A stretch of 59,653 bases of DNA, the filler included. It is 5 parts of 5 records of this genome, joined end to end, with 100 filler letters (N's around TTAATTAATTAA, not from the genome) between each part and the next. Parts side by side here need not be neighbours in the genome. Positions count along the whole stretch, not along the records: positions 47,178 to 53,543 come from DRR723986_3507; 4 more parts are not named here. One strand, 5' to 3'. The notes beneath the pieces are model-generated. The model saw nothing but the letters and a program-made list of their open reading frames with translations, ran no database searches and had not been told where the DNA came from. Each line of letters starts with the position of its first letter. Positions within the stretch are counted from its first letter, which is position 1. Both the position numbers and the translations under genes were made by a program. This document shows, one piece after another, positions 1 to 59,653 of this stretch.

Positions 1-792
1 CTGATCAGCCGGATCGTGACCGATGTTGACGGGCAGATGTCCCCCTATCTTCCTGGGTCCGAACTGTCGGTTTTCAACCGGGCGGGCCAGGCACCCCTGT
101 CCGGGGCCGTTGCAGACACGACGCGGGCCGCCTTGAATATCGCGGCGGACACAGGCGGTGCGTTCGATCCATCGGTCGGGCCCTTGGTGGCGCGCTATGG
201 GTTTGGGCCGATCCGGGGGGATGCGCGGGCGGGGTGGCAGGCTTTGACGTTGACCGGCAATCTCCTGACGCGCGAGGCCGAGGGCGTGACGCTGGACCTC
301 TGCGGCATTGCAAAGGGCCATGCGCTGGACCGGATGGCAGATGCGCTGACAGCTGCGGGTGCCAGCGATTTTGTGCTGGAACTGGGTGGCGAAGTGATTG
401 CGCGGGGGCAGCACCCCGAAGGCCGCCCGTGGCAGGTAGGGATCGAAGATGGCGCGGGCGGTTTGGCGGGGGTTGCGCAGCCGCAAGGGATGGCGGTCGC
501 TACATCGGGGCTGTGGGATCAGAGCTACCTGACCGGGGCCGGACGCTATGGCCATATCATCGACCCGATCACCGGTGCGCCCGCAGGCGAAACGCTGGCA
601 TCTGTGTCGGTCTTCCATGATCAGGCGATGATTGCTGACGGGCTGGCAACGGCGCTGTTCGTGATGGGCGCGGATCGGGCCTTGGCCCATGCGCGCGAAA
701 CCGGGCTTGCCGCGGTGCTGGTGGCACAGGGCGGTGCTGTTACCGTGACAGGCGCGGCTGAACGCTTCGTCGCGCTTGGGGGGATCGGCTGA
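1..792 (+). CDS. apbE: FAD:protein FMN transferase ApbE (5'-truncated at window edge)
   Basis: Motifs AFDPSVGPL, LDLCGIAKGHA, AVATSG, GHIIDP, ADGLATA; frame open from position 1. Confidence 0.92.
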   Translation: MISRIVTDVDGQMSPYLPGSELSVFNRAGQAPLSGAVADTTRAALNIAADTGGAFDPSVGPLVARYGFGPIRGDARAGWQALTLTGNLLTREAEGVTLDLCGIAKGHALDRMADALTAAGASDFVLELGGEVIARGQHPEGRPWQVGIEDGAGGLAGVAQPQGMAVATSGLWDQSYLTGAGRYGHIIDPITGAPAGETLASVSVFHDQAMIADGLATALFVMGADRALAHARETGLAAVLVAQGGAVTVTGAAERFVALGGIG

Positions 793-944
793 TGGGTCTT
801 TTCCTTGCGGTGCTGTTGGTGTTCTTGCTGGCCGCGCTTGGCCTTGGGATTGGTCTGTTGATGGGCGGAAAGCCGGTTCAGGGCAGTTGCGGCGGCCTGT
901 CCTGCGGGGCTTGCGAAACCTGCCCGAAACGGAGGGCGCAATGA
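792..944 (+). CDS. nqrM: Na+-NQR maturation factor NqrM (DUF539), 50 aa; absent from the ORF track
   Basis: Manual translation MGLFLAVLLVFLLAALGLGIGLLMGGKPVQGSCGGLSCGACETCPKRRAQ: one TM helix then KPxxGSCGGL and a Cys cluster; start overlaps the apbE stop (TGATG). Confidence 0.85.
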   Translation: MGLFLAVLLVFLLAALGLGIGLLMGGKPVQGSCGGLSCGACETCPKRRAQ

Positions 945-1336
945 CCCGATCTGCCACCATCGACCGCTACATGAGCCGCGATCTGGTGACCCTGTCACCG
1001 GGCATGGAAGTGACCCGCGCCGTTGCCACGCTGATAGAGCACGACATTTCCGCCGCCCCGGTTGTGGATGATCTGGGCCGTCTGGTGGGTATCCTGACCG
1101 CAAAGGACTGTTTTCGCGCGGTGTTGCATGCCCATTACCATCAGGAGCTTGGCGATACGGTCGCAGGTTACATGACCGCTGCCGTGGATACGCTGGAAAC
1201 CGGAATGGGCGTCGTCACTGCCGCACAGAAATTCATGGACAGCAACCACCGGCGCTATCCGGTCATGCAAGACGGCAGGTTGGTGGGCATCATCACCCGT
1301 ATGGATTTGCTGCGCGCGTTTCAGGCGGAAAGCTAG
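941..1336 (+). CDS. CBS domain pair protein, 131 aa
   Basis: Two CBS repeats (SAAPVVDDLGRLVGILT; RRYPVMQDGRLVGIITRMD); ATG 941 overlaps the nqrM stop and follows GGAGGG. Confidence 0.88.
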   Translation: MTRSATIDRYMSRDLVTLSPGMEVTRAVATLIEHDISAAPVVDDLGRLVGILTAKDCFRAVLHAHYHQELGDTVAGYMTAAVDTLETGMGVVTAAQKFMDSNHRRYPVMQDGRLVGIITRMDLLRAFQAES

Positions 1337-2310
1337 GGCAGGCTCAACGCCTGTCGCCCGACCGGGCCCATCTGTTGGCTGATCTGGTCGGTCAGGCTTT
1401 GCGCGGCCATTGTCGCCACCTGATCTGGCAAGTCCCCCAGTTCCCCGGTTCGCGCCACCACGGTGATGGACCGTGAGAAACTGGCCGCGGGTAGCGGGCG
1501 CAGACACAGCGGCATCTGTTCGACAAACCCGTCAATCAGCAGGCTCGGCGTCAGGATAGTAAAGCCCAACCCCTGCGCTACGCAGGCGGTCACCATGCTG
1601 GACCGGTCCGCCTGAATGACCCTTGGAACCGCCAGCTTCAGCCGCCGCAGATGCTGTTCGGTGCGCCGCCCGACGCTGGTCGTCGCCGCAAATCGTACCA
1701 AGGGCAGGTGTTGCAGGATTTCCGACAGCGACCCGCTTGGCCCGCGGTAGCTTTCGGGCAAGACCAGCAGGAAGGTTTCGGTCAGAACATCGTGCCGCTC
1801 CAGCCCGTCCATGTCGTAAAACGGGTTCGAGGTGATAACCAGATCGGCCCGCTTGCTGCGCAGCAGGGCCTCGTGGTCGCCGCTCTGCCCGGCATGAAGG
1901 GTCAGGTCTTCGACACCGAACTCGGTCTTCGTCAGGTTGACCAGCGGCGGCGTCAGCGTTGTGGCGATCGAGGCCAACATACCGACGCGCAGAACGCTGA
2001 TCGGACGGGGCCCTTCGTGGCGCATGGAGGTCGCGAGATCTTCGATACTGTTCAGAATGCGCTGTGCGTGACGCAGGCACAGATCACCGGCCTGGGTCAG
2101 CCTGAGCGGCCTGACCGAGCGATCCACGAGGCGGGCGTCACAGGCCTCTTCCAGAGAGGCAAGCTGTTGCGAGGCCGCCGATTGAGTGATGCCAAGCAGT
2201 TTCGCCGCCAGGGTCACCTGCCGGGTTTCCGCGATGGCCACGAACACCTCCAACGCCGTGACAAGGTTCTTGTCGGACAGCAACCGCGAGGACAGTTTTG
2301 CCTGCATCAT
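1333..2310 (-). CDS. LysR family transcriptional regulator
   Basis: N-terminal LysR HTH (AAKLLGITQSAASQQLASLE...LRLTQAG); divergent from the MttB gene. Confidence 0.93.
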   Translation of the reverse strand: MMQAKLSSRLLSDKNLVTALEVFVAIAETRQVTLAAKLLGITQSAASQQLASLEEACDARLVDRSVRPLRLTQAGDLCLRHAQRILNSIEDLATSMRHEGPRPISVLRVGMLASIATTLTPPLVNLTKTEFGVEDLTLHAGQSGDHEALLRSKRADLVITSNPFYDMDGLERHDVLTETFLLVLPESYRGPSGSLSEILQHLPLVRFAATTSVGRRTEQHLRRLKLAVPRVIQADRSSMVTACVAQGLGFTILTPSLLIDGFVEQMPLCLRPLPAASFSRSITVVARTGELGDLPDQVATMAAQSLTDQISQQMGPVGRQALSLP

Positions 2311-2324
2311 AAGAGTTCCTAATG
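2308..2324. promoter_or_regulatory. Candidate LysR-type operator (T-N11-A dyad)
   Basis: CATAAG-agttc-CTAATG imperfect dyad overlapping the LysR start codon in the divergent promoter region. Confidence 0.45.
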
Positions 2325-2394
2325 CTGCGTGGTTTTGTTTGCCGCAAGGCGCGATGATCGGTCAAGTTCCATTAAGTAGAAACAGGGGTTTGAC

Positions 2395-3906
2395 ATGGCA
2401 CGGCGCGGCAAGAAAAGGGGGGCTGATCAAAGCACCATTCGCACGCCTTATATTGATCGCAAGATCGGCCCCCTGCCGGTTCTGTCGCAAGAGGGGCTGG
2501 ACCTGATCGAAGCCAATGCCGACCGCATTCTGGCCGAAACGGGTATGGAGTTTCACGACGATCCCGAGATCCTGACGATCTTTGCCGAGGCCGGTTGCGA
2601 TGTGGATGGCACCCGTGTGCGGTTTAACCCCGGTTTCTGCCGCCGGATCATCACTGCCACGGCCCCAGCCGAATACACCCAACACGCCCGCAATCCTGCG
2701 AATTCGGTCCATGTTGGTGGCACGTCCAGCGTGCTGTGCCCATCCTGGGGGCCGCCCTTCGTGCAGGATATGGACAGGGGGCGGCGCTATGCGTCCTACG
2801 AGGATTTCACCGATCTGGTGAAACTGCACCACACTATCCCATGGTTGCACCATTCCGGCGGCGTGGTCTGCGAACCGGTGGACCTGCCCGCCAACAAGCG
2901 CCATCTCGACATGCTGTACGCCCATATCCGCTGGTCCGATCGGCCCTTTATGGGGGCCTTTATCGGGGCGGAACGGGCGGGGCACGCCATCGACATGGCG
3001 CGCATACTGTTCGGGGCGGACTACGTGGCGAATAACCCCGTGCTTTATTGCGTGTCGAACACAAATGCACCGCTGGTGATGGATGCGCATATGTCGGGCG
3101 CGCTGAAAACCTATGCCCGCGCGGGCCAGCCCGTGGCCTGCACACCCTGGACCCTGACAGGCGCGATGAGCCCCACGACCGTTGCCGGAACGCTGGCGCA
3201 GGTTCTGGCAGAGGCGATGGCCTGCCTGGCTCTGGTGCAATTGGTCAATCCCGGCGCGCCTTGCCTGATGGGCTCTTTCGCCTCGACCATGTCGATGCAG
3301 ACGGGCGCGCCCACCTTCGGCACGCCAGAGGCCGGGCAGATGGTATTGGCAGCGGGACAATTGGCGCGGCGGCTTGGGGTGCCGTTTCACACCGTGGGCA
3401 CGCTTTCCGCGTCGAAACTGCCGGACGGGCAAAGCCAGCAGGAAGGCACCTGGGGCCTGCTCATGTCGATGTTTGCAGGCGCCAACATGATCAACCACGC
3501 CACGGGCTGGCTGGAGGGCGGTCTGGTCACGGGCTATGAAAAAACGATGATGGACGCGGATCTTTGCGGCAAGGTTGCCCGGTTCTTTGACGGCATCGAT
3601 CTGTCCGAGAATGCGCAGGCGATGGAGGCGATTGCCGAAACCGGGCCGGGTAAGCACTTTCTGGGGTCCGATCACACGCAGGCAAATTTCCTTGGTGCGC
3701 TGTTCCGGCCTGACCTGCCTGACAACAATTCCTACGAACACTGGTCTGGCGCGGGCGGTTTAGACATGGGCCAGCGGGCCAACGCGCTGTGGAAACAGCG
3801 GCTGGCAGACTACGATGATCCGGGTCTGGACCCGGCGATTGACGCGGAACTGAAAGACTACATCGCCCGCCGCAAATCCGAGACCGAAGACAAGGCTTAT
3901 TTCTGA
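2395..3906 (+). CDS. Trimethylamine methyltransferase (MttB) family protein, pyrrolysine-free, MtgB-like
   Basis: 503 aa; HARNP, CEPVDLP, PTFGTPE, SASKLPDGQ, HATGWLEGG, GPGKHFLG motifs; no in-frame amber codon. Confidence 0.92.
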   Translation: MARRGKKRGADQSTIRTPYIDRKIGPLPVLSQEGLDLIEANADRILAETGMEFHDDPEILTIFAEAGCDVDGTRVRFNPGFCRRIITATAPAEYTQHARNPANSVHVGGTSSVLCPSWGPPFVQDMDRGRRYASYEDFTDLVKLHHTIPWLHHSGGVVCEPVDLPANKRHLDMLYAHIRWSDRPFMGAFIGAERAGHAIDMARILFGADYVANNPVLYCVSNTNAPLVMDAHMSGALKTYARAGQPVACTPWTLTGAMSPTTVAGTLAQVLAEAMACLALVQLVNPGAPCLMGSFASTMSMQTGAPTFGTPEAGQMVLAAGQLARRLGVPFHTVGTLSASKLPDGQSQQEGTWGLLMSMFAGANMINHATGWLEGGLVTGYEKTMMDADLCGKVARFFDGIDLSENAQAMEAIAETGPGKHFLGSDHTQANFLGALFRPDLPDNNSYEHWSGAGGLDMGQRANALWKQRLADYDDPGLDPAIDAELKDYIARRKSETEDKAYF

Positions 3907-4643
3907 TGCGCATCCTCGTCCGCCGCCTGGCACAGCAGATCGTAAAACGGCCTGTGATGGGCGTCGTACCCGGTATAGGGCGCGCCAAGCGCCGCCAGTT
4001 CGGCCCGATAATCCCGATCTTCGGCCGGCTTGATGCCGGTAGAGGACAGCACCTCCGCATGCCAGGCCTCGACCGATTTCCAGCCTTCGGGCACGTCGGT
4101 GTTCCAGCTCAGCGCCTCGGGGCAATCCTTCAGCCCCACGGCTTGCCAATAGCGCGCCATCTGCCCCGCCGGATCCGCGCGCAGCGCTGCCGAGCGGATC
4201 ACCACAGGTTTCAACCCCGACGCGCGCACCTGTTCGTAAAGCCGCCACAACCCCTCTATCCCCACCTCTTCACAGGCAAACCCGGGGTCTTTGCGATGAT
4301 AGGACAAGATGCTTTCCGCAGGGTCGCGCACCAGTATCGCATGGCTCATCGCCCCCATGAATTCGGGGTCAGCAGGCAGTTTATCCTGCACATAGTAAGC
4401 CATGTCCTTGAAGAAAACGGGGCCAGCTTCGCCAAGGCGAAGGATCATGTCGCGGACGCCGGTGTAGTCGGTCGGGTGCCCCGGTTCCGGCTCGAAGTTC
4501 TCGAACGGTTTGTTCCCCGCACCGATGTAGTAGTCATACATGAAGGGTTCATGCAGGACGGTCAGGTCGCCCCTTTGCCGCATGATGCGTTCAAAGGCGG
4601 TGGATACGGAACGGGGGTGGCACCAGAGCGCGTGAATGGTCAT
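3897..4643 (-). CDS. Sulfotransferase-like P-loop protein
   Basis: ALWCHPRSVSTAFER, LHEPF, FFKDMA, LVRDP motifs; start placed at ATG 4643. Confidence 0.75.
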   Translation of the reverse strand: MTIHALWCHPRSVSTAFERIMRQRGDLTVLHEPFMYDYYIGAGNKPFENFEPEPGHPTDYTGVRDMILRLGEAGPVFFKDMAYYVQDKLPADPEFMGAMSHAILVRDPAESILSYHRKDPGFACEEVGIEGLWRLYEQVRASGLKPVVIRSAALRADPAGQMARYWQAVGLKDCPEALSWNTDVPEGWKSVEAWHAEVLSSTGIKPAEDRDYRAELAALGAPYTGYDAHHRPFYDLLCQAADEDAHQK

Positions 4644-4702
4644 GCCGCTGACGCTGCGCCTGTTCATCCGCCCTGTCAATTCCCGTCGATAGGGGGCCGC
4701 AC

Positions 4703-7084
4703 ATGAGCCGTACCATCATCATTGGCGGCGGGGCCATTGGCCTGTCACTGGCCTATCATCTTGCGCAGCGCGGCGCGCGGGACGTGGTGTTGCTGGAGCG
4801 CAATCAGCTGACCTCCGGCACCAGTTGGCACGCGGCGGGGATCGTGGGCCCCCTGCGCGCAACGCCCAACATGACGCGGCTGGCGATGTATGCGGGAGAG
4901 TTGTTTCCGAGGCTGGAAGCCGAAACGGGGCTTTCCACAGGCTACCGCAAGACGGGCGGCTACTGGCTGGCCCGCGTGCCGGAACGGATGGATGAACTGC
5001 ACCGGATCGCGGCGCTTGGCCAGCATTTCGGGTTGTCGCCCCGGATGGTGGGGGCAAGTGATCTGGCCCGCGATGTGCCAAGCGTGGACCCCAAAGGGCT
5101 GGTTGGCGTCATGGAGGTGGCAGAGGATGCCAGCGTCAATCCGGTCGATCTGTGCATGGCCTATGCGCGTGCCGCCAAGGCCGCGGGCGTCGAGATCCGG
5201 GAAAACACCGATGTGGCGCGGCTGCTGACCGAGAACACCCGCGTGACAGGCGTGCAATTGGCGGACGGAACCGAGATGCACGCCGATCATGTCGCGCTTT
5301 GCGCGGGCGCTTGGTCCAAACGGCTGGCGGCGACGGCGGGGCTGGAACTGCCCCTGCAACCGGTCGAGCACATGTATGTGGTGACCGAACCGCGCCCGGA
5401 ATTCGCGGGTTTTCCGGTTTTGCGCGATCTCGACCGGGGGATCTACATCAAGGGTGACACCGGCAAGCTGGTCATCGGCGGGTTTGAACCCAATGCCAAA
5501 TGCTGGGATCCCCACGGTCCGGAAGGAAGCCGCCCGTTTCTGGAGATGGCTGAGGACTGGGATCAGTTCACACCCTTTATGGAGGCGGCGCTTGCGCTGA
5601 TCCCGGCATTGGAAACCACCGGCATCCAGCATTTCATGAACGGCCCGGAAAGCTTTACCGCCGATACCCGACCGCTGGTTGGCCAAGCGCCCGGCATGGA
5701 TGGGCTGTTCGTGGCGGCGGGAATGAACTCCGTCGGCATCATGTCATCTGCCGGGGTGGGTCGGGTGCTGGCCGACTGGATCACGGATGGCGCGCCGCCC
5801 ATGAACCTGTGGGAAGTGGATATCGCCCGCTGCGATCCTCTGGCTGCCAGCGCCACACACATAGCTGCGCGGATGGAGGAAGCGGTGTCAGACCTCTTCG
5901 CGCTGCACTGGCCGTTCAAGCAGCCCAAGGCGGGCCGGGGCCTGCGTATGTCGCCCCTGCACGACCGTTGGGGCGCACAGGGTGCCGTCTTTGGCCTGAC
6001 CGCAGGGTGGGAACGCGGGCTGTGGTATGCCGAAAGCGATGCGGAAAGGAACCTGCCCTATGCCATTGGTGCGCAGCCATGGTGGCCGATCGCACAGCGT
6101 GAAGCCGCGCGGATGGAAACGGGCAGTGTGCTGCTCGATCTCTCCCCGTTCGGCAAGTTCCACATCGAGGGGCCGGAGGCGCTGGCCTTCATGGAACAGC
6201 TCGCCTGTTCGCGGATGGACGTGGCAGAGGGCAAGGTCACCTATACCCAGCTTCTGAACGCATCAGGCGGGATTGAGGCAGATGTCACGGTGACCCGACT
6301 GGCAAATGATCGCTTCCGCATAACCTCTGGCGCAGCGACCCGCTGGCGTGACGGGGCATTTCTGCGGCGGGCCTCGCGTGGCTTCGACGTGACCATTACC
6401 GATGTGACCGAGGAAACCTGCGTGATCGGCGTCATGGGCGCGGGCGCGCGGGATCTGCTGACGGCAGTCACGGGAGATCACTGGCAGGAATTCCCCTTTG
6501 CCACGACCCGCGCCGTCCCCTTCGCCGGGCAGGAGATCGACGCCACACGGATCAGTTTCGTGGGTGAATTGGGGTGGGAACTGACAGCCGCGCCCGATGT
6601 GGCGGGGCCGCTTTTTGAGCAGCTCATCGCCGCCGGCGCGCGGCCCATGGGCCATTTCGCGGTGGATGCGTGCCGGTTGGAGAAAGGCTTCGTCCATTGG
6701 GGGCATGACGTCGGGCCGGACGTTACGCCTCTGGAGGCGGGCTTGGGGTTCTGCATCGACTGGACCAAGGACTTCACCGGCAAGGCCGCGCTTCAGGCGC
6801 AACGCGGAAACCTGTCCCGCAAGCTGGTGCTGATGCAGGTCGAGGGCGACCCGCTGGTCCTGCATGATGAACCGGTGTGGGAGGCGGGTCGCGTCGTGGG
6901 CCTGACCACCTCTGGCGGCAAGGGCGTTCGGACGGGACTGACACTGGCCTTTGCCTTGATTGACCTGACCGACACAGCCCTGCCTGAACGGCGCTTCGAG
7001 ATCGACATCGCGGGTGCGCGCTATCCTGCCAAGGTGCTGGCGCGGCCCCCCTATGACCCCAAGGGCGAAAGGATGCGCGCATGA
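4703..7084 (+). CDS. GcvT-family FAD-dependent oxidoreductase (sarcosine/dimethylglycine dehydrogenase-like)
   Basis: IIGGGAIG dinucleotide motif, SGTSWHAAG flavinylation motif, NGPESFTAD, C-terminal folate-binding GcvT domain (RISFVGELGWE, RLEKG). Confidence 0.92.
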   Translation: MSRTIIIGGGAIGLSLAYHLAQRGARDVVLLERNQLTSGTSWHAAGIVGPLRATPNMTRLAMYAGELFPRLEAETGLSTGYRKTGGYWLARVPERMDELHRIAALGQHFGLSPRMVGASDLARDVPSVDPKGLVGVMEVAEDASVNPVDLCMAYARAAKAAGVEIRENTDVARLLTENTRVTGVQLADGTEMHADHVALCAGAWSKRLAATAGLELPLQPVEHMYVVTEPRPEFAGFPVLRDLDRGIYIKGDTGKLVIGGFEPNAKCWDPHGPEGSRPFLEMAEDWDQFTPFMEAALALIPALETTGIQHFMNGPESFTADTRPLVGQAPGMDGLFVAAGMNSVGIMSSAGVGRVLADWITDGAPPMNLWEVDIARCDPLAASATHIAARMEEAVSDLFALHWPFKQPKAGRGLRMSPLHDRWGAQGAVFGLTAGWERGLWYAESDAERNLPYAIGAQPWWPIAQREAARMETGSVLLDLSPFGKFHIEGPEALAFMEQLACSRMDVAEGKVTYTQLLNASGGIEADVTVTRLANDRFRITSGAATRWRDGAFLRRASRGFDVTITDVTEETCVIGVMGAGARDLLTAVTGDHWQEFPFATTRAVPFAGQEIDATRISFVGELGWELTAAPDVAGPLFEQLIAAGARPMGHFAVDACRLEKGFVHWGHDVGPDVTPLEAGLGFCIDWTKDFTGKAALQAQRGNLSRKLVLMQVEGDPLVLHDEPVWEAGRVVGLTTSGGKGVRTGLTLAFALIDLTDTALPERRFEIDIAGARYPAKVLARPPYDPKGERMRA

Positions 7085-9483
7085 CCGAGGCTCAGGTTCT
7101 TATCATCGGCGGCGGCGCCATGGGCGTGTCGCTGGCCTATCATCTGGCCAAGGCGGGCTGGTCCGACGTGGTTCTGACGGAAAAGAACGACCTGACCCAC
7201 GGGTCCACCTGGCACGCGGCAGGGCTTTGTACCCATTTCGCCCACAACGCGACGATTCAGGCGCTTCGGGCGCATTCCGTGCGGCTCTACCGCGATGTGC
7301 TGCCGGAAGAGACCGGGCAATCCTGTGGCTTTCACCGATCGGGCGCAATGCGGGTGACGCGAAACCCCGACCGCATGGATGAGTTTCGCCATGTGGCGGG
7401 ATTGTCGGCCTTCACCGGCTATCCGCTGGAGATCCTGACGCCCGCGCGGATCGAGGAATTGCACCCGTTGGCGCGGCTCGACGGTCTGATTGGCGGCATT
7501 TATGAACCTGATGACGGCCATGTCGATCCGTCGCTGGCGACCAACGCCATGGCACAGGTGGCGCAACGCCACGGCGTCACCATATTGCGACAGAACCCGG
7601 TGTTGCGGATCACTCGCGAGGGCGATGGCTGGACTGTCGAGACCCCCAAGGCCACCATCCGCGCCCGCCAGCTTGTGAATGCAGCGGGGACATGGGGGTA
7701 TGAGGTCGGGCAGATGATGGGCGTGAACGTGCCCTCGGTTCCGGTGCTGCACCAGTATCTGGTGACCGACACCGTCCCAGAGGTTGCGGCGCGCATCGCG
7801 GCGGGGTTGCCGGAACTGCCGATGATCCGCGACCCGGAGGAAAGCTGGTATCTGCGGCAGGAACGCGACGGGTTGATCCTTGGCCCCTATGAGAAAGAGG
7901 CGCAGGTCTGGTCCGTCGACGGCGTGCCGCCCGAATTCGGGGCCGAATTGATGCCGCCCGATCTGGACCGGGTGGAGCATATCATCGAGGCCGCCATGGC
8001 GCGCGTGCCCGCCGTTGGCAATGCCGGGGTCAAGACGGTGGTGAACGGGCCGATAACCTTCACGCCCGATGCCAACCCGCTGATCGGTCCGGCCCATGGC
8101 GTGCCGGGCGCGTGGCTGCTGACCGGATCGTCCATGGGGGTGATGGAGGGCGGCGGCGCGGGCTGGTTTCTGGCCCATTGGATGACCCACGGCGCACCGC
8201 CGATGGATGCGCTTGCCGTGGACAGCCGCCGCTTCGGGCCTTGGGCGGATCGTGACTTCCGGGTGGCCAAGGCAGTGGAATGCTTTGGCCTGCAATTCGG
8301 GGTCCACTACCCCTATGAGGAACGCCCGGCAGGACGCGGGCTGCGCCTGTCGCCGCTGCACGGCCGGATGGTCGCACGGGGCGCGGTCATGGGGGCGGCG
8401 CATGGGTGGGAGAGGCCGAACTGGTTCTCGGACGTGCTCGACGATCACGCGCGGGAGAGTTTCCAGCGCACCAACTGGTTTGCCCCCGTAGCGCGAGAGG
8501 TCGCCTGCGTGACCAAAGGCGTGGCGCTGGCCGATCTGTCGGTTTTCTCGAAGTTCGAAATCACGGGGCAGGGCACGGCGGAATTCCTCGACACGCTCGG
8601 CGCGAACACCCCGCCGCGTGTGGGGCGCATCGGGTTGATTCACGCGCTGACACCTGCGGGCGGTGTGCTGTCAGAGTTTACCGTGGCGCGGCTGGCTGCC
8701 GATCACGCTTACCTGACCAGTGCAGCCGCAGCGGAAGAGATCGACCACGATCTGTTGACGGCCCATGCAGCGGGCCATGAGGTGACCGTGACGAATGTGA
8801 CCGAACGGCTTGGCGTCATCGGCCTGATGGGACCGAGAGCGCGCGATGTTCTGGGGGGGCTGACGGATGCCGATCTTGGCACCGGTTTCCCGTGGCTGAG
8901 CGTGCAACATATCACCGTTGCGGGCCTGCCTGTCCGGGCGATGCGGGTGTCTTACCTAGGCGAACTGGGCTGGGAACTGCATGCCGAGGCGGGCCATCTG
9001 CCCGCGCTGTTTGACGCGTTGGAAACGGCGGGCCAGCCCCACGGGATTGGCCTGTATGGGGCCTATGCCGCCAATTCCATGCGGCTTGAGAAAGGCTATC
9101 GCGGGTGGGGCGCGGACCTGACTACCGAACGCTCGCCCCTGGAAAGCGGGCTTGCCGCGTTTACCAAAACCGAGGGCCGTGACTTTCCCGGACGCACAGC
9201 GCTGCTGGACCGCCCCAATGACTGGCAATCGGTCCTGCTGCGCGTTGAGGATGGCCCGACCGATCCCTTCTATGCCCACCCCGTCTGGCAAGGTGACCGG
9301 ATCATCGGCATCGTCACCTCGGGCGGATTTGGTCATAGGGTTGGCCACGCACTGGCCCTAGCTTTGCTGCGCGAACCCTTGTCCGGTGAAGCCCTGAGCA
9401 TCGAAATCCTTGGCCAGAGCCGTGCCGTGACAGTGCTGGACCGCCCGCCATTCGACCCCGACAACACCCGCCTGCGCGCCTGA
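7081..9483 (+). CDS. Second GcvT-family FAD-dependent oxidoreductase (dimethylglycine dehydrogenase-like)
   Basis: IIGGGAMG, GSTWHAAG, NGPITFTPD, RVSYLGELGWE, MRLEKGY; ATGA overlap with the upstream paralog. Confidence 0.92.
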   Translation: MTEAQVLIIGGGAMGVSLAYHLAKAGWSDVVLTEKNDLTHGSTWHAAGLCTHFAHNATIQALRAHSVRLYRDVLPEETGQSCGFHRSGAMRVTRNPDRMDEFRHVAGLSAFTGYPLEILTPARIEELHPLARLDGLIGGIYEPDDGHVDPSLATNAMAQVAQRHGVTILRQNPVLRITREGDGWTVETPKATIRARQLVNAAGTWGYEVGQMMGVNVPSVPVLHQYLVTDTVPEVAARIAAGLPELPMIRDPEESWYLRQERDGLILGPYEKEAQVWSVDGVPPEFGAELMPPDLDRVEHIIEAAMARVPAVGNAGVKTVVNGPITFTPDANPLIGPAHGVPGAWLLTGSSMGVMEGGGAGWFLAHWMTHGAPPMDALAVDSRRFGPWADRDFRVAKAVECFGLQFGVHYPYEERPAGRGLRLSPLHGRMVARGAVMGAAHGWERPNWFSDVLDDHARESFQRTNWFAPVAREVACVTKGVALADLSVFSKFEITGQGTAEFLDTLGANTPPRVGRIGLIHALTPAGGVLSEFTVARLAADHAYLTSAAAAEEIDHDLLTAHAAGHEVTVTNVTERLGVIGLMGPRARDVLGGLTDADLGTGFPWLSVQHITVAGLPVRAMRVSYLGELGWELHAEAGHLPALFDALETAGQPHGIGLYGAYAANSMRLEKGYRGWGADLTTERSPLESGLAAFTKTEGRDFPGRTALLDRPNDWQSVLLRVEDGPTDPFYAHPVWQGDRIIGIVTSGGFGHRVGHALALALLREPLSGEALSIEILGQSRAVTVLDRPPFDPDNTRLRA

Positions 9484-9494
9484 AAGGAGCCCTG

Positions 9495-10805
9495 ATGACC
9501 GACCTTCCCATCGACTGGACGACCGAAGGCACAGCCCGCCGCCGCGACACCTACTATGCCGCAACGCAAACCAAGTTCGTGCCCTTCAAAGACCCCATCG
9601 TCTTCCGCAAGGGCGAGATGCAGTATCTGTGGGATGCCGAGGGCAACCGCTACACGGATCTTCTGGGCATGAACGTCTGTATATCGGTCGGCCATTCCCA
9701 TCCCAAGGTTGTCGCCGCTGCCCAAGCGCAGGCCGCCGACCTGACCCATTGCACGACGATGTTCTACCATCCTGTCCCGGCGCATCTGGCCGAGGAACTG
9801 GCGGCAACGATGCCCAAGGGCCATGACTGGGTTGTTCACTTCACCAATTCCGGGGCCGAGGCCATCGACCTCGCCATGACCATCGCGCGGACCTATACGG
9901 GCAATCTCGATCTGCTGGCCCTGCGCACTGCCTATCACGGGCCGACCGCTGCCGCGCAATCCGTCACCGGCATCTCCACCTGGCGGCACCCCGGCATGCC
10001 CGGCAACGTGGCCTTCGTGGCCGACCCCAACCAGTATCGCGGCATCTTCGGCGAAAACGCGGGCGCTGCGCCCTATCTGGATGAGATCGAGCGCACCATT
10101 TCCACGGCGACCTCTGGCCGGATTGCCGGGATGCTGGTGGAAAGCGTGCAGGGTTATGGCGGCATTATCGAAATGCCCAAAGGCTATTTGTCCGGCGCGG
10201 CGGAACGGGTGCGCGCGGCGGGCGGTCTCTATATCGCGGATGAGGTGCAATCGGGCTTTGGCCGCACCGGCGATCACATGTGGGGGTTCGAGGCCGACGG
10301 CGTGGTCCCCGATATCATCGTCATGGCCAAGGGGATCGGCAATGGCTTCCCGCTCGGCGCAGTGGTGACGCGCAAGGAGATCGCTGCGCCGATGGCCGAA
10401 AAGTTCATGTTCCACACCTACGGTGCCAACCCCACCAGCTGCGCGGCGGGACGTGCCGTGTTGCAGGTGATCCGAGAGGATAAGGTCCGGGACAATGCCC
10501 GAACGGTCGGCGCGGCGCTGCTGACGCGATTGCATGAGCTGAAGGACAAGCACGAGGCGATTGGTGATGTGCGGGGCAGGGGGCTGATGCTGGCCATCGA
10601 AATGGTCAAGGACCGGCGCACCAAGGAACCGGATCGCGAAGTGACGTCAGCGGTGTTCGAGAACTGCCGCGCCTCGCGCCTGATCCTGTCCAAATCCGGC
10701 CCCACGCAATCGGTGCTGCGCATGGTGCCACCGATGTGCCTGTCGCTGGAGGACGTGGAAGACGTGGCCGAGGGGCTCGACCGCGCCTTTACCGCCCTAG
10801 GCTGA
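9495..10805 (+). CDS. Class III PLP aminotransferase (AGXT2/PYD4-like)
   Basis: FTNSGAEA, IADEVQSGFGRTG, MAKGIGNGFPLGAV, GDVRGRGLM; RBS AAGGAG. Confidence 0.9.
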   Translation: MTDLPIDWTTEGTARRRDTYYAATQTKFVPFKDPIVFRKGEMQYLWDAEGNRYTDLLGMNVCISVGHSHPKVVAAAQAQAADLTHCTTMFYHPVPAHLAEELAATMPKGHDWVVHFTNSGAEAIDLAMTIARTYTGNLDLLALRTAYHGPTAAAQSVTGISTWRHPGMPGNVAFVADPNQYRGIFGENAGAAPYLDEIERTISTATSGRIAGMLVESVQGYGGIIEMPKGYLSGAAERVRAAGGLYIADEVQSGFGRTGDHMWGFEADGVVPDIIVMAKGIGNGFPLGAVVTRKEIAAPMAEKFMFHTYGANPTSCAAGRAVLQVIREDKVRDNARTVGAALLTRLHELKDKHEAIGDVRGRGLMLAIEMVKDRRTKEPDREVTSAVFENCRASRLILSKSGPTQSVLRMVPPMCLSLEDVEDVAEGLDRAFTALG

Positions 10806-11859
10806 GCGCGACAGCACGGCCCATTTCGGCAGTGCTTGCCGTGCCGCCGAGATCGGCGGTGCGGGTTGCCGCCTGTGACAGGGCAATGTCCAGCCCATCC
10901 CTGATGCCTTGGGCGGCACGGCGCAGATCGGGCGCAGCCTGACGGTCGGACAGCCAATCCAGCAACATTGCGACTGATCCGATCAACCCGGTCGGATTGG
11001 CCAGACCCTGCCCGGCGATATCGGGGGCCGATCCGTGCTGCGCCTGCGCCATAGCGTGATCCGTCCCGGCATTCAGCGATGCCGCTAACCCGAGGCTTCC
11101 CGACAACTCACCAGCCAGATCAGACAGGATGTCACCATACATGTTTGTCGTCACGATCACGTCGGTGCGCTCAGGCGCGCGGACAAGATGTGCGGCCATC
11201 GCGTCAACCAGTTGCTCGTCGTAGGTTATCTTGGGGTGAAGGGCGGCCACGCGACGACATTCCTCCAGGAACAGCCCGTCCGACAGCCGAAGCACATTGG
11301 CCTTATGCACGGCGGTGACATGGCGGGCGGGGCGGGTTGCCGCAAGGGCAAAAGCCGTCTCCGCGATGCGGGCCGAGGCATGACGGGTGACCTTGCGAAT
11401 GGCCAGCGCCATGTCGTCATCAGGCATTATCTCTCCGGGCCCGGATGCCATGTTCCGGTCGGCATAGAAGCCTTCGGTGTTTTCCCGCACGATCACCAGA
11501 TCGAAGGGGCGGCCCACGGCGGATGGCAGCAGGTCGCGCGTTGCGGCAGGGCGGATGTTGGCATAGAGGTCCAGCGCCTTGCGCAGCATACCAGAGGGAT
11601 TGCTGCCACCGTCCGCCACGGGCGGGTAGGTGTTGTGAGACACCGGGCCAAGCACGATGCCATCTGCTGAACGGGCGGCAGCAATGACGTGCTGCGGGAT
11701 GGTGCTGCCATGTGCATTGAGTGCAGCAAAGCCGATCTCGGCTTCTTCCAAAACCAGTCCAAGGTCGAACACCCGATCAGCAGCGACCAGCACGTCACAG
11801 GTTGCCGCCACAATTTCTGGCCCGATCCCGTCTCCGGGCAGCAAAAGCAGTCGGGTCAT
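10789..11859 (-). CDS. Isocitrate/isopropylmalate dehydrogenase family protein
   Basis: LPGDGIGPE, VRENTEGFY, VHKANV, NMYGDILSD, HGSAPDIAG. Confidence 0.92.
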   Translation of the reverse strand: MTRLLLLPGDGIGPEIVAATCDVLVAADRVFDLGLVLEEAEIGFAALNAHGSTIPQHVIAAARSADGIVLGPVSHNTYPPVADGGSNPSGMLRKALDLYANIRPAATRDLLPSAVGRPFDLVIVRENTEGFYADRNMASGPGEIMPDDDMALAIRKVTRHASARIAETAFALAATRPARHVTAVHKANVLRLSDGLFLEECRRVAALHPKITYDEQLVDAMAAHLVRAPERTDVIVTTNMYGDILSDLAGELSGSLGLAASLNAGTDHAMAQAQHGSAPDIAGQGLANPTGLIGSVAMLLDWLSDRQAAPDLRRAAQGIRDGLDIALSQAATRTADLGGTASTAEMGRAVALSLGR

Positions 11860-12932
11860 GCCCCCTTCCTCTGCGCGTCGCGCACAAGGGCTGCAAGGCG
11901 ATAGGCGCCATGCACCATCTTGGAATAGGGCGTGGTCAGGAACAGTGTCAGCACGGTGCCGAGGTGCAGCGCCAGCAGCGGCGAGACCAATGCGCTTCCG
12001 GTGGCAAGGAACAGAGCCAACCCGGTGGCACCTGTCGCCGCCAGCAACAGCACGAAGGCCATCTCGCCCCCCCAGGCCGAGGCCGCGCCAAGCGACTTGT
12101 CAGCCCGCAGTTTCAGCCCTGCAAGTCCAAGCGCCCCAACCGTCAGAAGGAAACCACCCGGCACGCCAAGCAGCTTTGGCAGACTGAACAGCCCATAAGG
12201 CGCGGGCCGGTCGAAAACGTAATGCAGAACCGTCCCAGACGAGGTCGAGGCAAAGCACAAAAGGAACCCCCAGAACACCGCGTGATGGGCATGTTTGCGG
12301 GCGAGCGTGTAGCGGTCTTCTTTTTCGTAGTTGCATCCATTTGCTGCGCCGCCAGACAGGTTCTTGAGGGAAGCGCCGTCATGCAGGGCCTGCGCCAGAT
12401 GCGCCGGTGTGACCCGTGCGCCGCTGGTTTCCTGCCAATAGCTGCGTAGGCCGATTGTGACGACCAAAAGTGGAAACAGGAAAGCGGGTGCGAAGATCGC
12501 CACCATCACGGTGTGGGACAGGTGGGCATAGAACCCCTCACCACTTTCCGGTGTCAGCGCCGTCATCGCCCAGAAAAGCAGCGCAATACCGACGACCAGA
12601 GCGCCTGCCACGGCCACACCACGCGTCTGAAAAAGTCGCGCCAGCCCGCCGGGCCATGCGAAGCGCTGCCAGCTTTCAACGCGAACCTCGGCCAGCGCGG
12701 CAGGCAGGTTCAAAGCAAACTCATGGGGGTCCGTGTATTGGCAGGCATAGTAGCACCCCCGACAGTTGTGACACAGGTTTGCCAACTGCGTGATGTCCCC
12801 ATCGGCAAAGGCGCGCTCCGCAAAGGTGGCGGGGAAGACCGAACAATAACCTTCGCAATAGCGGCAGGCGTTGCAGATTTCCAACTGGCGACGGGCTTCA
12901 GCGGTGGCGGATTGAGGTTGATCAAGCGACAT
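11856..12932 (-). CDS. tcuB: Tricarballylate utilization 4Fe-4S membrane protein TcuB
   Basis: ICNACRYCEGYC and LANLCHNCRGCYYACQY, several TM segments, PYSKMVH; follows tcuA. Confidence 0.9.
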   Translation of the reverse strand: MSLDQPQSATAEARRQLEICNACRYCEGYCSVFPATFAERAFADGDITQLANLCHNCRGCYYACQYTDPHEFALNLPAALAEVRVESWQRFAWPGGLARLFQTRGVAVAGALVVGIALLFWAMTALTPESGEGFYAHLSHTVMVAIFAPAFLFPLLVVTIGLRSYWQETSGARVTPAHLAQALHDGASLKNLSGGAANGCNYEKEDRYTLARKHAHHAVFWGFLLCFASTSSGTVLHYVFDRPAPYGLFSLPKLLGVPGGFLLTVGALGLAGLKLRADKSLGAASAWGGEMAFVLLLAATGATGLALFLATGSALVSPLLALHLGTVLTLFLTTPYSKMVHGAYRLAALVRDAQRKGA

Positions 12933-14316
12933 GTGCGGCGGCCTCCTGTCCTGCGATGCGTCCGAAGACGGTGCCGATGGTCATGCCGAACCCGGCCAGA
13001 TAGCCCTCGCCGAGGATCGAGCCGGCCATGATTTCGCCCGCGGCCCAGACATTTTCGAGCCGCCGACCCCCTAAGGACACGCGTGCCGTCCGATCCACCT
13101 TCAGTCCGAGATAGGTGAAGGTCACGCCGGGGCGCAGCGAGTAGCCATAGAAAGGCGGGTCCGTGATTGGGCGCGCCCAGTTGGTCTTTGGCGGGGTTAC
13201 GCCTTCGGTTGCAAGCCCGTCCAGTTCGGTCGGGTGAAATGGCCCCTCGCAGCATCCGGCGTTAAAGGCATCAACGGTGTCGCGCAACTTTGCAGCCGGA
13301 AGCCCCATCTTTTGCGCCAACCCTTCCAGGGTGTCGGCCTTTTCGGGGGGATAGACCGAGGGCATGAACAGCTCGATGCTTTTTGAATCGATGATCGAAT
13401 AGCCCACCTGATCGGGCTGCGCGGCCACCAGTCGGCCCCAGATCGCATAGCGTTTGGGCCAGACATCCTCGCCTTCATCATAAAAGCGCTCGCCGTTCTT
13501 GTTCACGACGATCGAGAACGGAACACAGTCCAGTCGGGTGACGATGCCGCCGTCGAATTTTGGCGCGCGCCCGTCGATTGCAACCGCGTGACATTGCGTA
13601 GGATCGCCAACGCTGTCGGCCCCCTGATCCAGCATGTCGCGCAGTACCACACCCCGATTGTAGGGCGTCCCCCGGATCAGGAAGTTCCGCGCAGCAGGGC
13701 CCCATGCATCCGCCAGCCAGTCGATATCGCCCTGAAAGCCGCCGGATGCCAGCACCAGTGCCTTGCCCTCAACCCGCGTTGACCTGCCGCCAATGGTGAT
13801 GTCCAGCCCTTCAAAACGCCCCTCGGCGAGGGCGATATGGGTAACTTCAGCCTCGTAGAAAACCGTCACGCCCAGATCGTCGGCGGTGTTGTAATAGGCG
13901 TTCACCAAAGCCTTGCCGCCACCCAGGAAGAAGGCGTTGGTGCGGGACAGGGACAGGGTGCCAGACAAGGACGGCTGGAAGGCAACGCCATGCGCCTCCA
14001 TCCACGGCAGGCAGCTTTCCGAGTCCCGAATGGCCATGCGCGCAAGACCTTCATCCGTCTTGCCTTTGGTCACGCGCAACAGGTCGTCGTAATATTCATC
14101 CTCCGCATAGCTGTCGGTCAGAACGGACAGCGGTTCGCGATGCATGCAGCGGAAGTTGCGCGTATGGCGGGAATTGCCGCCCCGATAGGGTTTGGGCGCG
14201 GCTTCCAGCATCAGCACACGCGCGCCGGATTCAGCGGCTTCGATCGCGGCACACAGCCCGGCATTGCCACCGCCGACCACGATCAGATCCCAGGTGGTAA
14301 AAGATGGGTCTGTCAT
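12922..14316 (-). CDS. tcuA: FAD-dependent tricarballylate dehydrogenase TcuA
   Basis: VVGGGNAGLCAA, GGNSRHTRN, LSRTNAFFLGGG, QCHAVAIDGRAPKFDGGIVTRLD, WPKRYAIWGR. Confidence 0.93.
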   Translation of the reverse strand: MTDPSFTTWDLIVVGGGNAGLCAAIEAAESGARVLMLEAAPKPYRGGNSRHTRNFRCMHREPLSVLTDSYAEDEYYDDLLRVTKGKTDEGLARMAIRDSESCLPWMEAHGVAFQPSLSGTLSLSRTNAFFLGGGKALVNAYYNTADDLGVTVFYEAEVTHIALAEGRFEGLDITIGGRSTRVEGKALVLASGGFQGDIDWLADAWGPAARNFLIRGTPYNRGVVLRDMLDQGADSVGDPTQCHAVAIDGRAPKFDGGIVTRLDCVPFSIVVNKNGERFYDEGEDVWPKRYAIWGRLVAAQPDQVGYSIIDSKSIELFMPSVYPPEKADTLEGLAQKMGLPAAKLRDTVDAFNAGCCEGPFHPTELDGLATEGVTPPKTNWARPITDPPFYGYSLRPGVTFTYLGLKVDRTARVSLGGRRLENVWAAGEIMAGSILGEGYLAGFGMTIGTVFGRIAGQEAAAHVA

Positions 14317-14990
14317 TGGTCCTCCTCCGCAGCACGCTGGCGCAACTGGCGCAGGCGGGCCTTGTGGGCGGCTTCGATATGCGTGCGCATTGCAGCCTCT
14401 GCCGCATCTCCGTCATGGGCACGCAGCGCTGACAGGATCGCGCGGTGCTCGCCTATAGCGCCGCGTGCGCGGTCCGCTTCTTCCAGCGTTGACCGTCCCA
14501 GGATCAGCAGCGTCTTCTGCACAGCCTCAACCGAACGGATCAGGAACCGATTGCGCGCGGCATTCAGCAGGACCGAGTGGAAGTGCCGATTGGCATGGTA
14601 GATCCTTTCCGGGTCGTCGTGTGCCGCCGCCATGTCTTCGGTGATCTCCTCCAACTCGGTCAGTTCGCTGTCATAGGCCGCGCGGGCGGCGAAGCGGGCG
14701 GCAGTGCCTTCAAGGACGACGCGCATCTCATAAAGCTCAGTCACTTCGGCGTAGTCCAACTTGCGAATGCGGGCCCCTGCGCGGGGCTGATGGTCGACCA
14801 GCCCATCCGCCTCCAGCGCCCGGATCGCTTCGCGCACGGGGGTGCGTGAAATGCCTAGCCGTGTTGCCAGATCGGTTTCCGTCAACCGATCGCCGGGCGT
14901 GAGTTGACCGGTTCTGATCTCGGCAATCAGACGCTCATAGGCATCGCGGCCCTGACCTGATTCAGATTGGCGAAGGCTGGTGACTGACAT
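14313..14990 (-). CDS. GntR family (FCD) transcriptional regulator
   Basis: PGDRLTETDLA, GISRTPVREA wHTH plus FCD domain. Confidence 0.92.
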   Translation of the reverse strand: MSVTSLRQSESGQGRDAYERLIAEIRTGQLTPGDRLTETDLATRLGISRTPVREAIRALEADGLVDHQPRAGARIRKLDYAEVTELYEMRVVLEGTAARFAARAAYDSELTELEEITEDMAAAHDDPERIYHANRHFHSVLLNAARNRFLIRSVEAVQKTLLILGRSTLEEADRARGAIGEHRAILSALRAHDGDAAEAAMRTHIEAAHKARLRQLRQRAAEEDQ

Positions 14991-15014
14991 GATCCCTCAT
15001 CCATGGCTTGCAAA

Positions 15015-15034
15015 TTGCATACAAGTGGATACAA
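15015..15034. promoter_or_regulatory. Candidate tandem GntR operator
   Basis: Adjacent 10-mers TTGCATACAA and GTGGATACAA, resembling the TTGTATACAA dyad, between the divergent gntR and abrB genes. Confidence 0.5.
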
Positions 15035-15062
15035 CAGGATGCAACTTAACGGAACCCCGATT

Positions 15063-16133
15063 ATGCCTCTGAATCTGCCCCCGATGATGCAACAGCGTGC
15101 CCTGACGCTGGCGTTGGCTTTTGCAGGTGTTGCAGTGTTCTGGTTTCTCGGGCTGCCGTTGCCCTTTCTTTTCGGGCCGATGTCGGCCTGTCTGCTGGCG
15201 GCCCTGGCAGGCCTGCCGCTGAAAGGTATGGGCATGATCTCGGTCGCCGGACGGACGGTTCTGGGTGTCGCTGTCGGGGCCTCGGTCACGCCCGCGCTGG
15301 TCGGGCAGATCCCGCAAATGGCGGCCTCGGTCGCGCTGATCCCGCTTTACATTTGCGTCATCGCTGCCGTGGGGGTGCCCTTCTTTCGCAGGGTCTACGG
15401 CTTTGACTGGGCGACATCGTGGTATGCGGCGATGCCCGGCGGCCTGCAGGACATGGTGATCTTTGGGCAGGAGGCGGGCGGCGACGTCCGGGCCCTGTCG
15501 CTGATCCACGCAACCCGGGTGCTGATCATCGTGACGCTGGCCCCGGCAATACTGACGTTCGGCTTTGGTCAGCCCCTGAACAACCCGATAGGTGCCCCTG
15601 CATCGGAACTGCCATTGTCGGAACTGGCAATCATGGTCGCCGCCGCGCTGATCGGCTGGAAAGGCGGTGAACGCATCGGCCTGTTCGGGGCATCCATCCT
15701 TGGGCCGCTGATCGTGACGGCGGCATTGTCGCTCGCGGGTATCATCCACTTCCGCCCACCATCAGAGGCGATCCTGACAGCGCAGTTCCTGATCGGCATC
15801 GGGATTGGCGTGGGGTATGTTGGCGTCACCCTGCATGAACTGAAACGGGACGTGGCGGCGGGTGTCTTCTTTGTTCTGTTGCTGGCCGGTCTTGCGGCGG
15901 CCTTTACGGAAGTGGTCGTGGGGTTTGGACTGGCCGCCCCGGTCGAGGGCTTTCTGGCCTTTGCGCCCGGTGGGCAGGCGGAAATGACGGTGCTGGCGAT
16001 TGTCGCCGGGGCTGATCTGGGATTTGTTATCGTTCATCACCTGACGCGGATCATGGTGGTGATCACCGGCGCACCGATTGCGGCCCGGATCTTCCGGGTC
16101 AAGGATCGCCGGTCAGAGGAGGATCGGACATGA
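15063..16133 (+). CDS. AbrB-family membrane protein (AidB regulator / 'putative ammonia monooxygenase' family)
   Basis: Duplicated hydrophobic halves with MPGGLQDM and APGGQAEM motifs; start codon uncertain (15003-15087). Confidence 0.85.
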   Translation: MPLNLPPMMQQRALTLALAFAGVAVFWFLGLPLPFLFGPMSACLLAALAGLPLKGMGMISVAGRTVLGVAVGASVTPALVGQIPQMAASVALIPLYICVIAAVGVPFFRRVYGFDWATSWYAAMPGGLQDMVIFGQEAGGDVRALSLIHATRVLIIVTLAPAILTFGFGQPLNNPIGAPASELPLSELAIMVAAALIGWKGGERIGLFGASILGPLIVTAALSLAGIIHFRPPSEAILTAQFLIGIGIGVGYVGVTLHELKRDVAAGVFFVLLLAGLAAAFTEVVVGFGLAAPVEGFLAFAPGGQAEMTVLAIVAGADLGFVIVHHLTRIMVVITGAPIAARIFRVKDRRSEEDRT

Positions 16134-17923
16134 GCTTTACCACGCGGCCTGAACTGTCGGGCACTTTCGGCATGGTCACCAGCACCCATTGGCTGGCCAC
16201 GGCGGCAGGCATGAAAATGCTGGAGGCGGGCGGCAGCGCGGCGGATGCCGCAGTTGCCACGGGCTTTGTTCTGAACGTGGTGGAACCACATCTGAACGGG
16301 CCGCTTGGAGACATGCCGCTGCTTTACCGCGCCGCCGGGGCCGAAGAGCCGGTGGTGATCTGCGGGCAGGGCACGGCACCTGCGGGGGCGACCATCGACC
16401 ATTACCGGGCTGAGGGCTTTGATCGCATTCCCGGATCGGGCCTGTTGGCGACGGTGGTGCCGGGGGCGTTCGACGCCTGGATGCTGCTTTTGCGTGATCA
16501 CGGCCGCCTGCCGCTGGCCGAGGTGCTGGCCCCTGCCATCCACTATGCCCGCCATGGCCATCCGATCCTGGCCCGTGTCGCGAACGAGATCGCGGGCATG
16601 GCGGATGTCTTCCGCACCGAATGGCCGACCTCCGCCCCGGTCTGGCTGCCCGGTGGCCACGCGCCCGAGCCCGGCACGCTGTTCGCCAACCCTGCCCTTG
16701 CCGATTTCTGGGAAAGGTTGGTGGATGAGGCCAAGGGTGCAGGCGTTGACCGCGAAGCGCAGATCGAGGCCGCGCGGGTTGCGTTCTACGAAGGCTTTGT
16801 TGCGGACGCGATTGACGACTTCCTGCGCGACGCCGAGGTTCTGGATGCCTCGGGCCAGCGTCACAAGGGGGTGCTGACCGGGCAGGACATGGCCGATTGG
16901 CGCGCTGCTTATGAAACGCCGATTTCCGTCGATCACGCGGGCTGGACCGTCTGGAAATGTGGGGGCTGGACGCAAGGGCCAGTGCTGTTGCAGGCCTTGC
17001 AGATGCTGCGCGGTGACGATCTGGGCGGCCTGGACCCGCTGGGGCCAGAGTTCGTCCATCTGGTGACCGAGGCGCTGAAACTGGCCTTTGCCGACCGCGA
17101 GGCCTATCTGGGCGAGCCCAATGCGATGGACCTGCCGCTGAACACACTGCTATCCGCTGACTACGGCGCGATGCGGCGGGATCAGATCGGGACCGAAGCC
17201 AGCCTTGAATTCCGCCCCGGTGCCATCCCCGGATACGAGGTCTGGGCAGATGCCTTTCGCGCCCGTGTGGCCGAACCATCGCCCGCCGATAGCGGAATCG
17301 GGATCGGAGAGCCGACAATGGCGCATTTGACCGAGAAACCGGGGGATACCTGCCATGTCGACGTGATCGACCAATGGGGCAACATGGTGTCGGCGACGCC
17401 CTCTGGTGGCTGGCTGAAATCCTCACCCGTTATCCCCGGCCTCGGGGTGCCGCTGAATTCCCGTGCACAGATGTTCTGGCTGGAGGAAGGCTTGCCGACG
17501 ACGCTTGCCCCCGGACGCCGTCCGCGCACCACGCTGTCGCCTTCTATGGCGCAGGGGCCGGATGGATCACGGCTGGCCTTCGGCACACCGGGCGGTGACC
17601 AGCAGGACCAATGGCAGCTTACGTTCCTGCTAAGGTTGATCCATCACGGCATGAACCTGCAAGAGGCGATCGACGGGCCGCTCTTCCATACCGGGCATCT
17701 TCAGGCGAGCTTTTATCCGCGCGGCTCCAAGCCCGGTCATCTGATGATCGAACCCGGTTTCCCGGAGGCAACGCTGAAGGCGCTGGCCGCCAAGGGGCAC
17801 CGGCTGGAGGTGTCGGCACCCTGGGCAATCGGACGGTTGACGGCCGCGCGGCAGCGCGCCGACGGTATTCTTCAGGCCGCCGCCACGCCGCGCCTGATGC
17901 AAGCCTATGCGGCCGGGCGTTGA
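16130..17923 (+). CDS. Gamma-glutamyltransferase family protein
   Basis: GGSAADAAVA, VPGAFDAW, AFADRE, nucleophile DTCHVDVID, RPRTTLSP, GTPGGDQQ. Confidence 0.92.
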   Translation: MSFTTRPELSGTFGMVTSTHWLATAAGMKMLEAGGSAADAAVATGFVLNVVEPHLNGPLGDMPLLYRAAGAEEPVVICGQGTAPAGATIDHYRAEGFDRIPGSGLLATVVPGAFDAWMLLLRDHGRLPLAEVLAPAIHYARHGHPILARVANEIAGMADVFRTEWPTSAPVWLPGGHAPEPGTLFANPALADFWERLVDEAKGAGVDREAQIEAARVAFYEGFVADAIDDFLRDAEVLDASGQRHKGVLTGQDMADWRAAYETPISVDHAGWTVWKCGGWTQGPVLLQALQMLRGDDLGGLDPLGPEFVHLVTEALKLAFADREAYLGEPNAMDLPLNTLLSADYGAMRRDQIGTEASLEFRPGAIPGYEVWADAFRARVAEPSPADSGIGIGEPTMAHLTEKPGDTCHVDVIDQWGNMVSATPSGGWLKSSPVIPGLGVPLNSRAQMFWLEEGLPTTLAPGRRPRTTLSPSMAQGPDGSRLAFGTPGGDQQDQWQLTFLLRLIHHGMNLQEAIDGPLFHTGHLQASFYPRGSKPGHLMIEPGFPEATLKALAAKGHRLEVSAPWAIGRLTAARQRADGILQAAATPRLMQAYAAGR

Positions 17924-19302
17924 TCGTCACCGCTGGCGGTATCGCACAGAGGCAGGCGTAGGGTCACACTGAGCCCCTCGGCCCCGTCTGGGGTCAATTC
18001 CAACGATCCACCTCCGCTCTCGGCCACCGCGCCCGCAATGGAAAGGCCTAGCCCGCTACCTTCGCCTGGGCTGGCCTGACCGAAGCGGGACAGTACCGTT
18101 TCCACATCCTCTGGCGGAACCCCGATCCCATCATCGGCTACGGCAATCAAGGCGAGATCCCCGGCTTTCCGCAGCCGAAGATCGACCCGCCTCAGATCGG
18201 GGCCGCCATGCTTCAAGGCATTATCGAGTAGGTTGGCAATAGCTTCTTCGAGCATCACCGGATCGGCGCGAACCGCTATGTCCTCTCCGGGCAGGTCCAA
18301 TGTCAGCGATACCCCCCGGGCCTTTGCCGCTGCCCGATGTGCTTCGGCCAGTTGCAGCAACAACGGCGGCAGGTCGACCGTATCAATCAGTTCCCCGGCA
18401 ATACTGGCGCGTTCGAGAGTCAGCAGCTTGTTGGCAAGATCCTTTACGTGCCGTGCGGATTTCAGAAGATCCGCCGTACGGCTGCGGGCGGCATCCCCGT
18501 CGGGGGCGGAGCGAACGGCCTCGGCCATCGCCAGGACACCGGCGATCGGGTTTCGCAGCTGATGTGCAGCGTTGGAAATAAAGCTGTTCTGCGCTGCCAT
18601 CGTGGCCTCTACCTGCCCAAATAGCAGGTTCAGCCTTTCCACCAACCCGGTGATTTCGGGCGGGACAGGCCGGCGGATGGGGCTGAGATCGTCGGAACTG
18701 CGCGCCGAAATCGCGTCCTCAAGATCCGTTAGAGGCAACAGGCCAAAACTGACCCCGAACCAGACAACAAGCGCCACGGTGCCGATCAACACGGCCATCA
18801 CGATGAAAGTGCGGATCGACAGTTCGCTCAGCAACGCATCGCGAACCGAAAGCTCCTGCCAAACGGTGTAGGTGAACGTGCCGGATATCCCGTCAAGGGA
18901 CGCGACGTTCTGCAATCGCAGCACCCTCACCGGGCGATCGTAGTAAGTGGAGTCATAAAAGACATAGGGATTGCCTGCGTGTTCCAGTCCCGGAGGCCGC
19001 ACGGGTGGGGTGGCATATCCGGTCACGTAGACGCCGTCAGGGGCATAGGCGTGGTAGTAGACCGGCCCGCCCGAAGTATCGGAAAGCAGATCTCGCGTTT
19101 CGATCGACAGCGCGTCGCCACCGGATCTGGCGACGTCAGCGGCAATGGCCAGCGCGGTGGACAGAAGGGATCTGTCAAACAGCTCGGCTGCCTGTCCGCG
19201 AAGGTCGCGCCATTGCCAAAGGCCCACGACAAGCGCGATCAGTAAAAGAGGTATCAGGATAATCCCGGTCAATCGCAGCCGAAGGGAGGTTGTCGCGTTC
19301 AC
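17905..19302 (-). CDS. Sensor histidine kinase (TctE-like)
   Basis: Two TM segments, HAMP, H-box NAAHQLRNP, NLLDNA, DDGIG, GSGLGL. Confidence 0.9.
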   Translation of the reverse strand: MNATTSLRLRLTGIILIPLLLIALVVGLWQWRDLRGQAAELFDRSLLSTALAIAADVARSGGDALSIETRDLLSDTSGGPVYYHAYAPDGVYVTGYATPPVRPPGLEHAGNPYVFYDSTYYDRPVRVLRLQNVASLDGISGTFTYTVWQELSVRDALLSELSIRTFIVMAVLIGTVALVVWFGVSFGLLPLTDLEDAISARSSDDLSPIRRPVPPEITGLVERLNLLFGQVEATMAAQNSFISNAAHQLRNPIAGVLAMAEAVRSAPDGDAARSRTADLLKSARHVKDLANKLLTLERASIAGELIDTVDLPPLLLQLAEAHRAAAKARGVSLTLDLPGEDIAVRADPVMLEEAIANLLDNALKHGGPDLRRVDLRLRKAGDLALIAVADDGIGVPPEDVETVLSRFGQASPGEGSGLGLSIAGAVAESGGGSLELTPDGAEGLSVTLRLPLCDTASGDDQRPAA

Positions 19303-19973
19303 GTAGCGGCCTCCTCGGTCAGGCTGTAGCCGATGCCGCGCTGCACCTTGATCATCAGACCATGCGGTTTGAGACGCTTGCGCAAACGTGAGACATGAAC
19401 TTCGACTGCCCCTTCCTCGATATCGGCCCCGGTGCCATAGAGGTGATCCAGCAGGTCAGCCTTTGACACGGTTCGCCCCTGTGCACCCAGCAGAACCTCC
19501 AACAGGCTGATTTCACGCCGGGGCATGGCGACCGGGCTGCCGCCGATGCTGACCTGCCGGGAATCCAGGTCGAGCTCTACATCGCCAAGCAACAAGGCAC
19601 GGACCATCGGTCTTGGTCTGCGCCGGGCAAGGGCACGCAGGCGGGCCTCCAACTCGTCCATCTCGAAAGGTTTCACCAGATAATCATCAGCGCCGGCATC
19701 CAATCCCTGAACCCTTTCCAGAGTGTCCGAGCGCGCGGTCAGCAACAAAACAGGTCGATCATCCCCCCGCCGGCGCAAGTTGCGCAGGATGGTCAGGCCG
19801 TCCATCCCCGGCAGGTTGATGTCGAGGATGATCAGTTCCGCCCCGTCGCCGCGCAGGTGGACATCCGCATCAGCACCATCTTCTATAAGATCTACGGAAT
19901 GCCCCATATCTTCCAGCCTGTAGGCTATGCCCCGGGCCAGGCTTTCATGATCTTCGATCAGGGCGATACGCAA
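19299..19973 (-). CDS. OmpR-family response regulator (TctD-like), TTG start
   Basis: Receiver LDINLPGMDG, GADDYLVKPF, winged-helix VHVSRLRKRL; divergent from the TctC-like gene. Confidence 0.92.
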   Translation of the reverse strand: MRIALIEDHESLARGIAYRLEDMGHSVDLIEDGADADVHLRGDGAELIILDINLPGMDGLTILRNLRRRGDDRPVLLLTARSDTLERVQGLDAGADDYLVKPFEMDELEARLRALARRRPRPMVRALLLGDVELDLDSRQVSIGGSPVAMPRREISLLEVLLGAQGRTVSKADLLDHLYGTGADIEEGAVEVHVSRLRKRLKPHGLMIKVQRGIGYSLTEEAAT

Positions 19974-20116
19974 TCGGATGGCCTCCGCAGCCAGTTTTTC
20001 GGGTCATGTAAGGTTGCCGAAAGGTTCGCAGGTCAGACAGGGATCATCAAGGGTACATAAACCTTGTCAAAGACCCGGCCAAAGGAGGCGGCCGGATCGA
20101 CATTTGGGAGGATAAC

Positions 20117-21232
20117 ATGTCGGAACACACAACACCGCGTCGCGCGGCCTATGCGCTTTGCGCAGCGTCCGCTTTGGCGATGACAATCGCAAGCCCGTCA
20201 CTGGCAGATGGTCACGGCGGCGTAGACTTTAGCGGAGAAACCATTGAGTTCGTGATTCCCTTCTCGGAATCTGGCGGTTCGGCCCGTTGGGCCAACTTCT
20301 TCGCGCCGCTTCTGTCAGAAGCTCTGCCGGGCAATCCGACCGTGGTCGTGCGCTATCGCCCCGGGGCGGGGTCGACCAGCGGTGCCAACTGGTTCCAGGA
20401 GCAGGACACCGATGACGGCACCCTGATCTTTGGTACGTCAGGCTCCACGCAGTTTCCCTACCTGCTTGGCGATCCCCGCGTTCGCTATGAATACAACGAC
20501 TGGCGCGTTGTTCTGGCCTCGGGCACCGGTGGCGTTGCCTACTTGCCGCCCGATCTGGCCGGCATGATGGACGGTCTGGACGCGACCGGCTTGCAGGATA
20601 CTGATTTCATCTGGGGCAGCCAGGGTGCGACCCGTCTTGATCTGGTGGCGAATCTGGGTTGGGAAATGCTTGGAATGAGCGTCGAGCCGGTCTTCGGCAT
20701 CGAAGGGCGCGGCGACGGCCGTCTGATGTTCGAACGCGGCGAAGCCAATATCGACTATCAGACGTCGTCGGCCTACCTGCGGTCCGTCGTTCCGCTGGTT
20801 GATGGCGGTTTGGCCGTCCCGATGATGACCTGGGGCGCATTGGACAGCGAAGGCAATATTGTCCGTGATCCGACCTTCCCCGATATCCCGAGCTTCATGG
20901 AAGTCTGCGAAGCGACCCCGGCCTGCGAAACCGAAGGCCCTGCATGGGAGGCCTGGCGCGCGTTCTTCATTGCCGGGTTCCCGGCCCAGAAGATGATCTT
21001 CCTGCCGGGTTCGGCGTCGGATGACGTCGTGGCGACCTATAGCGCAGCATTCAATGAGATCATCGCGCGCGATGACTTTGCAGAGTTGTCGGCAGCAACG
21101 CTTGGTGTCTATCCGCAGATGACTGAGGGCGGCGCACAGGCTGCGTTCAGTCTGGCGACACAGGTGCCAGACGAGGCGCGTGAATTCGTGCTGAACTGGC
21201 TTCAGGAACGCTATGGCGTTTCCCTGAACTGA
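20117..21232 (+). CDS. tctC: Tripartite tricarboxylate transporter substrate-binding protein (TctC/Bug family)
   Basis: Signal peptide, IPFSESGGS, PGAGSTSG; RBS GGGAGG; upstream of a TctA-like gene. Confidence 0.82.
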   Translation: MSEHTTPRRAAYALCAASALAMTIASPSLADGHGGVDFSGETIEFVIPFSESGGSARWANFFAPLLSEALPGNPTVVVRYRPGAGSTSGANWFQEQDTDDGTLIFGTSGSTQFPYLLGDPRVRYEYNDWRVVLASGTGGVAYLPPDLAGMMDGLDATGLQDTDFIWGSQGATRLDLVANLGWEMLGMSVEPVFGIEGRGDGRLMFERGEANIDYQTSSAYLRSVVPLVDGGLAVPMMTWGALDSEGNIVRDPTFPDIPSFMEVCEATPACETEGPAWEAWRAFFIAGFPAQKMIFLPGSASDDVVATYSAAFNEIIARDDFAELSAATLGVYPQMTEGGAQAAFSLATQVPDEAREFVLNWLQERYGVSLN

Positions 21233-21250
21233 TCCGGTTCTCGGATTTTC

Positions 21251-21277
21251 GGCCCCGCGTGTCTGTCGCGCGGGGCC
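21251..21277 (+). terminator. Intergenic GC-rich hairpin between tctC and tctA
   Basis: GGCCCCGCG / CGCGGGGCC 9-bp stem without a U-tract; more likely mRNA-stabilising than a full terminator. Confidence 0.5.
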
Positions 21278-21309
21278 ACGCATTCAACGCATAGCCAAAC
21301 GGTAAGATC

Positions 21310-22488
21310 ATGGATCTTTTAGCAACCGCGCTCCCGGCACTCGGAGAAGCGCTCGCTCTGATATTTCACCCGCAACAACTGATGTTTCTGGCAATCGGCG
21401 TTCTGCTCGGCTTGTCGGTTGGGGTCTTTCCCGGACTGGGTGGCATCGCGGGGTTGTCTCTGGTCTTGCCGTTCATGTTCGGGATGGAGCCGGTCTCGGG
21501 CCTGGCCTTGATGGTCGGTCTGATCGCGGTCGTCCCCACATCGGATACATTCGCCTCTGTGCTTCTGGGCATACCGGGGTCAACGGCCAGTCAGGCCACA
21601 GTCCTTGATGGATTTCCCTTGTCCAAGAAGGGCGAGGCAGCGCGGGCGTTGTCGGCGGCCTTCGTGTCTTCCCTGTTCGGCGGCCTGTTGGGGGCTTTGG
21701 TCCTGACCTTCTTCATCCTGGTCGCGCGCCCCCTGATCCTTGCCTTCGGTCTGCCAGAGATGTTGATGATCACCATTCTCGGGCTTTCGATGGTCGCAAT
21801 TCTGGCGGGTAGACTACCGCTAAAAGGCGTCGTGGCCGCCGGGCTCGGACTGATGATCGGCACTATCGGAGAGGCCCCAGCAGGCGGCAGCCTTCGAATG
21901 GTCAACTATGACATGCCCTATCTGCTGGATGGCTTTTCTCTGGTCATCGTGGGTCTTGGCATCTTCGCGATCCCCGAGATCGTCGCGCTGTTGCGGCAGG
22001 ATCGCGCCATTTCCAAATCAGGCGGGCTTGGCAAGGGTTGGCTCGATGGCCTGCGCGATTGGTTCAGCAATCTCTGGTTGTCGATCCGCTGTTCCGTGAT
22101 CGGCGTTCTTGTGGGCGTGATCCCCGGCCTCGGCGGGTCGGTCGTTGACTGGATCGCATACGGCTTCACGGTGCAATCCTCCAAGGATAAATCGCAATTC
22201 GGCAAGGGCGACATTCGCGGGGTGATCGGGCCCGAAAGTTCCAACAACGCCAAGGAAGGCGGGGGGCTGGTGCCGACGTTGATCTTCGGCATTCCGGGGT
22301 CCGGTTCAATGGCTGTGTTCCTTGGGGGGCTTGCGCTGCTTGGCTACGATCCCGGTCCGCACATGGTGCGCCACAACCTCGACATCACCTACACGATTGT
22401 CTGGTCGCTGGCGCTGGCGAATGTGATGGGGGCGGGGCTGTGCATCCTGCTTTCGGGGCAGATCGCCAAGCTGACGACGATCCGCTTC
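21310..22488 (+). CDS. tctA: Tripartite tricarboxylate transporter permease TctA (3'-truncated at contig end)
   Basis: GIPGSTASQATVLDGFPL, GPESSNNA, PTLIFGIPGS. Confidence 0.9.
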
Positions 22489-22588
22489 NNNNNNNNNNNN
22501 NNNNNNNNNNNNNNNNNNNNNNNNNNNNNNNNTTAATTAATTAANNNNNNNNNNNNNNNNNNNNNNNNNNNNNNNNNNNNNNNNNNNN
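22489..22588. other. Artificial contig linker
   Basis: 44 N + TTAATTAATTAA (stops in all six frames) + 44 N; identical at four places. Confidence 0.98.
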
Positions 22589-22608
22589 ACAATTTATCGA
22601 TAAATTGT
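22589..22608. promoter_or_regulatory. Perfect 20-bp palindrome, candidate operator of the TRAP operon
   Basis: ACAATTTATC|GATAAATTGT, about 115 bp upstream of dctP. Confidence 0.55.
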
Positions 22609-22724
22609 TGATGTTGACGGTTTTTGAGTCTAGTGTTTGTGAAGATGTGCTCCACAAGGTGTTCGAAGAATGCACCTCGAGCAGCATCCCGACGGGTAAT
22701 CCCCGCTTCCTAGAGGAGAAAATC

Positions 22725-23720
22725 ATGCTGCAATCTCGTTCCCTGACACGTGCCGGAATCCATCTGGCTGCTGCTGCCGCATTCGGCCTTGCGGGTTTCA
22801 CCGCTGCTTCCGCTGAGACCAAGTGGGACATGCCGACACCTTATGGTGACAGCAACTTTCACACACAGAACATTGCTGCCTTCGCTGAAGAAGTGAAGGA
22901 AAAGACTGACGGCTCACTGGTCATTCAGATCCACTCTGCGGGGTCGCTGTTCAAGCATCCGGAAATCAAGAACTCGGTCCGCAAGGGGCTTGCCCCGATC
23001 GGCGAAATTCTGGTATCCCGCCTTTCCAACGAAGATGCGGTCTTCGGGGTGGATTCCGTTCCTTTCCTGGCTCCGTCCTATGATCAGGCCTGGAAGCTTT
23101 ACCAGGCGTCGAAGCCTGCACTGGAAGAAAAGCTCGGCGAACAGGGACTGCAGCTGCTGTATGCCGTGCCGTGGCCGCCCCAGGGTATCTACGCCAAAAA
23201 GGAAATCACCAAGGGTGATGATCTCAAGGGTTTGAAATTCCGTGCCTACAACACAGCGACTGAGCGCCTGGCCCAGCTGGCTGGCGCCGTGCCGACGCAG
23301 GTTGAAGTGCCGGATATTCCGACCGCCTTTTCCACCGGTCGTGTCGAAGCCATGATCACGTCACCGTCCACCGGTGCGAATTCCAAGGCTTGGGACTTCC
23401 TGAGCCACTATCATGACACCCAGGCCTGGCTGCCGAAAAACATGGTGTTCGTCAACAAGGGTGCTTTCGACGCCCTGAGCGACGACGAAAAGGCAGCTGT
23501 CCTTGAAGCCGCCGATGTTGCTGAGAAGCGCGGCTGGGAAGCTTCCAAGGTAGAAACCAAGACGCAGACCCAGGTTCTGGTCGACAACGGCATCACTGTC
23601 GTTCAGCCGAGCAGCGAGCTGATCCAGGATCTCGCAGCAATTGGCGAGACGATGGCTGCCGAATGGCAAGAGGAAGCCGGTGAAACCGGCCAAGCCGTTC
23701 TCGAAGCCTATAAAAACTAA
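22725..23720 (+). CDS. dctP: TRAP transporter substrate-binding protein DctP
   Basis: Signal peptide, WPPQGIY, DLKGLKFRAYN; RBS GAGGAG before ATG 22725. Confidence 0.92.
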   Translation: MLQSRSLTRAGIHLAAAAAFGLAGFTAASAETKWDMPTPYGDSNFHTQNIAAFAEEVKEKTDGSLVIQIHSAGSLFKHPEIKNSVRKGLAPIGEILVSRLSNEDAVFGVDSVPFLAPSYDQAWKLYQASKPALEEKLGEQGLQLLYAVPWPPQGIYAKKEITKGDDLKGLKFRAYNTATERLAQLAGAVPTQVEVPDIPTAFSTGRVEAMITSPSTGANSKAWDFLSHYHDTQAWLPKNMVFVNKGAFDALSDDEKAAVLEAADVAEKRGWEASKVETKTQTQVLVDNGITVVQPSSELIQDLAAIGETMAAEWQEEAGETGQAVLEAYKN

Positions 23721-23733
23721 ACAGCTAAAGAAG

Positions 23734-23763
23734 CGCCGGACCTAACAAGTCCGGCGTTTTTTT
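23734..23763 (+). terminator. Rho-independent terminator/attenuating hairpin after dctP
   Basis: CGCCGGAC / GTCCGGCG stem followed by a T7 tract. Confidence 0.8.
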
Positions 23764-23795
23764 AATATCAGCTGCACATCCGGTAGGGGAAGCCG

Positions 23796-24353
23796 ATGCG
23801 AAAGGCTTTGAATACGCTTTATCAAGCGTCAACGGCTATGGCTGCGTGTTGTCTCGTTGTCATTGCCAGTCTTGTTGTTCTTCAGGTGTTTGGACGCATA
23901 TTCGACTGGTCTCGAACGGTTTTTGGTCTTGAGCCACTCGGGCTGCAGGTTCCTTCACTTGCTGAAATTGCAGGTTTTCTGCTGGTAGGGGCGTCCTTTC
24001 TTGCCCTATCCGGGACGTTGCGCAACGGTGATCACATCAGGGTCGCGATCCTGCTGCAGTCCGTGCCCAAAGCTGGGGCGCGCATCCTGAATGTCTGGGC
24101 GGTTGCGGTCGCTCTTGCGCTGGCGGCATTCTTTACATGGAACGCCGGACAGCTTGCGCTCGACAGCTTCAAATTCAACGAAACCTCCTACGGCGTCATT
24201 CCGATCCCGCTCGTCTTTCCACAGTCGGTGATGACTTTCGGGCTGCTGGTGTTCTCAATCGCTTTGCTGGACGACCTGATCATGGCGCTCACTGGCAAGG
24301 CGCCGAGTTTTGAATCGGTCGTGAAGGCCGATCCGATAGAGGGGAAAGAATAA
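23796..24353 (+). CDS. dctQ: TRAP transporter small permease DctQ
   Basis: Four TM segments, GDHIRV motif; lies between dctP and dctM. Confidence 0.9.
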   Translation: MRKALNTLYQASTAMAACCLVVIASLVVLQVFGRIFDWSRTVFGLEPLGLQVPSLAEIAGFLLVGASFLALSGTLRNGDHIRVAILLQSVPKAGARILNVWAVAVALALAAFFTWNAGQLALDSFKFNETSYGVIPIPLVFPQSVMTFGLLVFSIALLDDLIMALTGKAPSFESVVKADPIEGKE

Positions 24354-25657
24354 TGGATCTCTCCCTTGTCGCCCTCCTGCTCGGCATTGGGATGCTGGCG
24401 GCGCTTGCAACCGGTATCTGGGTAGCCGTTGCGCTGTTTGCCGTCGCGCTTGCTGCAATGATGGTTCTTGTATCTGCGCCTGCCGGTCCCGTTCTGGCAA
24501 CGACGGTTTGGGGGGTATCGAACTCCTGGGATCTGACGGCGCTGCCCATGTTCATCTGGATGGGTGAAATCCTGTTCCGATCTCGTCTGTCGGAGGACAT
24601 GTTCGCCGGTCTTTCTCCCTGGATGCGCAATCTGCCGGGCCGGCTGCTGCATGTGAACATTCTCGGGTGCGGTATCTTTGCCGCCGTGTCGGGGTCTTCA
24701 GCCGCTACCACCGCTACCATCGGTCGTATGTCTCTGCCTGAATTGAAGCAGCGCGGGTATGACGAACGCATGGCGATCGGCACACTGGCAGGATCGGGTA
24801 CGCTGGGCCTGCTCATTCCGCCATCGATCATCCTGATTGTTTATGGCGCTGCGACCGAGCAGTCGATTGCCCGGTTGTTCATGGCAGGCGTTCTGCCAGG
24901 CGCAATGCTTTGCCTCCTGTTCATGGGCTATGTCGCGATCTGGGCACTGCTGAACAAGGACAAGATGCCTGCGAAGGAGGAAGTCATTCCCTTCATCGAG
25001 CGACTTCTTGCAACGCGCAGGCTGTTTCCGGTGATCGGTCTGATCGTGGGTGTGATCGGCTCGATCTATGCGGGTCTTGCTTCGCCCACAGAGGCGGCGG
25101 CCATCGGTGTCATGCTGGCCTTGCTTCTGTCCTGGGTAAGCGGAACGTTGAACCGCAAGAGCTTCGCTGAAGCGTTGATGGGCGCAACGCGGACATCCTG
25201 CATGATCGCGTTCATTCTGGCCGGCGCAGCATTCCTGACCGTTGCCATGGGGTACACCGGCATCCCGCGTGAGTTGGCTGCCTGGATCGGCTCGCTGAAC
25301 CTGTCACCCTACGCGCTCCTGATTGCCCTGACGCTGTTCTTCGTTGTGCTCGGGTGTTTTCTGGATGGCATTTCGGTGGTGGTTCTGACGACCTCCGTTA
25401 TCCTTCCTATGGTGGAGCAGGCCGGCCTCGATCTCATCTGGTTCGGTATTTACCTGGTGCTGGTGGTCGAAATGAGCCAGATCACGCCACCTGTCGGATT
25501 CAATCTGTTCGTGCTGCAAGGCATGACCGGGTACAACATCTTCAAGGTTGCCCGCATGGCCTTGCCGTTCTTCCTGTTGATGATCCTGGCAATCGTCTTG
25601 ATTGTGACCTTTCCGGGCTTGGCTCTTTGGTTGCCGCAGACGATGTTGAGCAACTAG
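24353..25657 (+). CDS. dctM: TRAP transporter large permease DctM
   Basis: FAAVSGSSAAT, GTLGLLIPPSI, SPTEAAA, ITPPVGFNLFV. Confidence 0.94.
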   Translation: MDLSLVALLLGIGMLAALATGIWVAVALFAVALAAMMVLVSAPAGPVLATTVWGVSNSWDLTALPMFIWMGEILFRSRLSEDMFAGLSPWMRNLPGRLLHVNILGCGIFAAVSGSSAATTATIGRMSLPELKQRGYDERMAIGTLAGSGTLGLLIPPSIILIVYGAATEQSIARLFMAGVLPGAMLCLLFMGYVAIWALLNKDKMPAKEEVIPFIERLLATRRLFPVIGLIVGVIGSIYAGLASPTEAAAIGVMLALLLSWVSGTLNRKSFAEALMGATRTSCMIAFILAGAAFLTVAMGYTGIPRELAAWIGSLNLSPYALLIALTLFFVVLGCFLDGISVVVLTTSVILPMVEQAGLDLIWFGIYLVLVVEMSQITPPVGFNLFVLQGMTGYNIFKVARMALPFFLLMILAIVLIVTFPGLALWLPQTMLSN

Positions 25658-25719
25658 TGCATTCCTCCCCGTGACCGAACAGGGGCGGATGTACGCACAC
25701 CTTTGAAACGATCAGAAAA

Positions 25720-25749
25720 GGGCCTTCGACCGGTTTCGGTCGGAGGCCC
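25720..25749. terminator. Stem-loop between dctM and the MarR gene
   Basis: GGGCCTTCGACCG-gttt-CGGTCGGAGGCCC 13-bp stem with one G-U pair. Confidence 0.55.
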
Positions 25750-25781
25750 GCTGAAAAACCAAACTGTGCCGGAGATCAGAT

Positions 25782-26318
25782 GTGACGGATAATCCCGACT
25801 CCAGAAGCGATGCCCCCATCGGGCCTGTTGTCTCTGCAGCGCATCTTGCCTCCGGTGCAATGCCTGCGCTTTCGGAGATCGAATTCGCGGTGACCATGAT
25901 GGTCAATGCCTATCACCGATGGATGGTACGCTGCATGGCGGCCAGCGGGTCGCAGGGGCTTGGTCCCCTTGATGTGCTTGTGCTTCATTCGGTCAATCAC
26001 CGCGGCCGAGCAAAGACACTGTCAGACATCTGTCTTGTGCTGAACATCGAAGACACTCACACGGTTACCTATGCGCTGAAGAAGCTTGAAAAGGCTGGCC
26101 TCATTTCATCTGGCCGTCGGGGCAAGGAAAAGACCGCCGAAATCACGAAATCAGGCGAAACTGCCTGCCTTGAGTACCGGCGTCTGCGCGAGGCTCTCCT
26201 GGTCAAGCCAATGAAGGCGCTGGGCCTCGACGAAAACGAACTCTCCAAACTTGCCGCTACATTGCGACTGGTGTCCGGCAACTACGATCAGGCCGCTCGC
26301 GCCGCTGCAGCCATGTGA
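25782..26318 (+). CDS. MarR-family winged-helix regulator
   Basis: VVSAAHLA, LNIEDTHTVTYALKKL, NYDQAARAAA, typical of TRAP-associated MarR proteins. Confidence 0.85.
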   Translation: MTDNPDSRSDAPIGPVVSAAHLASGAMPALSEIEFAVTMMVNAYHRWMVRCMAASGSQGLGPLDVLVLHSVNHRGRAKTLSDICLVLNIEDTHTVTYALKKLEKAGLISSGRRGKEKTAEITKSGETACLEYRRLREALLVKPMKALGLDENELSKLAATLRLVSGNYDQAARAAAAM

Positions 26319-26384
26319 TATGCACACAGGGGAATGTTCGCGTTCATTTGTTGAATATTCCAAAATTTCTTGTAGTATCGAATT

Positions 26385-26723
26385 ATGGAAGATCAGGAAG
26401 CAGTCTCTGCATTGGGTGCCTTGGCACAGGAAGACCGGCTGGCGGCGTTCCGGTTGCTGATGACGGTCGGGCCAGATGGGTTGCCGTCCGGCTCGGTTGC
26501 CGAGCGACTGGACATACAGCCAACCAGGATGTCGTTTCATCTGACCACGTTGGAACGGGCCGGGCTGCTGACGACCCGCCGGGAGGGCAGGCATATTCTT
26601 TATGCGGTCGACTATGACCGCATGCGGAACCTTCTGGGTTTTCTGATGGAAGACTGCTGCGGCAACGATCCCGCTGTCTGCTGTTTTCCGGCAGCAGATT
26701 TTAAGAAACCTTCGGGACTTTGA
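26385..26723 (+). CDS. arsR: ArsR/SmtB family metalloregulator
   Basis: ALAQEDRL, MSFHLTTLERAGL HTH; C-terminal CCxxxxxxCC ligands; first gene of the ars cluster. Confidence 0.9.
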   Translation: MEDQEAVSALGALAQEDRLAAFRLLMTVGPDGLPSGSVAERLDIQPTRMSFHLTTLERAGLLTTRREGRHILYAVDYDRMRNLLGFLMEDCCGNDPAVCCFPAADFKKPSGL

Positions 26724-26739
26724 CAGGACGATACCTCAC

Positions 26740-27153
26740 ATGAGCATGACGATTTATCACAACCCGAAATGCGGCACGTCCCGCAACACGCTGGAAATGA
26801 TCCGTAAATCCGGCGTTGAGCCGCAGGTTATCGAATATCTGAAAACACCGCCGAGCCGCGAAGAACTCGTTGACCTCATCAAGCGCACCGGTCTTCCGGT
26901 GCGGGACATCCTTCGCCAGAAGGGAACGCCCTATGATGAATTGGGTCTCGGTGAGGACAGGTGGACGGACGACCAACTGATCGATTTCATGATGGAACAT
27001 CCGATCCTGATCAACAGGCCGATCGTGGTGTCGGAAAAAGGCGTCCGCCTGTGCCGTCCGTCCGAGAAGGTGCTGGACCTGTTGCCAAAGGATATCGGGT
27101 CTTTCACCAAGGAAGACGGCGAAGTGGTTTCGTCCGGAGCGCCAGATGCCTGA
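26740..27153 (+). CDS. arsC: Arsenate reductase (glutaredoxin-dependent)
   Basis: [27 protein letters not shown]. Confidence 0.95.
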
Positions 27154-27886
27154 GCCGAAAAGTTCGCATGCAGACTTGAAGAACGTGACGGCGGCAGACT
27201 TTCAGGAAATCGACCGGGAGAAGTTGCAGGTTCCAACGGGGCCGTCGCATCCACCGCGGATATTGCTGCTCTATGGTTCCCTGCGCGAGCGGTCCTACAG
27301 CCGCTTCCTCGTGCACGAAGCACAAAGACTGCTGCAGGCTTATGGTGCGGAGACCCGGATCTACGATCCATCAGGTCTGCCGCTTCCCGATGACAGCGGT
27401 GCCGATCATCCCAAAGTCACCGAACTGAGAAATCTATGTGCCTGGTCCGAAGGACAAGTTTGGTGCTCTCCCGAACGCCATGGGGCAATGACCGGTGTAC
27501 TCAAGTCGCAGATTGACTGGATCCCGCTGAGTTTTGGCGCCATCCGGCCGACACAGGGCAAGACACTGGCCTTGATGCAGGTTTCGGGAGGTTCGCAGTC
27601 TTTCAATGCAGTCAACCAGATGCGTGTCCTCGGCCGCTGGATGCGGATGGTTACCATCCCCAATCAGTCGTCGGTGCCCAAGGCCTACCAGGAATTTGAC
27701 GACGATGGCCGCATGAAACCATCGGCCCTTTACGACCGGGTGGTCGATGTCATGGAAGAGCTCGTCAAGTTCACGCTGCTGGTTCGTGGCCGATCGGACT
27801 ATCTCGTCGATCGTTACTCCGAACGCAAGGCAGACCGCGAACGGCAGTCGGCCGCTCAGGATGCCGCAGCCGGGGTCAGCCTCTGA
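27146..27886 (+). CDS. arsH: Arsenical resistance protein ArsH (NADPH-dependent FMN reductase)
   Basis: [39 protein letters not shown]. Confidence 0.95.
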
Positions 27887-27905
27887 AAACCTTCAATCGC
27901 GGTTT

Positions 27906-30125
27906 TCAGCCTGCAGTCTGCAAGGGGACCTGCTCAATCTGCGGCGTCGGGTCTTCGCTGTTCCCACCAGTCGCCGGTTGCGGGGCAGCGGGCCTCACGC
28001 TCTTGGCAAGTTTGGGGGCAAGGCGAATGCGCGGTGGCACCTGCGCCGACGTCGCTTGATGCTGCATTCGGGGGAACCAGCGTCTACCGGCTGGGCTGAG
28101 TGGAAACACCGGATACGCGGCCTCGTGTTTTGCAACTGTATCAGGTTTGCCGAACAGGAAACCCTGGACGAGATCGCATCCGGCCGCGCTCAGCAGAATG
28201 GCCTGTTCCTCGGTTTCGACACCTTCCGCGGTAATCGTGACATCCAGCGAGCGGCCGAGGCCCACGATCGACGTCACGATGGCGTCGGTACTGGCATCCT
28301 TGCCGAGGTTCTGGATGAAGGCCTTGTCGATCTTGATCTTGTCGAAGGGAAACAGGCTCAGGTAGCTCAGCGATGAATAGCCGGTTCCGAAATCGTCCAT
28401 GGCGATAGAAACACCCATGTCGCGGATCTGCTGAAGTGTCTCGATGACGGCGTCCGTGTTCGAAATCAGCAGGCTCTCGGTGATTTCAATTTCAAGCCGC
28501 TTGGGGTCTAGACGGGAATTCTGAAGCGCCTGGGCAACGCGTTTCTGGGTTTCGCCGGCAATGAACTGAGCGGGAGAAACATTGACCGCGACCTTGCGCG
28601 AGCGGTCCTGCCATAACGCTGCTTCGCGGCAGGCGTGGTTGAGGACCCATGTTCCGATTTCCTCGATAAGGCCCGTGTCTTCTGCAATCGGGATGAAATC
28701 GTCCGGCCGGATGATACCCTTGGTGGGATGGTCCCAGCGGATCAGCGCCTCATAGCCTTTCAGTGTTCCGTCCTTCAGCGCATATTGCGGCTGATAGAGC
28801 AACTTGAACTGGTTGAACTTGAGCGCTTTGGCGAGTCCTTCTTCCACTTCCTTGCGTTTCTGCGCCTCTGCATCAAGGCTTTGTGTGTACCACGAGAAGG
28901 TGGAACGCCCGCTGTGTTTGGCCCGATATAGAGCAAGGTCCGCGCAATGAAGCAAACGAGAGGAGCGCCAGGAGCCGTCGGTTGCCCTTGCAAGACCAAT
29001 GGACAGCGAAATCCTGATGTCCTTGCCGTCGATCGTGCAGGGAGCTTCAGTGGCGGCAATCATGTCCGTTGCAAGTCGGGTCATGCGGGCGGGGTCGGAC
29101 AAGGATGTCAGCATGACAGCAAATTCATCGCCTGAAAGGCGGGCGACCAGGTGGTTTCCGAAGACCGCCTTCAGGCGCTCCCCCACGATCTGAAGAAAAA
29201 CGTCGCCGATGCCATGACCATAGGTGTCGTTGATTTCCTTGAACTTGTCGACGTCGATCAGCATGACACCGATATTGGAGGCCTTGGCCTGTGCAAGGCG
29301 CAGCGCTTCGGTCAGGCGCGCGTTGAAGACGGCGCGGTTCGGCAAACCGGTCAGTGTGTCGTGATGCGCCAAATACTGAATGTCTCTGCTGGTCTGGAGC
29401 TGGTCATAGAAGCGCAGCCAGAGGAGAATGCCAGCAAACATGAAGGAGGCCAGGCAAAGACCGCCAATCGCGGCACTGATCAACCAGATTAGCGGCGTGA
29501 GGCCGTTCAGGATTCCCGACTGGGTCACCAACAGCAAGAGCCCCGGAAAGTCCGGGGAGGCTCCTTCGGGACGGTAGGCAAGCAGTGCATTCGCCCCAAA
29601 CGATCCGTGCCACGACATGTCCGGGATGGCAACGAGCGGGCTGTTGCCGTTCAGAGCGGCCTTGGCCTGCGAGATCGTATTACCGGTACGAAGCCGCCCT
29701 TCACTATGCCAGTGAATTTGCACCGGTGAGGGGCGCTGGAGGCTGGATCCGGTTGGCGCAGGGAAGATCGCGACCGCGTCCAGTACCTTGGATGTGTCCA
29801 GAGCCTGGCCGGCATTGCGTTGCAATTCGCCAACCAGGTCGTTCGGCTGCCGGCTGTCGGCAGAAGCCTCTTTGGTCAGCCGCAATGCGGACATGTCGGC
29901 TGCCGGTTCGGTTTCGATCCGGCTCGCCAATGCCTGCAGGATCGAGTTGAAAGTCTTTTCCTGCGGCAGGAAAGCTTGCTCAAGACCCCGGACGACCAGC
30001 CAGTGCGTTAGAAGACGATTGCTCGCGTAGACACCCAGCGCCAGCGTCAGCACCAGCGACATGGAAATGAAAAAAATGACAATGTTGCTTCTTCCCAGGG
30101 GGACTGCCATCCGGAGAGGAACCAT
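27906..30125 (-). CDS. Membrane-anchored GGDEF-EAL (diguanylate cyclase/phosphodiesterase) protein
   Basis: HDTLTGLPNR, RLSGDEF, YEALIRW, DDFGTGYSSL, AEGVET; two TM segments. Confidence 0.92.
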   Translation of the reverse strand: MVPLRMAVPLGRSNIVIFFISMSLVLTLALGVYASNRLLTHWLVVRGLEQAFLPQEKTFNSILQALASRIETEPAADMSALRLTKEASADSRQPNDLVGELQRNAGQALDTSKVLDAVAIFPAPTGSSLQRPSPVQIHWHSEGRLRTGNTISQAKAALNGNSPLVAIPDMSWHGSFGANALLAYRPEGASPDFPGLLLLVTQSGILNGLTPLIWLISAAIGGLCLASFMFAGILLWLRFYDQLQTSRDIQYLAHHDTLTGLPNRAVFNARLTEALRLAQAKASNIGVMLIDVDKFKEINDTYGHGIGDVFLQIVGERLKAVFGNHLVARLSGDEFAVMLTSLSDPARMTRLATDMIAATEAPCTIDGKDIRISLSIGLARATDGSWRSSRLLHCADLALYRAKHSGRSTFSWYTQSLDAEAQKRKEVEEGLAKALKFNQFKLLYQPQYALKDGTLKGYEALIRWDHPTKGIIRPDDFIPIAEDTGLIEEIGTWVLNHACREAALWQDRSRKVAVNVSPAQFIAGETQKRVAQALQNSRLDPKRLEIEITESLLISNTDAVIETLQQIRDMGVSIAMDDFGTGYSSLSYLSLFPFDKIKIDKAFIQNLGKDASTDAIVTSIVGLGRSLDVTITAEGVETEEQAILLSAAGCDLVQGFLFGKPDTVAKHEAAYPVFPLSPAGRRWFPRMQHQATSAQVPPRIRLAPKLAKSVRPAAPQPATGGNSEDPTPQIEQVPLQTAG

Positions 30126-30476
30126 CTTGCGAACACGAGTCGCGAAAGGCTAAGCGTAATTCCTTTAACCATCATGAATCGCAAGCTTGCTCAAACCCAA
30201 GGGAAACCCGAGGAAAATGGCGGGGTAGGTCAGGCTGTCCGCAAACTACGGAACTGCGTTGCAGTGGTCCATTCGAAGGTCCAAAACATTGGCGCGCGGG
30301 AACTCGGTGTTCGCTTGTCCAGGGGCGCGACCAGCTGAAGCACCAATGGGGACAGGCGAGCGTTGATCTGGTCAAATCCGGCCCATGCCGATAAGAGTCT
30401 GCAACGCATCGATTCATGCGGTTCACGGCAAGCTTTCCTGCCTGCCTTTTCCCACCGGCCCAGCGGGAGCTGAAGT

Positions 30477-31169
30477 GTGAGTGTCTGGAGTAGCCTCGGC
30501 GCTATTGTAAGTTCGATCGGAACAGGAGGGGCGCAGATCGTCGACCGCCTGGTCCAGCTCGTGCTTGCGCGGCCGGAGGGGATCAACAGTGTCGGCTTCA
30601 CCGTTGCGATGATTGCGCTGTCGGCCAAGATGGCCAAGGCCGATGGTGTGGTGACCACCGATGAAATTATCGCTTTCCGCGAACTTTTCGATGTACCGCC
30701 CAACGAAGAACGCAATGTCGCCCGCCTGTTCAATCTGGCGCAGGAAGACATTGCCGGCTTCGAGGTCTATGCCAAGAAACTGGCGGATCTGTTCCCATAC
30801 GACCGCAAGACGCTGCTCGATATTCTGGATGGGCTTTTTCACATTGCGAAAGCTGACGGCGTCGTCCACGAAAGCGAAATAGGCTACCTTTCCAGAGTGG
30901 CGGAGGTCTTCGGGATCGATGACCGGGAGTTTTCCAGGATACTCGCCAGACATGTGCGCAATGATGGCAACCCCTACGAGGTGCTGGGTTTGGGACCGGA
31001 AGCAAGTGACGGGGAACTCAAGTCCCATTACCGCCGCGAGGTCCAGGAAACGCATCCTGACCGGCTGATCGCAAGAGGCGTTCCGGAGGAGTTCGTCAGG
31101 ATTGCGAATGATCGTCTTGCGGCGCTGAACGAAGCCTGGGCGAAGATCTGCGCGGAAAGAGGCATATGA
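30477..31169 (+). CDS. djlA: DjlA-like co-chaperone (TerB-like plus DnaJ domain)
   Basis: AKMAKADG, NPYEVLGL, HPD motif. Confidence 0.85.
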   Translation: MSVWSSLGAIVSSIGTGGAQIVDRLVQLVLARPEGINSVGFTVAMIALSAKMAKADGVVTTDEIIAFRELFDVPPNEERNVARLFNLAQEDIAGFEVYAKKLADLFPYDRKTLLDILDGLFHIAKADGVVHESEIGYLSRVAEVFGIDDREFSRILARHVRNDGNPYEVLGLGPEASDGELKSHYRREVQETHPDRLIARGVPEEFVRIANDRLAALNEAWAKICAERGI

Positions 31170-31930
31170 GCGTTGCGACTGATACCGGTGTGAAGGCCAG
31201 GGTCCATCCGTCTCCCAACCACGGACAGCGGGCGCAGGGAGCCCCTGTGGATATGGTCGTGCTCCATTATACCGGCATGCCGACCGGCGAAGAAGCCTTG
31301 CAGCGCCTATGTGATCCTCGTTCGGAAGTCTCCGCCCACTATGTCGTCAACGAGGATGGCAGCATCCTGCAATGCGTGCCTGAATCCCGCAGGGCCTGGC
31401 ATGCGGGGCGCAGCTTCTGGAAAGGCGAGACCGACATCAATTCCCGATCGATCGGCGTCGAGATCGTCAATCCGGGGCATGAGCACGGCTATCAACCGTT
31501 TCCGGAGCCACAGATCGAAGCCGTTGTCGCGCTTGTTGGCGATATCTGTGCCCGTCACGGGATCCATCCGTGGATGGTCCTGGCGCATTCGGATATTGCT
31601 CCTGCCCGGAAGGAGGACCCGGGTGAACTGTTCCCATGGGATCGCCTGTCAGAAGCCGGCATCGGTTTATATGTAAAACCGTTTCCACTCGGGGCAGGCC
31701 TGCTGATGCAGGAAGGCGATAGCGGCCAGCCTGTTGAAGCGGTGCAGTCAATGCTCGCACTCTATGGCTACGAGTTGGACATCACCGGGGACTTCGACTT
31801 GAAGACACGCCAGGTGGTTGCCGCGTTTCAACGCCATTTCCGACCAGAGAAGGTTGACGGTGTCGTCGATCAATCGACAATCGAAACGTTGCATGCGTTG
31901 CTGCGCAAGCTGCCTTCCCTGTCAGCCTGA
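31166..31930 (+). CDS. N-acetylmuramoyl-L-alanine amidase (Amidase_2 plus PG-binding domain)
   Basis: VLHYTG, VSAHY, RAWHAG, SIGVEIVN, HSDIAPARKEDPG, AFQRHF. Confidence 0.93.
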   Translation: MSVATDTGVKARVHPSPNHGQRAQGAPVDMVVLHYTGMPTGEEALQRLCDPRSEVSAHYVVNEDGSILQCVPESRRAWHAGRSFWKGETDINSRSIGVEIVNPGHEHGYQPFPEPQIEAVVALVGDICARHGIHPWMVLAHSDIAPARKEDPGELFPWDRLSEAGIGLYVKPFPLGAGLLMQEGDSGQPVEAVQSMLALYGYELDITGDFDLKTRQVVAAFQRHFRPEKVDGVVDQSTIETLHALLRKLPSLSA

Positions 31931-32265
31931 AGGAACGGTCGGTTTGGTTTTTTTGTGCGGTTACGAGTTCGGGCCAACGAAATAAACGCGCAGTCAACAA
32001 AATTAGTTCCCGCAACGCAGCATTTTTAGACGGCTCTGCGCCACGAGTGGTCACAGAATTTCTTCTGATGGCCCATCCATTGCCGAATTGCTTGCTAATT
32101 TTGGCCACAAACTACAGAAAATGACTAAGAACAGCATTAAATTCCTGTAATTTTATGTAATAATTTGAAATAATTCGTGATGTATTAGCGCCCATTTTCG
32201 TCCAATAGCTCCGGCATTTCTCCCGCCTGATTTCAACGCAACGAAAACCAAAAGGGCTGGACTGA

Positions 32266-32943
32266 ATGTTACGGTCATTCAAGACACTTACTGGGGCGCT
32301 GTGCCTTTTCGCCTATGCAACCACTCTTGCAGCACCGGCTGCAATGGCTAAAGGTACGGGTTCCGGGTCGGAGCCGATCCTCCATATCATCGACCCGGAC
32401 AAGAAGAGCGAACCTGCCGAAGCCAAGCCGTCGGTCGGCTCTGGTTCCAAACCGATCCTGCACATCATTGAATCGAGCAAGCAGGAAACGCAGGAAAAAC
32501 CTGCCAAGAAGACAAGAACTGCAAGCCTGACGCGCAAGGTGTCCCCGAAGCGGACGGCTGTTGTCAGCAACGACAAATACGCCAAGCTCATCCGTAAGGC
32601 CGCCGCCAAACATGGTGTGCCGGTCAAGATCGCCAAGGCAGTGGTCCAGGTGGAGAGCAACTTCAATCCGCGTGCACGCGGCAGCGCCGGTGAAGTCGGT
32701 CTGATGCAGATCAAGCCGGCAACCGCACGTGGCATCGGCTACCGCGGGTCGACCAAGGCGCTCTATGACCCCGAAACCAATCTGGAATGGGGCATGAAGT
32801 ACCTTGCCGGCGCGCACAAGAAGGCGGGCGGCGACGTTTGTGGCACCATCTTGCGCTACAATGCCGGCCATTTCGCTAAGCGGATGAACCCGGTCAGCAA
32901 GCGCTACTGTTCGAAGGTCAAGCAAATCCTGGCCTCCAGCTAA
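32266..32943 (+). CDS. Lytic transglycosylase (SLT domain)
   Basis: Signal peptide; VESNFNP, GLMQI, NLEWGMKYL, RYNAG. Confidence 0.92.
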   Translation: MLRSFKTLTGALCLFAYATTLAAPAAMAKGTGSGSEPILHIIDPDKKSEPAEAKPSVGSGSKPILHIIESSKQETQEKPAKKTRTASLTRKVSPKRTAVVSNDKYAKLIRKAAAKHGVPVKIAKAVVQVESNFNPRARGSAGEVGLMQIKPATARGIGYRGSTKALYDPETNLEWGMKYLAGAHKKAGGDVCGTILRYNAGHFAKRMNPVSKRYCSKVKQILASS

Positions 32944-32974
32944 AAGCAGCAGGGCGGTCAGCCGTGGGCAAACT

Positions 32975-33012
32975 GAAAACCCCGCCGGGATTTCCGGCGG
33001 GGTTTTCTTTTT
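32975..33012. terminator. Bidirectional rho-independent terminator
   Basis: GAAAACCCCGCCGG / CCGGCGGGGTTTTC stem between convergent genes. Confidence 0.88.
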
Positions 33013-33032
33013 GTGCGCTGAAGGCTGTCAGC

Positions 33033-33707
33033 TTATGCGAACTTCCTGCGGGCGGCTGGAACCGAGGCGGGAACCGGCGTTTCGGCAAGTACATCAGGAG
33101 CCGACAGGGGCTGGCCGAGTGCGGTCACCACAGGCACCACACCAGCCCATATATCGGTCCCGAGATCTTCCTTGTCGTCCACCGGTCCGCCGGTGCGGAC
33201 CTTCGTGCTGACATGGTCGATATCCATGACAAGCACACCGGTTGCCTTGTGTTCCTTCGGCATCATTTCGCGGCATTCATCCCAGCGGCCAGGCAGCAGA
33301 TGGTCGGTGATAGCGGCCAGGGCCTCGATCTGTTCCTGTTCGCTTTCGACAAGCCTCGCCGTGCCATGCACGATCGCGCAGCGATAGTTCATGGAATGAT
33401 GAAAAGCCGAACGTGCGACCACCAGACCATCTACAAGTGTGACGGTAAGGCTCGCCGGTACGCCTTCTGCGTTTGACTTGATGATGCGGGTGGTGCTTGC
33501 TCCGTGAATATAGATGCGGTCGTCGATCCGGGCATATGCCATCGGGATCACCATCGGTCGGTCTTCGTGAATGAAGCCGCAATGGGCGACAAGGCCCGCA
33601 TCCAGAATGTCGTAGGCAACAGTCCTGTCGTATCCGCCGCGGTTCATCTGGCGGATCTTGGCATAACGGGGCAGATCCGCTGCCTGGCGTTTTTCCAGAG
33701 TGGACAT
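33033..33707 (-). CDS. Pyridoxamine 5'-phosphate oxidase-like flavin-binding protein
   Basis: YDILDAGLVAHCGF, LVVARSAFHHSMNYR, WAGVVP; true start ATG 33707 with RBS GGAGA. Confidence 0.88.
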   Translation of the reverse strand: MSTLEKRQAADLPRYAKIRQMNRGGYDRTVAYDILDAGLVAHCGFIHEDRPMVIPMAYARIDDRIYIHGASTTRIIKSNAEGVPASLTVTLVDGLVVARSAFHHSMNYRCAIVHGTARLVESEQEQIEALAAITDHLLPGRWDECREMMPKEHKATGVLVMDIDHVSTKVRTGGPVDDKEDLGTDIWAGVVPVVTALGQPLSAPDVLAETPVPASVPAARRKFA

Positions 33708-33791
33708 GGTCTCGTCTCCAATTGACTGTTTGTCTTGTGTTGTGCTGTTTGTCCGATAAATTGGCTCCAAAGAAGGTCCGGTTTTTGGAAA

Positions 33792-35264
33792 ATGACAGAA
33801 CCAGTTTTTCCTGAAGGCATCCTGTCTCTTGAGCGGTCGGCAGATGTGCCATTGGCGGAACAGATCTATCGCGGCTTTCGTGACGCCGTGCGCACAGGCT
33901 TGCTGCGCTCGGGAACAAAGTTGCCATCCACGCAGCGGTTGGCGGCGTCGCTCAACGTTGGACGCAACACCGTCAACACGGCTTATGACCTTCTGCAAGC
34001 CGAAGGTGTGATCACCGTGCGCACCGGCGCTGCTCCCCGCATTACCGAAGGGCTGGTGCTGGAAGGTGTGCAGGCGCAGCGCAAGGTGGAAGCATTCGGG
34101 CTGAAGCTGTCGCAACGAGGCAGGACACTGAGTGCCAACTTGCGCGGCGAGGGGTGGGCCTATCGCCAGGGAGGCTTGCAACCGGGTGCGCCAGCACTTG
34201 ATCTGTTTCCCTACGAGGAATGGGCAAGATCACTGCGCAGGGCCGCCCGGCTCGAGCGCAGCGCGGATCTCCACTATCAGAATTTTGCCGGTCTTGAGGT
34301 GCTCAAGCGGCAGATCGCCCGGCACCTTGCGGCCGAACGCGGGGTTCGGGCTGACCCTCATCGGATTCTTGTCACCAGCTCAACACAGGCCAGCCTGACG
34401 ATGCTCAGCCAGGTGCTCACTGATCCGGGTGACGACGTCTGGCTGGAGGAGCCCGGCTACCTCGGCGCGCGGACGGCCTTTTCCGGGGCAGGTCTGACGA
34501 TCCGGCCGCTGCCGACCGACGGCGAGGGTGCGGACGCGTCGAAGATGGCTCATCTGGATCAGCCGCCAAAGCTGATCTATGTCACACCGTCCCATCACTA
34601 TCCCCTTGGGGCACGCATGCCCTTGGCGAGGCGTCTGATGCTTCTTGATGTTGCCCGTACCTGCGGCGCGGTGATCCTGGAAGACGACTATGACAGCGAG
34701 TTCCTGTTCGAGGGCCGGCCTGTGGCTGCGCTGCACGGATTGGCGGATGAGGGACAGGTTGTTTACATGGGCACGTTCGCGAAGAGCCTGCTCCCCGGGC
34801 TCCGGATTGCCTATTGCGTCGTACCAGAGGTTCTTGTGGCCCCGCTCACCCAGACCATGCGCAATATCGGCTGTTCTGCCAATGTTCAGGCCCAGGCTGC
34901 ACTCGCCCACTTCATGGATTGCGGGGCCTATCAGAAGCACCTGAAACAGATCCGTCCGGTCTATCTGGAGCGGGGGACGATGCTCGCCGGCGCGTTACGG
35001 CAGAGGCTGGGCAATCGTGTCGAAGTTGCGCCTCTTACAGGCAATGTGCAGTTGACGGTCATGTTCCGGGAGCCCGTCAACGATATTGCCCTTGCAGTCG
35101 CCATGCAGGACCGCGGCTTTGCCGTTTCACCGCTCAGCAATTGTTATCTAGCCGAAGGAGGGCGGCCGGGGCTTATTGTCGGCTTTGCCGGTGCAAATGC
35201 ACGGCAGATCGAGGAGGGCGTGGACGCCCTTGCCGGTTTGCTTGGTACTGGACACGCGTATTGA
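33792..35264 (+). CDS. MocR/GabR-type GntR regulator with PLP aminotransferase-like domain
   Basis: KLPSTQRLA wHTH, YVTPSHHYPLG, EDDYDSEF, GTFAKSLLPGLR; start ATG 33792. Confidence 0.92.
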   Translation: MTEPVFPEGILSLERSADVPLAEQIYRGFRDAVRTGLLRSGTKLPSTQRLAASLNVGRNTVNTAYDLLQAEGVITVRTGAAPRITEGLVLEGVQAQRKVEAFGLKLSQRGRTLSANLRGEGWAYRQGGLQPGAPALDLFPYEEWARSLRRAARLERSADLHYQNFAGLEVLKRQIARHLAAERGVRADPHRILVTSSTQASLTMLSQVLTDPGDDVWLEEPGYLGARTAFSGAGLTIRPLPTDGEGADASKMAHLDQPPKLIYVTPSHHYPLGARMPLARRLMLLDVARTCGAVILEDDYDSEFLFEGRPVAALHGLADEGQVVYMGTFAKSLLPGLRIAYCVVPEVLVAPLTQTMRNIGCSANVQAQAALAHFMDCGAYQKHLKQIRPVYLERGTMLAGALRQRLGNRVEVAPLTGNVQLTVMFREPVNDIALAVAMQDRGFAVSPLSNCYLAEGGRPGLIVGFAGANARQIEEGVDALAGLLGTGHAY

Positions 35265-35275
35265 CCAGTCTTCCT

Positions 35276-35926
35276 TCAAAGCCGCATGGTCGGGACGTCC
35301 CCGTGAACGATCAGCGAGGCTTCTGTTGCGGAGATGACATCATCGACACTCAGGCCGGGGCCCGTTTCTCGCAAGACGAGGCCGTCGTCGGTCGGTTCGA
35401 TCACGGCCATTTCCGTCACGATCAGGCTGACACGACGGCGAGCTGTCAGGGGAAGTGTGCATTCCTTCAGGATCTTGGGGTGACCCTTGGCCGTGTGAAC
35501 CATTGCGACGATCACCTGTTTGGCACCGGCCACAAGATCCATTGCCCCGCCCATGCCTGGAACCATCTTGCCCGGGATCATCCAGTTCGCGAGATAGCCA
35601 CGTTCGTCCACCTGCAAGCCGCCGAGAACCGTCATGTCCAGATGGCCGCCGCGGATCAGGCCGAAGCTCATGGCGCTGTCGATGGAGGCAGCTCCCGGAA
35701 CGGCGGTCACGAAACCGCCGCCGGCATCGGTGAGGTCGGGGTCTTCCATCCCTTCCGGCGGGCGGGCGCCCAGGCCGATCACACCGTTTTCGGCCTGAAA
35801 GAAGACATGCACTTCCTTCGGCAGGTAATTGGCCACCAGTGACGGCAGGCCGATACCGAGATTGACCAGCGTACCGGCCTTGATTTCCTGTGCCACGCGG
35901 CGGGCGATGATTTCCTTGTCGTCCAT
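35276..35926 (-). CDS. 3-oxoacid/acetate CoA-transferase subunit B
   Basis: VNLGIGLP, QAENG catalytic Glu, GMGGAMDLV. Confidence 0.93.
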   Translation of the reverse strand: MDDKEIIARRVAQEIKAGTLVNLGIGLPSLVANYLPKEVHVFFQAENGVIGLGARPPEGMEDPDLTDAGGGFVTAVPGAASIDSAMSFGLIRGGHLDMTVLGGLQVDERGYLANWMIPGKMVPGMGGAMDLVAGAKQVIVAMVHTAKGHPKILKECTLPLTARRRVSLIVTEMAVIEPTDDGLVLRETGPGLSVDDVISATEASLIVHGDVPTMRL

Positions 35927-36579
35927 CAGGCTGCCCTTTCCAGAAGATGATCGACGAGAATGCCGGGTGTTTTCACGCTATCTGGCGAAATCACACCCAC
36001 GGGTACGATCGTGTGCGGTTCCGCGATAACGGTCTTGCCCGCCAGAGCCATGGTCGGGTTGAAATTGTGGGCGGTGAGGGAATACTCCAGATTGCCGACG
36101 TAGTCCGCCCGGTAGGCGGCCAAAAGGGCAAAATCGCCATGGATGGGAGTTTCCAGAAGATATTCCTTGCCGTCGACGTTGATCTTCTGCTTGCCTTCCT
36201 CGACGAGCGTGCCGATGCCGGTCGGGGTCAGGATGCCACCCAGACCGACACCGGCCGCCCGGATGCGTTCGACCAAGGTTCCCTGCGGAACCAGTTCGAC
36301 ATCAATCTCGCCGGATATCATCTTCTGCTGGGTTTCCGGGTTGAGGCCGATGTGAGAAGCGATCACCCTTGAAACCGAACCTGCGCTGACGAGCTTGCCG
36401 ATGCCACGACCCGGCATGGCCGTGTCATTGGCGACAATCGTCAGGTTTCTGGTGCCTTTCGCCACGATGGCGTCAATCAACCGGTGGGGCGAACCCACCC
36501 CCATGAAACCTCCCACCAGCAGGGTGGCTCCGTCTGGAATGAGGTCCGCAGCTTCCTGCGTCTTGATCGCGTGTTTCAC
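35926..36579 (-). CDS. 3-oxoacid/acetate CoA-transferase subunit A
   Basis: VGGFMGVG, PQGTLVERIRA, TPTGIGT, HNFNP. Confidence 0.93.
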   Translation of the reverse strand: MKHAIKTQEAADLIPDGATLLVGGFMGVGSPHRLIDAIVAKGTRNLTIVANDTAMPGRGIGKLVSAGSVSRVIASHIGLNPETQQKMISGEIDVELVPQGTLVERIRAAGVGLGGILTPTGIGTLVEEGKQKINVDGKEYLLETPIHGDFALLAAYRADYVGNLEYSLTAHNFNPTMALAGKTVIAEPHTIVPVGVISPDSVKTPGILVDHLLERAA

Positions 36580-36708
36580 GAAAACGTCCCCCGGAATGAA
36601 ATCCTAAGGGGACGTTAGCCGTTGGCGTCGCACAAGAGAAATGAAGTTTGTGCGACGCAGTATTATTACCGAGACCGTGAACCCATTACAGGGCTCGATC
36701 AAGGCTGG

Positions 36709-38394
36709 TTACGCTGCCCGCACCTTGCCCAGGAAGTCCTGCATGGCGTGGCGCAGTGTATTGGACTGTTCATGCAATTCGCCGACAGCCGCATTCATGT
36801 CCGAGCTCAGGTTTGCCGTTTCGCTGGCAGCGCCACTGACCTCGGAAATGGATCTCGAAACGCTTTCGGTACCCTGTGCGGCTTCGGAGACGCTGCTGGC
36901 GATTTCGGTCGTTGCCAGGTTCTGTTCTTCCGCTGCACCGGACATGGCGTGCGTGTTTTCCGAAATCTTCTGGACGAGACCGGCAACAGACTCGGTTGCT
37001 TCTGTCGAAGCATCCGCGGCCTGGCGCATTTCCGTGATCTGCCGGTCGATTTCCTCCGTCGCCTTGGATGTCTGTTCCGCGAGTGCCTTGACCTCCGATG
37101 CAACAACGGCAAAGCCCTTTCCGGCCTCGCCGGCACGGGCAGCTTCAATGGTCGCGTTGAGGGCGAGCAGGTTGGTCTGTTCGGCAATATCAGTGATCAG
37201 CTTCGTAACGTCGCCGATGCGCGAAACCACCTGCTGCACCGTTGCCACGGCTTCGTTGGATCGCCCGACTTCATGTTCCGCTTCCTGGGCGATTTCCGAG
37301 GATGATCGCACCTGTTCCGTGATTGCACGGATGGAAGCTGAAAGTTCCTCTGTCGCACTGGCAACGGTATTCACGTTGGTGGTTGCCTGTTCGGCGGCTG
37401 CCGAAACGGCCAGGGCCTGGTCCGTGGTGTTGTTGGCAATCGTTGACAGTGATCCGGCGGAACTGGTCAGCGCATCCAGTCGTGTAATCATCCCGTCGCA
37501 GATGTTGAGGACAGTTGCTTCGAAGTCGCTGGCAACCTTCTCCATTTCCTCGCGCTTGATGCGTTCGGCGTTGATGCGTTCCGCTTCAGCCTGTTGCTCA
37601 AGTTCGCGTGTGCGGATCAGGTTTTCGCGGAAGACGCCGAGCGCGCGGCCGAGAAGACCGATTTCGTCCTTACGGTCGCTGATATCAACCGTCTGAGACG
37701 TGTCTCCGGCCGACAGCTTGTCGGTTATGACGGACAGTCTCGATAGCGGCGCTGAAATCGCGATGTGATTGAGGAAGCCGAGGATCATCGCAAGCACGGT
37801 GAGGATCAGTGTGCTGGAGAGCGAGACGATCTGGACCGTGTTCAGTGACCTGTTCTGGGCAATAACCGATTTCTGCCGTTCCGCATCAACTGCGTCGGCA
37901 AGCTGTCGGCTTTGCTGCTGAACAGCTGACAAAAGACCCGAGCTTTCCGGTGTCAGGTCAATCGCACGCGCCATGTCGACCGTCTCCGGTGTGCGCATCA
38001 GTTCGATCTGGCGTGCGGCAATCTGGCTGTACCAGGTTTCCCAGCTTGATTTCAGTTCGGAGAGATGGCTTTGAAACTCAGGCAGGCTCGCGTCGACAAG
38101 TGAGCCGACTTCCGAAAACCCTGTCTGAATTTCATCGTTCAGATCCTGGGACCGGGTGAGAAGATCTCGGTTGCCGGTTAGCAGGAAGGATTTCACCGAC
38201 AAAGCCTGCGCTGCGATCTTTTCCGTGAGTTCGGCCGTTTCCACGTTGAGATCCGACAGGTTGTTTGCTGTCTTGACTTCATCCAGAGCCGAATGCGTCT
38301 GATAGGCACTCATGCCACCGGCCACTGCGCCGACCAATGCGAGCGTCAGGAACCCTGCGGCGATCTTTTTGCTGACGGATAGATTTTTGAACAT
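36709..38394 (-). CDS. Methyl-accepting chemotaxis protein
   Basis: TM-sensor-TM-HAMP followed by [34 protein letters not shown]. Confidence 0.96.
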
Positions 38395-38406
38395 GGTATT
38401 TCCCGC

Positions 38407-39033
38407 TTAAGATCCCGTACCCTGACGACGCATCAGTTCGGTCAGGTTGAATTCGACTGTTGCAGCCCCGATGGCTTTCTCGGTTTCGGGGTCAGTGATC
38501 GTCATGTTGAGCTGGGCACGCCAGATCTTGCTGCCGTCGTCCCATTCCGGTTCGTCGATGAAAACGGTTTCAGGGCCGTTCGGGAAGGTCTTCTGGAACT
38601 TGGCCTCGTCTCCCTGCCAGTAGTCGCTGGTAATCGCACTTTGCCCGACGTTCAGACCGTTCGCGTCCATGACGAAGATTTCAGGGTAGAGGCCGAGGGA
38701 CCCTGCCTGAACGCGCAGGAGATAGATCGACAAGGGGGCGGACAAGGTCGCGGAAATCAGAGGCTTGTCCGTTGCCTCGCGTTCCTGTCGCCATTGGGCG
38801 TCCAGTGCGTCGATGTCTGCCTGTGAAAGAGATCCGCGCAAATTGTTTTGTGCGTTGATCGACAAGGCGACAATCGGGTTGGAAAGCCATTCGGCAACGG
38901 CTTCCACAATCTCCGGCTGGATCAACGCTTTCGCATCGGGCGGTGTTTCCGCAGCCTGGACTGCAGTTGCCAGCATGATCGCAGGCAGGAAGACGCACAG
39001 TTGACGCATTTTTAGCTCCATGTTTGTTCCCAT
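38407..39033 (-). CDS. Secreted Cache/PDC-like sensor domain protein
   Basis: Signal peptide, EIFVMDANGLNVGQS, TSDYWQGDEAKF; immediately upstream of the MCP; start uncertain (39009-39033). Confidence 0.7.
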   Translation of the reverse strand: MGTNMELKMRQLCVFLPAIMLATAVQAAETPPDAKALIQPEIVEAVAEWLSNPIVALSINAQNNLRGSLSQADIDALDAQWRQEREATDKPLISATLSAPLSIYLLRVQAGSLGLYPEIFVMDANGLNVGQSAITSDYWQGDEAKFQKTFPNGPETVFIDEPEWDDGSKIWRAQLNMTITDPETEKAIGAATVEFNLTELMRRQGTGS

Positions 39034-39400
39034 TACCTTCCGTCACATGGGTTTCTTATTGCTTAATATTTGGGCAACGGCGGGAAAAAGTTTTTATCTT
39101 TCGATGACCTAGTAAAAATTTATATTGATATTTTTTACAGTAATTAGAATTACTTTCCTCTTTTTCCGTTCCGGGGTTGGCGGGTTTTGCCGCAGGCTCT
39201 TGGGTGTCTGGCCCAATGGCACCTTGACAGTTTTGCCAGCCTATAGCCCTGCAAGAGCTAGCTTGCGTGAGGATTGTGAAGCGTGCGAACGGGTGAGGAG
39301 GGGCGCGAAGTCGCAGCCGCCAGTGGACGGCAGGTTGGCGGAATGACACAGGACGGGGACGCTATCCCGGGAATTCGCGCAGCACGGCATCGACTGTCGC

Positions 39401-39429
39401 TTGACCTTGTCCGCAAAGCCTCCTAAGTC
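39401..39429 (+). promoter_or_regulatory. Probable sigma70 promoter of rnpB
   Basis: TTGACC-17 bp-TAAGTC ending 7 nt before the RNA 5' end. Confidence 0.65.
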
Positions 39430-39436
39430 CCATGCG

Positions 39437-39628
39437 CCAGTCGGTCGGACAGCCGCTGCCGCAAGTGCCGAAAGGCCGCGGGGGAGGAAAGTCCGGGCTC
39501 CATGGAAACACGGTGCCGGGTAACGCCCGGCGAGGGCGACCTTAGGGAAAGTGCCACAGAAAGCAAACCGCCCCGGACAGATCGAGAGATTTTCCCGGGG
39601 TAAGGGTGAAAGGGTGGGGTAAGAGCCC
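39437..39628 (+). ncRNA. rnpB: RNase P RNA, class A (5' portion, truncated at contig end)
   Basis: GGGGAGGAAAGTCCGGGCTC, GGGTAACGCCC, GAAAGTGCCACAGAAA, GGGTGAAAGGGTGGGGTAAGAGC conserved blocks. Confidence 0.96.
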
Positions 39629-39728
39629 NNNNNNNNNNNNNNNNNNNNNNNNNNNNNNNNNNNNNNNNNNNNTTAATTAATTAANNNNNNNNNNNNNNNN
39701 NNNNNNNNNNNNNNNNNNNNNNNNNNNN
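39629..39728. other. Artificial contig linker
   Basis: 44 N + TTAATTAATTAA + 44 N. Confidence 0.98.
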
Positions 39729-39956
39729 GCCGGTGGAGCGGGCATAGCCTTCGGCGGCGTGGCCCGCGCCCTGTTCATGCCGCACCAGGATGTGGCGGAT
39801 GTCATCTGCGGCGAACAGCGCGTCATAGATCGGCAGGACGGCGCCGCCCGGATACCCAAACATGACCTCTACGCCCTGTTCCCGGAGGGCCGTGATTACG
39901 ATCTCGGCGCCGGTCATCAGGCGGGTTTCGGTCTTCTGTTTGGTTTTGACGGTCAT
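39729..39956 (-). CDS. ilvB: Acetolactate synthase large subunit, N-terminal part (truncated at contig end)
   Basis: [42 protein letters not shown]. Confidence 0.93.
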
Positions 39957-40011
39957 GGCTTGGCTCTGGCGTCTGAGGTTAGAAAGGAAGGTTTTGTCCG
40001 GGATGTTTTCT

Positions 40012-40045
40012 GAAAAGAAAAAGGGCCCCCTTCGGAGACCCTTTT
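40012..40045 (-). terminator. Attenuator terminator of the ilv operon
   Basis: Minus strand AAAAGGGTCTCC-GAA-GGGGGCCCTTTTTCTTTTC. Confidence 0.8.
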
Positions 40046-40081
40046 GTGCGCACACCCGCAACCGGTTCTGGCGAACTCCGG

Positions 40082-40120
40082 CTACGGGTGTCTAAGTACG
40101 AGTACCTCTGACATGCGCAC
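40082..40120 (-). CDS. ilv operon leader peptide [12 protein letters not shown]
   Basis: GGAGG RBS 8 nt before GTG; tandem GTA CTC GTA CTT (Val-Leu-Val-Leu) codons; followed by the terminator and ilvB. Confidence 0.75.
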
Positions 40121-40144
40121 GTGCGTTTCCTCCAACGACGGGGG

Positions 40145-41095
40145 CTAGGAATAATCTGCCTCCATCTCCCTGTCAATCTCCCTATAGAGGGCAAGAATCA
40201 CCCGCATGCGATCGCTCATTTCGGTGCCGGGAATTCTCGGCCAGAACGGGAACTGCCTGCCAATCCACGTGAATTGCCTCTTTGCATAGCGCCGCGTGTC
40301 GCGCTTGGCGTTCTCGGCGGCGAATTCGGCGCTGATTTCGCCGCGGGCAAAGGCGGCCAGCCACGGCATGCCATGGGCCTTCATCGCCGGCAGTTCGGGA
40401 TCGAGCCCCCGTTCGATCAGGGCCCGGGCCTCGGCCATGGCGCCCTGCATCAGCATGCCTTCGAAGCGCCGGTCGATCTTGGCATAGAGCTTGGCGCGCG
40501 GCGGAGTGAGGGCGAAGCCCATCCATTCCCGGTCGAGCAGGACAGGGGGCTGGCGCTCATTGTGGAAGTCGGTGATCGGCCGCCCGGTGGCGAGCCAGAT
40601 CTCATAGGCCCGGGCGAGGCGCTGCCTGTCGCCCGTTCCGAGGCGTTCGGCGGTTTCCGGGTCGTGCGGCGCAAGCCGGGCGCGCAGGCCCTCGGCGCCC
40701 TCCGTTTCGGCAATGTCACGCACCTCGGCGCGGACGTCTTCGGGCACCGGCGGGATTGCCGACAGGCCTTGTGTCAGCGCCAGCAGGTAAAGCCCGGTGC
40801 CGCCGACGATGACGGCGCGTTTATTCTTCTTCTGGAGCACGCGGATCTTGGCACGGGCCTCCTCCAGCCACTGGCCGGTGGAATAGCGCTCGGCCGCGTT
40901 GACGTGGCCGAACAGGTGATGCGGCACGCCCTGCATCTCTTCCTCGTCCGGGCGGGCAGAGATGACTTTCAGGTCCCGGTAAACCTGCATGGAATCGGCA
41001 TTGATCACCTCCCCGTCGAGCCGCCGGGCGACTTCGATGGCGAGGGCGGTCTTGCCGCTGGCCGTAGGGCCGTGGATCAGGATGGCCGGGTGCAT
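40145..41095 (-). CDS. miaA: tRNA dimethylallyltransferase
   Basis: GPTASGKT, INADSMQVY, VGGTGLY, TRRYAKRQFTW. Confidence 0.96.
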   Translation of the reverse strand: MHPAILIHGPTASGKTALAIEVARRLDGEVINADSMQVYRDLKVISARPDEEEMQGVPHHLFGHVNAAERYSTGQWLEEARAKIRVLQKKNKRAVIVGGTGLYLLALTQGLSAIPPVPEDVRAEVRDIAETEGAEGLRARLAPHDPETAERLGTGDRQRLARAYEIWLATGRPITDFHNERQPPVLLDREWMGFALTPPRAKLYAKIDRRFEGMLMQGAMAEARALIERGLDPELPAMKAHGMPWLAAFARGEISAEFAAENAKRDTRRYAKRQFTWIGRQFPFWPRIPGTEMSDRMRVILALYREIDREMEADYS

Positions 41096-41166
41096 GCCAA
41101 TAGAGGTAAGGGGTTGTCATCCAAGAGGAAACCCATGATGACGCGGGAAAACCCGGGAATACTGTC

Positions 41167-42051
41167 ATGAGCCTCAGGATTGTCGCCGTCGCCGCCATGG
41201 ATGCCGCAAAACTGGAAGCGGAAGTCTCGCCGGAACTCGGCCGGGTCGCGCCGTCGCGTTCGCTGGGCAGTGTGGATGGGCTCGTCGCGCTGGAATGGCA
41301 GGTGCCGGGCACAGAGGACGAGGCCGCGCGCCTGCGGGCCCGGCTTGCGGAGAAGGGGCACCCCGTCGACACCGCTGTGCTGCCAGCCTCAAGCGGCCGC
41401 AAGCGCCTCCTGATCTCGGACATGGATTCCACCATCATCGGCCAGGAATGCCTCGATGAGCTGGCAGATTTCGCGGGCCTGAAAGCCGAGGTTTCCGCCA
41501 TCACCGAACGCGCGATGCGCGGCGAGCTGGACTTCGAAGGCGCGCTGACCACCCGTGTGGCGATGCTGAAAGGCCTCGGACTCGACGCGCTGGAACACGC
41601 TTATGCAGAGCGCATCACGCTGAATCCCGGCGCGAAAACCCTGGTCGAGACGATGAAGGCGGACGGGGCCGAAACTGTCCTGGTATCAGGCGGTTTCACC
41701 TATTTCACTTCCCGCGTCGCCGTGGCGGCGGGCTTCCACACCCATCGCGGCAACACGCTGATTGATGACGGCAAGGCGCTGACAGGAGAGGTCGGCCGGC
41801 CGATCCTTGGCCGCGAAGCCAAGCTCTCGGCGCTGGACGAGTTCGCTGCCGCCAGAGGCATCGGCCGCGGCGACGTGATCGCGATGGGCGATGGGGCGAA
41901 CGACCTTGCCATGATCAAGGCCTCGGGCCTCGGCATCGCCTATCACGCGAAGCCCGTCGTGGCCGCCGAAGCGCATGCTGCGATCGAGCATACGGACCTG
42001 CGCGCCGCGCTCTTCTTCCAAGGCTATGAGGCGAAGGAATTCGTCGGCTGA
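41167..42051 (+). CDS. serB: Phosphoserine phosphatase
   Basis: DMDSTIIGQECLDE, VSGGF, GDGANDL, AYHAKP. Confidence 0.95.
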   Translation: MSLRIVAVAAMDAAKLEAEVSPELGRVAPSRSLGSVDGLVALEWQVPGTEDEAARLRARLAEKGHPVDTAVLPASSGRKRLLISDMDSTIIGQECLDELADFAGLKAEVSAITERAMRGELDFEGALTTRVAMLKGLGLDALEHAYAERITLNPGAKTLVETMKADGAETVLVSGGFTYFTSRVAVAAGFHTHRGNTLIDDGKALTGEVGRPILGREAKLSALDEFAAARGIGRGDVIAMGDGANDLAMIKASGLGIAYHAKPVVAAEAHAAIEHTDLRAALFFQGYEAKEFVG

Positions 42052-42330
42052 GGGGTTGGATGAGCGGGCCTTCAGACCGGGACAAACACACCGGATACCT
42101 GCCGCGCCGCCGCTGCGCGGGCGTCCTCCGGCAAGGCGATGCTGATCTGGATCGGCGATGACAGCATCGTCCGCGTCAATGGCTGTGCGACCGACATCTG
42201 TGCCGTTCCGGCCGCCATCGAAGCGGCGCCGAAAGCAAAGACGGGCGCGGTCACGCTGGTGGGCGATGCCGCCTATGAGGCTGGCTACACCCAAGGGGTC
42301 AGTCTCTCCCTCGCGCGCGAAGCGCTCTGA

Positions 42331-43692
42331 TTACTGAGGGGCGACCGCGACGGGCGTGATTTCGTTCTCTTCGCAGATATTGTAGGCCTCGTCGCCTTCA
42401 TAGGCCATGCAGGGTTCGGGAATGCGCAGATTGTTCTCGCGCAGCCAGTTGCAGGACGCCGGGTCGCTGAACGCGCAGCCCATTTGATAGCTGTTGACCT
42501 CGGCTTCCCGCCGGGCATCGAAGTCCAGACTGCCATCGGACTTGCGAAATTCCTCATTAATGTAGCCTTTGTGGACGGCGTTTGCCAGATCCGGGCAGGC
42601 TCGGCCGAGCCCGGAAAAACAGGCAATCCGGAAGAAAACCGCGGCCATCTCCAGTTGATCGCGCTGAATGGAGACCTCGCCGCCGTGAAGCACGGCTTCC
42701 AGCAGGGCGGGCGGACCGATCAGTGTGTCGTATGGGCCGTTGTAGGACTTCGCCTCCTCGGTGTTTTCGAAGAGTTGGTCGACGATTCCGTCCTGCGCGG
42801 ACGGGATGAAGCTGCTGCCCGGCCAGGCCTCGATGAATTCCAGCCAGCCGGCGATCGTGTTCATGCGCTTGGCGGTGAGGAAGGCAATGTCTTCGCTGTC
42901 GGCGGTGGCGGGCGTCGGCCCGGCCACGCAGGAGGTGAAGCAGATGTCTTCCGTCAGGCCGTCAGCGGTGAAGGGCATGGCCTTGCCTGGGCGGGCGGCG
43001 GAGACTTCGCGCAGCGCCAGCGTGAAGGCGCGGTCGGCGGAAAGTCCCTTCTCGGGCAGGCGCTTGGCCAACGCCTTCGAGAACAGGCCGTCATCCGGTG
43101 TCGTCTCGCCGTCGGCCGTGGCAAAGGCGATGTAGAGCCCCTGGCGGCGCGGCACACGCACCATGCCCTTGTCGGCCGCCCCGCCCTTGGACGAAGTAAA
43201 GGGCAGCGTGTTGCGGCAGGCATCGGAGACGAAGAAAATGGCTTTCGCCTCGCTGGCCGACAATGTGTCGATCACGCCGTTCACGGGCACGCCCAGGATC
43301 GGCAGCTGTTCGGCGCCTGTGATGGGGGATTTTGCCGGGATCAGGTAGTTCGCACGCCTGCCAGCCGACTCGGCAGACCCTCCGTGACCTGAATAGTAAA
43401 AAAAGCCGACCGCATCGTTTCCCGCCGCGCGCAGGTCTGAGGCAAGTTTCGCGACGGCCAGGTTGATATCTATCTGCGTGCCGTCTTTCACGACGGTGAT
43501 CTGGCTGGCCGGGAAGCCCGCCGCGATCAGGCCGTTCCGCATGGTCTCCACATCCTCATGGGGCAGGGACAGCGGGCCGACAGTTGCGGGATAATCCTCG
43601 TTCCCGATCAGGAGCGCGTATCGCGCTTCGGCGGACGCAGCGAGGCCAAGCCCGGCCATGAACAACAGGCAAACCAGCGTACGCAGCATCAT
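42331..43692 (-). CDS. Secreted caspase-family (peptidase C14) protein
   Basis: Signal peptide, ALLIGNEDY, catalytic His YYSGHG, catalytic Cys SDACRN, Cys-containing Sel1-like C-terminus. Confidence 0.85.
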   Translation of the reverse strand: MMLRTLVCLLFMAGLGLAASAEARYALLIGNEDYPATVGPLSLPHEDVETMRNGLIAAGFPASQITVVKDGTQIDINLAVAKLASDLRAAGNDAVGFFYYSGHGGSAESAGRRANYLIPAKSPITGAEQLPILGVPVNGVIDTLSASEAKAIFFVSDACRNTLPFTSSKGGAADKGMVRVPRRQGLYIAFATADGETTPDDGLFSKALAKRLPEKGLSADRAFTLALREVSAARPGKAMPFTADGLTEDICFTSCVAGPTPATADSEDIAFLTAKRMNTIAGWLEFIEAWPGSSFIPSAQDGIVDQLFENTEEAKSYNGPYDTLIGPPALLEAVLHGGEVSIQRDQLEMAAVFFRIACFSGLGRACPDLANAVHKGYINEEFRKSDGSLDFDARREAEVNSYQMGCAFSDPASCNWLRENNLRIPEPCMAYEGDEAYNICEENEITPVAVAPQ

Positions 43693-43766
43693 TCCCGCCT
43701 CCTCGATTCCATCCCGGAGAAACCGTAGACCCGGAATGTACGGGTGGGAAGCGAAAGCTGGGCAGC

Positions 43767-45218
43767 CTACTTCGCGAGATCGACGCTCAAAAACTGGTCG
43801 AACCAGCCGGCTTCGCCGCGGCGTTTGACGCGGACCAGCAGCGGCTCTGCCGGGGTGGCGCGGGCGGCTTTCACTTTTTCCAGCGTATCGGTGACCGTCG
43901 AGACGCGCTCGAAATTGATCTCGATGATGACATCGCCGCGCACCAGCTTGCCATAGGCCGGGCCGCGGGCGGAGACGGAGGTGACGACAACGCCTTCGAC
44001 GTCTTTCGGCACGCCATAGCGACGACGGATATCGTCATCCAGGCTGGACAGGTCTGCGCCGAGATCATTGGCGCTGGCCGGCAGGTCCGGCAGCTGGGCG
44101 GCATCTTCCTCGGCCTGTTCCTGGAGCTCGCCCATGGTGACGGTGAATGTGCGCGCGCGGCCGTCGCGCACGAGGCGCACAGGCACATCCTTGCCGATCG
44201 GCGTGTCGGCAATCACGCGGGTCAGTTCCCGCACGCTGGAGACCGGCTGGCCGTCGAAGGTCAGGATAAGGTCGCCGACTTCCAGCTTTGCCTTGTCGGC
44301 CGGGCCGTCATCGGTGATACGGGTGACAATGACGCCGCCCTTGCCGCTGGCACGGTAGGCGCGGACGAGGGCTTCATCCGCATCCTGAACATTGACGCCC
44401 AGCCAGGAGCGGCGGATGCGGCCGGACTTGATCAGTTCGCCGGTGATCCGGTCAACGAGGTTCGACGGCACGGAAAAGCCGATGCCGACAGAGCCGCCGG
44501 TCGGCGAGATGATCGCCGTGTTCACGCCGACGACTTCACCGCCGAGATTGAACAGCGGACCGCCGGAATTGCCGCGGTTTATGGCCGCATCGGTCTGGAT
44601 GAAATCGTCGGAGCGGCCTGCGTTCAGGTCTCTGTTACGGGCCGAGATGATGCCGGCGGAGACCGAGCCGCCAAAGCCGAACGGGTTGCCGATGGCGATC
44701 ACCCAGTCGCCCACTTCTGCCGCGTCGCTGTCGGCGAAGCTGACAAAGGGCAGGGGCGTGTCGGATTTCACCTTCAGCACGGCGAGGTCGGTATCCTGGT
44801 CGCGCCCGACCAGTTCGGCGTCCAGCACGCGGCCATTGGCGAAATTCACTTCGATCTCGTCAGCGCCTTCGATGACGTGATTGTTGGTGACGACATAGCC
44901 GTCAGCGCTGATCAAGAAGCCGGACCCAAGCGAGCCCTCGCGGCGGAAACCGTCATCATCGCGGCCGAAGAAATCGTTGAACCGCTCCATCGGAGACCCT
45001 TCCGGGAAGGTCGGCATACCTTCCGGCGCAACCGTCTTGGACGTGGAAATGTTCACGACGGCCGGCATCAGCCGCTTCGAAAGGTCACGGAAATTTGCCG
45101 GGCGGTCCTTCTGGTCGAGGCCCTCGACCGGACGGGAGAGGCTCTGCTGCGCTGCGGCAGGGGCGGCGAACGGAACAGAGACGAGAAGGGCAAGGGCGGC
45201 AAGAGCCGGGAATCGCAT
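43767..45218 (-). CDS. DegP/DegQ (Do) family serine endoprotease
   Basis: LGSGF, TNNHV, DLAVLK, QTDAAINRGNSGGPL, two PDZ domains. Confidence 0.95.
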   Translation of the reverse strand: MRFPALAALALLVSVPFAAPAAAQQSLSRPVEGLDQKDRPANFRDLSKRLMPAVVNISTSKTVAPEGMPTFPEGSPMERFNDFFGRDDDGFRREGSLGSGFLISADGYVVTNNHVIEGADEIEVNFANGRVLDAELVGRDQDTDLAVLKVKSDTPLPFVSFADSDAAEVGDWVIAIGNPFGFGGSVSAGIISARNRDLNAGRSDDFIQTDAAINRGNSGGPLFNLGGEVVGVNTAIISPTGGSVGIGFSVPSNLVDRITGELIKSGRIRRSWLGVNVQDADEALVRAYRASGKGGVIVTRITDDGPADKAKLEVGDLILTFDGQPVSSVRELTRVIADTPIGKDVPVRLVRDGRARTFTVTMGELQEQAEEDAAQLPDLPASANDLGADLSSLDDDIRRRYGVPKDVEGVVVTSVSARGPAYGKLVRGDVIIEINFERVSTVTDTLEKVKAARATPAEPLLVRVKRRGEAGWFDQFLSVDLAK

Positions 45219-45301
45219 GTGACTACGGCTTCCTCTGCGGGCGGATCATGGAAGTGATTTTACCGCAGACTATGGCGCTTTGCGGGCAAGGTGCAACAGA
45301 T

Positions 45302-45502
45302 TCAGCCCAAGTGAACTGCAAGCCATATAAGCACGATGCCGACCGCGCCGCCGCCCAGGCCCACCATGGTCAGCTCGCGTGTGCTCATCTGGGTCACAAG
45401 GACGGCGAGGCGGCGCATGAAGTCGGGGGCGACCGCATAGGCCGCCCCTTCCAGCAGAAACCACATGCCGATACCCGCCAGCAGGATCAGTGGCAGAGAC
45501 AT
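45302..45502 (-). CDS. DUF2065 family small membrane protein
   Basis: LEG..YAVAP motif, two TM segments, typical position after hflC. Confidence 0.8.
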   Translation of the reverse strand: MSLPLILLAGIGMWFLLEGAAYAVAPDFMRRLAVLVTQMSTRELTMVGLGGGAVGIVLIWLAVHLG

Positions 45503-45523
45503 GGCCGAAGCCCCCTGTTCAGC

Positions 45524-46417
45524 TTATCTGGAGTTCTTGCGCGCAGCTTCGATGAACTCGTCGCACAAGCCAAGATTGTTCGGGCCGATCACGATCTGCG
45601 TGTTGCCTTTCTTCAGCGATGCTTCGCACGCAATCAGCGCACGCTGGAAGCGGAAGAATTCGGGATCGCGGCCATATGCGCTGGCATAGATCTCGTTCCG
45701 CTTTGCATCGCCTTCACCGCGGATCTCTTCCGAGCGCTGGTTCGCCTCGGCGAGGATCACGGTGCGGTCACGGTCGGCCTTGGCGCGGACGGCCTGGGCC
45801 TGTTTGTCACCATTGGCGCGGATCAGCTCGGCTTCCTGGTTCCGGGCCGCTTCCATGCGGCGGAAGACGCGTTCGGACACGTCAGCCGGCAGGTCGGCCC
45901 GGCGGATGCGCACGTCGATGATGTCGATACCGCGTCCGGCGATGGAGTCCGACAGGTTCTCGCGGATCTCGTCCATCAGCGTCGCCCGCTGGCCAGAGAT
46001 GATCTCTTCCGGCAGCTTGTTGGCGAGCGCGTTACGGATCGCAGTATTGGTGAACTGCGCCAGCTGGTTCTCTGCCACGCGCTGCGTCTGCAGGCGCTGG
46101 TAGAAGGCCAGCGGATCGGAGATCTGGTAACGCACAAAGGCGTCCACGATCAGCTGTTCCTGGTTGGAAGCCAGAACTTCGATATTCGGAATGTCGAGGC
46201 CTATGTTCCGTCGGTCATATTTGATGACGTTCTGGATGAAGGGCATTTTCACTTTCAGGCCGGCCTGGTTCTGCCCGGGGGCATTGTAGGCGGCCTGCGC
46301 CTTACCGACCTGCAGGACGAGGGCCTGTTCGGTCTGGTTGACGATGAAAAAGCTGTTCATGCCGACAATCAGCGCCGCGGCGGCGATGACGAGGGCGAAG
46401 ATACCAAGTCCACGCAT
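45524..46417 (-). CDS. hflC: FtsH protease modulator HflC
   Basis: SPFH domain, VDAFVRYQISDP, DVRIRRADLP, DPEFFRFQR. Confidence 0.93.
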   Translation of the reverse strand: MRGLGIFALVIAAAALIVGMNSFFIVNQTEQALVLQVGKAQAAYNAPGQNQAGLKVKMPFIQNVIKYDRRNIGLDIPNIEVLASNQEQLIVDAFVRYQISDPLAFYQRLQTQRVAENQLAQFTNTAIRNALANKLPEEIISGQRATLMDEIRENLSDSIAGRGIDIIDVRIRRADLPADVSERVFRRMEAARNQEAELIRANGDKQAQAVRAKADRDRTVILAEANQRSEEIRGEGDAKRNEIYASAYGRDPEFFRFQRALIACEASLKKGNTQIVIGPNNLGLCDEFIEAARKNSR

Positions 46418-46428
46418 GATTATCGCTC

Positions 46429-47077
46429 CTATTGGCTGTTGCGGTTGGGGGTGATCGGCAGGTACGGCACCGCGCCGGAGTCGGAATCGAGGATCACCTT
46501 GTCGGTGTTGCCGAGGACACGCTCCATGGTCTCGAGATACATCCGCTCGCGGGTGACCTGCGGTGCCTTGCGGTATTCGTCGAGGATGGACGTAAAGCGG
46601 GCGGCTTCACCGGTCGAATTGGCGATCACCTGCTCGCGATAGGCTTCGGCGTTTTGCAGCACCTGCTGGGCCTGGCCTTCAGCACGAGGGATGATGTCGT
46701 TGGCGTACTTGTTGGCTTCCTGGATGGCCTTTTCGGCATCCTGTCCGGCATTGACCACGTCGATAAAGGCCTGACGCACCTGCGCAGGGGCGGCCGCCTC
46801 CTGGATTTCGACGTTCTGCACCTGAATACCCGCACGATAGTCGTTCATCAGGGCTTGCAGCTGGGTCTTCACCTGTTCGGAGATCGTGGTCCGGCCCGTG
46901 GTGATGACGTCATTCAGGTCCGACTTGCCAACCACTTCTCGCATCACACTCTCGGCGGAGGCTTTCAGCAGCTCGCTGCCGCCATCCACGTTGAGAATGA
47001 AATTCTCCGGATTGGCCGGGTCGTAGAACCAGAAGACGCGGAAGCGAACGTCGACGATGTTTTCGTCGCCGGTCAGC
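46429..47077 (-). CDS. hflK: FtsH protease modulator HflK (5'-truncated at contig end)
   Basis: LTGDENIVDV at the contig edge, AESVMREVVG, APQVTRERMYLETME, VPYLP. Confidence 0.92.
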
Positions 47078-47177
47078 NNNNNNNNNNNNNNNNNNNNNNN
47101 NNNNNNNNNNNNNNNNNNNNNTTAATTAATTAANNNNNNNNNNNNNNNNNNNNNNNNNNNNNNNNNNNNNNNNNNNN
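47078..47177. other. Artificial contig linker
   Basis: 44 N + TTAATTAATTAA + 44 N. Confidence 0.98.
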
Positions 47178-47206
47178 CCGCGCCATCAGCGCCGCCGGTG
47201 AAGGGG

Positions 47207-47235
47207 TATCTATGGCTTTCCTCTGGGGGCCGCAA
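47207..47235 (-). promoter_or_regulatory. Probable rRNA operon promoter firing off the left contig end
   Basis: Minus strand TTGCGG-17 bp-TAGATA then CCCCTTCACCGGCGGCGCTGA, with A-tracts upstream; resembles Rhodobacteraceae rrn promoters. Confidence 0.65.
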
Positions 47236-47382
47236 CCCCTTTTTTATTCCTTTGTCGTATTTTTTTCAAAAAACATGATTTTCTTTGAGTTTCAGTGGCT
47301 TGTGGAAATTTGATTGCGCTTTTGCCCTCGTGTAGGCATGAAAATTACCCAAGCCCACAGCACCCCTTCACAACATATTGGG

Positions 47383-47403
47383 TTATCCCCAGAGTTATCC
47401 CCA
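47383..47403 (+). repeat. Two tandem DnaA-box-like 9-mers
   Basis: TTATCCCCA at 47383-47391 and 47395-47403, each 8/9 to TTATCCACA. Confidence 0.55.
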
Positions 47404-47438
47404 ATCTGTGCCGAGTCGCCCCTGCCTTGTGCGCATAC

Positions 47439-48050
47439 TTACCCTAGGCTGGCCCGCCGATTCCGTGATTTGCGCCCCATGCGCAGCGCCAAAAGCAGCA
47501 AAATCGCCCCAAGCCACACGATTGGCTGCAGCTGCCAGCCCTTTGCTTGCATCACATAATGCAGCCCACCCAGCACAATCGCTGGATAGGTCAGCTTGTG
47601 CAGTTGCCCCCAGCGGGGCCCAAGGCGGCGCTGTGCGGCATTGGTGGAGGTCGCCGCCAAAGGCAGCAACAGCAAAAAAGCGGCCATGCCCACAGTTATA
47701 TAGGGGCGCTTTACAATGTCGGCCCAAATCGCCGTGACGCTGGCAATATCCAACACCAGCCACACCAAGAGATGCGCCACAACATAGACAAAGCCCATAA
47801 CCCCAGCCGCCCTGCGAAATCGCAGCAGGTTGATACCCAAATTCCTGCGCAGCGGCGTGATGGCCAAAGAGGCCACAAGATAGGCCAAGGCCACCTGCCC
47901 ATATAAATGTTCCAAAGCACGGATAGGTTCAGGCCCCAGCGCCCCGGTAAGCCCCTGCCAGAAGAACACCGGCAAGGGCACCGCCATACATATATATACG
48001 GCCCATGTCGGCACATGGCGCAGGGCGTGATTTAGCCTGTCGCGCAGCAC
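47439..48050 (-). CDS. msrQ: Methionine sulfoxide reductase heme-binding subunit MsrQ
   Basis: LAITPLRR, FRRAAG, KRPYITVG, LAATS, WGQLHKLTY. Confidence 0.93.
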   Translation of the reverse strand: MLRDRLNHALRHVPTWAVYICMAVPLPVFFWQGLTGALGPEPIRALEHLYGQVALAYLVASLAITPLRRNLGINLLRFRRAAGVMGFVYVVAHLLVWLVLDIASVTAIWADIVKRPYITVGMAAFLLLLPLAATSTNAAQRRLGPRWGQLHKLTYPAIVLGGLHYVMQAKGWQLQPIVWLGAILLLLALRMGRKSRNRRASLG

Positions 48051-48052
48051 GG

Positions 48053-48961
48053 TTAAAACTGCGCCTTCAGATCCATTCCCTTGTAAAGGCTGGCCACATC
48101 ACTGGCATAGCCATTCATCATAAGGGTTGGTTGCCGGCTGGCAAACAGGCCCCCGCCAATGCGCCGCTCTTGGGCTTGGCTCCAGCGTGGGTGGTCCACC
48201 TGCGGGTTGACGTTGCTGTAAAACCCGTATTCGCGGGGGTTGGCCTTGTTCCAGCTGGTGGGGGGCTGCCTGTCGGTTAGGGTGATGCGCACCACCGACT
48301 TGATCGATTTAAACCCATATTTCCATGGCACCACCAAACGCAGGGGCGCACCGTTTTGTGCCGGGATGTCGCGGCCATAAATACCGCTGGCCATGATGGT
48401 TAGCGGGTGCATCGCCTCGTCCAGGCGCAAGCCCTCGACATAGGGCCAATCGAGCACGGGATAGCGGGTGCCGGGCATTTCATCGCGGTTGAGATAGGTT
48501 TCAAAGGCAACATAGCGCGCATTGGCCTGCACCCCGGCCATTTCAAGCAGATCGGCCAGCTCGAACCCGTTCCATGGCACCACCATCGACCATGCCTCGA
48601 CACAGCGAAACCGGTAGATCCGCTCTTCGATTTGCATGCGGGCCAAGATATCTTCGATCGCATAGTCGCCGGGCCTATCGACCATACCATCGATGCGGAT
48701 GCTCCATGGCGATATGGTCATTTGCCCGGCATATTTGGCGGGATCGTCTTTGCCTGTGCCGAATTCATAAAAGTTGTTGTAGCTGGTGATATCTTCCCAA
48801 GAATTGGGGGCCAGCCCCTGCGCCTGCGCCGCTTGCGGCAGGCCCGCGGCCCCCATCAGCCCCGCGCCCGCCATGCCAGCCAACAGGTGGCGGCGGTTCA
48901 GCCATAGGGTTTCATCCGTTACATCGCTGGGCTTTAGGGTGTTTTTCCATCTCTGGGCCAT
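48053..48961 (-). CDS. msrP: Methionine sulfoxide reductase catalytic subunit MsrP
   Basis: Tat-like [48 protein letters not shown]; start ATG 48961. Confidence 0.95.
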
Positions 48962-49147
48962 GGCTGCCTCGGTTTGCGTGTCAACTAAGGCAAAGCTAAC
49001 GCAGGCACGGGCTGCATCCAACGCAAGCTTTCTCACAGTTGCGTGGCTGCATTGAAACGTTTTGCGGTTTGACATGGAACAAAGCCACGCAAAGGATGCA
49101 CCTTATAAAGACACGCAGCGCAGGCCATTGCCTAAGGAGTTGTATGA

Positions 49148-49585
49148 ATGAAACGATTGATCATTGCCGCCACGCTGGCCCTTAGCGTGGGCGCGGCCCA
49201 TGCCGATGGGATGGTGACATATGAAACCCAAGACAGTTTCGAAGATGTCGTGTTTGGGCTGGAAAACGCCATTCTTGATCTGGGGCTGGTGGTGGATCAT
49301 GTCTCGCACACGGGCGAGATGCTGGAACGCACCAAGGCCGATGTGGGCGGCACCGTTACCCTGTTTACCCAGGCCGATGTTTATTCCTTTTGCTCGGCCG
49401 CGCTGAGCCGCAAGGTGATGGAGGCCGATCCGATGAATCTGCGCTTTTGCCCTTACGATATTTTCGTGGCCCAACAGCCCGGCCAGCCGGTGATCATCGG
49501 CTATCGCACCTTCCCCGAGGGCGCGATGCAAGAGGTTCAGGCCATGCTCGATGGCATCGCCCGCACTGCCATTGGGCTGGATTGA
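49148..49585 (+). CDS. DUF302 domain secreted protein
   Basis: Signal peptide, FCSA and FCPY motifs; RBS AAGGAG. Confidence 0.8.
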   Translation: MKRLIIAATLALSVGAAHADGMVTYETQDSFEDVVFGLENAILDLGLVVDHVSHTGEMLERTKADVGGTVTLFTQADVYSFCSAALSRKVMEADPMNLRFCPYDIFVAQQPGQPVIIGYRTFPEGAMQEVQAMLDGIARTAIGLD

Positions 49586-49692
49586 TCACAGCGGCTAACG
49601 CCTGCTCACGATTATTCTATTCGACGGCGCAAAAAGGCGTGGCTTAGCAGCGCGCCTTTTCAAATCAAGCCCTGCACAAATATTTGAGGCAC

Positions 49693-49718
49693 GCATCCAC
49701 CCCCGGTTTTCCACCGTA
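49693..49718 (+). promoter_or_regulatory. Candidate ECF (RpoE-type) promoter of the fasciclin gene
   Basis: GCATCC-16 bp-CGTA about 50 nt upstream of ATG 49769. Confidence 0.4.
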
Positions 49719-49768
49719 AGCCAAACGATGCAACACAACGCATCCCCTTATCAGTGGAGAGAAAACAC

Positions 49769-50254
49769 ATGTTTCGTAGAACCTACCTTGGACTGACTGC
49801 TGCCCTCATGATCGCCGGCCCAGCCTTTGCCGGGGGGCATTCGAAAGATATCGTAGATACCGCCGTAGGCGCCGGCAGCTTTGGCACATTGGTGGCGGCA
49901 GTGCAGGCCGCAGGCCTTGTTGATACGCTCAAGGGCGAAGGCCCCTTCACCGTATTCGCGCCCACCGATGCAGCCTTTGCCGCCCTGCCCGCAGGCACCG
50001 TAGAAGAGCTGCTGAAACCCGAAAACAAAGACAAGCTGACCGCCATCCTGACCTACCACGTTGTGGCTGGCAAAGTGATGTCGGGCGATCTGTCTGATGG
50101 CCTAAGCGCCGCCACCGTGAATGGCGCCAACATCACCATCGGCACCATGGGCGGCGTAACCGTAAACGGCGCCAACGTGACCCAAGCCGATATCGAGGCA
50201 TCCAACGGCGTGATCCACGTGATCGACGCAGTCATCCTGCCGCCCGAAGGCTAA
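49769..50254 (+). CDS. Fasciclin (FAS1) domain protein
   Basis: Signal peptide, [30 protein letters not shown]. Confidence 0.95.
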
Positions 50255-50273
50255 GCAAAGCGCGAACCCACAG

Positions 50274-50302
50274 AAAAAGGCGGGGCAAGCCCCGCCTTTT
50301 TT
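50274..50302 (+). terminator. Rho-independent terminator after the fasciclin gene
   Basis: AAAAAGGCGGGGC-AA-GCCCCGCCTTTTTT. Confidence 0.88.
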
Positions 50303-50355
50303 ATGCCAGCGCCCGAGCTGGCGGTGGGGGGCTGGGTGATGTGGAAATGCACGCT

Positions 50356-50457
50356 TTGGGCGGGTGGTGGAGGTTGCGAAGTTGTGAGCCGAGGCCGCTG
50401 TTTGTGGTGGTCGAGGCCCTGAGCGGGCGTTCGTTTCTGATGCAGCCAATGTCTGCT
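50356..50457 (+). repeat. Left arm of the imperfect inverted repeat flanking the RT gene
   Basis: 50421-50457 matches the reverse complement of 52432-52467 at 31/37; 50356-50377 matches the reverse complement of 52501-52523 at 19/23 (manual alignment). Confidence 0.75.
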
Positions 50458-50710
50458 CAGAGCCCATTGTGACCGGCGCTGCGCTTTTAGTGAACGGTTT
50501 CGAACCTCGAATTGCTGCCATTGAACTTTGCTGTGCGGCCCAAATCCGGCCCACAGCTAACAATCTCCACGTGAAGATCCGGTCAACCCAACTGGGGTTT
50601 CACTTGAGGAGCATGCGTCTTGTTCAAGCACCAAGAAGATTGGGAAGCTTAGCCAATTTTTTTACAGGAAACTACTGTTGGTGGCCGCGCTTCCGACTTA
50701 AGCTAGCGCC

Positions 50711-52306
50711 ATGAAGTCTCGGTTCAGTTTAATAAATTCAGGTCTCTATCCTGAGACGCTACCTCCATGCTTTGTGTCAAAAGACGCAAAGCGCGCCTTT
50801 CATGGTCTCGTTGGTGCACTTGACAGCAACAAGTTCCACGATAAAAAGACGGAGTATGTTCGGTATAGCGGAACCAAGCATGACGGCAGTCGCCGCTTTT
50901 TCGGCACTCCCAACATCGTCTCCTACTTTCACGTTTCTAGTTTCATATGGAAGAACTGGGGACATTTTGAAGCCAACTACGCCTTATCACCATATTCTAT
51001 TGGCACGCCCAAGATTATGGATGAGGGCGAAGAACGAGCGGTTAAAGTTCCATCGCTTTCCGAGCTTTCGAAGCGGGCTTCGAAAAACCTGCGATACGCA
51101 CCCTTCGTTTTGAAGGCCGACATCGCTCAATGCTTCCCGAGCATCTACACGCATTCCATTGCTTGGGCCGCTCATGGAATTGAAGAGTCAAAGCTGGACA
51201 CGAACAAGGTTTCCAGCAGCAACTTCTTCAACGCGCTCGATTTCTTTGTTCGGAATGGGCAACGCGGAAACACGCGAGGGGTATTGGTCGGACCCGATGC
51301 ATACCGTCTGATCGCAGAATTCGTCTTGGCCAAAATCGATCACGAACTGAGCAAAGTCGTTGGTGACATGGTGGTCGGGGCGGTGCGCCACGTAGATGAT
51401 TATTACATTGGCCTTCAGACTGAACACGACGCACAATCGGTTCTTTCGCATTTGCGCGAGGTGCTTGCGACCTTCGAGTTGAACCTCAATGACCAGAAAA
51501 CGAAGATTCACTCAAGCTTGGACCCAATCAACGATCTTTGGGCGCAACGGCTGCGAGACCACATGAACTTCTTCGGATCTCATGTGGAGCACAGCAGGCT
51601 TGAACGCGCCATCACCGAGGCTGTCACGTCTGCTCAAGAGATAGGATCGGACAGTCCAATCAAAATCCTATTCCGGTCTTTTGACGAAGGGCGGGTCTAT
51701 AATTCACCCCAGTGGGATTTTGTTGAGCAAAATATTCAGAGGATCGTTCAGAAACATCCGCATGCAATTGACTACGCCTGTTTGCTCGTTGCGAAGCGCA
51801 AAGCGCGGGGGTTGGCCATCGACACGGAAGGTTGGCTTGCCGTCGCGGAGATCATTGTCAGGCGCAGTCTTGCACTAAACCATCATCATGAGGCGCTGTG
51901 GTTGGTTTGGTTGCTCATCGTTTGCGACATCCCGGTTCCGGTGCCGATGGTGGAAGAACTTGCGAAGTCCAAAAACGCACATATTCGCGCTTTGCTCGTG
52001 CAGGCGCATGTAGACAGCAAGCTCACCCGAAAACCGAAGCTTGCTCTAGGTGCTCCTCTTTCATCAGTGGATGCCAACTGGTTGGTTAATCTCGTTGCAC
52101 GCTCTCAAGAGTTTTCAAGGGCCGCCTTTTCCGGTCGTTACACTGACGAATTTGAGCACCTGGCCAGCAGGCACATCAAGCTCATAGATTTTGAAGACCA
52201 TATCAGTCGGATAACAGAACAAGACAGGCGAGCAATTAGTCGAACCAGATACGGATATGATGACGACGAGGATGACAACTTTGATCCTGACGACTGGGAA
52301 ATTTAA
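50711..52306 (+). CDS. Reverse transcriptase-like polymerase of the Abi/UG class 1 (DRT/AbiK-like) type; probable anti-phage protein
   Basis: GLYPETLPPCF N-terminus; KADIAQCFPSIYTHSIAWA (D137); GVLVGPDAYRLIAE; RHVDDY (D229, D230); LNLNDQKT; long helical C-terminal domain; more AT-rich than the flanking genes. Confidence 0.88.
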   Translation: MKSRFSLINSGLYPETLPPCFVSKDAKRAFHGLVGALDSNKFHDKKTEYVRYSGTKHDGSRRFFGTPNIVSYFHVSSFIWKNWGHFEANYALSPYSIGTPKIMDEGEERAVKVPSLSELSKRASKNLRYAPFVLKADIAQCFPSIYTHSIAWAAHGIEESKLDTNKVSSSNFFNALDFFVRNGQRGNTRGVLVGPDAYRLIAEFVLAKIDHELSKVVGDMVVGAVRHVDDYYIGLQTEHDAQSVLSHLREVLATFELNLNDQKTKIHSSLDPINDLWAQRLRDHMNFFGSHVEHSRLERAITEAVTSAQEIGSDSPIKILFRSFDEGRVYNSPQWDFVEQNIQRIVQKHPHAIDYACLLVAKRKARGLAIDTEGWLAVAEIIVRRSLALNHHHEALWLVWLLIVCDIPVPVPMVEELAKSKNAHIRALLVQAHVDSKLTRKPKLALGAPLSSVDANWLVNLVARSQEFSRAAFSGRYTDEFEHLASRHIKLIDFEDHISRITEQDRRAISRTRYGYDDDEDDNFDPDDWEI

Positions 52307-52431
52307 GAATGTGCGGAGCCGACTTTTTAGGGAAAGTAAGATTCAGGTGACGAACCTTGTACGTTTAGCGTCAGTAGTGAATGCGCGCAGGCCGCATTAG
52401 GAACTTTGCGCTGCAGTCTCATTGCACTGAA

Positions 52432-52523
52432 AGCAGACCTTGGCGCAACAGCAGCGAAAGCCCGCTCCGTCCCACTCAGCAGACCTCTGTGCAAAGTGCA
52501 GCAAAACTCCACTCCCCGCCCAA
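52432..52523 (-). repeat. Right arm of the inverted repeat, built of two ~46-bp tandem units
   Basis: AGCAGACCT at 52432 and 52478, each followed by GCAA...GCAGC(G/A)AAA...CTCC; reverse complement matches 50356-50457. Confidence 0.75.
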
Positions 52524-52632
52524 CCCTGTCGAAACGGTATAAACGCCGCGTTGCTGCATTAATGCCCGCTGTGGGCTTGGCGGCGGTTGCATCGCTTTTG
52601 TGTCGCCCCCATAGCCCGCTGGCAGATATATT

Positions 52633-52664
52633 AAAAAAACAGGCGGCCTTTGGGGCCGCCTGTT
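52633..52664 (-). terminator. Rho-independent terminator of clpB
   Basis: AACAGGCGGCC / GGCCGCCTGTT stem with an A7 tract (U-tract on the minus strand). Confidence 0.85.
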
Positions 52665-52670
52665 GGGGGG

Positions 52671-53543
52671 TTAGTGCACCACCGCGTCATTGGGTTTGGG
52701 GCGGTTGGTGGCGGCCAGTTTGCTGCCAATCACCAGCCCCTCGCTGCCCGCTGATATGGGCAGCGTGGCGCCCTCGGCGATGTCGCCTGCCAGCAGCATT
52801 TCGGCCAGCGGGTCTTGCACCGTGCGCTGGATCACCCGTTTCAGGGGGCGTGCGCCAAACACCGGGTCGTAGCCCTCGTCGGCCAGCCATTTGCGCGCCT
52901 CTGGATCGACGGCCAGCGTAATATTGCGCCCCGCCAGCCGCTTTTGCAGCCGCGCCAGCTGGATATCGACGATACCGCCCATATCGGCGCGGGCCAGGCG
53001 ATCGAAGATGATGGTTTCATCCAGGCGGTTCAGGAATTCGGGGCGGAAATGGGCCCGCACCGCATCCATCACATCACGCTTGGCGCTGGCGGCATCGGCG
53101 CCATCGGGCAGCTGGCTTAGCGCCTGCGCGCCCAGGTTCGATGTCAGCACAATCAGCGTTTGCTTGAAATCCACCGTGCGGCCCTGGCCATCGGTCAGCA
53201 CCCCATCATCGAGCACCTGCAGCAGCACGTTGAACACATCGGGGTGGGCCTTTTCCACCTCGTCAAACAGCACCACCTGATAGGGCCGGCGGCGCACGGC
53301 CTCGGTCAGCACCCCGCCCTCGTCATAGCCCACATAGCCAGGGGGCGCCCCGATCAGCCGCGATACGGCGTGTTTTTCCATGAATTCAGACATATCGATG
53401 CGCACCATCGCATTGTCATCATCAAACAAAAACTCGGCCACGGCCTTGGTCAGCTCGGTTTTGCCCACACCCGTCGGGCCCAAGAACAAAAACGAGCCCA
53501 GCGGCCGGTTTTCATCGTTCAGCCCCGCCCGCGCCCGGCGCAC
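52671..53543 (-). CDS. clpB: Chaperone ClpB, C-terminal AAA domain (5'-truncated)
   Basis: [57 protein letters not shown]. Confidence 0.95.
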
Positions 53544-53643
53544 NNNNNNNNNNNNNNNNNNNNNNNNNNNNNNNNNNNNNNNNNNNNTTAATTAATTAAN
53601 NNNNNNNNNNNNNNNNNNNNNNNNNNNNNNNNNNNNNNNNNNN
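53544..53643. other. Artificial contig linker
   Basis: 44 N + TTAATTAATTAA + 44 N. Confidence 0.98.
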
Positions 53644-54235
53644 GCGGGTGCCGGTTTTTGCGCATCTCGAAGGGATCGTGCATATTTACCTGGATAAATC
53701 AGCCGATGCCGAAAAAACCATGCGCGTGGTTCTAAACGCCAAAACCCGCCGCACCGGCATTTGTGGGGCGGCAGAATGCCTGCTGATCCACAAAGATATT
53801 GCCTCCGGGCTGGGGGCTGATGTGTTGGCTATGTTGATGCAGGCGGGCGTGCGGGTGCATGCAGGCCCCGGGCTGGTGGGCACAGATCTGGCCACAGAGG
53901 CTGATTGGGGCCGCGAATATCTGGATATGGATATCGCCGCGCGCGTGGTCAATGATGTGGATGGGGCCATTGCGCATATCCGCCAATATGGATCGCAGCA
54001 CACCGATTGCATCATGGCCGAAGATACGGCCGCCGTGGCGCGGTTTTTCGAACGTCTTGATAGCGCGATTTTGATGCATAACGCCTCGACCCAATTTGCC
54101 GATGGGGGTGAATTTGGCATGGGGGCCGAAATTGGCATTGCCACGGGCAAAATGCACGCGCGCGGCCCGGTGGGGGCGGCACAGCTGACCAGTTTCAAAT
54201 ATTTGGTGCGTGGTCAGGGCAGCACCCGCAGCTGA
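53644..54235 (+). CDS. proA: Gamma-glutamyl phosphate reductase (5'-truncated)
   Basis: [46 protein letters not shown]. Confidence 0.95.
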
Positions 54236-54249
54236 GCGGCGGCACAGAT

Positions 54250-54288
54250 AAAAAGGGCCAGCCCAAAGCCTGGGCTGGCCTGTTTTTT
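54250..54288. terminator. Bidirectional terminator between proA and the iron-binding protein gene
   Basis: A5-GGCCAGCCCA / TGGGCTGGCC-T6. Confidence 0.85.
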
Positions 54289-54305
54289 CGCTTAATTGCG
54301 TGTAC

Positions 54306-55319
54306 TTAGCCGTCGAAATCAACGCTTTCGATCAATTTCAGCGCATCGGGGCGCAATTTTGCCAGATCCATCAGGTTGACATCATCAGGCGTGAAGCTGC
54401 CCCAGCCCGCCACCAGCGGATCGGGTTGAATGCCGGGGGCGATGGGGTATTCAAAATTGGCCTCGGCATAAATCGCCTGCGCCTTGGGCGAGGTTAGAAA
54501 CTCCATCATTTTCAGCGCATTTTCGCGGTTTGGCGCGGCCTTGGTCATTGCCACTCCCGAGATGTTCACATGCGCCCCGCCGTTTTCAAACACCGGAAAA
54601 ACAATTTTCACGCTATTGGCCCATTCGGTTTGTTCAGCATCGCTCAGCATGGCGCCCATGTAATAGGTATTGCCAAGGCTGATATCGCATTCGCCTGCCC
54701 AAATGGCCTTGACCTGCCCACGGTCGTTGCCTTGGGGTTTGCGGGCCAGATTGGCCTTTACGCCCTTTAGCCAGGTTTCTGTGGCCTCGGCGCCGTGGTG
54801 GTGCAGATAGGCGGCCACCAGCGCCACGTTATAGGCATGCGTGCCCGAGCGGGTGCAAATGCGGTTGGCCCATTTAGGATCGGCCAGGTCTTCGTAGGTT
54901 GTCACCTCGCCATCTGCCACGCGGTCTTTCGAGGCATAAACCACCCGCGCCCGGGTGGTCAGGCCCCACCAATGCCCATCAGGATCGTGGTAGATATCGG
55001 GCACATTCGCCCGCAACGTTGCGCTGTCGATCGGCTGGGTTAGGCCCGCATCAACAATGGCGGCCAGGCGGGCAATATCAACGGTCAGCACCAGATCGGC
55101 CGGGCTGCGATCGCCCTCGGCTGTCAGGCGCTCTACCATGCCCTTTTCCAGATGCGCGACATTCACCTTGATGCCGGTTTCTGCGGTAAAGGCATCGGTC
55201 AGCGGGCGCAGCAAATCGGGCTGACGATAGGAATATAGGTTCACCTCGTCAGCGATGGCGGGCAGGGACAATAGCGCAATGGCACTGGCCAGTAGCGAGG
55301 GTTTGAGCATTTTCGACAT
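54306..55319 (-). CDS. Fe(3+) ABC transporter substrate-binding protein (FbpA/FutA family)
   Basis: Signal peptide, NLYSYRQ, SPAD, GLTTRARV, PQGNDR, tandem Tyr NTYY, HVNISG. Confidence 0.9.
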   Translation of the reverse strand: MSKMLKPSLLASAIALLSLPAIADEVNLYSYRQPDLLRPLTDAFTAETGIKVNVAHLEKGMVERLTAEGDRSPADLVLTVDIARLAAIVDAGLTQPIDSATLRANVPDIYHDPDGHWWGLTTRARVVYASKDRVADGEVTTYEDLADPKWANRICTRSGTHAYNVALVAAYLHHHGAEATETWLKGVKANLARKPQGNDRGQVKAIWAGECDISLGNTYYMGAMLSDAEQTEWANSVKIVFPVFENGGAHVNISGVAMTKAAPNRENALKMMEFLTSPKAQAIYAEANFEYPIAPGIQPDPLVAGWGSFTPDDVNLMDLAKLRPDALKLIESVDFDG

Positions 55320-55361
55320 ATCATCATCCTTGGCGCGTGTGTTTCACTGCCGCCTTAATAC

Positions 55362-55403
55362 CTGAGTCTTTTTATCAGAACAATAGTTGATTTTTTTAAT
55401 CAG
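55362..55403. promoter_or_regulatory. Two iron-regulatory TGA-N9-TCA boxes (Iron-Rhodo/IRO-like)
   Basis: CTGA-gtcttttta-TCAG (55362-55378) and TTGA-tttttttaa-TCAG (55387-55403) upstream of the Fe3+-binding protein gene. Confidence 0.7.
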
Positions 55404-56250
55404 GTTTTTTCTGCGCCTCAGTATGGTTTGCCTTTTCAGCCTTGTCTTGGGCCTTGGCACGGTTCCAAAGCGCATCCATTTCCGCAAGATCTGATTGCGC
55501 CGGGGTTTTGCCTTGCGCGGCAAGCCAGCCCTCGATCCGGCCAAAACGGCGGGTGAATTTGGCGTTGGCACGGCGCAGCGCGGCTTCGGGTTCTACCCCC
55601 AGATGGCGGGCCAGATTGGCCATCACGAACAGCAAATCGCCCATTTCCTCTTCGATTTCGTCAGGCCCCAGCTGGGCCTTGGCCTCGGCCAATTCGGCGG
55701 CCTCTTCCACCAGCTTATCCAGCACCTGGGCGGTGTCGGGCCAGTCAAACCCCACCCTTGCGGCGCGCTTTTGCAGCTTGTGGGCGCGCAGCAGCGCAGG
55801 CAGGCCGATGGCCACGCCATCGAGCACGCCGGTTTCGGCGCGCGCGGCGCGTTCGGCGGCCTTGATCTGCTCCCAGTCCTGGGTTTGCTGCTGGGCGGTT
55901 TTCTCGCGGCTTTCATCGCCAAACACATGCGGATGGCGGGCCACCATCTTATCGCTCATGGTGTTGGCCACGTCATCGAAACTGAACAGCCCCGCCTCGG
56001 TGGCCATTTGCGCATGAAACACCGATTGAAACAGCAAATCGCCCAGCTCGCCCTTTAGCTCGTCCCAGGCCTGGCGCGCGATCGCGTCGGCCACTTCGTA
56101 GGCCTCTTCAATCGTGTAGGGGGCGATGGTGGCGAAATTTTGCTCGATATCCCATGGGCAGCCGGTGTCTGGGTCGCGCAAGCGCCGCATAATTTCCAGT
56201 AACCGTGGCATTCCACCATTGGGATCGTGTATCAAGCTGTCGTCAGGCAT
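55396..56250 (-). CDS. mazG: Nucleoside triphosphate pyrophosphohydrolase MazG
   Basis: LRDPDTGCPWD, EEAYEV, ELGDLL, RHPHVFG, GFDW, EEMGDLLF; start ATG 56250. Confidence 0.95.
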   Translation of the reverse strand: MPDDSLIHDPNGGMPRLLEIMRRLRDPDTGCPWDIEQNFATIAPYTIEEAYEVADAIARQAWDELKGELGDLLFQSVFHAQMATEAGLFSFDDVANTMSDKMVARHPHVFGDESREKTAQQQTQDWEQIKAAERAARAETGVLDGVAIGLPALLRAHKLQKRAARVGFDWPDTAQVLDKLVEEAAELAEAKAQLGPDEIEEEMGDLLFVMANLARHLGVEPEAALRRANAKFTRRFGRIEGWLAAQGKTPAQSDLAEMDALWNRAKAQDKAEKANHTEAQKKPD

Positions 56251-56312
56251 TGCGATGGCTCCGCTCTTGGGGTCAAGTGCAACCTTGAGCATTCGCCAAC
56301 AGGAGTCCACCC

Positions 56313-57479
56313 ATGCCCGTGATCAACCGCATTGCCAGCTATGCCCAAGACATGGCCGCATGGCGCCAACATTTGCACCAAAACCCGGAACTGGGCTTTG
56401 AGTGCCACGAAACAGCCGCCTTTGTCGAACAGCAGCTGCGCGGCTTTGGCATCACAGAAATTCACACCGGCATTGCGAAAACCGGCATTGTGGCGCTGAT
56501 CGAGGGGCAGGGCGATGGCCCCACAATTGGCCTGCGCGCGGATATGGATGCGCTGCCCATTCTGGAAGAAACCAACGCGCCCTACGCCAGCCAGATCCCC
56601 GGTAAAATGCATGCCTGTGGCCATGATGGCCACACCACCATGCTGCTTGGCGCGGCGCGCTATCTGGCCGAGACACGCAATTTTTCGGGCCGGGTGGCGC
56701 TGATTTTCCAACCCGCTGAAGAAGATGGCGGCGGCGGCGGCGTGATGGTCGAGGAAGGCATCATGGAGCGGTTCGATATCGCCCAGGTTTACGCCCTGCA
56801 TAACGCCCCCGGTGTGCCCTTTGGCCAGTTTATCACCTGCCCGGGGCCGATTATGGCGGCGGTTGACAGTTTTCACATCGATATTCGCGGCTTGGGGGGG
56901 CATGGGGCCATGCCGCATGAAACCCGCGATCCGGTGGTGGCGGCCCTGGCCATTGGGCAGGCCATTCAAACCATCAGCAGCCGCAACCATTATGCGCTGG
57001 ATGATCTGGTTGTTTCGATCACGCAAATTCACACGGGATCTGCCGAAAACATCGTGCCGGAAACCGCCTATCTGGGGGGCACGGTGCGCACCTTTGACAA
57101 GGGCGTGCAGGCCATGGTGCGCCGCCGGATGGAGGCAATCGTGCAGGGCACGGCGGCCGCCTTTGATGTCGAGGCGGTGCTGCGTTATCACGTGTATTAC
57201 CCCTCAACCATCAACCATGCCGCCGAAACCGAATTCGCAGTTTCGGTCGCCACCGAGGTGGTTGGCCCCGATCTGGTTGATGGTGCCGCCAGCCGCGAAA
57301 TGGGCGCCGAGGATTTTTCCTACATGCTCGAAGCGCGCCCCGGGGCCTATTTGTTTCTGGGCCAGGGCGAGGGCGCAGGCCTGCATCAGGCGGGCTATGA
57401 TTTCAACGACGAGGTGGCGCCGATTGGCGCCTCGTTCTTTGCGCGCCTGGTGGAACGCGCGCAACCAGTGGCGGGCTGA
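56313..57479 (+). CDS. M20 family amidohydrolase (hippurate hydrolase-like)
   Basis: LHQNPELGF, LRADMDALP, MHACGHDGH, FQPAEE, MGAEDF. Confidence 0.93.
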   Translation: MPVINRIASYAQDMAAWRQHLHQNPELGFECHETAAFVEQQLRGFGITEIHTGIAKTGIVALIEGQGDGPTIGLRADMDALPILEETNAPYASQIPGKMHACGHDGHTTMLLGAARYLAETRNFSGRVALIFQPAEEDGGGGGVMVEEGIMERFDIAQVYALHNAPGVPFGQFITCPGPIMAAVDSFHIDIRGLGGHGAMPHETRDPVVAALAIGQAIQTISSRNHYALDDLVVSITQIHTGSAENIVPETAYLGGTVRTFDKGVQAMVRRRMEAIVQGTAAAFDVEAVLRYHVYYPSTINHAAETEFAVSVATEVVGPDLVDGAASREMGAEDFSYMLEARPGAYLFLGQGEGAGLHQAGYDFNDEVAPIGASFFARLVERAQPVAG

Positions 57480-57482
57480 ACC

Positions 57483-58460
57483 ATGAGCTTGGAAGATGCA
57501 AAAAACCAAATAGATCATGCCTTTACCCGGCAAGATTTACGCGGTCCAAGTTTCGAGAACACATTTGGTGGGGCAACATCGTTTTTGCGCCGCCGCTACA
57601 GCAAAGATCTGGCTGGCGTCGATCTGGCGGTCACGGGCGTGCCCTTTGACCAAGCGGTGACCAACCGCAGCGGCACGCGCCTGGGCCCGCGCGCCATCCG
57701 CGAGGCCAGCGCGCTGCAAAGCCCCGATGCCCCCTTTGGCTGGGGCTATGATCCTTTGTCGGAATTTGCCATCGTCGATTACGGCGATCTGGCCTTTGAT
57801 TATGCCATGCCTGCCGAATTTCCCGCGCGCCTGCACCACCATATCAGCACGATTTTGGCGGCAGGCGCAGGCAGTGTGGTGCTGGGGGGCGATCATTCCA
57901 TTACCCTGCCAATTTTGCAGGCCTATGCCGAAAAACACGGGCCGCTTTCGGTTTTGCAATTTGATGCGCATTCCGACACATGGGCCGATGACAATTTCCA
58001 GCGCATCGATCATGGCACCTTTATGTATAAGGCGGTGAAACTGGGCTATGTTGACCCGGCACGCTCGGTTCAGGTGGGCATTCGCACCGATAACCCCGAT
58101 ACGCTGGGCTTTCACATCATCGACGCGCCGCGCGTGCATAGCTTGGGGCCGGCGGGCACGGTTGCGGAAATTATGCAGGTGCTCGGCACGCATCCCACCT
58201 ATTTGACTTTTGACATCGATTGTTTGGATCCGGCCTTTGCGCCGGGCACTGGCACGCCGGTTTGGGGTGGGCTGGCCAGCTGGCAGGCCGCGGCAATTTT
58301 GCGGGGGCTTGCGGGCGTAAACCTGCTGGGCGGTGATGTGGTCGAGGTATCGCCCCCCTTTGACACCACCGGCGCAACCGCCATTGCCGCAGCCCATGTG
58401 GCAACCGAAATTATTGCGCTTTGGGGCTGGACGCGCCGCGCAGGGCTGGGGGATGCATAA
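57483..58460 (+). CDS. speB: Agmatinase (ureohydrolase family)
   Basis: GGDHS, QFDAHSD, DHGT, FDIDCLDPAFAPGTGTP, VEVSP. Confidence 0.88.
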   Translation: MSLEDAKNQIDHAFTRQDLRGPSFENTFGGATSFLRRRYSKDLAGVDLAVTGVPFDQAVTNRSGTRLGPRAIREASALQSPDAPFGWGYDPLSEFAIVDYGDLAFDYAMPAEFPARLHHHISTILAAGAGSVVLGGDHSITLPILQAYAEKHGPLSVLQFDAHSDTWADDNFQRIDHGTFMYKAVKLGYVDPARSVQVGIRTDNPDTLGFHIIDAPRVHSLGPAGTVAEIMQVLGTHPTYLTFDIDCLDPAFAPGTGTPVWGGLASWQAAAILRGLAGVNLLGGDVVEVSPPFDTTGATAIAAAHVATEIIALWGWTRRAGLGDA

Positions 58461-58888
58461 TGAAAATGATTTTTGCGATTGTTCTTTTGGTTGTGGGTGC
58501 GGGCATGGCCTATGTGCGGCTGGCCCCCAGCGATGGCGCGCGTTGGCACAGGGCCAGCGGCCTGGCCGATCTGGGTGATTTTGCAGCGCCGGGCGGCTTT
58601 ACCCACCGGCGGGCAATGGCCGCGGGCACAGGCGGTGCGGCCTTGGAAAAACTGGCAGGCGTGGCGCAGGCAGCGCCCCGCACGCAGGTGTTGGCGGGCA
58701 GCGTTGCGGGCGGCATGATCACATTTGTCACGCGCTCGAAATTTTTTGGGTTTCCCGATTACACCACCCTGTCGCTGCAAGGCGATGTGCTAGAGTTGCA
58801 CGCGCGGCTGCGCTTTGGCAAATCTGATCTGGGGGTCAATCAGGCGCGGGTGCAGGCATGGCTGCAAGCGGCAGGCCTGGCGCAATAA
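58460..58888 (+). CDS. DUF1499 domain protein
   Basis: YVRLAPSD..RWH, RSKFFGFPD, RFGKSDLGVN; start overlaps the speB stop (TAATG). Confidence 0.82.
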   Translation: MKMIFAIVLLVVGAGMAYVRLAPSDGARWHRASGLADLGDFAAPGGFTHRRAMAAGTGGAALEKLAGVAQAAPRTQVLAGSVAGGMITFVTRSKFFGFPDYTTLSLQGDVLELHARLRFGKSDLGVNQARVQAWLQAAGLAQ

Positions 58889-58939
58889 CACCAAACGCAC
58901 CCCCTTGACCGCGGGGCCACGACAGGGCAGGGCAAGGCC

Positions 58940-59653
58940 ATGATTTCGAACGACCGTTTGCACCAGATCACCGAGCGCTTTCAATTTCTCGAGGCAAAAA
59001 TGTCGGCGGGCGGGGGCGATATTGCCGCGCTTGGGCGCGAATATGCCGAACTGCGCCCCGTTGTCACCCAGATCGAGGAATGGCACCGCCTGCAGGCCGA
59101 TATTGCCGAGGCCGAAGCCATGTTGGCCGACCCCGAGATGCGCGCGCTGGCAGAAGAGGAACTGCCCGCGCTAAAAGCACGCCTGCCCCAGGCCGAACAT
59201 GCGCTGCAACTGGCGCTTTTGCCCAAAGACGCAGCCGATGCGCGCCCTGCGATGATCGAAATTCGCCCCGGCACCGGCGGCGACGAGGCGGCGCTGTTTG
59301 CCGGCGATCTCTTGCGCATGTATCAACGCTATGCCGAGGCGCGGGGCTGGTCTTTTCAGATCATCGAGCGGCAGGAAACCGAATTGGGCGGCATCAAAGA
59401 GGTGGTGGCCCGGGTGGGCGGCGAGGGGGTATTTGCCCGGCTGAAATTTGAATCTGGTGTGCACCGCGTTCAGCGCGTGCCCGAAACAGAATCGGGCGGG
59501 CGCATTCATACCTCGGCGGCCACTGTGGCGGTGCTGCCCGAGGCCGAAGAGGTGGATATTCACATCGACCCGAATGATTTGCGCATCGATACCATGCGCA
59601 GCTCGGGCGCGGGGGGGCAGCATGTGAACACCACCGATTCTGCGGTGCGTATC
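58940..59653 (+). CDS. prfA: Peptide chain release factor 1 (3'-truncated at window edge; absent from the ORF track)
   Basis: Manual translation [18 protein letters not shown]...; [24 protein letters not shown] (PxT), [16 protein letters not shown]. Confidence 0.95.

Follow-up and report, generated by a model that had tools for sequence, protein, structure and literature searches.

How did a single reverse transcriptase (RT) gene, framed by inverted repeats and accompanied by no mobility gene, come to lie between two convergent core genes? A sequence-only reading of this DNA had proposed a non-autonomous gene cassette whose ends are recombination sites acted on in trans, or else an insertion hotspot. 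The window (the whole stretch of DNA analysed, 59 653 nucleotides) consists of contigs strung together via N runs and a linker (22533-22544, 39673-39684, 47122-47133 and 53588-53599); gene order across these joints is meaningless. The contig under study occupies positions 47178-53543 of the window, and clpB is truncated by its end. The following features were delineated. Repeat units are numbered U1 to U6 from left to right, and scores and ranks are those of the target matrix described below.

49769..50254, + strand: fasciclin-domain gene, left flank (Pfam PF02469, E 7.7e-41)
50274..50301, + strand: terminator-like hairpin behind the fasciclin gene; runs X17 and X19 diverge just after it, at 50304-50307 (a joint and a loose end)
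50315..50363, no strand: decayed outer unit U1 with spacer 50358-50363; weak (score 8.1, minus strand)
50364..50419, no strand: decayed unit U2 with spacer AGGCCC (50414-50419); predicted cut 50419/50420, the left cassette edge (score 13.4, rank 4 of 119,260)
50420..50465, no strand: left terminal hairpin unit U3 (50420-50459) with inner spacer GAGCCC; inverted copy of U4 (score 20.4, rank 1)
50459/50460, minus strand: second predicted cut, on the U3 side (target matrix)
50711..52306, + strand: DRT6 (UG12) reverse transcriptase, 531 aa (PADLOC Drt6; motif HVDD at residues 227-230)
52430..52475, no strand: right terminal hairpin unit U4 (52430-52468) with GTCC-type spacer; predicted cut 52468/52469, the right cassette edge (score 15.8, rank 2)
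52476..52521, no strand: outer unit U5 with spacer CCGCCC (52516-52521); 46-nt direct repeat of U4, family D20 (score 8.8)
52522..52578, no strand: decayed outermost unit U6 with spacer; weak (score 6.6)
52638..52664, - strand: clpB terminator-like hairpin; identity of other strains (genome G002, runs X17 and X19) resumes at 52634
52671..53543, - strand: 3' part of clpB, truncated by the contig end (TIGR03346, E 2.7e-139)

The Pfam and TIGR profiles and the two hairpins confirmed that the RT unit lies between the terminators of the convergent fasciclin (+) and clpB (-) genes. It was also correctly read as encoding no transposase or integrase, the 531-aa RT being the sole long ORF between fasciclin and clpB. 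Tblastn of the window with two queries, a tyrosine recombinase and an IS91 transposase, gave no match, and an autonomous element with both genes and conserved ends was absent from the window. In runs X16 and X17, which belong to two studies and are not marked as the source of the window, one contig each spans the insert with 0 differences; the insert is therefore real DNA and an assembly artefact is excluded.

The ORF matched the PADLOC Drt6 profile over its full length (477.5 bits, residues 3-524), the next best profile being Drt4 (261.8 bits). On this basis it is DRT6 (UG12), a known single-gene anti-phage RT, the defence activity of the present copy being putative. Residues D137, D229 and D230 are invariant in 12/12 aligned homologues. 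The GC content of the gene is 50% and its GC3 0.57, versus 0.70-0.79 in the neighbour genes. DRT6 stands alone here, with neither a second long ORF nor an Rfam match at threshold. A first guess, DRT9 with an upstream RNA, was ruled out by PADLOC and Rfam. UG12 was named DRT6 after it gave moderate defence against T5 and ZL-19 (PMC9226505, in the part available). DRT6 is described as a single gene whose product synthesizes DNA linked to protein, needs no template and has a phage DNA-binding protein as its trigger (PMC12783706, in excerpt). By analogy, the copy studied here most likely works as published, by protein-primed, template-free ssDNA synthesis that is toxic upon phage infection. It shares with DRT6 the full-length best match, the single-gene organization, the intact catalytic aspartates and an RT domain followed by a long C-terminal region. 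Nothing notable differs in the protein sequence; the difference is that the gene would be the cargo of a cassette.

A DRT6 homologue that is 93% identical is present in Pontivivens insulae. The DRT6 search of the plasmids gave no match, and that of 401 family genomes returned solely three distant RTs (27-34% identical). A very strong site of the family described below (score 23.1, L255:2993) lies just downstream of a distant RT (27% identical). In the metagenome loci L002, L004 and L005, the DRT6 relative lies directly behind a long ORF, which we take to resemble a type I restriction subunit; another relative (L003/L257) lies inside a viral contig. The arms are absent from these loci. Because a site scoring at least 12 was found near the gene in only one of eight metagenome loci of DRT6 relatives (L007; one flank is missing in L001 and in L005, and the context of L001 is the same as that of L002), the arms are not part of the DRT6 system.

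The inverted arms and the site family

Both inverted matches described earlier were recovered as written: 50421-50457 aligns with the reverse complement of 52432-52467 at 31 of 37 positions, and 50356-50377 with that of 52501-52523 at 19 of 23. They lie in collinear inverted order inside one gapped alignment (50356-50479 versus 52408-52523). The match was significant against shuffled controls, with a local score of 42 versus a mean of 20.0 (sd 2.4, max 36) in 2000 dinucleotide shuffles, 0 of which reached 42. Under +1/-1 scoring, the score was 36 versus a shuffle mean of 13.3 (max 24; 0/2000 reached 36). The arms proved to be arrays of hairpin units with a period of 46 nt (family D20) and therefore match in direct orientation too (score 28). 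Weaker units lengthen them to about 50315 on the left and 52578 on the right. The terminal units U3 and U4 score 21 when inverted and 3 when direct, and the inverted match had been seen because these two are inverted copies. Instead of ~100-bp terminal inverted repeats of one element, as had been supposed, the ends are nested copies of a dispersed spacer plus hairpin site.

In this site, a hairpin unit of 39 nt, with two 12-nt halves flanking 15-16 nt, precedes a spacer of 6-7 nt; a further unit often comes next, at a period of ~46 nt. By sequence comparison, each arm is a short array of this dispersed Rhodobacterales repeat. The cassette proper would extend from about U3 (50420) to U4 (52468), with weaker units outside on both sides. 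The right arm matched 23 alphaproteobacterial plasmid records and the left arm 1. Copies of the repeat are often merely 70-85% alike, and the degenerate units occur in mosaics and as dispersed arrays around unrelated genes. One end motif was found in 72/251 family genomes, versus 12 for the reversed control. At most 1.4 kb upstream of the end motif, a partner site was directed inward at 5 of 34 loci and outward at 8 of 34 (~1.6 expected per strand). Two loci (L277 and L285) reproduce the anatomy of the window exactly. A linker of ~250-350 bp, free of genes and made of degenerate units, separates cargo modules many times over on the Phaeobacter plasmids W01-W10 (for instance at W01 60690-61020).

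The arm-to-arm duplex was calculated at -69.7 kcal/mol, versus -31 +/- 5 kcal/mol for shuffles. Pairing of the arms with looping out of the RT, as had been suggested, is thus possible in the model, where it is feasible by energy alone. Inverted arms that are able to pair would also suit a MITE or IS remnant with terminal inverted repeats, or an RNA or ssDNA structure that acts in cis in the DRT6 system. Such an origin is extremely unlikely: none of 20 candidate end pairs of the arms showed a target duplication of at least 4 bp, the Rfam search gave no family at threshold, and units found around unrelated genes are not confined to the termini of one element family. DRT6 itself is a template-free single gene (PMC12783706, same excerpt), and seven of its eight relatives, including the two without one flank, showed no nearby site at the score given above. 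Folding of the whole arms was no better than that of shuffles (z -0.3 to +0.8; z -1.65 for the 51-nt left core), and single units of the window fold weakly (-0.1 to -5.9 kcal/mol).

Variation of the fasciclin-clpB gap

A total of 111 loci was examined. Fasciclin and clpB are convergent within 8 kb in 39 of them (one a duplicate), and the gap is below 250 bp in 24. A site was present in 2/39 of these convergent loci, which is chance level. The gap is therefore no general hotspot for these sites, nor one kept across the family. Relatives without the RT, which might have retained both arms, also lack the arms. In the genus genomes G001 and G002, the break lies at the terminators and neither arms nor RT are present; the strict site pattern gave 1 and 2 weak matches, respectively. 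In G002, a low-GC ORF of 147 aa with no Pfam family lies directly against the clpB terminator (L096:172-615).

Within the species and the genus, the sequences compared indicate that the gap is variable in two layers. In the outer layer, other strains swap the whole 50305-52633 stretch, with junctions outside the arms: runs X17 and X19 diverge at 50304-50307 and at 52634. Sequencing depth in run X17 was 13 for the insert versus 31-36 for the flanks. In the inner layer, a 990-bp contig of run X18, assembled apart from the fasciclin contig, matches 50322-50419 and continues with 866 unlike bases, so that the match stops exactly at the predicted cut at 50419. The RT had no cover in run X18, although missing cover, in this run as in X19, is by itself no proof of absence. 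The right-hand X18 contig begins matching at 52495, inside U5 and off any predicted cut.

Recombinase-IS91 elements and cargo exchange

One plasmid match of an arm adjoined a tyrosine recombinase gene followed by an IS91 transposase gene. The transposase has the domains Y2_Tnp and Zn_Tnp_IS91, and the recombinase Phage_int_SAM_4 and Phage_integrase. We take the element to be of the IS91 family with an upstream tyrosine recombinase, ISAzo26/ISShvi3-like (ISfinder names); this same element type was found at the sites, but outside the window. Classical IS91 targets a tetranucleotide. Recombinase-IS91 elements were detected in 338 plasmid records and in 31/251 family genomes. Parsing of 51 element loci gave a right end for 36, or 34 after removal of duplicates, and 15/51 were unparsed. 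The right flanks of 32 elements show the unit consensus from the first base; in these alignments, recombinase-IS91 elements insert exactly at the spacer/unit edge. A target matrix was built from 32 right and 28 left element flanks alone, the window being left out. It ranked 50459/50460, 52468/52469 and 50419/50420 as 1st, 2nd and 4th of 119,260 window positions.

In 27/28 elements with both ends, the element ends in the same two bases as the target spacer (left junction). These two bases are also complementary to an internal dinucleotide in 34/34 parsed elements, in 3 of which the script picked the pairing end from two candidates. The elements are related and the 34 are not independent, so the four pair types (CC 12, GT 11, GG 7, GA 4) weigh more than the total. 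Six more distant elements were read by eye: four follow the dinucleotide rule, with two further pair types, one fits partly and one is interrupted. Like attC, a natural end-to-end element junction folds as a single long hairpin whose middle is unpaired (-23.8 kcal/mol for one strand and -35.6 for the other, versus -11.7 +/- 2.6 for shuffles). In L218:2853-2962 and L220 (whole contigs), the right end of the element runs straight into its left end, as in a circle or a tandem. One circular record of 4,862 bp, deposited as a plasmid (L211, NZ_CP155766.1), comprises the element and ~2 kb of passenger DNA, without any further annotated gene, and may represent an excised circle. The first two element bases vary among close relatives (L139, L203-L251), and their composition resembles that of the first two bases of the right flanks. 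They may have been carried over from the previous target, which would fit this composition.

Eight Phaeobacter plasmids were compared from joined tiles (three without the last 3-4 kb). A break was scored wherever a block shared by plasmids (minimum 200 bp, minimum 96% identity) ended, record ends being dropped. Among 173 synteny breaks, 20 fell within -7..+3 of a predicted cut, versus 0.45 expected for random positions (max 3 in 500 draws) and 1.8 for local shifts of 15-150 bp (max 6); one matrix-training element lies on one of these eight plasmids. The other 153 breaks lay away from any site above threshold, and many were indels in repeats or other elements. Blocks common on the unit side stop 4-8 bases into the spacer and those common on the spacer side stop 0-2 bases past it, which places the crossover at the spacer edge. 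Two Phaeobacter plasmids carry, in different surroundings, a GNAT block of 695 bp at 99.9% identity. Both of its ends lie inside a spacer, and on both plasmids it is bounded by the end type of U4 (GTCC-type). Other cargo between cassette ends included GNAT and TPR proteins and unknown ORFs (5 proteins scanned). Of eight related plasmids, W08 alone (NZ_CP081244.1, 90903-94935) has a DRT3 region, which starts exactly at a predicted cut.

Degenerate, mosaic units, together with the replacement of the whole interval at the locus through junctions beside core genes, might also result from REP/NIME-like dispersed hairpins among which ordinary recombination, homologous or by microhomology, swaps the cargo with no dedicated enzyme. 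However, the breaks cluster at the spacer and not along the unit (nearest-site offsets of +6 to +16 were seen 3 times, versus the 20 at -7..+3), and the copies are often too little alike (70-85%) for this explanation, which we consider very unlikely. REP/BIME and the Neisseria NTS/SRM repeats with their Ssn nucleases (PMC11893778, in the part available) are likewise dispersed hairpin repeats in mosaics around accessory genes, but the stems described here bear no GTAG/CGTC foot, no RAYT or Ssn gene lies at the locus, and exchange is position-specific.

The arms are, with high probability, sites of position-specific exchange. The non-autonomous cassette of the sequence-only reading, with ends that are recombination sites acted on in trans, found support: other cargo is bounded by copies of the repeat, plasmid breaks fall at spacers, relatives lack both arms and RT, and run X18 diverges at the cut. 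For the enzyme that would act there, we infer a candidate.

A cassette model and its meaning

DRT6 would be the cargo of a non-autonomous cassette (~50420-52468) with an inward-facing site copy at each end. Leftover units of earlier modules would lie outside the cassette and would give the arms their nested inverted look. Modules would be exchanged by a cut at the spacer/unit edge, the sole need being a shared dinucleotide. An IntI-like recombinase would arrive on a passing element and recombine folded single-stranded donors with sites, by a one-strand exchange on the folded ssDNA donor that replication would complete. The same recombinase would move cargo modules in trans, as IntI moves integron cassettes. 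Each element lineage would choose its crossover via a two-base core, of which the folded element end contains two copies paired with each other, and specificity could therefore be reprogrammed by changing the pair. Sequence comparison established the site and the exchange point, and showed that the element hits its target exactly and that the core covaries. The recombinase is the prime suspect for the swapping enzyme because its element inserts at the exchange points. The recombinase group is placed as the closest relative of IntI in a preprint that also mentions the association of IS91-family elements with a tyrosine recombinase (bioRxiv 10.1101/542381, in excerpt). Against TIGR02249, the element recombinase scored 167 bits, below the profile cut-off. 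The model of the DRT6 cassette as a whole, with inward-facing site copies at its ends, exchange at the spacer edge and an IntI-like recombinase in trans, could as well be right as wrong. That the pair of recombinase and IS91 transposase is the mover of the cargo falls just short of such a balance.

The main rival, possible although doubtful, is a cassette system driven by a different recombinase, either host XerC/XerD or an unrecognised integrase; the recombinase-IS91 element would merely parasitise its sites. Most site-bearing genomes and plasmids are without the element: 57/72 motif-bearing genomes show none, and it was found on 1/8 shuffled plasmids in a search of the plasmids alone. The end motif was present in 15/31 genomes with the element and in 57/220 without it (Fisher p 0.018), a weak co-occurrence that may reflect mobile-element load. 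Cassette ends are also without the attC-like fold of the element's donor structure, which counts against the element as mover, and an IS91-like element lies beside an attC site in Shewanella (PMC9229058, in the part available). On the other side, no other recombinase was seen beside the arrays of the eight plasmids, where other recombinase-like matches were 23-31% identical and confined to two plasmids. Element insertions and cargo breaks share the same edge and dinucleotide classes, and the left end of the element itself is closely similar to the GTCC-type cassette end.

This last likeness, of a cassette end to the element end upstream of the recombinase, would also be expected from ISCR-type rolling-circle capture, in which the IS91 transposase reads past the terminus, halts at a GTCC-type mimic end and takes cargo, the element being lost later. 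Flanking DNA is mobilised by IS91 read-through (PMC9330008, in excerpt), and the 4,862-bp circular record joins the element to passenger DNA. Capture of this kind is nevertheless unlikely: the window cassette and the GNAT block have no element end bearing the ori-side hairpin, CC-type ends are unlike the terminus, and each case demands a precise loss of the element.

The exchange by an IntI-like recombinase that we favour was compared with known systems. In integron cassettes, the R'' RYYYAAC and R' GTTRRRY cores frame the attC palindrome. The arms are without such a RYYYAAC...GTTRRRY pair; GTTRRRY is absent from both and one lone RYYYAAC occurs at 52518. The present system has in common with integron cassettes and CALINs that the modules mostly hold one or a few genes and no mobility gene, that the sites are hairpins, that exchange takes place at a fixed point with a very short shared core, and that the recombinase is of the IntI subgroup. 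In contrast to the integron, with one site per cassette in direct order, hairpin units stand here at both ends and are inverted. The core dinucleotide varies here, and no intI or attI was seen in the window, including by tblastn with a related recombinase. The pdif modules of Acinetobacter resemble the present ones in that palindromic two-arm sites with a 6-nt spacer bound swappable plasmid modules. They differ in that the arms described here look unlike dif by eye, an extra half-site lies 15-16 nt inward, and the crossover is at the edge of spacers of unequal length.

A literature search found no description of these sites, of the element's exact target, of the covarying core or of the folded junction; most subscription papers, ISfinder/TnCentral and supplements lay outside its scope and may hold one. 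DRT6 is a known defence gene, and the integron-like cassette system around it is apparently undescribed. What is new here is the link between a dispersed roseobacter repeat and the targeting of recombinase-IS91 elements. The model names a site, a cut position, a core rule and a candidate enzyme, and is thereby open to decision in a single plasmid assay.

To our knowledge, Alphaproteobacteria lack integrons. We propose, tentatively and with somewhat more doubt than confidence, that they may have an integron-like cassette system without a platform, in which defence and accessory genes lie between dispersed sites and are shuffled in trans, with a lineage-specific two-base core, by a mobile IntI-like recombinase that travels with a rolling-circle transposase, the supplier of ssDNA circles. 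Single defence genes (DRT6 here, DRT3 on a Phaeobacter plasmid) would thereby have a concrete route into sites between core genes without a mobility gene of their own, and this route would operate in a group thought to lack integrons. The recombinase of IS91-type elements, so far unexplained and the closest relative of IntI, would also gain a role that can be tested, with a bearing on the origins of integrons.

Follow-up and report, generated by a model that had tools for sequence, protein, structure and literature searches.

A DRT6-family polymerase with HVDD in place of YxDD: a labile motif position and a testable variant of the active-site pocket

Introduction

Does a histidine at the first position of the YxDD motif mark a reverse transcriptase (RT) of altered specificity, or is it an error, a sign of decay or ordinary variation? 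The question was raised by a stretch of 59,653 nucleotides (the window), in which five parts of one genome are joined end to end. Four N gaps separate them (22489-22588, 39629-39728, 47078-47177 and 53544-53643), and genes across gaps are not necessarily neighbours. The piece from 47178 to 53543 (DRR723986_3507) encodes an RT-like polymerase. The initial annotation took its HVDD motif, together with two unusual residues in motif 4, as one remodelling of the polymerase pocket which might lead to a homopolymeric, protein-templated or ribonucleotide product.

Of the related systems, DRT6 (UG12) turned out to be the closest. UG12 proteins are enriched in defence contexts and protect against phages (PMC9226505); protection depends on catalysis (PMC9226505, PMC12783706), the studied members being outside the query's branch. 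The studied DRT6 makes a template-independent, protein-linked DNA product; T5 ORF55 activates it, and in cells lacking sbcB it is toxic (PMC12783706). A hexamer making protein-linked DNA has been shown for the Sphingopyxis protein only. Experiments on members of the query's DRT6 branch were not found in the literature searched.

Materials and methods

The search found 373 homologues, and the 120 listed (50-93% identity) were aligned. A wider set was drawn from 3,353 representatives at 50% identity by taking the best 150 in order of similarity to the query; 139 of these had an aligned DD pair. The tree comprised 123 near-full-length rows and was rooted at the midpoint; fragments and rows without the N-terminus or without a catalytic Asp were dropped. 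Background was taken from PMC12783706, PMC13174585, PMC13213688, PMC9226505, PMC13314766, PMC9508834 and bioRxiv 10.64898/2026.10.21.760695, and from the bioRxiv preprints 2026.10.27.754916, 2026.04.18.719102, 2026.02.16.706125 and 2026.04.29.721553.

Results

Direct translation of the open reading frame gave D137 (GAC, 51119-51121), the motif-4 stretch G190-V-L192-V-G-P-D-A-Y198-R199 and H227 (CAC, 51389-51391) followed by V228-D229-D230. The motifs and the three retained catalytic aspartates had thus been read correctly. D137, D229 and D230 are invariant in alignment A1; among the 120 listed of 373 homologues, D229/D230 and H227 were each present in 120/120. Of 22 genome loci, 9 encode the histidine by CAC and 13 by CAT. 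Contigs from 4/4 runs (four studies; three of the runs are possible sources of the window) covered codon 227 without any differing letter, and the exact protein sequence was found on 15 public contigs. Contigs of run X17, whose RNA label is a guess, covered parts of the gene. dN/dS was 0.195 versus Pontivivens and 0.048 versus Nitratireductor; the remaining 5/7 pairs were saturated at synonymous sites. The RT gene is under purifying selection, and the motif is a genuine feature of long standing that selection has kept. Because it is fixed in all 120 listed close homologues, His227 is under local selection. A private mutation or assembly error, against which the initial annotation had cautioned, can be discarded, and its view of a change at the polymerase pocket rather than decay agrees with conservation and a dN/dS of 0.05-0.2. 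Close homologues with YVDD throughout and reads with TAC, which would have spoken for the opposite, were not what was seen.

Table 1. Features of the RT-like gene and its flanks (positions along the window).
Feature	Position	Strand	Basis
Inverted repeat, imperfect, left arm	50356..50473	.	flank-vs-flank comparison, 67% over 121 columns, E 6e-8
RT-like polymerase gene, 531 aa	50711..52306	+	ORF call; single-gene DRT6 (UG12), class 1 UG/Abi
E15-T16	50753..50758	+	motif alignment; T16 aligned with Drt3b gate Glu (E22/E26) and DRT4 residue 29
R62, equivalent of DRT4 R75	50894..50896	+	alignment; invariant in alignment A1
Motif A: catalytic D137, steric-gate F142	51119..51136	+	translation; same offset as Drt3b D182/F187
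H148, equivalent of DRT4 H160 (RNase HD pair)	51152..51154	+	alignment
D177, equivalent of DRT4 D192 (RNase HD pair)	51239..51241	+	alignment
Variant motif 4 GVLVGPDAYR: L192 and Y198 subclade markers; R199 at Drt3b switch-Arg column	51278..51307	+	translation, alignments, tree
HVDD catalytic motif, H227/D229/D230	51389..51400	+	translation, homologues, run contigs
N260 and K263, equivalents of DRT4 N271 and K274 (dNTP binding)	51488..51499	+	alignment
Region with helical elements	51533..52225	+	structure model; full-length fold match to DRT6 and DRT4
AISRTRYGY motif, conserved; Y516 (52256-52258) candidate priming Tyr	52232..52258	+	homologue counts
Acidic disordered tail, hydrophobic last residue	52259..52303	+	pLDDT <50 for residues 517-531
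Inverted repeat, imperfect, right arm	52416..52523	.	flank-vs-flank comparison, 67% over 121 columns, E 6e-8

The family was assigned by profiles and by a structure model. The PADLOC Drt6 model scored best, with 477 bits over residues 3-524, followed by a model with 262 bits; profile A1 gave 536 bits on the solved DRT6 (9wy8) versus 262 on DRT4. The scores for the NCBIfam equivalogs Drt4 (192 bits, cut-off 450) and Drt3b (99 bits, cut-off 350) stayed below threshold. The structure was modelled with a pLDDT of 94 from 130 aligned sequences, and its best Foldseek match was 9wy8, 'hexameric DRT6' (TM 0.84/0.90, rmsd 2.8, 22% identity in the fold alignment); DRT4 (TM ~0.75) and AbiK (TM 0.57) matched less well. 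By these profiles and the predicted fold the query is a single-gene DRT6 (UG12) class 1 RT with an intact polymerase site. With the Sphingopyxis DRT6 (PHR10625.1; 9wy8) it shares whole-length profile and fold, the single gene, the combination of RT and alpha-Rep, three catalytic Asp, the HD pair and an acidic tail with one Tyr. The catalytic pair of 9wy8 is D223/D224 after the tag, a numbering equal to that of the experimentally studied protein. The Sphingopyxis protein belongs to a different branch and has YVDD, GLPIGPDTSH and I-Q at positions 15-16, whereas the query has HVDD, GVLVGPDAYR and E-T.

The query also has counterparts of R75, N271, K274, D149, D240, D241, H160 and D192 of DRT4 (UG15; E. 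coli; 9vdo and others), in which R75 positions the incoming dNTP and N271/K274 bind it (PMC12783706). It differs from DRT4 in that the insertion carrying Q23/K24/S26 is missing and the Ser of the 199 column is Arg. In the DRT4 structure 21ou residue 29 is Glu, called D29 in one preprint; a strain difference or a naming slip is possible. Across the tree, 28 rows were sampled, and for 24 of them Drt6 was the top-scoring model. The other four, P0200, P0226, P0244 and P0258, were best matched by older PADLOC 'Drt4' models; PDLC02177/PDLC02179 (named Drt4) score above the Drt6 model; P0258 has 416 bits to the solved DRT6 versus 88 to DRT4. As judged by these scores, PDLC02177 and PDLC02179 may include UG12 sequences.

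How unusual is the histidine within the family? In the 139 aligned sequences from the best 150 of 3,353 representatives, the first residue of the YxDD motif was His in 59, Tyr in 47, Phe in 14, Leu in 9, Asn in 4, Val in 4, Gln in 1 and Ala in 1; because the set was ranked by likeness to the query, His is probably over-counted. Outside the query's clade, rows with Ser198 (n = 116, same representatives) had at position 227 His in 42, Tyr in 41, Phe in 14, Leu in 9, Asn in 4, Val in 4, Gln in 1 and Ala in 1. On the 123-row tree position 227 requires a minimum of 36 changes and the switch between His and non-His 16, compared with 3 for aromatic 198 and 7 for non-Pro192. Within the clade there are sister proteins that differ only in His versus Tyr (e.g. 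P0122 and P0124). On these sequence counts, His at the first YxDD position is ordinary for DRT6 and the position is labile. Since only 47/139 of these representatives have it, Tyr is not a defining DRT6 feature.

The position nevertheless matters, because in AbiK the mutation Y245A abolishes long products. In DRT4 the YxDD Tyr stacks on the 3' base (PMC12783706; bioRxiv 10.64898/2026.10.21.760695), and by analogy His may plausibly stack there as Tyr does; Leu, Val and Asn are also tolerated in DRT6-like proteins. In the literature searched, 'HVDD' together with reverse transcriptase was not found, and the YxDD/HxDD histidine was absent from titles and abstracts; the DRT6 cryo-EM paper (BBRC 2025) and Rong et al. 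(Science 2026), both outside the search, may report motif variation.

The proposal of a single remodelling comprising H227, L192 and Y198 did not survive. In the 120 listed of 373 homologues, position 192 was Leu in 105, Ile in 11, Pro in 2 and Val in 2, and position 198 Tyr in 67, Phe in 48 and His in 5. Among the best 150 of 3,353 representatives, 55 with His227 had both motifs readable; 42 of these keep Ser198, 37 Pro192 and Ser198. Conversely, 5/18 representatives of the variant-motif clade have YVDD. The three residues were therefore not acquired in one event, nor are they conserved together as a clade, His and non-His having switched at least 16 times on the tree. A comparison of 13 independent pairs with unlike residues at 227, a test of low power, showed a matching change at position 198 in ~1 and at position 192 in ~0.2. 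The coupled signature was rejected mainly on the cross-tables. The description of motif 4 as deviating from related RTs held for DRT4 (GVPIGPATS), the solved DRT6 (GLPIGPDTS) and AbiK (GIPTGNLLS). It did not hold for Drt3b, which also has no motif-4 Pro (GVIIGPEIS, GIIIGPEFS), nor for Abi-P2, which has no Ser.

In the tree the query resides in a 21-row clade (SH-aLRT 99) within a 52-row branch (100), separate from a 71-row branch. The studied and solved DRT6 is closest to the 71-row branch, with 416 and 400 bits to two of its proteins versus 128 to the query. In the 52-row branch, residue 15 is acidic in 52/52, residue 199 is R/K in 52/52 and His227 occurs in 42/52; in the 71-row branch Glu16 is found in 55/71 and Arg199 in 15/71. 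The 21-row clade adds non-Pro192, aromatic 198 (20/21), T/V16 and the motif AISRTRYGY. Among the 120 listed of 373 homologues, 112 cover the N-terminal site and have E15 in 112/112 and T16 in 104/112; R199 is present in 120/120. L192, aromatic 198 and the E15/T16 shift thus mark the subclade in the alignments and may shift its base preference; the type of reaction is most likely unchanged by the motif-4 and E15/T16 changes.

Base selection in class 1 enzymes is often strong and is brought about by pocket side chains; DRT4 uses purines, Drt3b makes dC-dA and DRT7 dT. R199 aligns with R241 of Drt3b (R349 in 26cz, which has a 108-residue tag; the same offset yields E22 and Y276) and with R253 of 9z6y. 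In Drt3b, the alternation of dC and dA is imposed by R241, which acts as a switch together with the gate E22 (PMC13174585). R253 and E26 of 9z6y, located by the alignments made here, have the corresponding roles. R595 of DRT7, which reads thymine, is located 29 residues before the YVDD Tyr, compared with 28 between R199 and H227 (a likeness of offset only). At the 199 column DRT4, with its random or purine-rich product, has Ser, the studied DRT6 His and Abi-P2 Asp. Drt3b (UG8; protein-templated poly(dC-dA); 26cz, 9z6y) further resembles the query in the missing Pro192, the steric-gate offset and a C-terminal Tyr on which it primes (PMC13174585). From these likenesses one can construct a subclade of protein-templated polymerases with a sequence-defined product, a pyrimidine-containing homopolymer or a short repeat, in which R199 would read the base, E15 would be a relocated gate and non-Pro192/aromatic 198 would reposition the R199 helix.

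The control is AbiK of Lactococcus lactis pSRQ800 (7r06). It is a class 1 hexameric untemplated polymerase with YVDD and the HD pair, is primed on Tyr44 and has the lower fold match mentioned above. Its motif 4, GIPTGNLLSR, has Arg at the R199 column, yet it incorporates all four dNTPs indiscriminately. Because AbiK makes random DNA with the same Arg, Arg199 permits templating and does not imply it, and R199 was rejected as sufficient proof of protein templating. Moreover, the acidic residue of the query is one position before the gate-Glu column (E15, not 16), the gate-Glu column itself being Thr or Val in the query clade (Thr16 in the query). Drt3b has YVDD and Ser198 and works with a Drt3a partner and an ncRNA, whereas the query has neither, and in 22 loci no partner RT or ncRNA was seen to supply a complementary strand. 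R199 and the loss of acidic 16 were not coupled in 6 independent pairs, too few for a test. In the alignments R199 with the E15/T16 gate is a better clue to specificity than the three residues originally noted, weakened by AbiK. A protein-templated subclade is therefore conceivable and in our estimate rather unlikely. We are equally doubtful of the broader version, that a widespread DRT6 branch consists of stand-alone protein-templated polymerases in which R199/E15 would pick bases and Tyr516 would prime, with no RNA or partner. We prefer an untemplated DNA polymerase, as detailed in the Discussion.

DRT4 primes on Tyr125 in the palm, for which the query clade has no counterpart: a Tyr was not found in residues 108-122 in any of the 21 clade rows (0/21). 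AbiK primes on Tyr44 in the fingers. Y516, at the end of AISRTRYGY, is present in 115/115 full-length close homologues (among the 120 listed of 373), in 16/16 representatives with the motif and in 21/21 clade rows. Position 514 is less strict, with F or W in 6/16 of the same representatives. By its conservation and by analogy to Drt3b, we infer that Y516 is a candidate priming residue. Tails of the wider set are richer in Tyr than expected by chance, with a Tyr in the last four residues in 31/65 rows of the 71-row branch versus 8.7 expected. In the part of PMC12783706 that was searched, a DRT6 priming residue was not given; the BBRC 2025 structure and Rong et al. 2026 may give it, and the product as well.

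The tails of homologues have a median of 52% Asp/Glu, and 39/115 close homologues (among the 120 listed of 373) end in Phe (background 5.5%). In sister clades 17/27 tails end in Phe, 9 of them in Pro-Phe; examples of Phe-ended acidic tails are P0134, P0138, P0143, P0151, P0168 and P0189. They resemble the DDIPF tip of SSB, and by this analogy the acidic tails might attract proteins that interact with SSB, e.g. ExoI, or act as binding sites for phage triggers. In the titles and abstracts searched, an SSB-like tip on DRT6 tails was not reported. The HD pair, H148/D177, is kept in 133/133 representatives covering both residues (best 150 of 3,353). In DRT4 the equivalent H160/D192 is an RNase (bioRxiv 10.64898/2026.10.21.760695). 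Because AbiK and Drt3b carry the same pair, RNase activity of H148/D177 is only a possibility; for AbiK or Drt3b such an activity was not reported in the literature searched.

In the window the RT gene has no other gene beside it in the interval that separates a fasciclin gene (terminator 50282-50298) from the end of a gene for a Clp-type ATPase, presumably clpB (terminator 52638-52664). It is flanked by a repeat of ~120 nt, inverted in the window, and looks like part of a repeat-bounded cassette system. The same gene is found between direct repeats in Pontivivens (125 nt; L001:238-362 and 2406-2530) and Maritimibacter (117 nt; L004 flanks). In the Pontivivens genome this repeat is matched 9 times, with 5 of the matches clustered within ~51 kb at one contig end. 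The left arm of the window was not found in the genomes of three relatives. The segment 50441-52470 is common to the window and Pontivivens, at a different site. In run X4, window-identical contigs break at both ends of 50256-52665 and have a depth of ~7 versus 22-38 in the neighbouring gene, while runs X6 and X10 have one even contig over the segment. This hints weakly at a cassette carried by part of the population only, contig depth not being copy number.

In 22 alphaproteobacterial and other proteobacterial loci, neither a conserved neighbour nor synteny was detected. When the flanks of these loci were compared by BLAST, the matches were confined to the nearest relative, to repeats within a locus and to neighbouring genes, and no ncRNA or partner emerged; 7 weak Rfam matches were all under the gathering scores, and 5 matches between neighbour proteins of different loci were unrelated housekeeping or relaxase pairs. 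Sigma-70-like promoters were not found in 50200-52750 (0 versus 1.5 expected). A close copy, i.e. a record covering 80% of the query, was absent from 72,556 plasmids and 50,697 phages. The 40 neighbours scanned include some type I/ISP restriction, AIPR, relaxase, ArdC, prophage capsid, RES, Fic and transposase genes, many housekeeping genes and 11 without a Pfam hit. At one locus (L006:626-6632) the RT starts 11 bp after the gene of a type I restriction subunit R, and at another (L020:1739-6632) it follows a restriction-modification gene of type ISP at a distance of ~115 bp, in both cases on the same strand. In a Sphingomonas MAG (L022:5001-5462) the relative stops 153 residues past the match start and is probably broken or frameshifted.

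Do such surroundings speak for a role outside defence? An active polymerase with a function in, e.g., DNA repair or another domesticated function would be in keeping with a gene that is alone among housekeeping genes in the window and in several loci (uvrB, mutL, gyrase/topoisomerase IV, glyS, malic enzyme). However, the host sites differ and are not syntenic in the 22 loci, GC3 is 0.57 in the RT gene versus 0.64-0.79 in 9 nearby genes, other copies adjoin restriction and mobile genes, and UG12 is the defence-enriched, phage-protective group introduced above (PMC9226505). We regard a non-defence role as improbable; the context fits a mobile single-gene defence cassette.

Discussion

Direct support exists for the family and fold, for the presence of all residues that bind metal or dNTP and of the steric gate, for purifying selection and for the single-gene organisation; some of the loci also have surroundings of a mobile or defence type. 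By analogy to the studied relatives the query is probably a hexameric, self-primed, untemplated ssDNA polymerase of defence with some base bias of its own. The DRT6-family protein would assemble into hexamers and make single-stranded DNA without a template, primed probably on its own Tyr516. Extrapolating from DRT4 and the studied DRT6, a host exonuclease would trim the product; a phage ssDNA-binding protein would protect or engage it and trigger the response. Abortive infection would follow, possibly via the H148/D177 pair. The exonuclease check and the phage ssDNA-binding trigger have been shown for the studied DRT6 and DRT4 (DRT6: PMC12783706). His227 would be an acceptable substitute for the 3'-base-stacking Tyr, an exchange that has recurred in the family. 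Several points argue against this reading: the solved DRT6 comes from the other branch, His227 is fixed in the listed close homologues, Y245A costs AbiK its long products, base choice in class 1 enzymes is often set by the pocket, and the HD pair is shared with AbiK and Drt3b.

An RNA product formed by ribonucleotide addition had also been considered, on the general idea that changes in a pocket can alter sugar selection. The steric gate, F142, is intact, and its position is F/Y in 119/120 listed homologues and in 134/134 representatives (best 150 of 3,353). Its counterpart in Drt3b touches the sugar (PMC13174585), and that in DRT7 is called steric gate. Because the gate is kept, RNA as a product is highly improbable. 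A sequencing error at the His codon, or decay of the gene, has next to no probability: CAC is one base from TAC and 1/22 related loci (L022) stops early, but 4/4 runs agree, His occurs in 120/120 listed homologues with both codons in use, and dN/dS is 0.05-0.2.

We are thus left with an untemplated DRT6 polymerase as the preferred reading. The feature is real and belongs to a known family, and the pocket of the subclade together with the candidate priming Tyr constitutes a testable variant. That the first YxDD position is freely variable in DRT6 is a modest finding. In addition, the pocket of the subclade differs from the solved DRT6 at positions which set base choice in DRT4, Drt3b and DRT7, and the C-terminal Tyr makes a definite proposal as to where DRT6 is primed. 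Which side chains are needed to make a protein-templated polymerase out of an untemplated one is a current question, and the subclade offers an inexpensive natural test of it. With a sequence-defined product, the enzyme would amount to a protein-templated DNA writer encoded by one gene.
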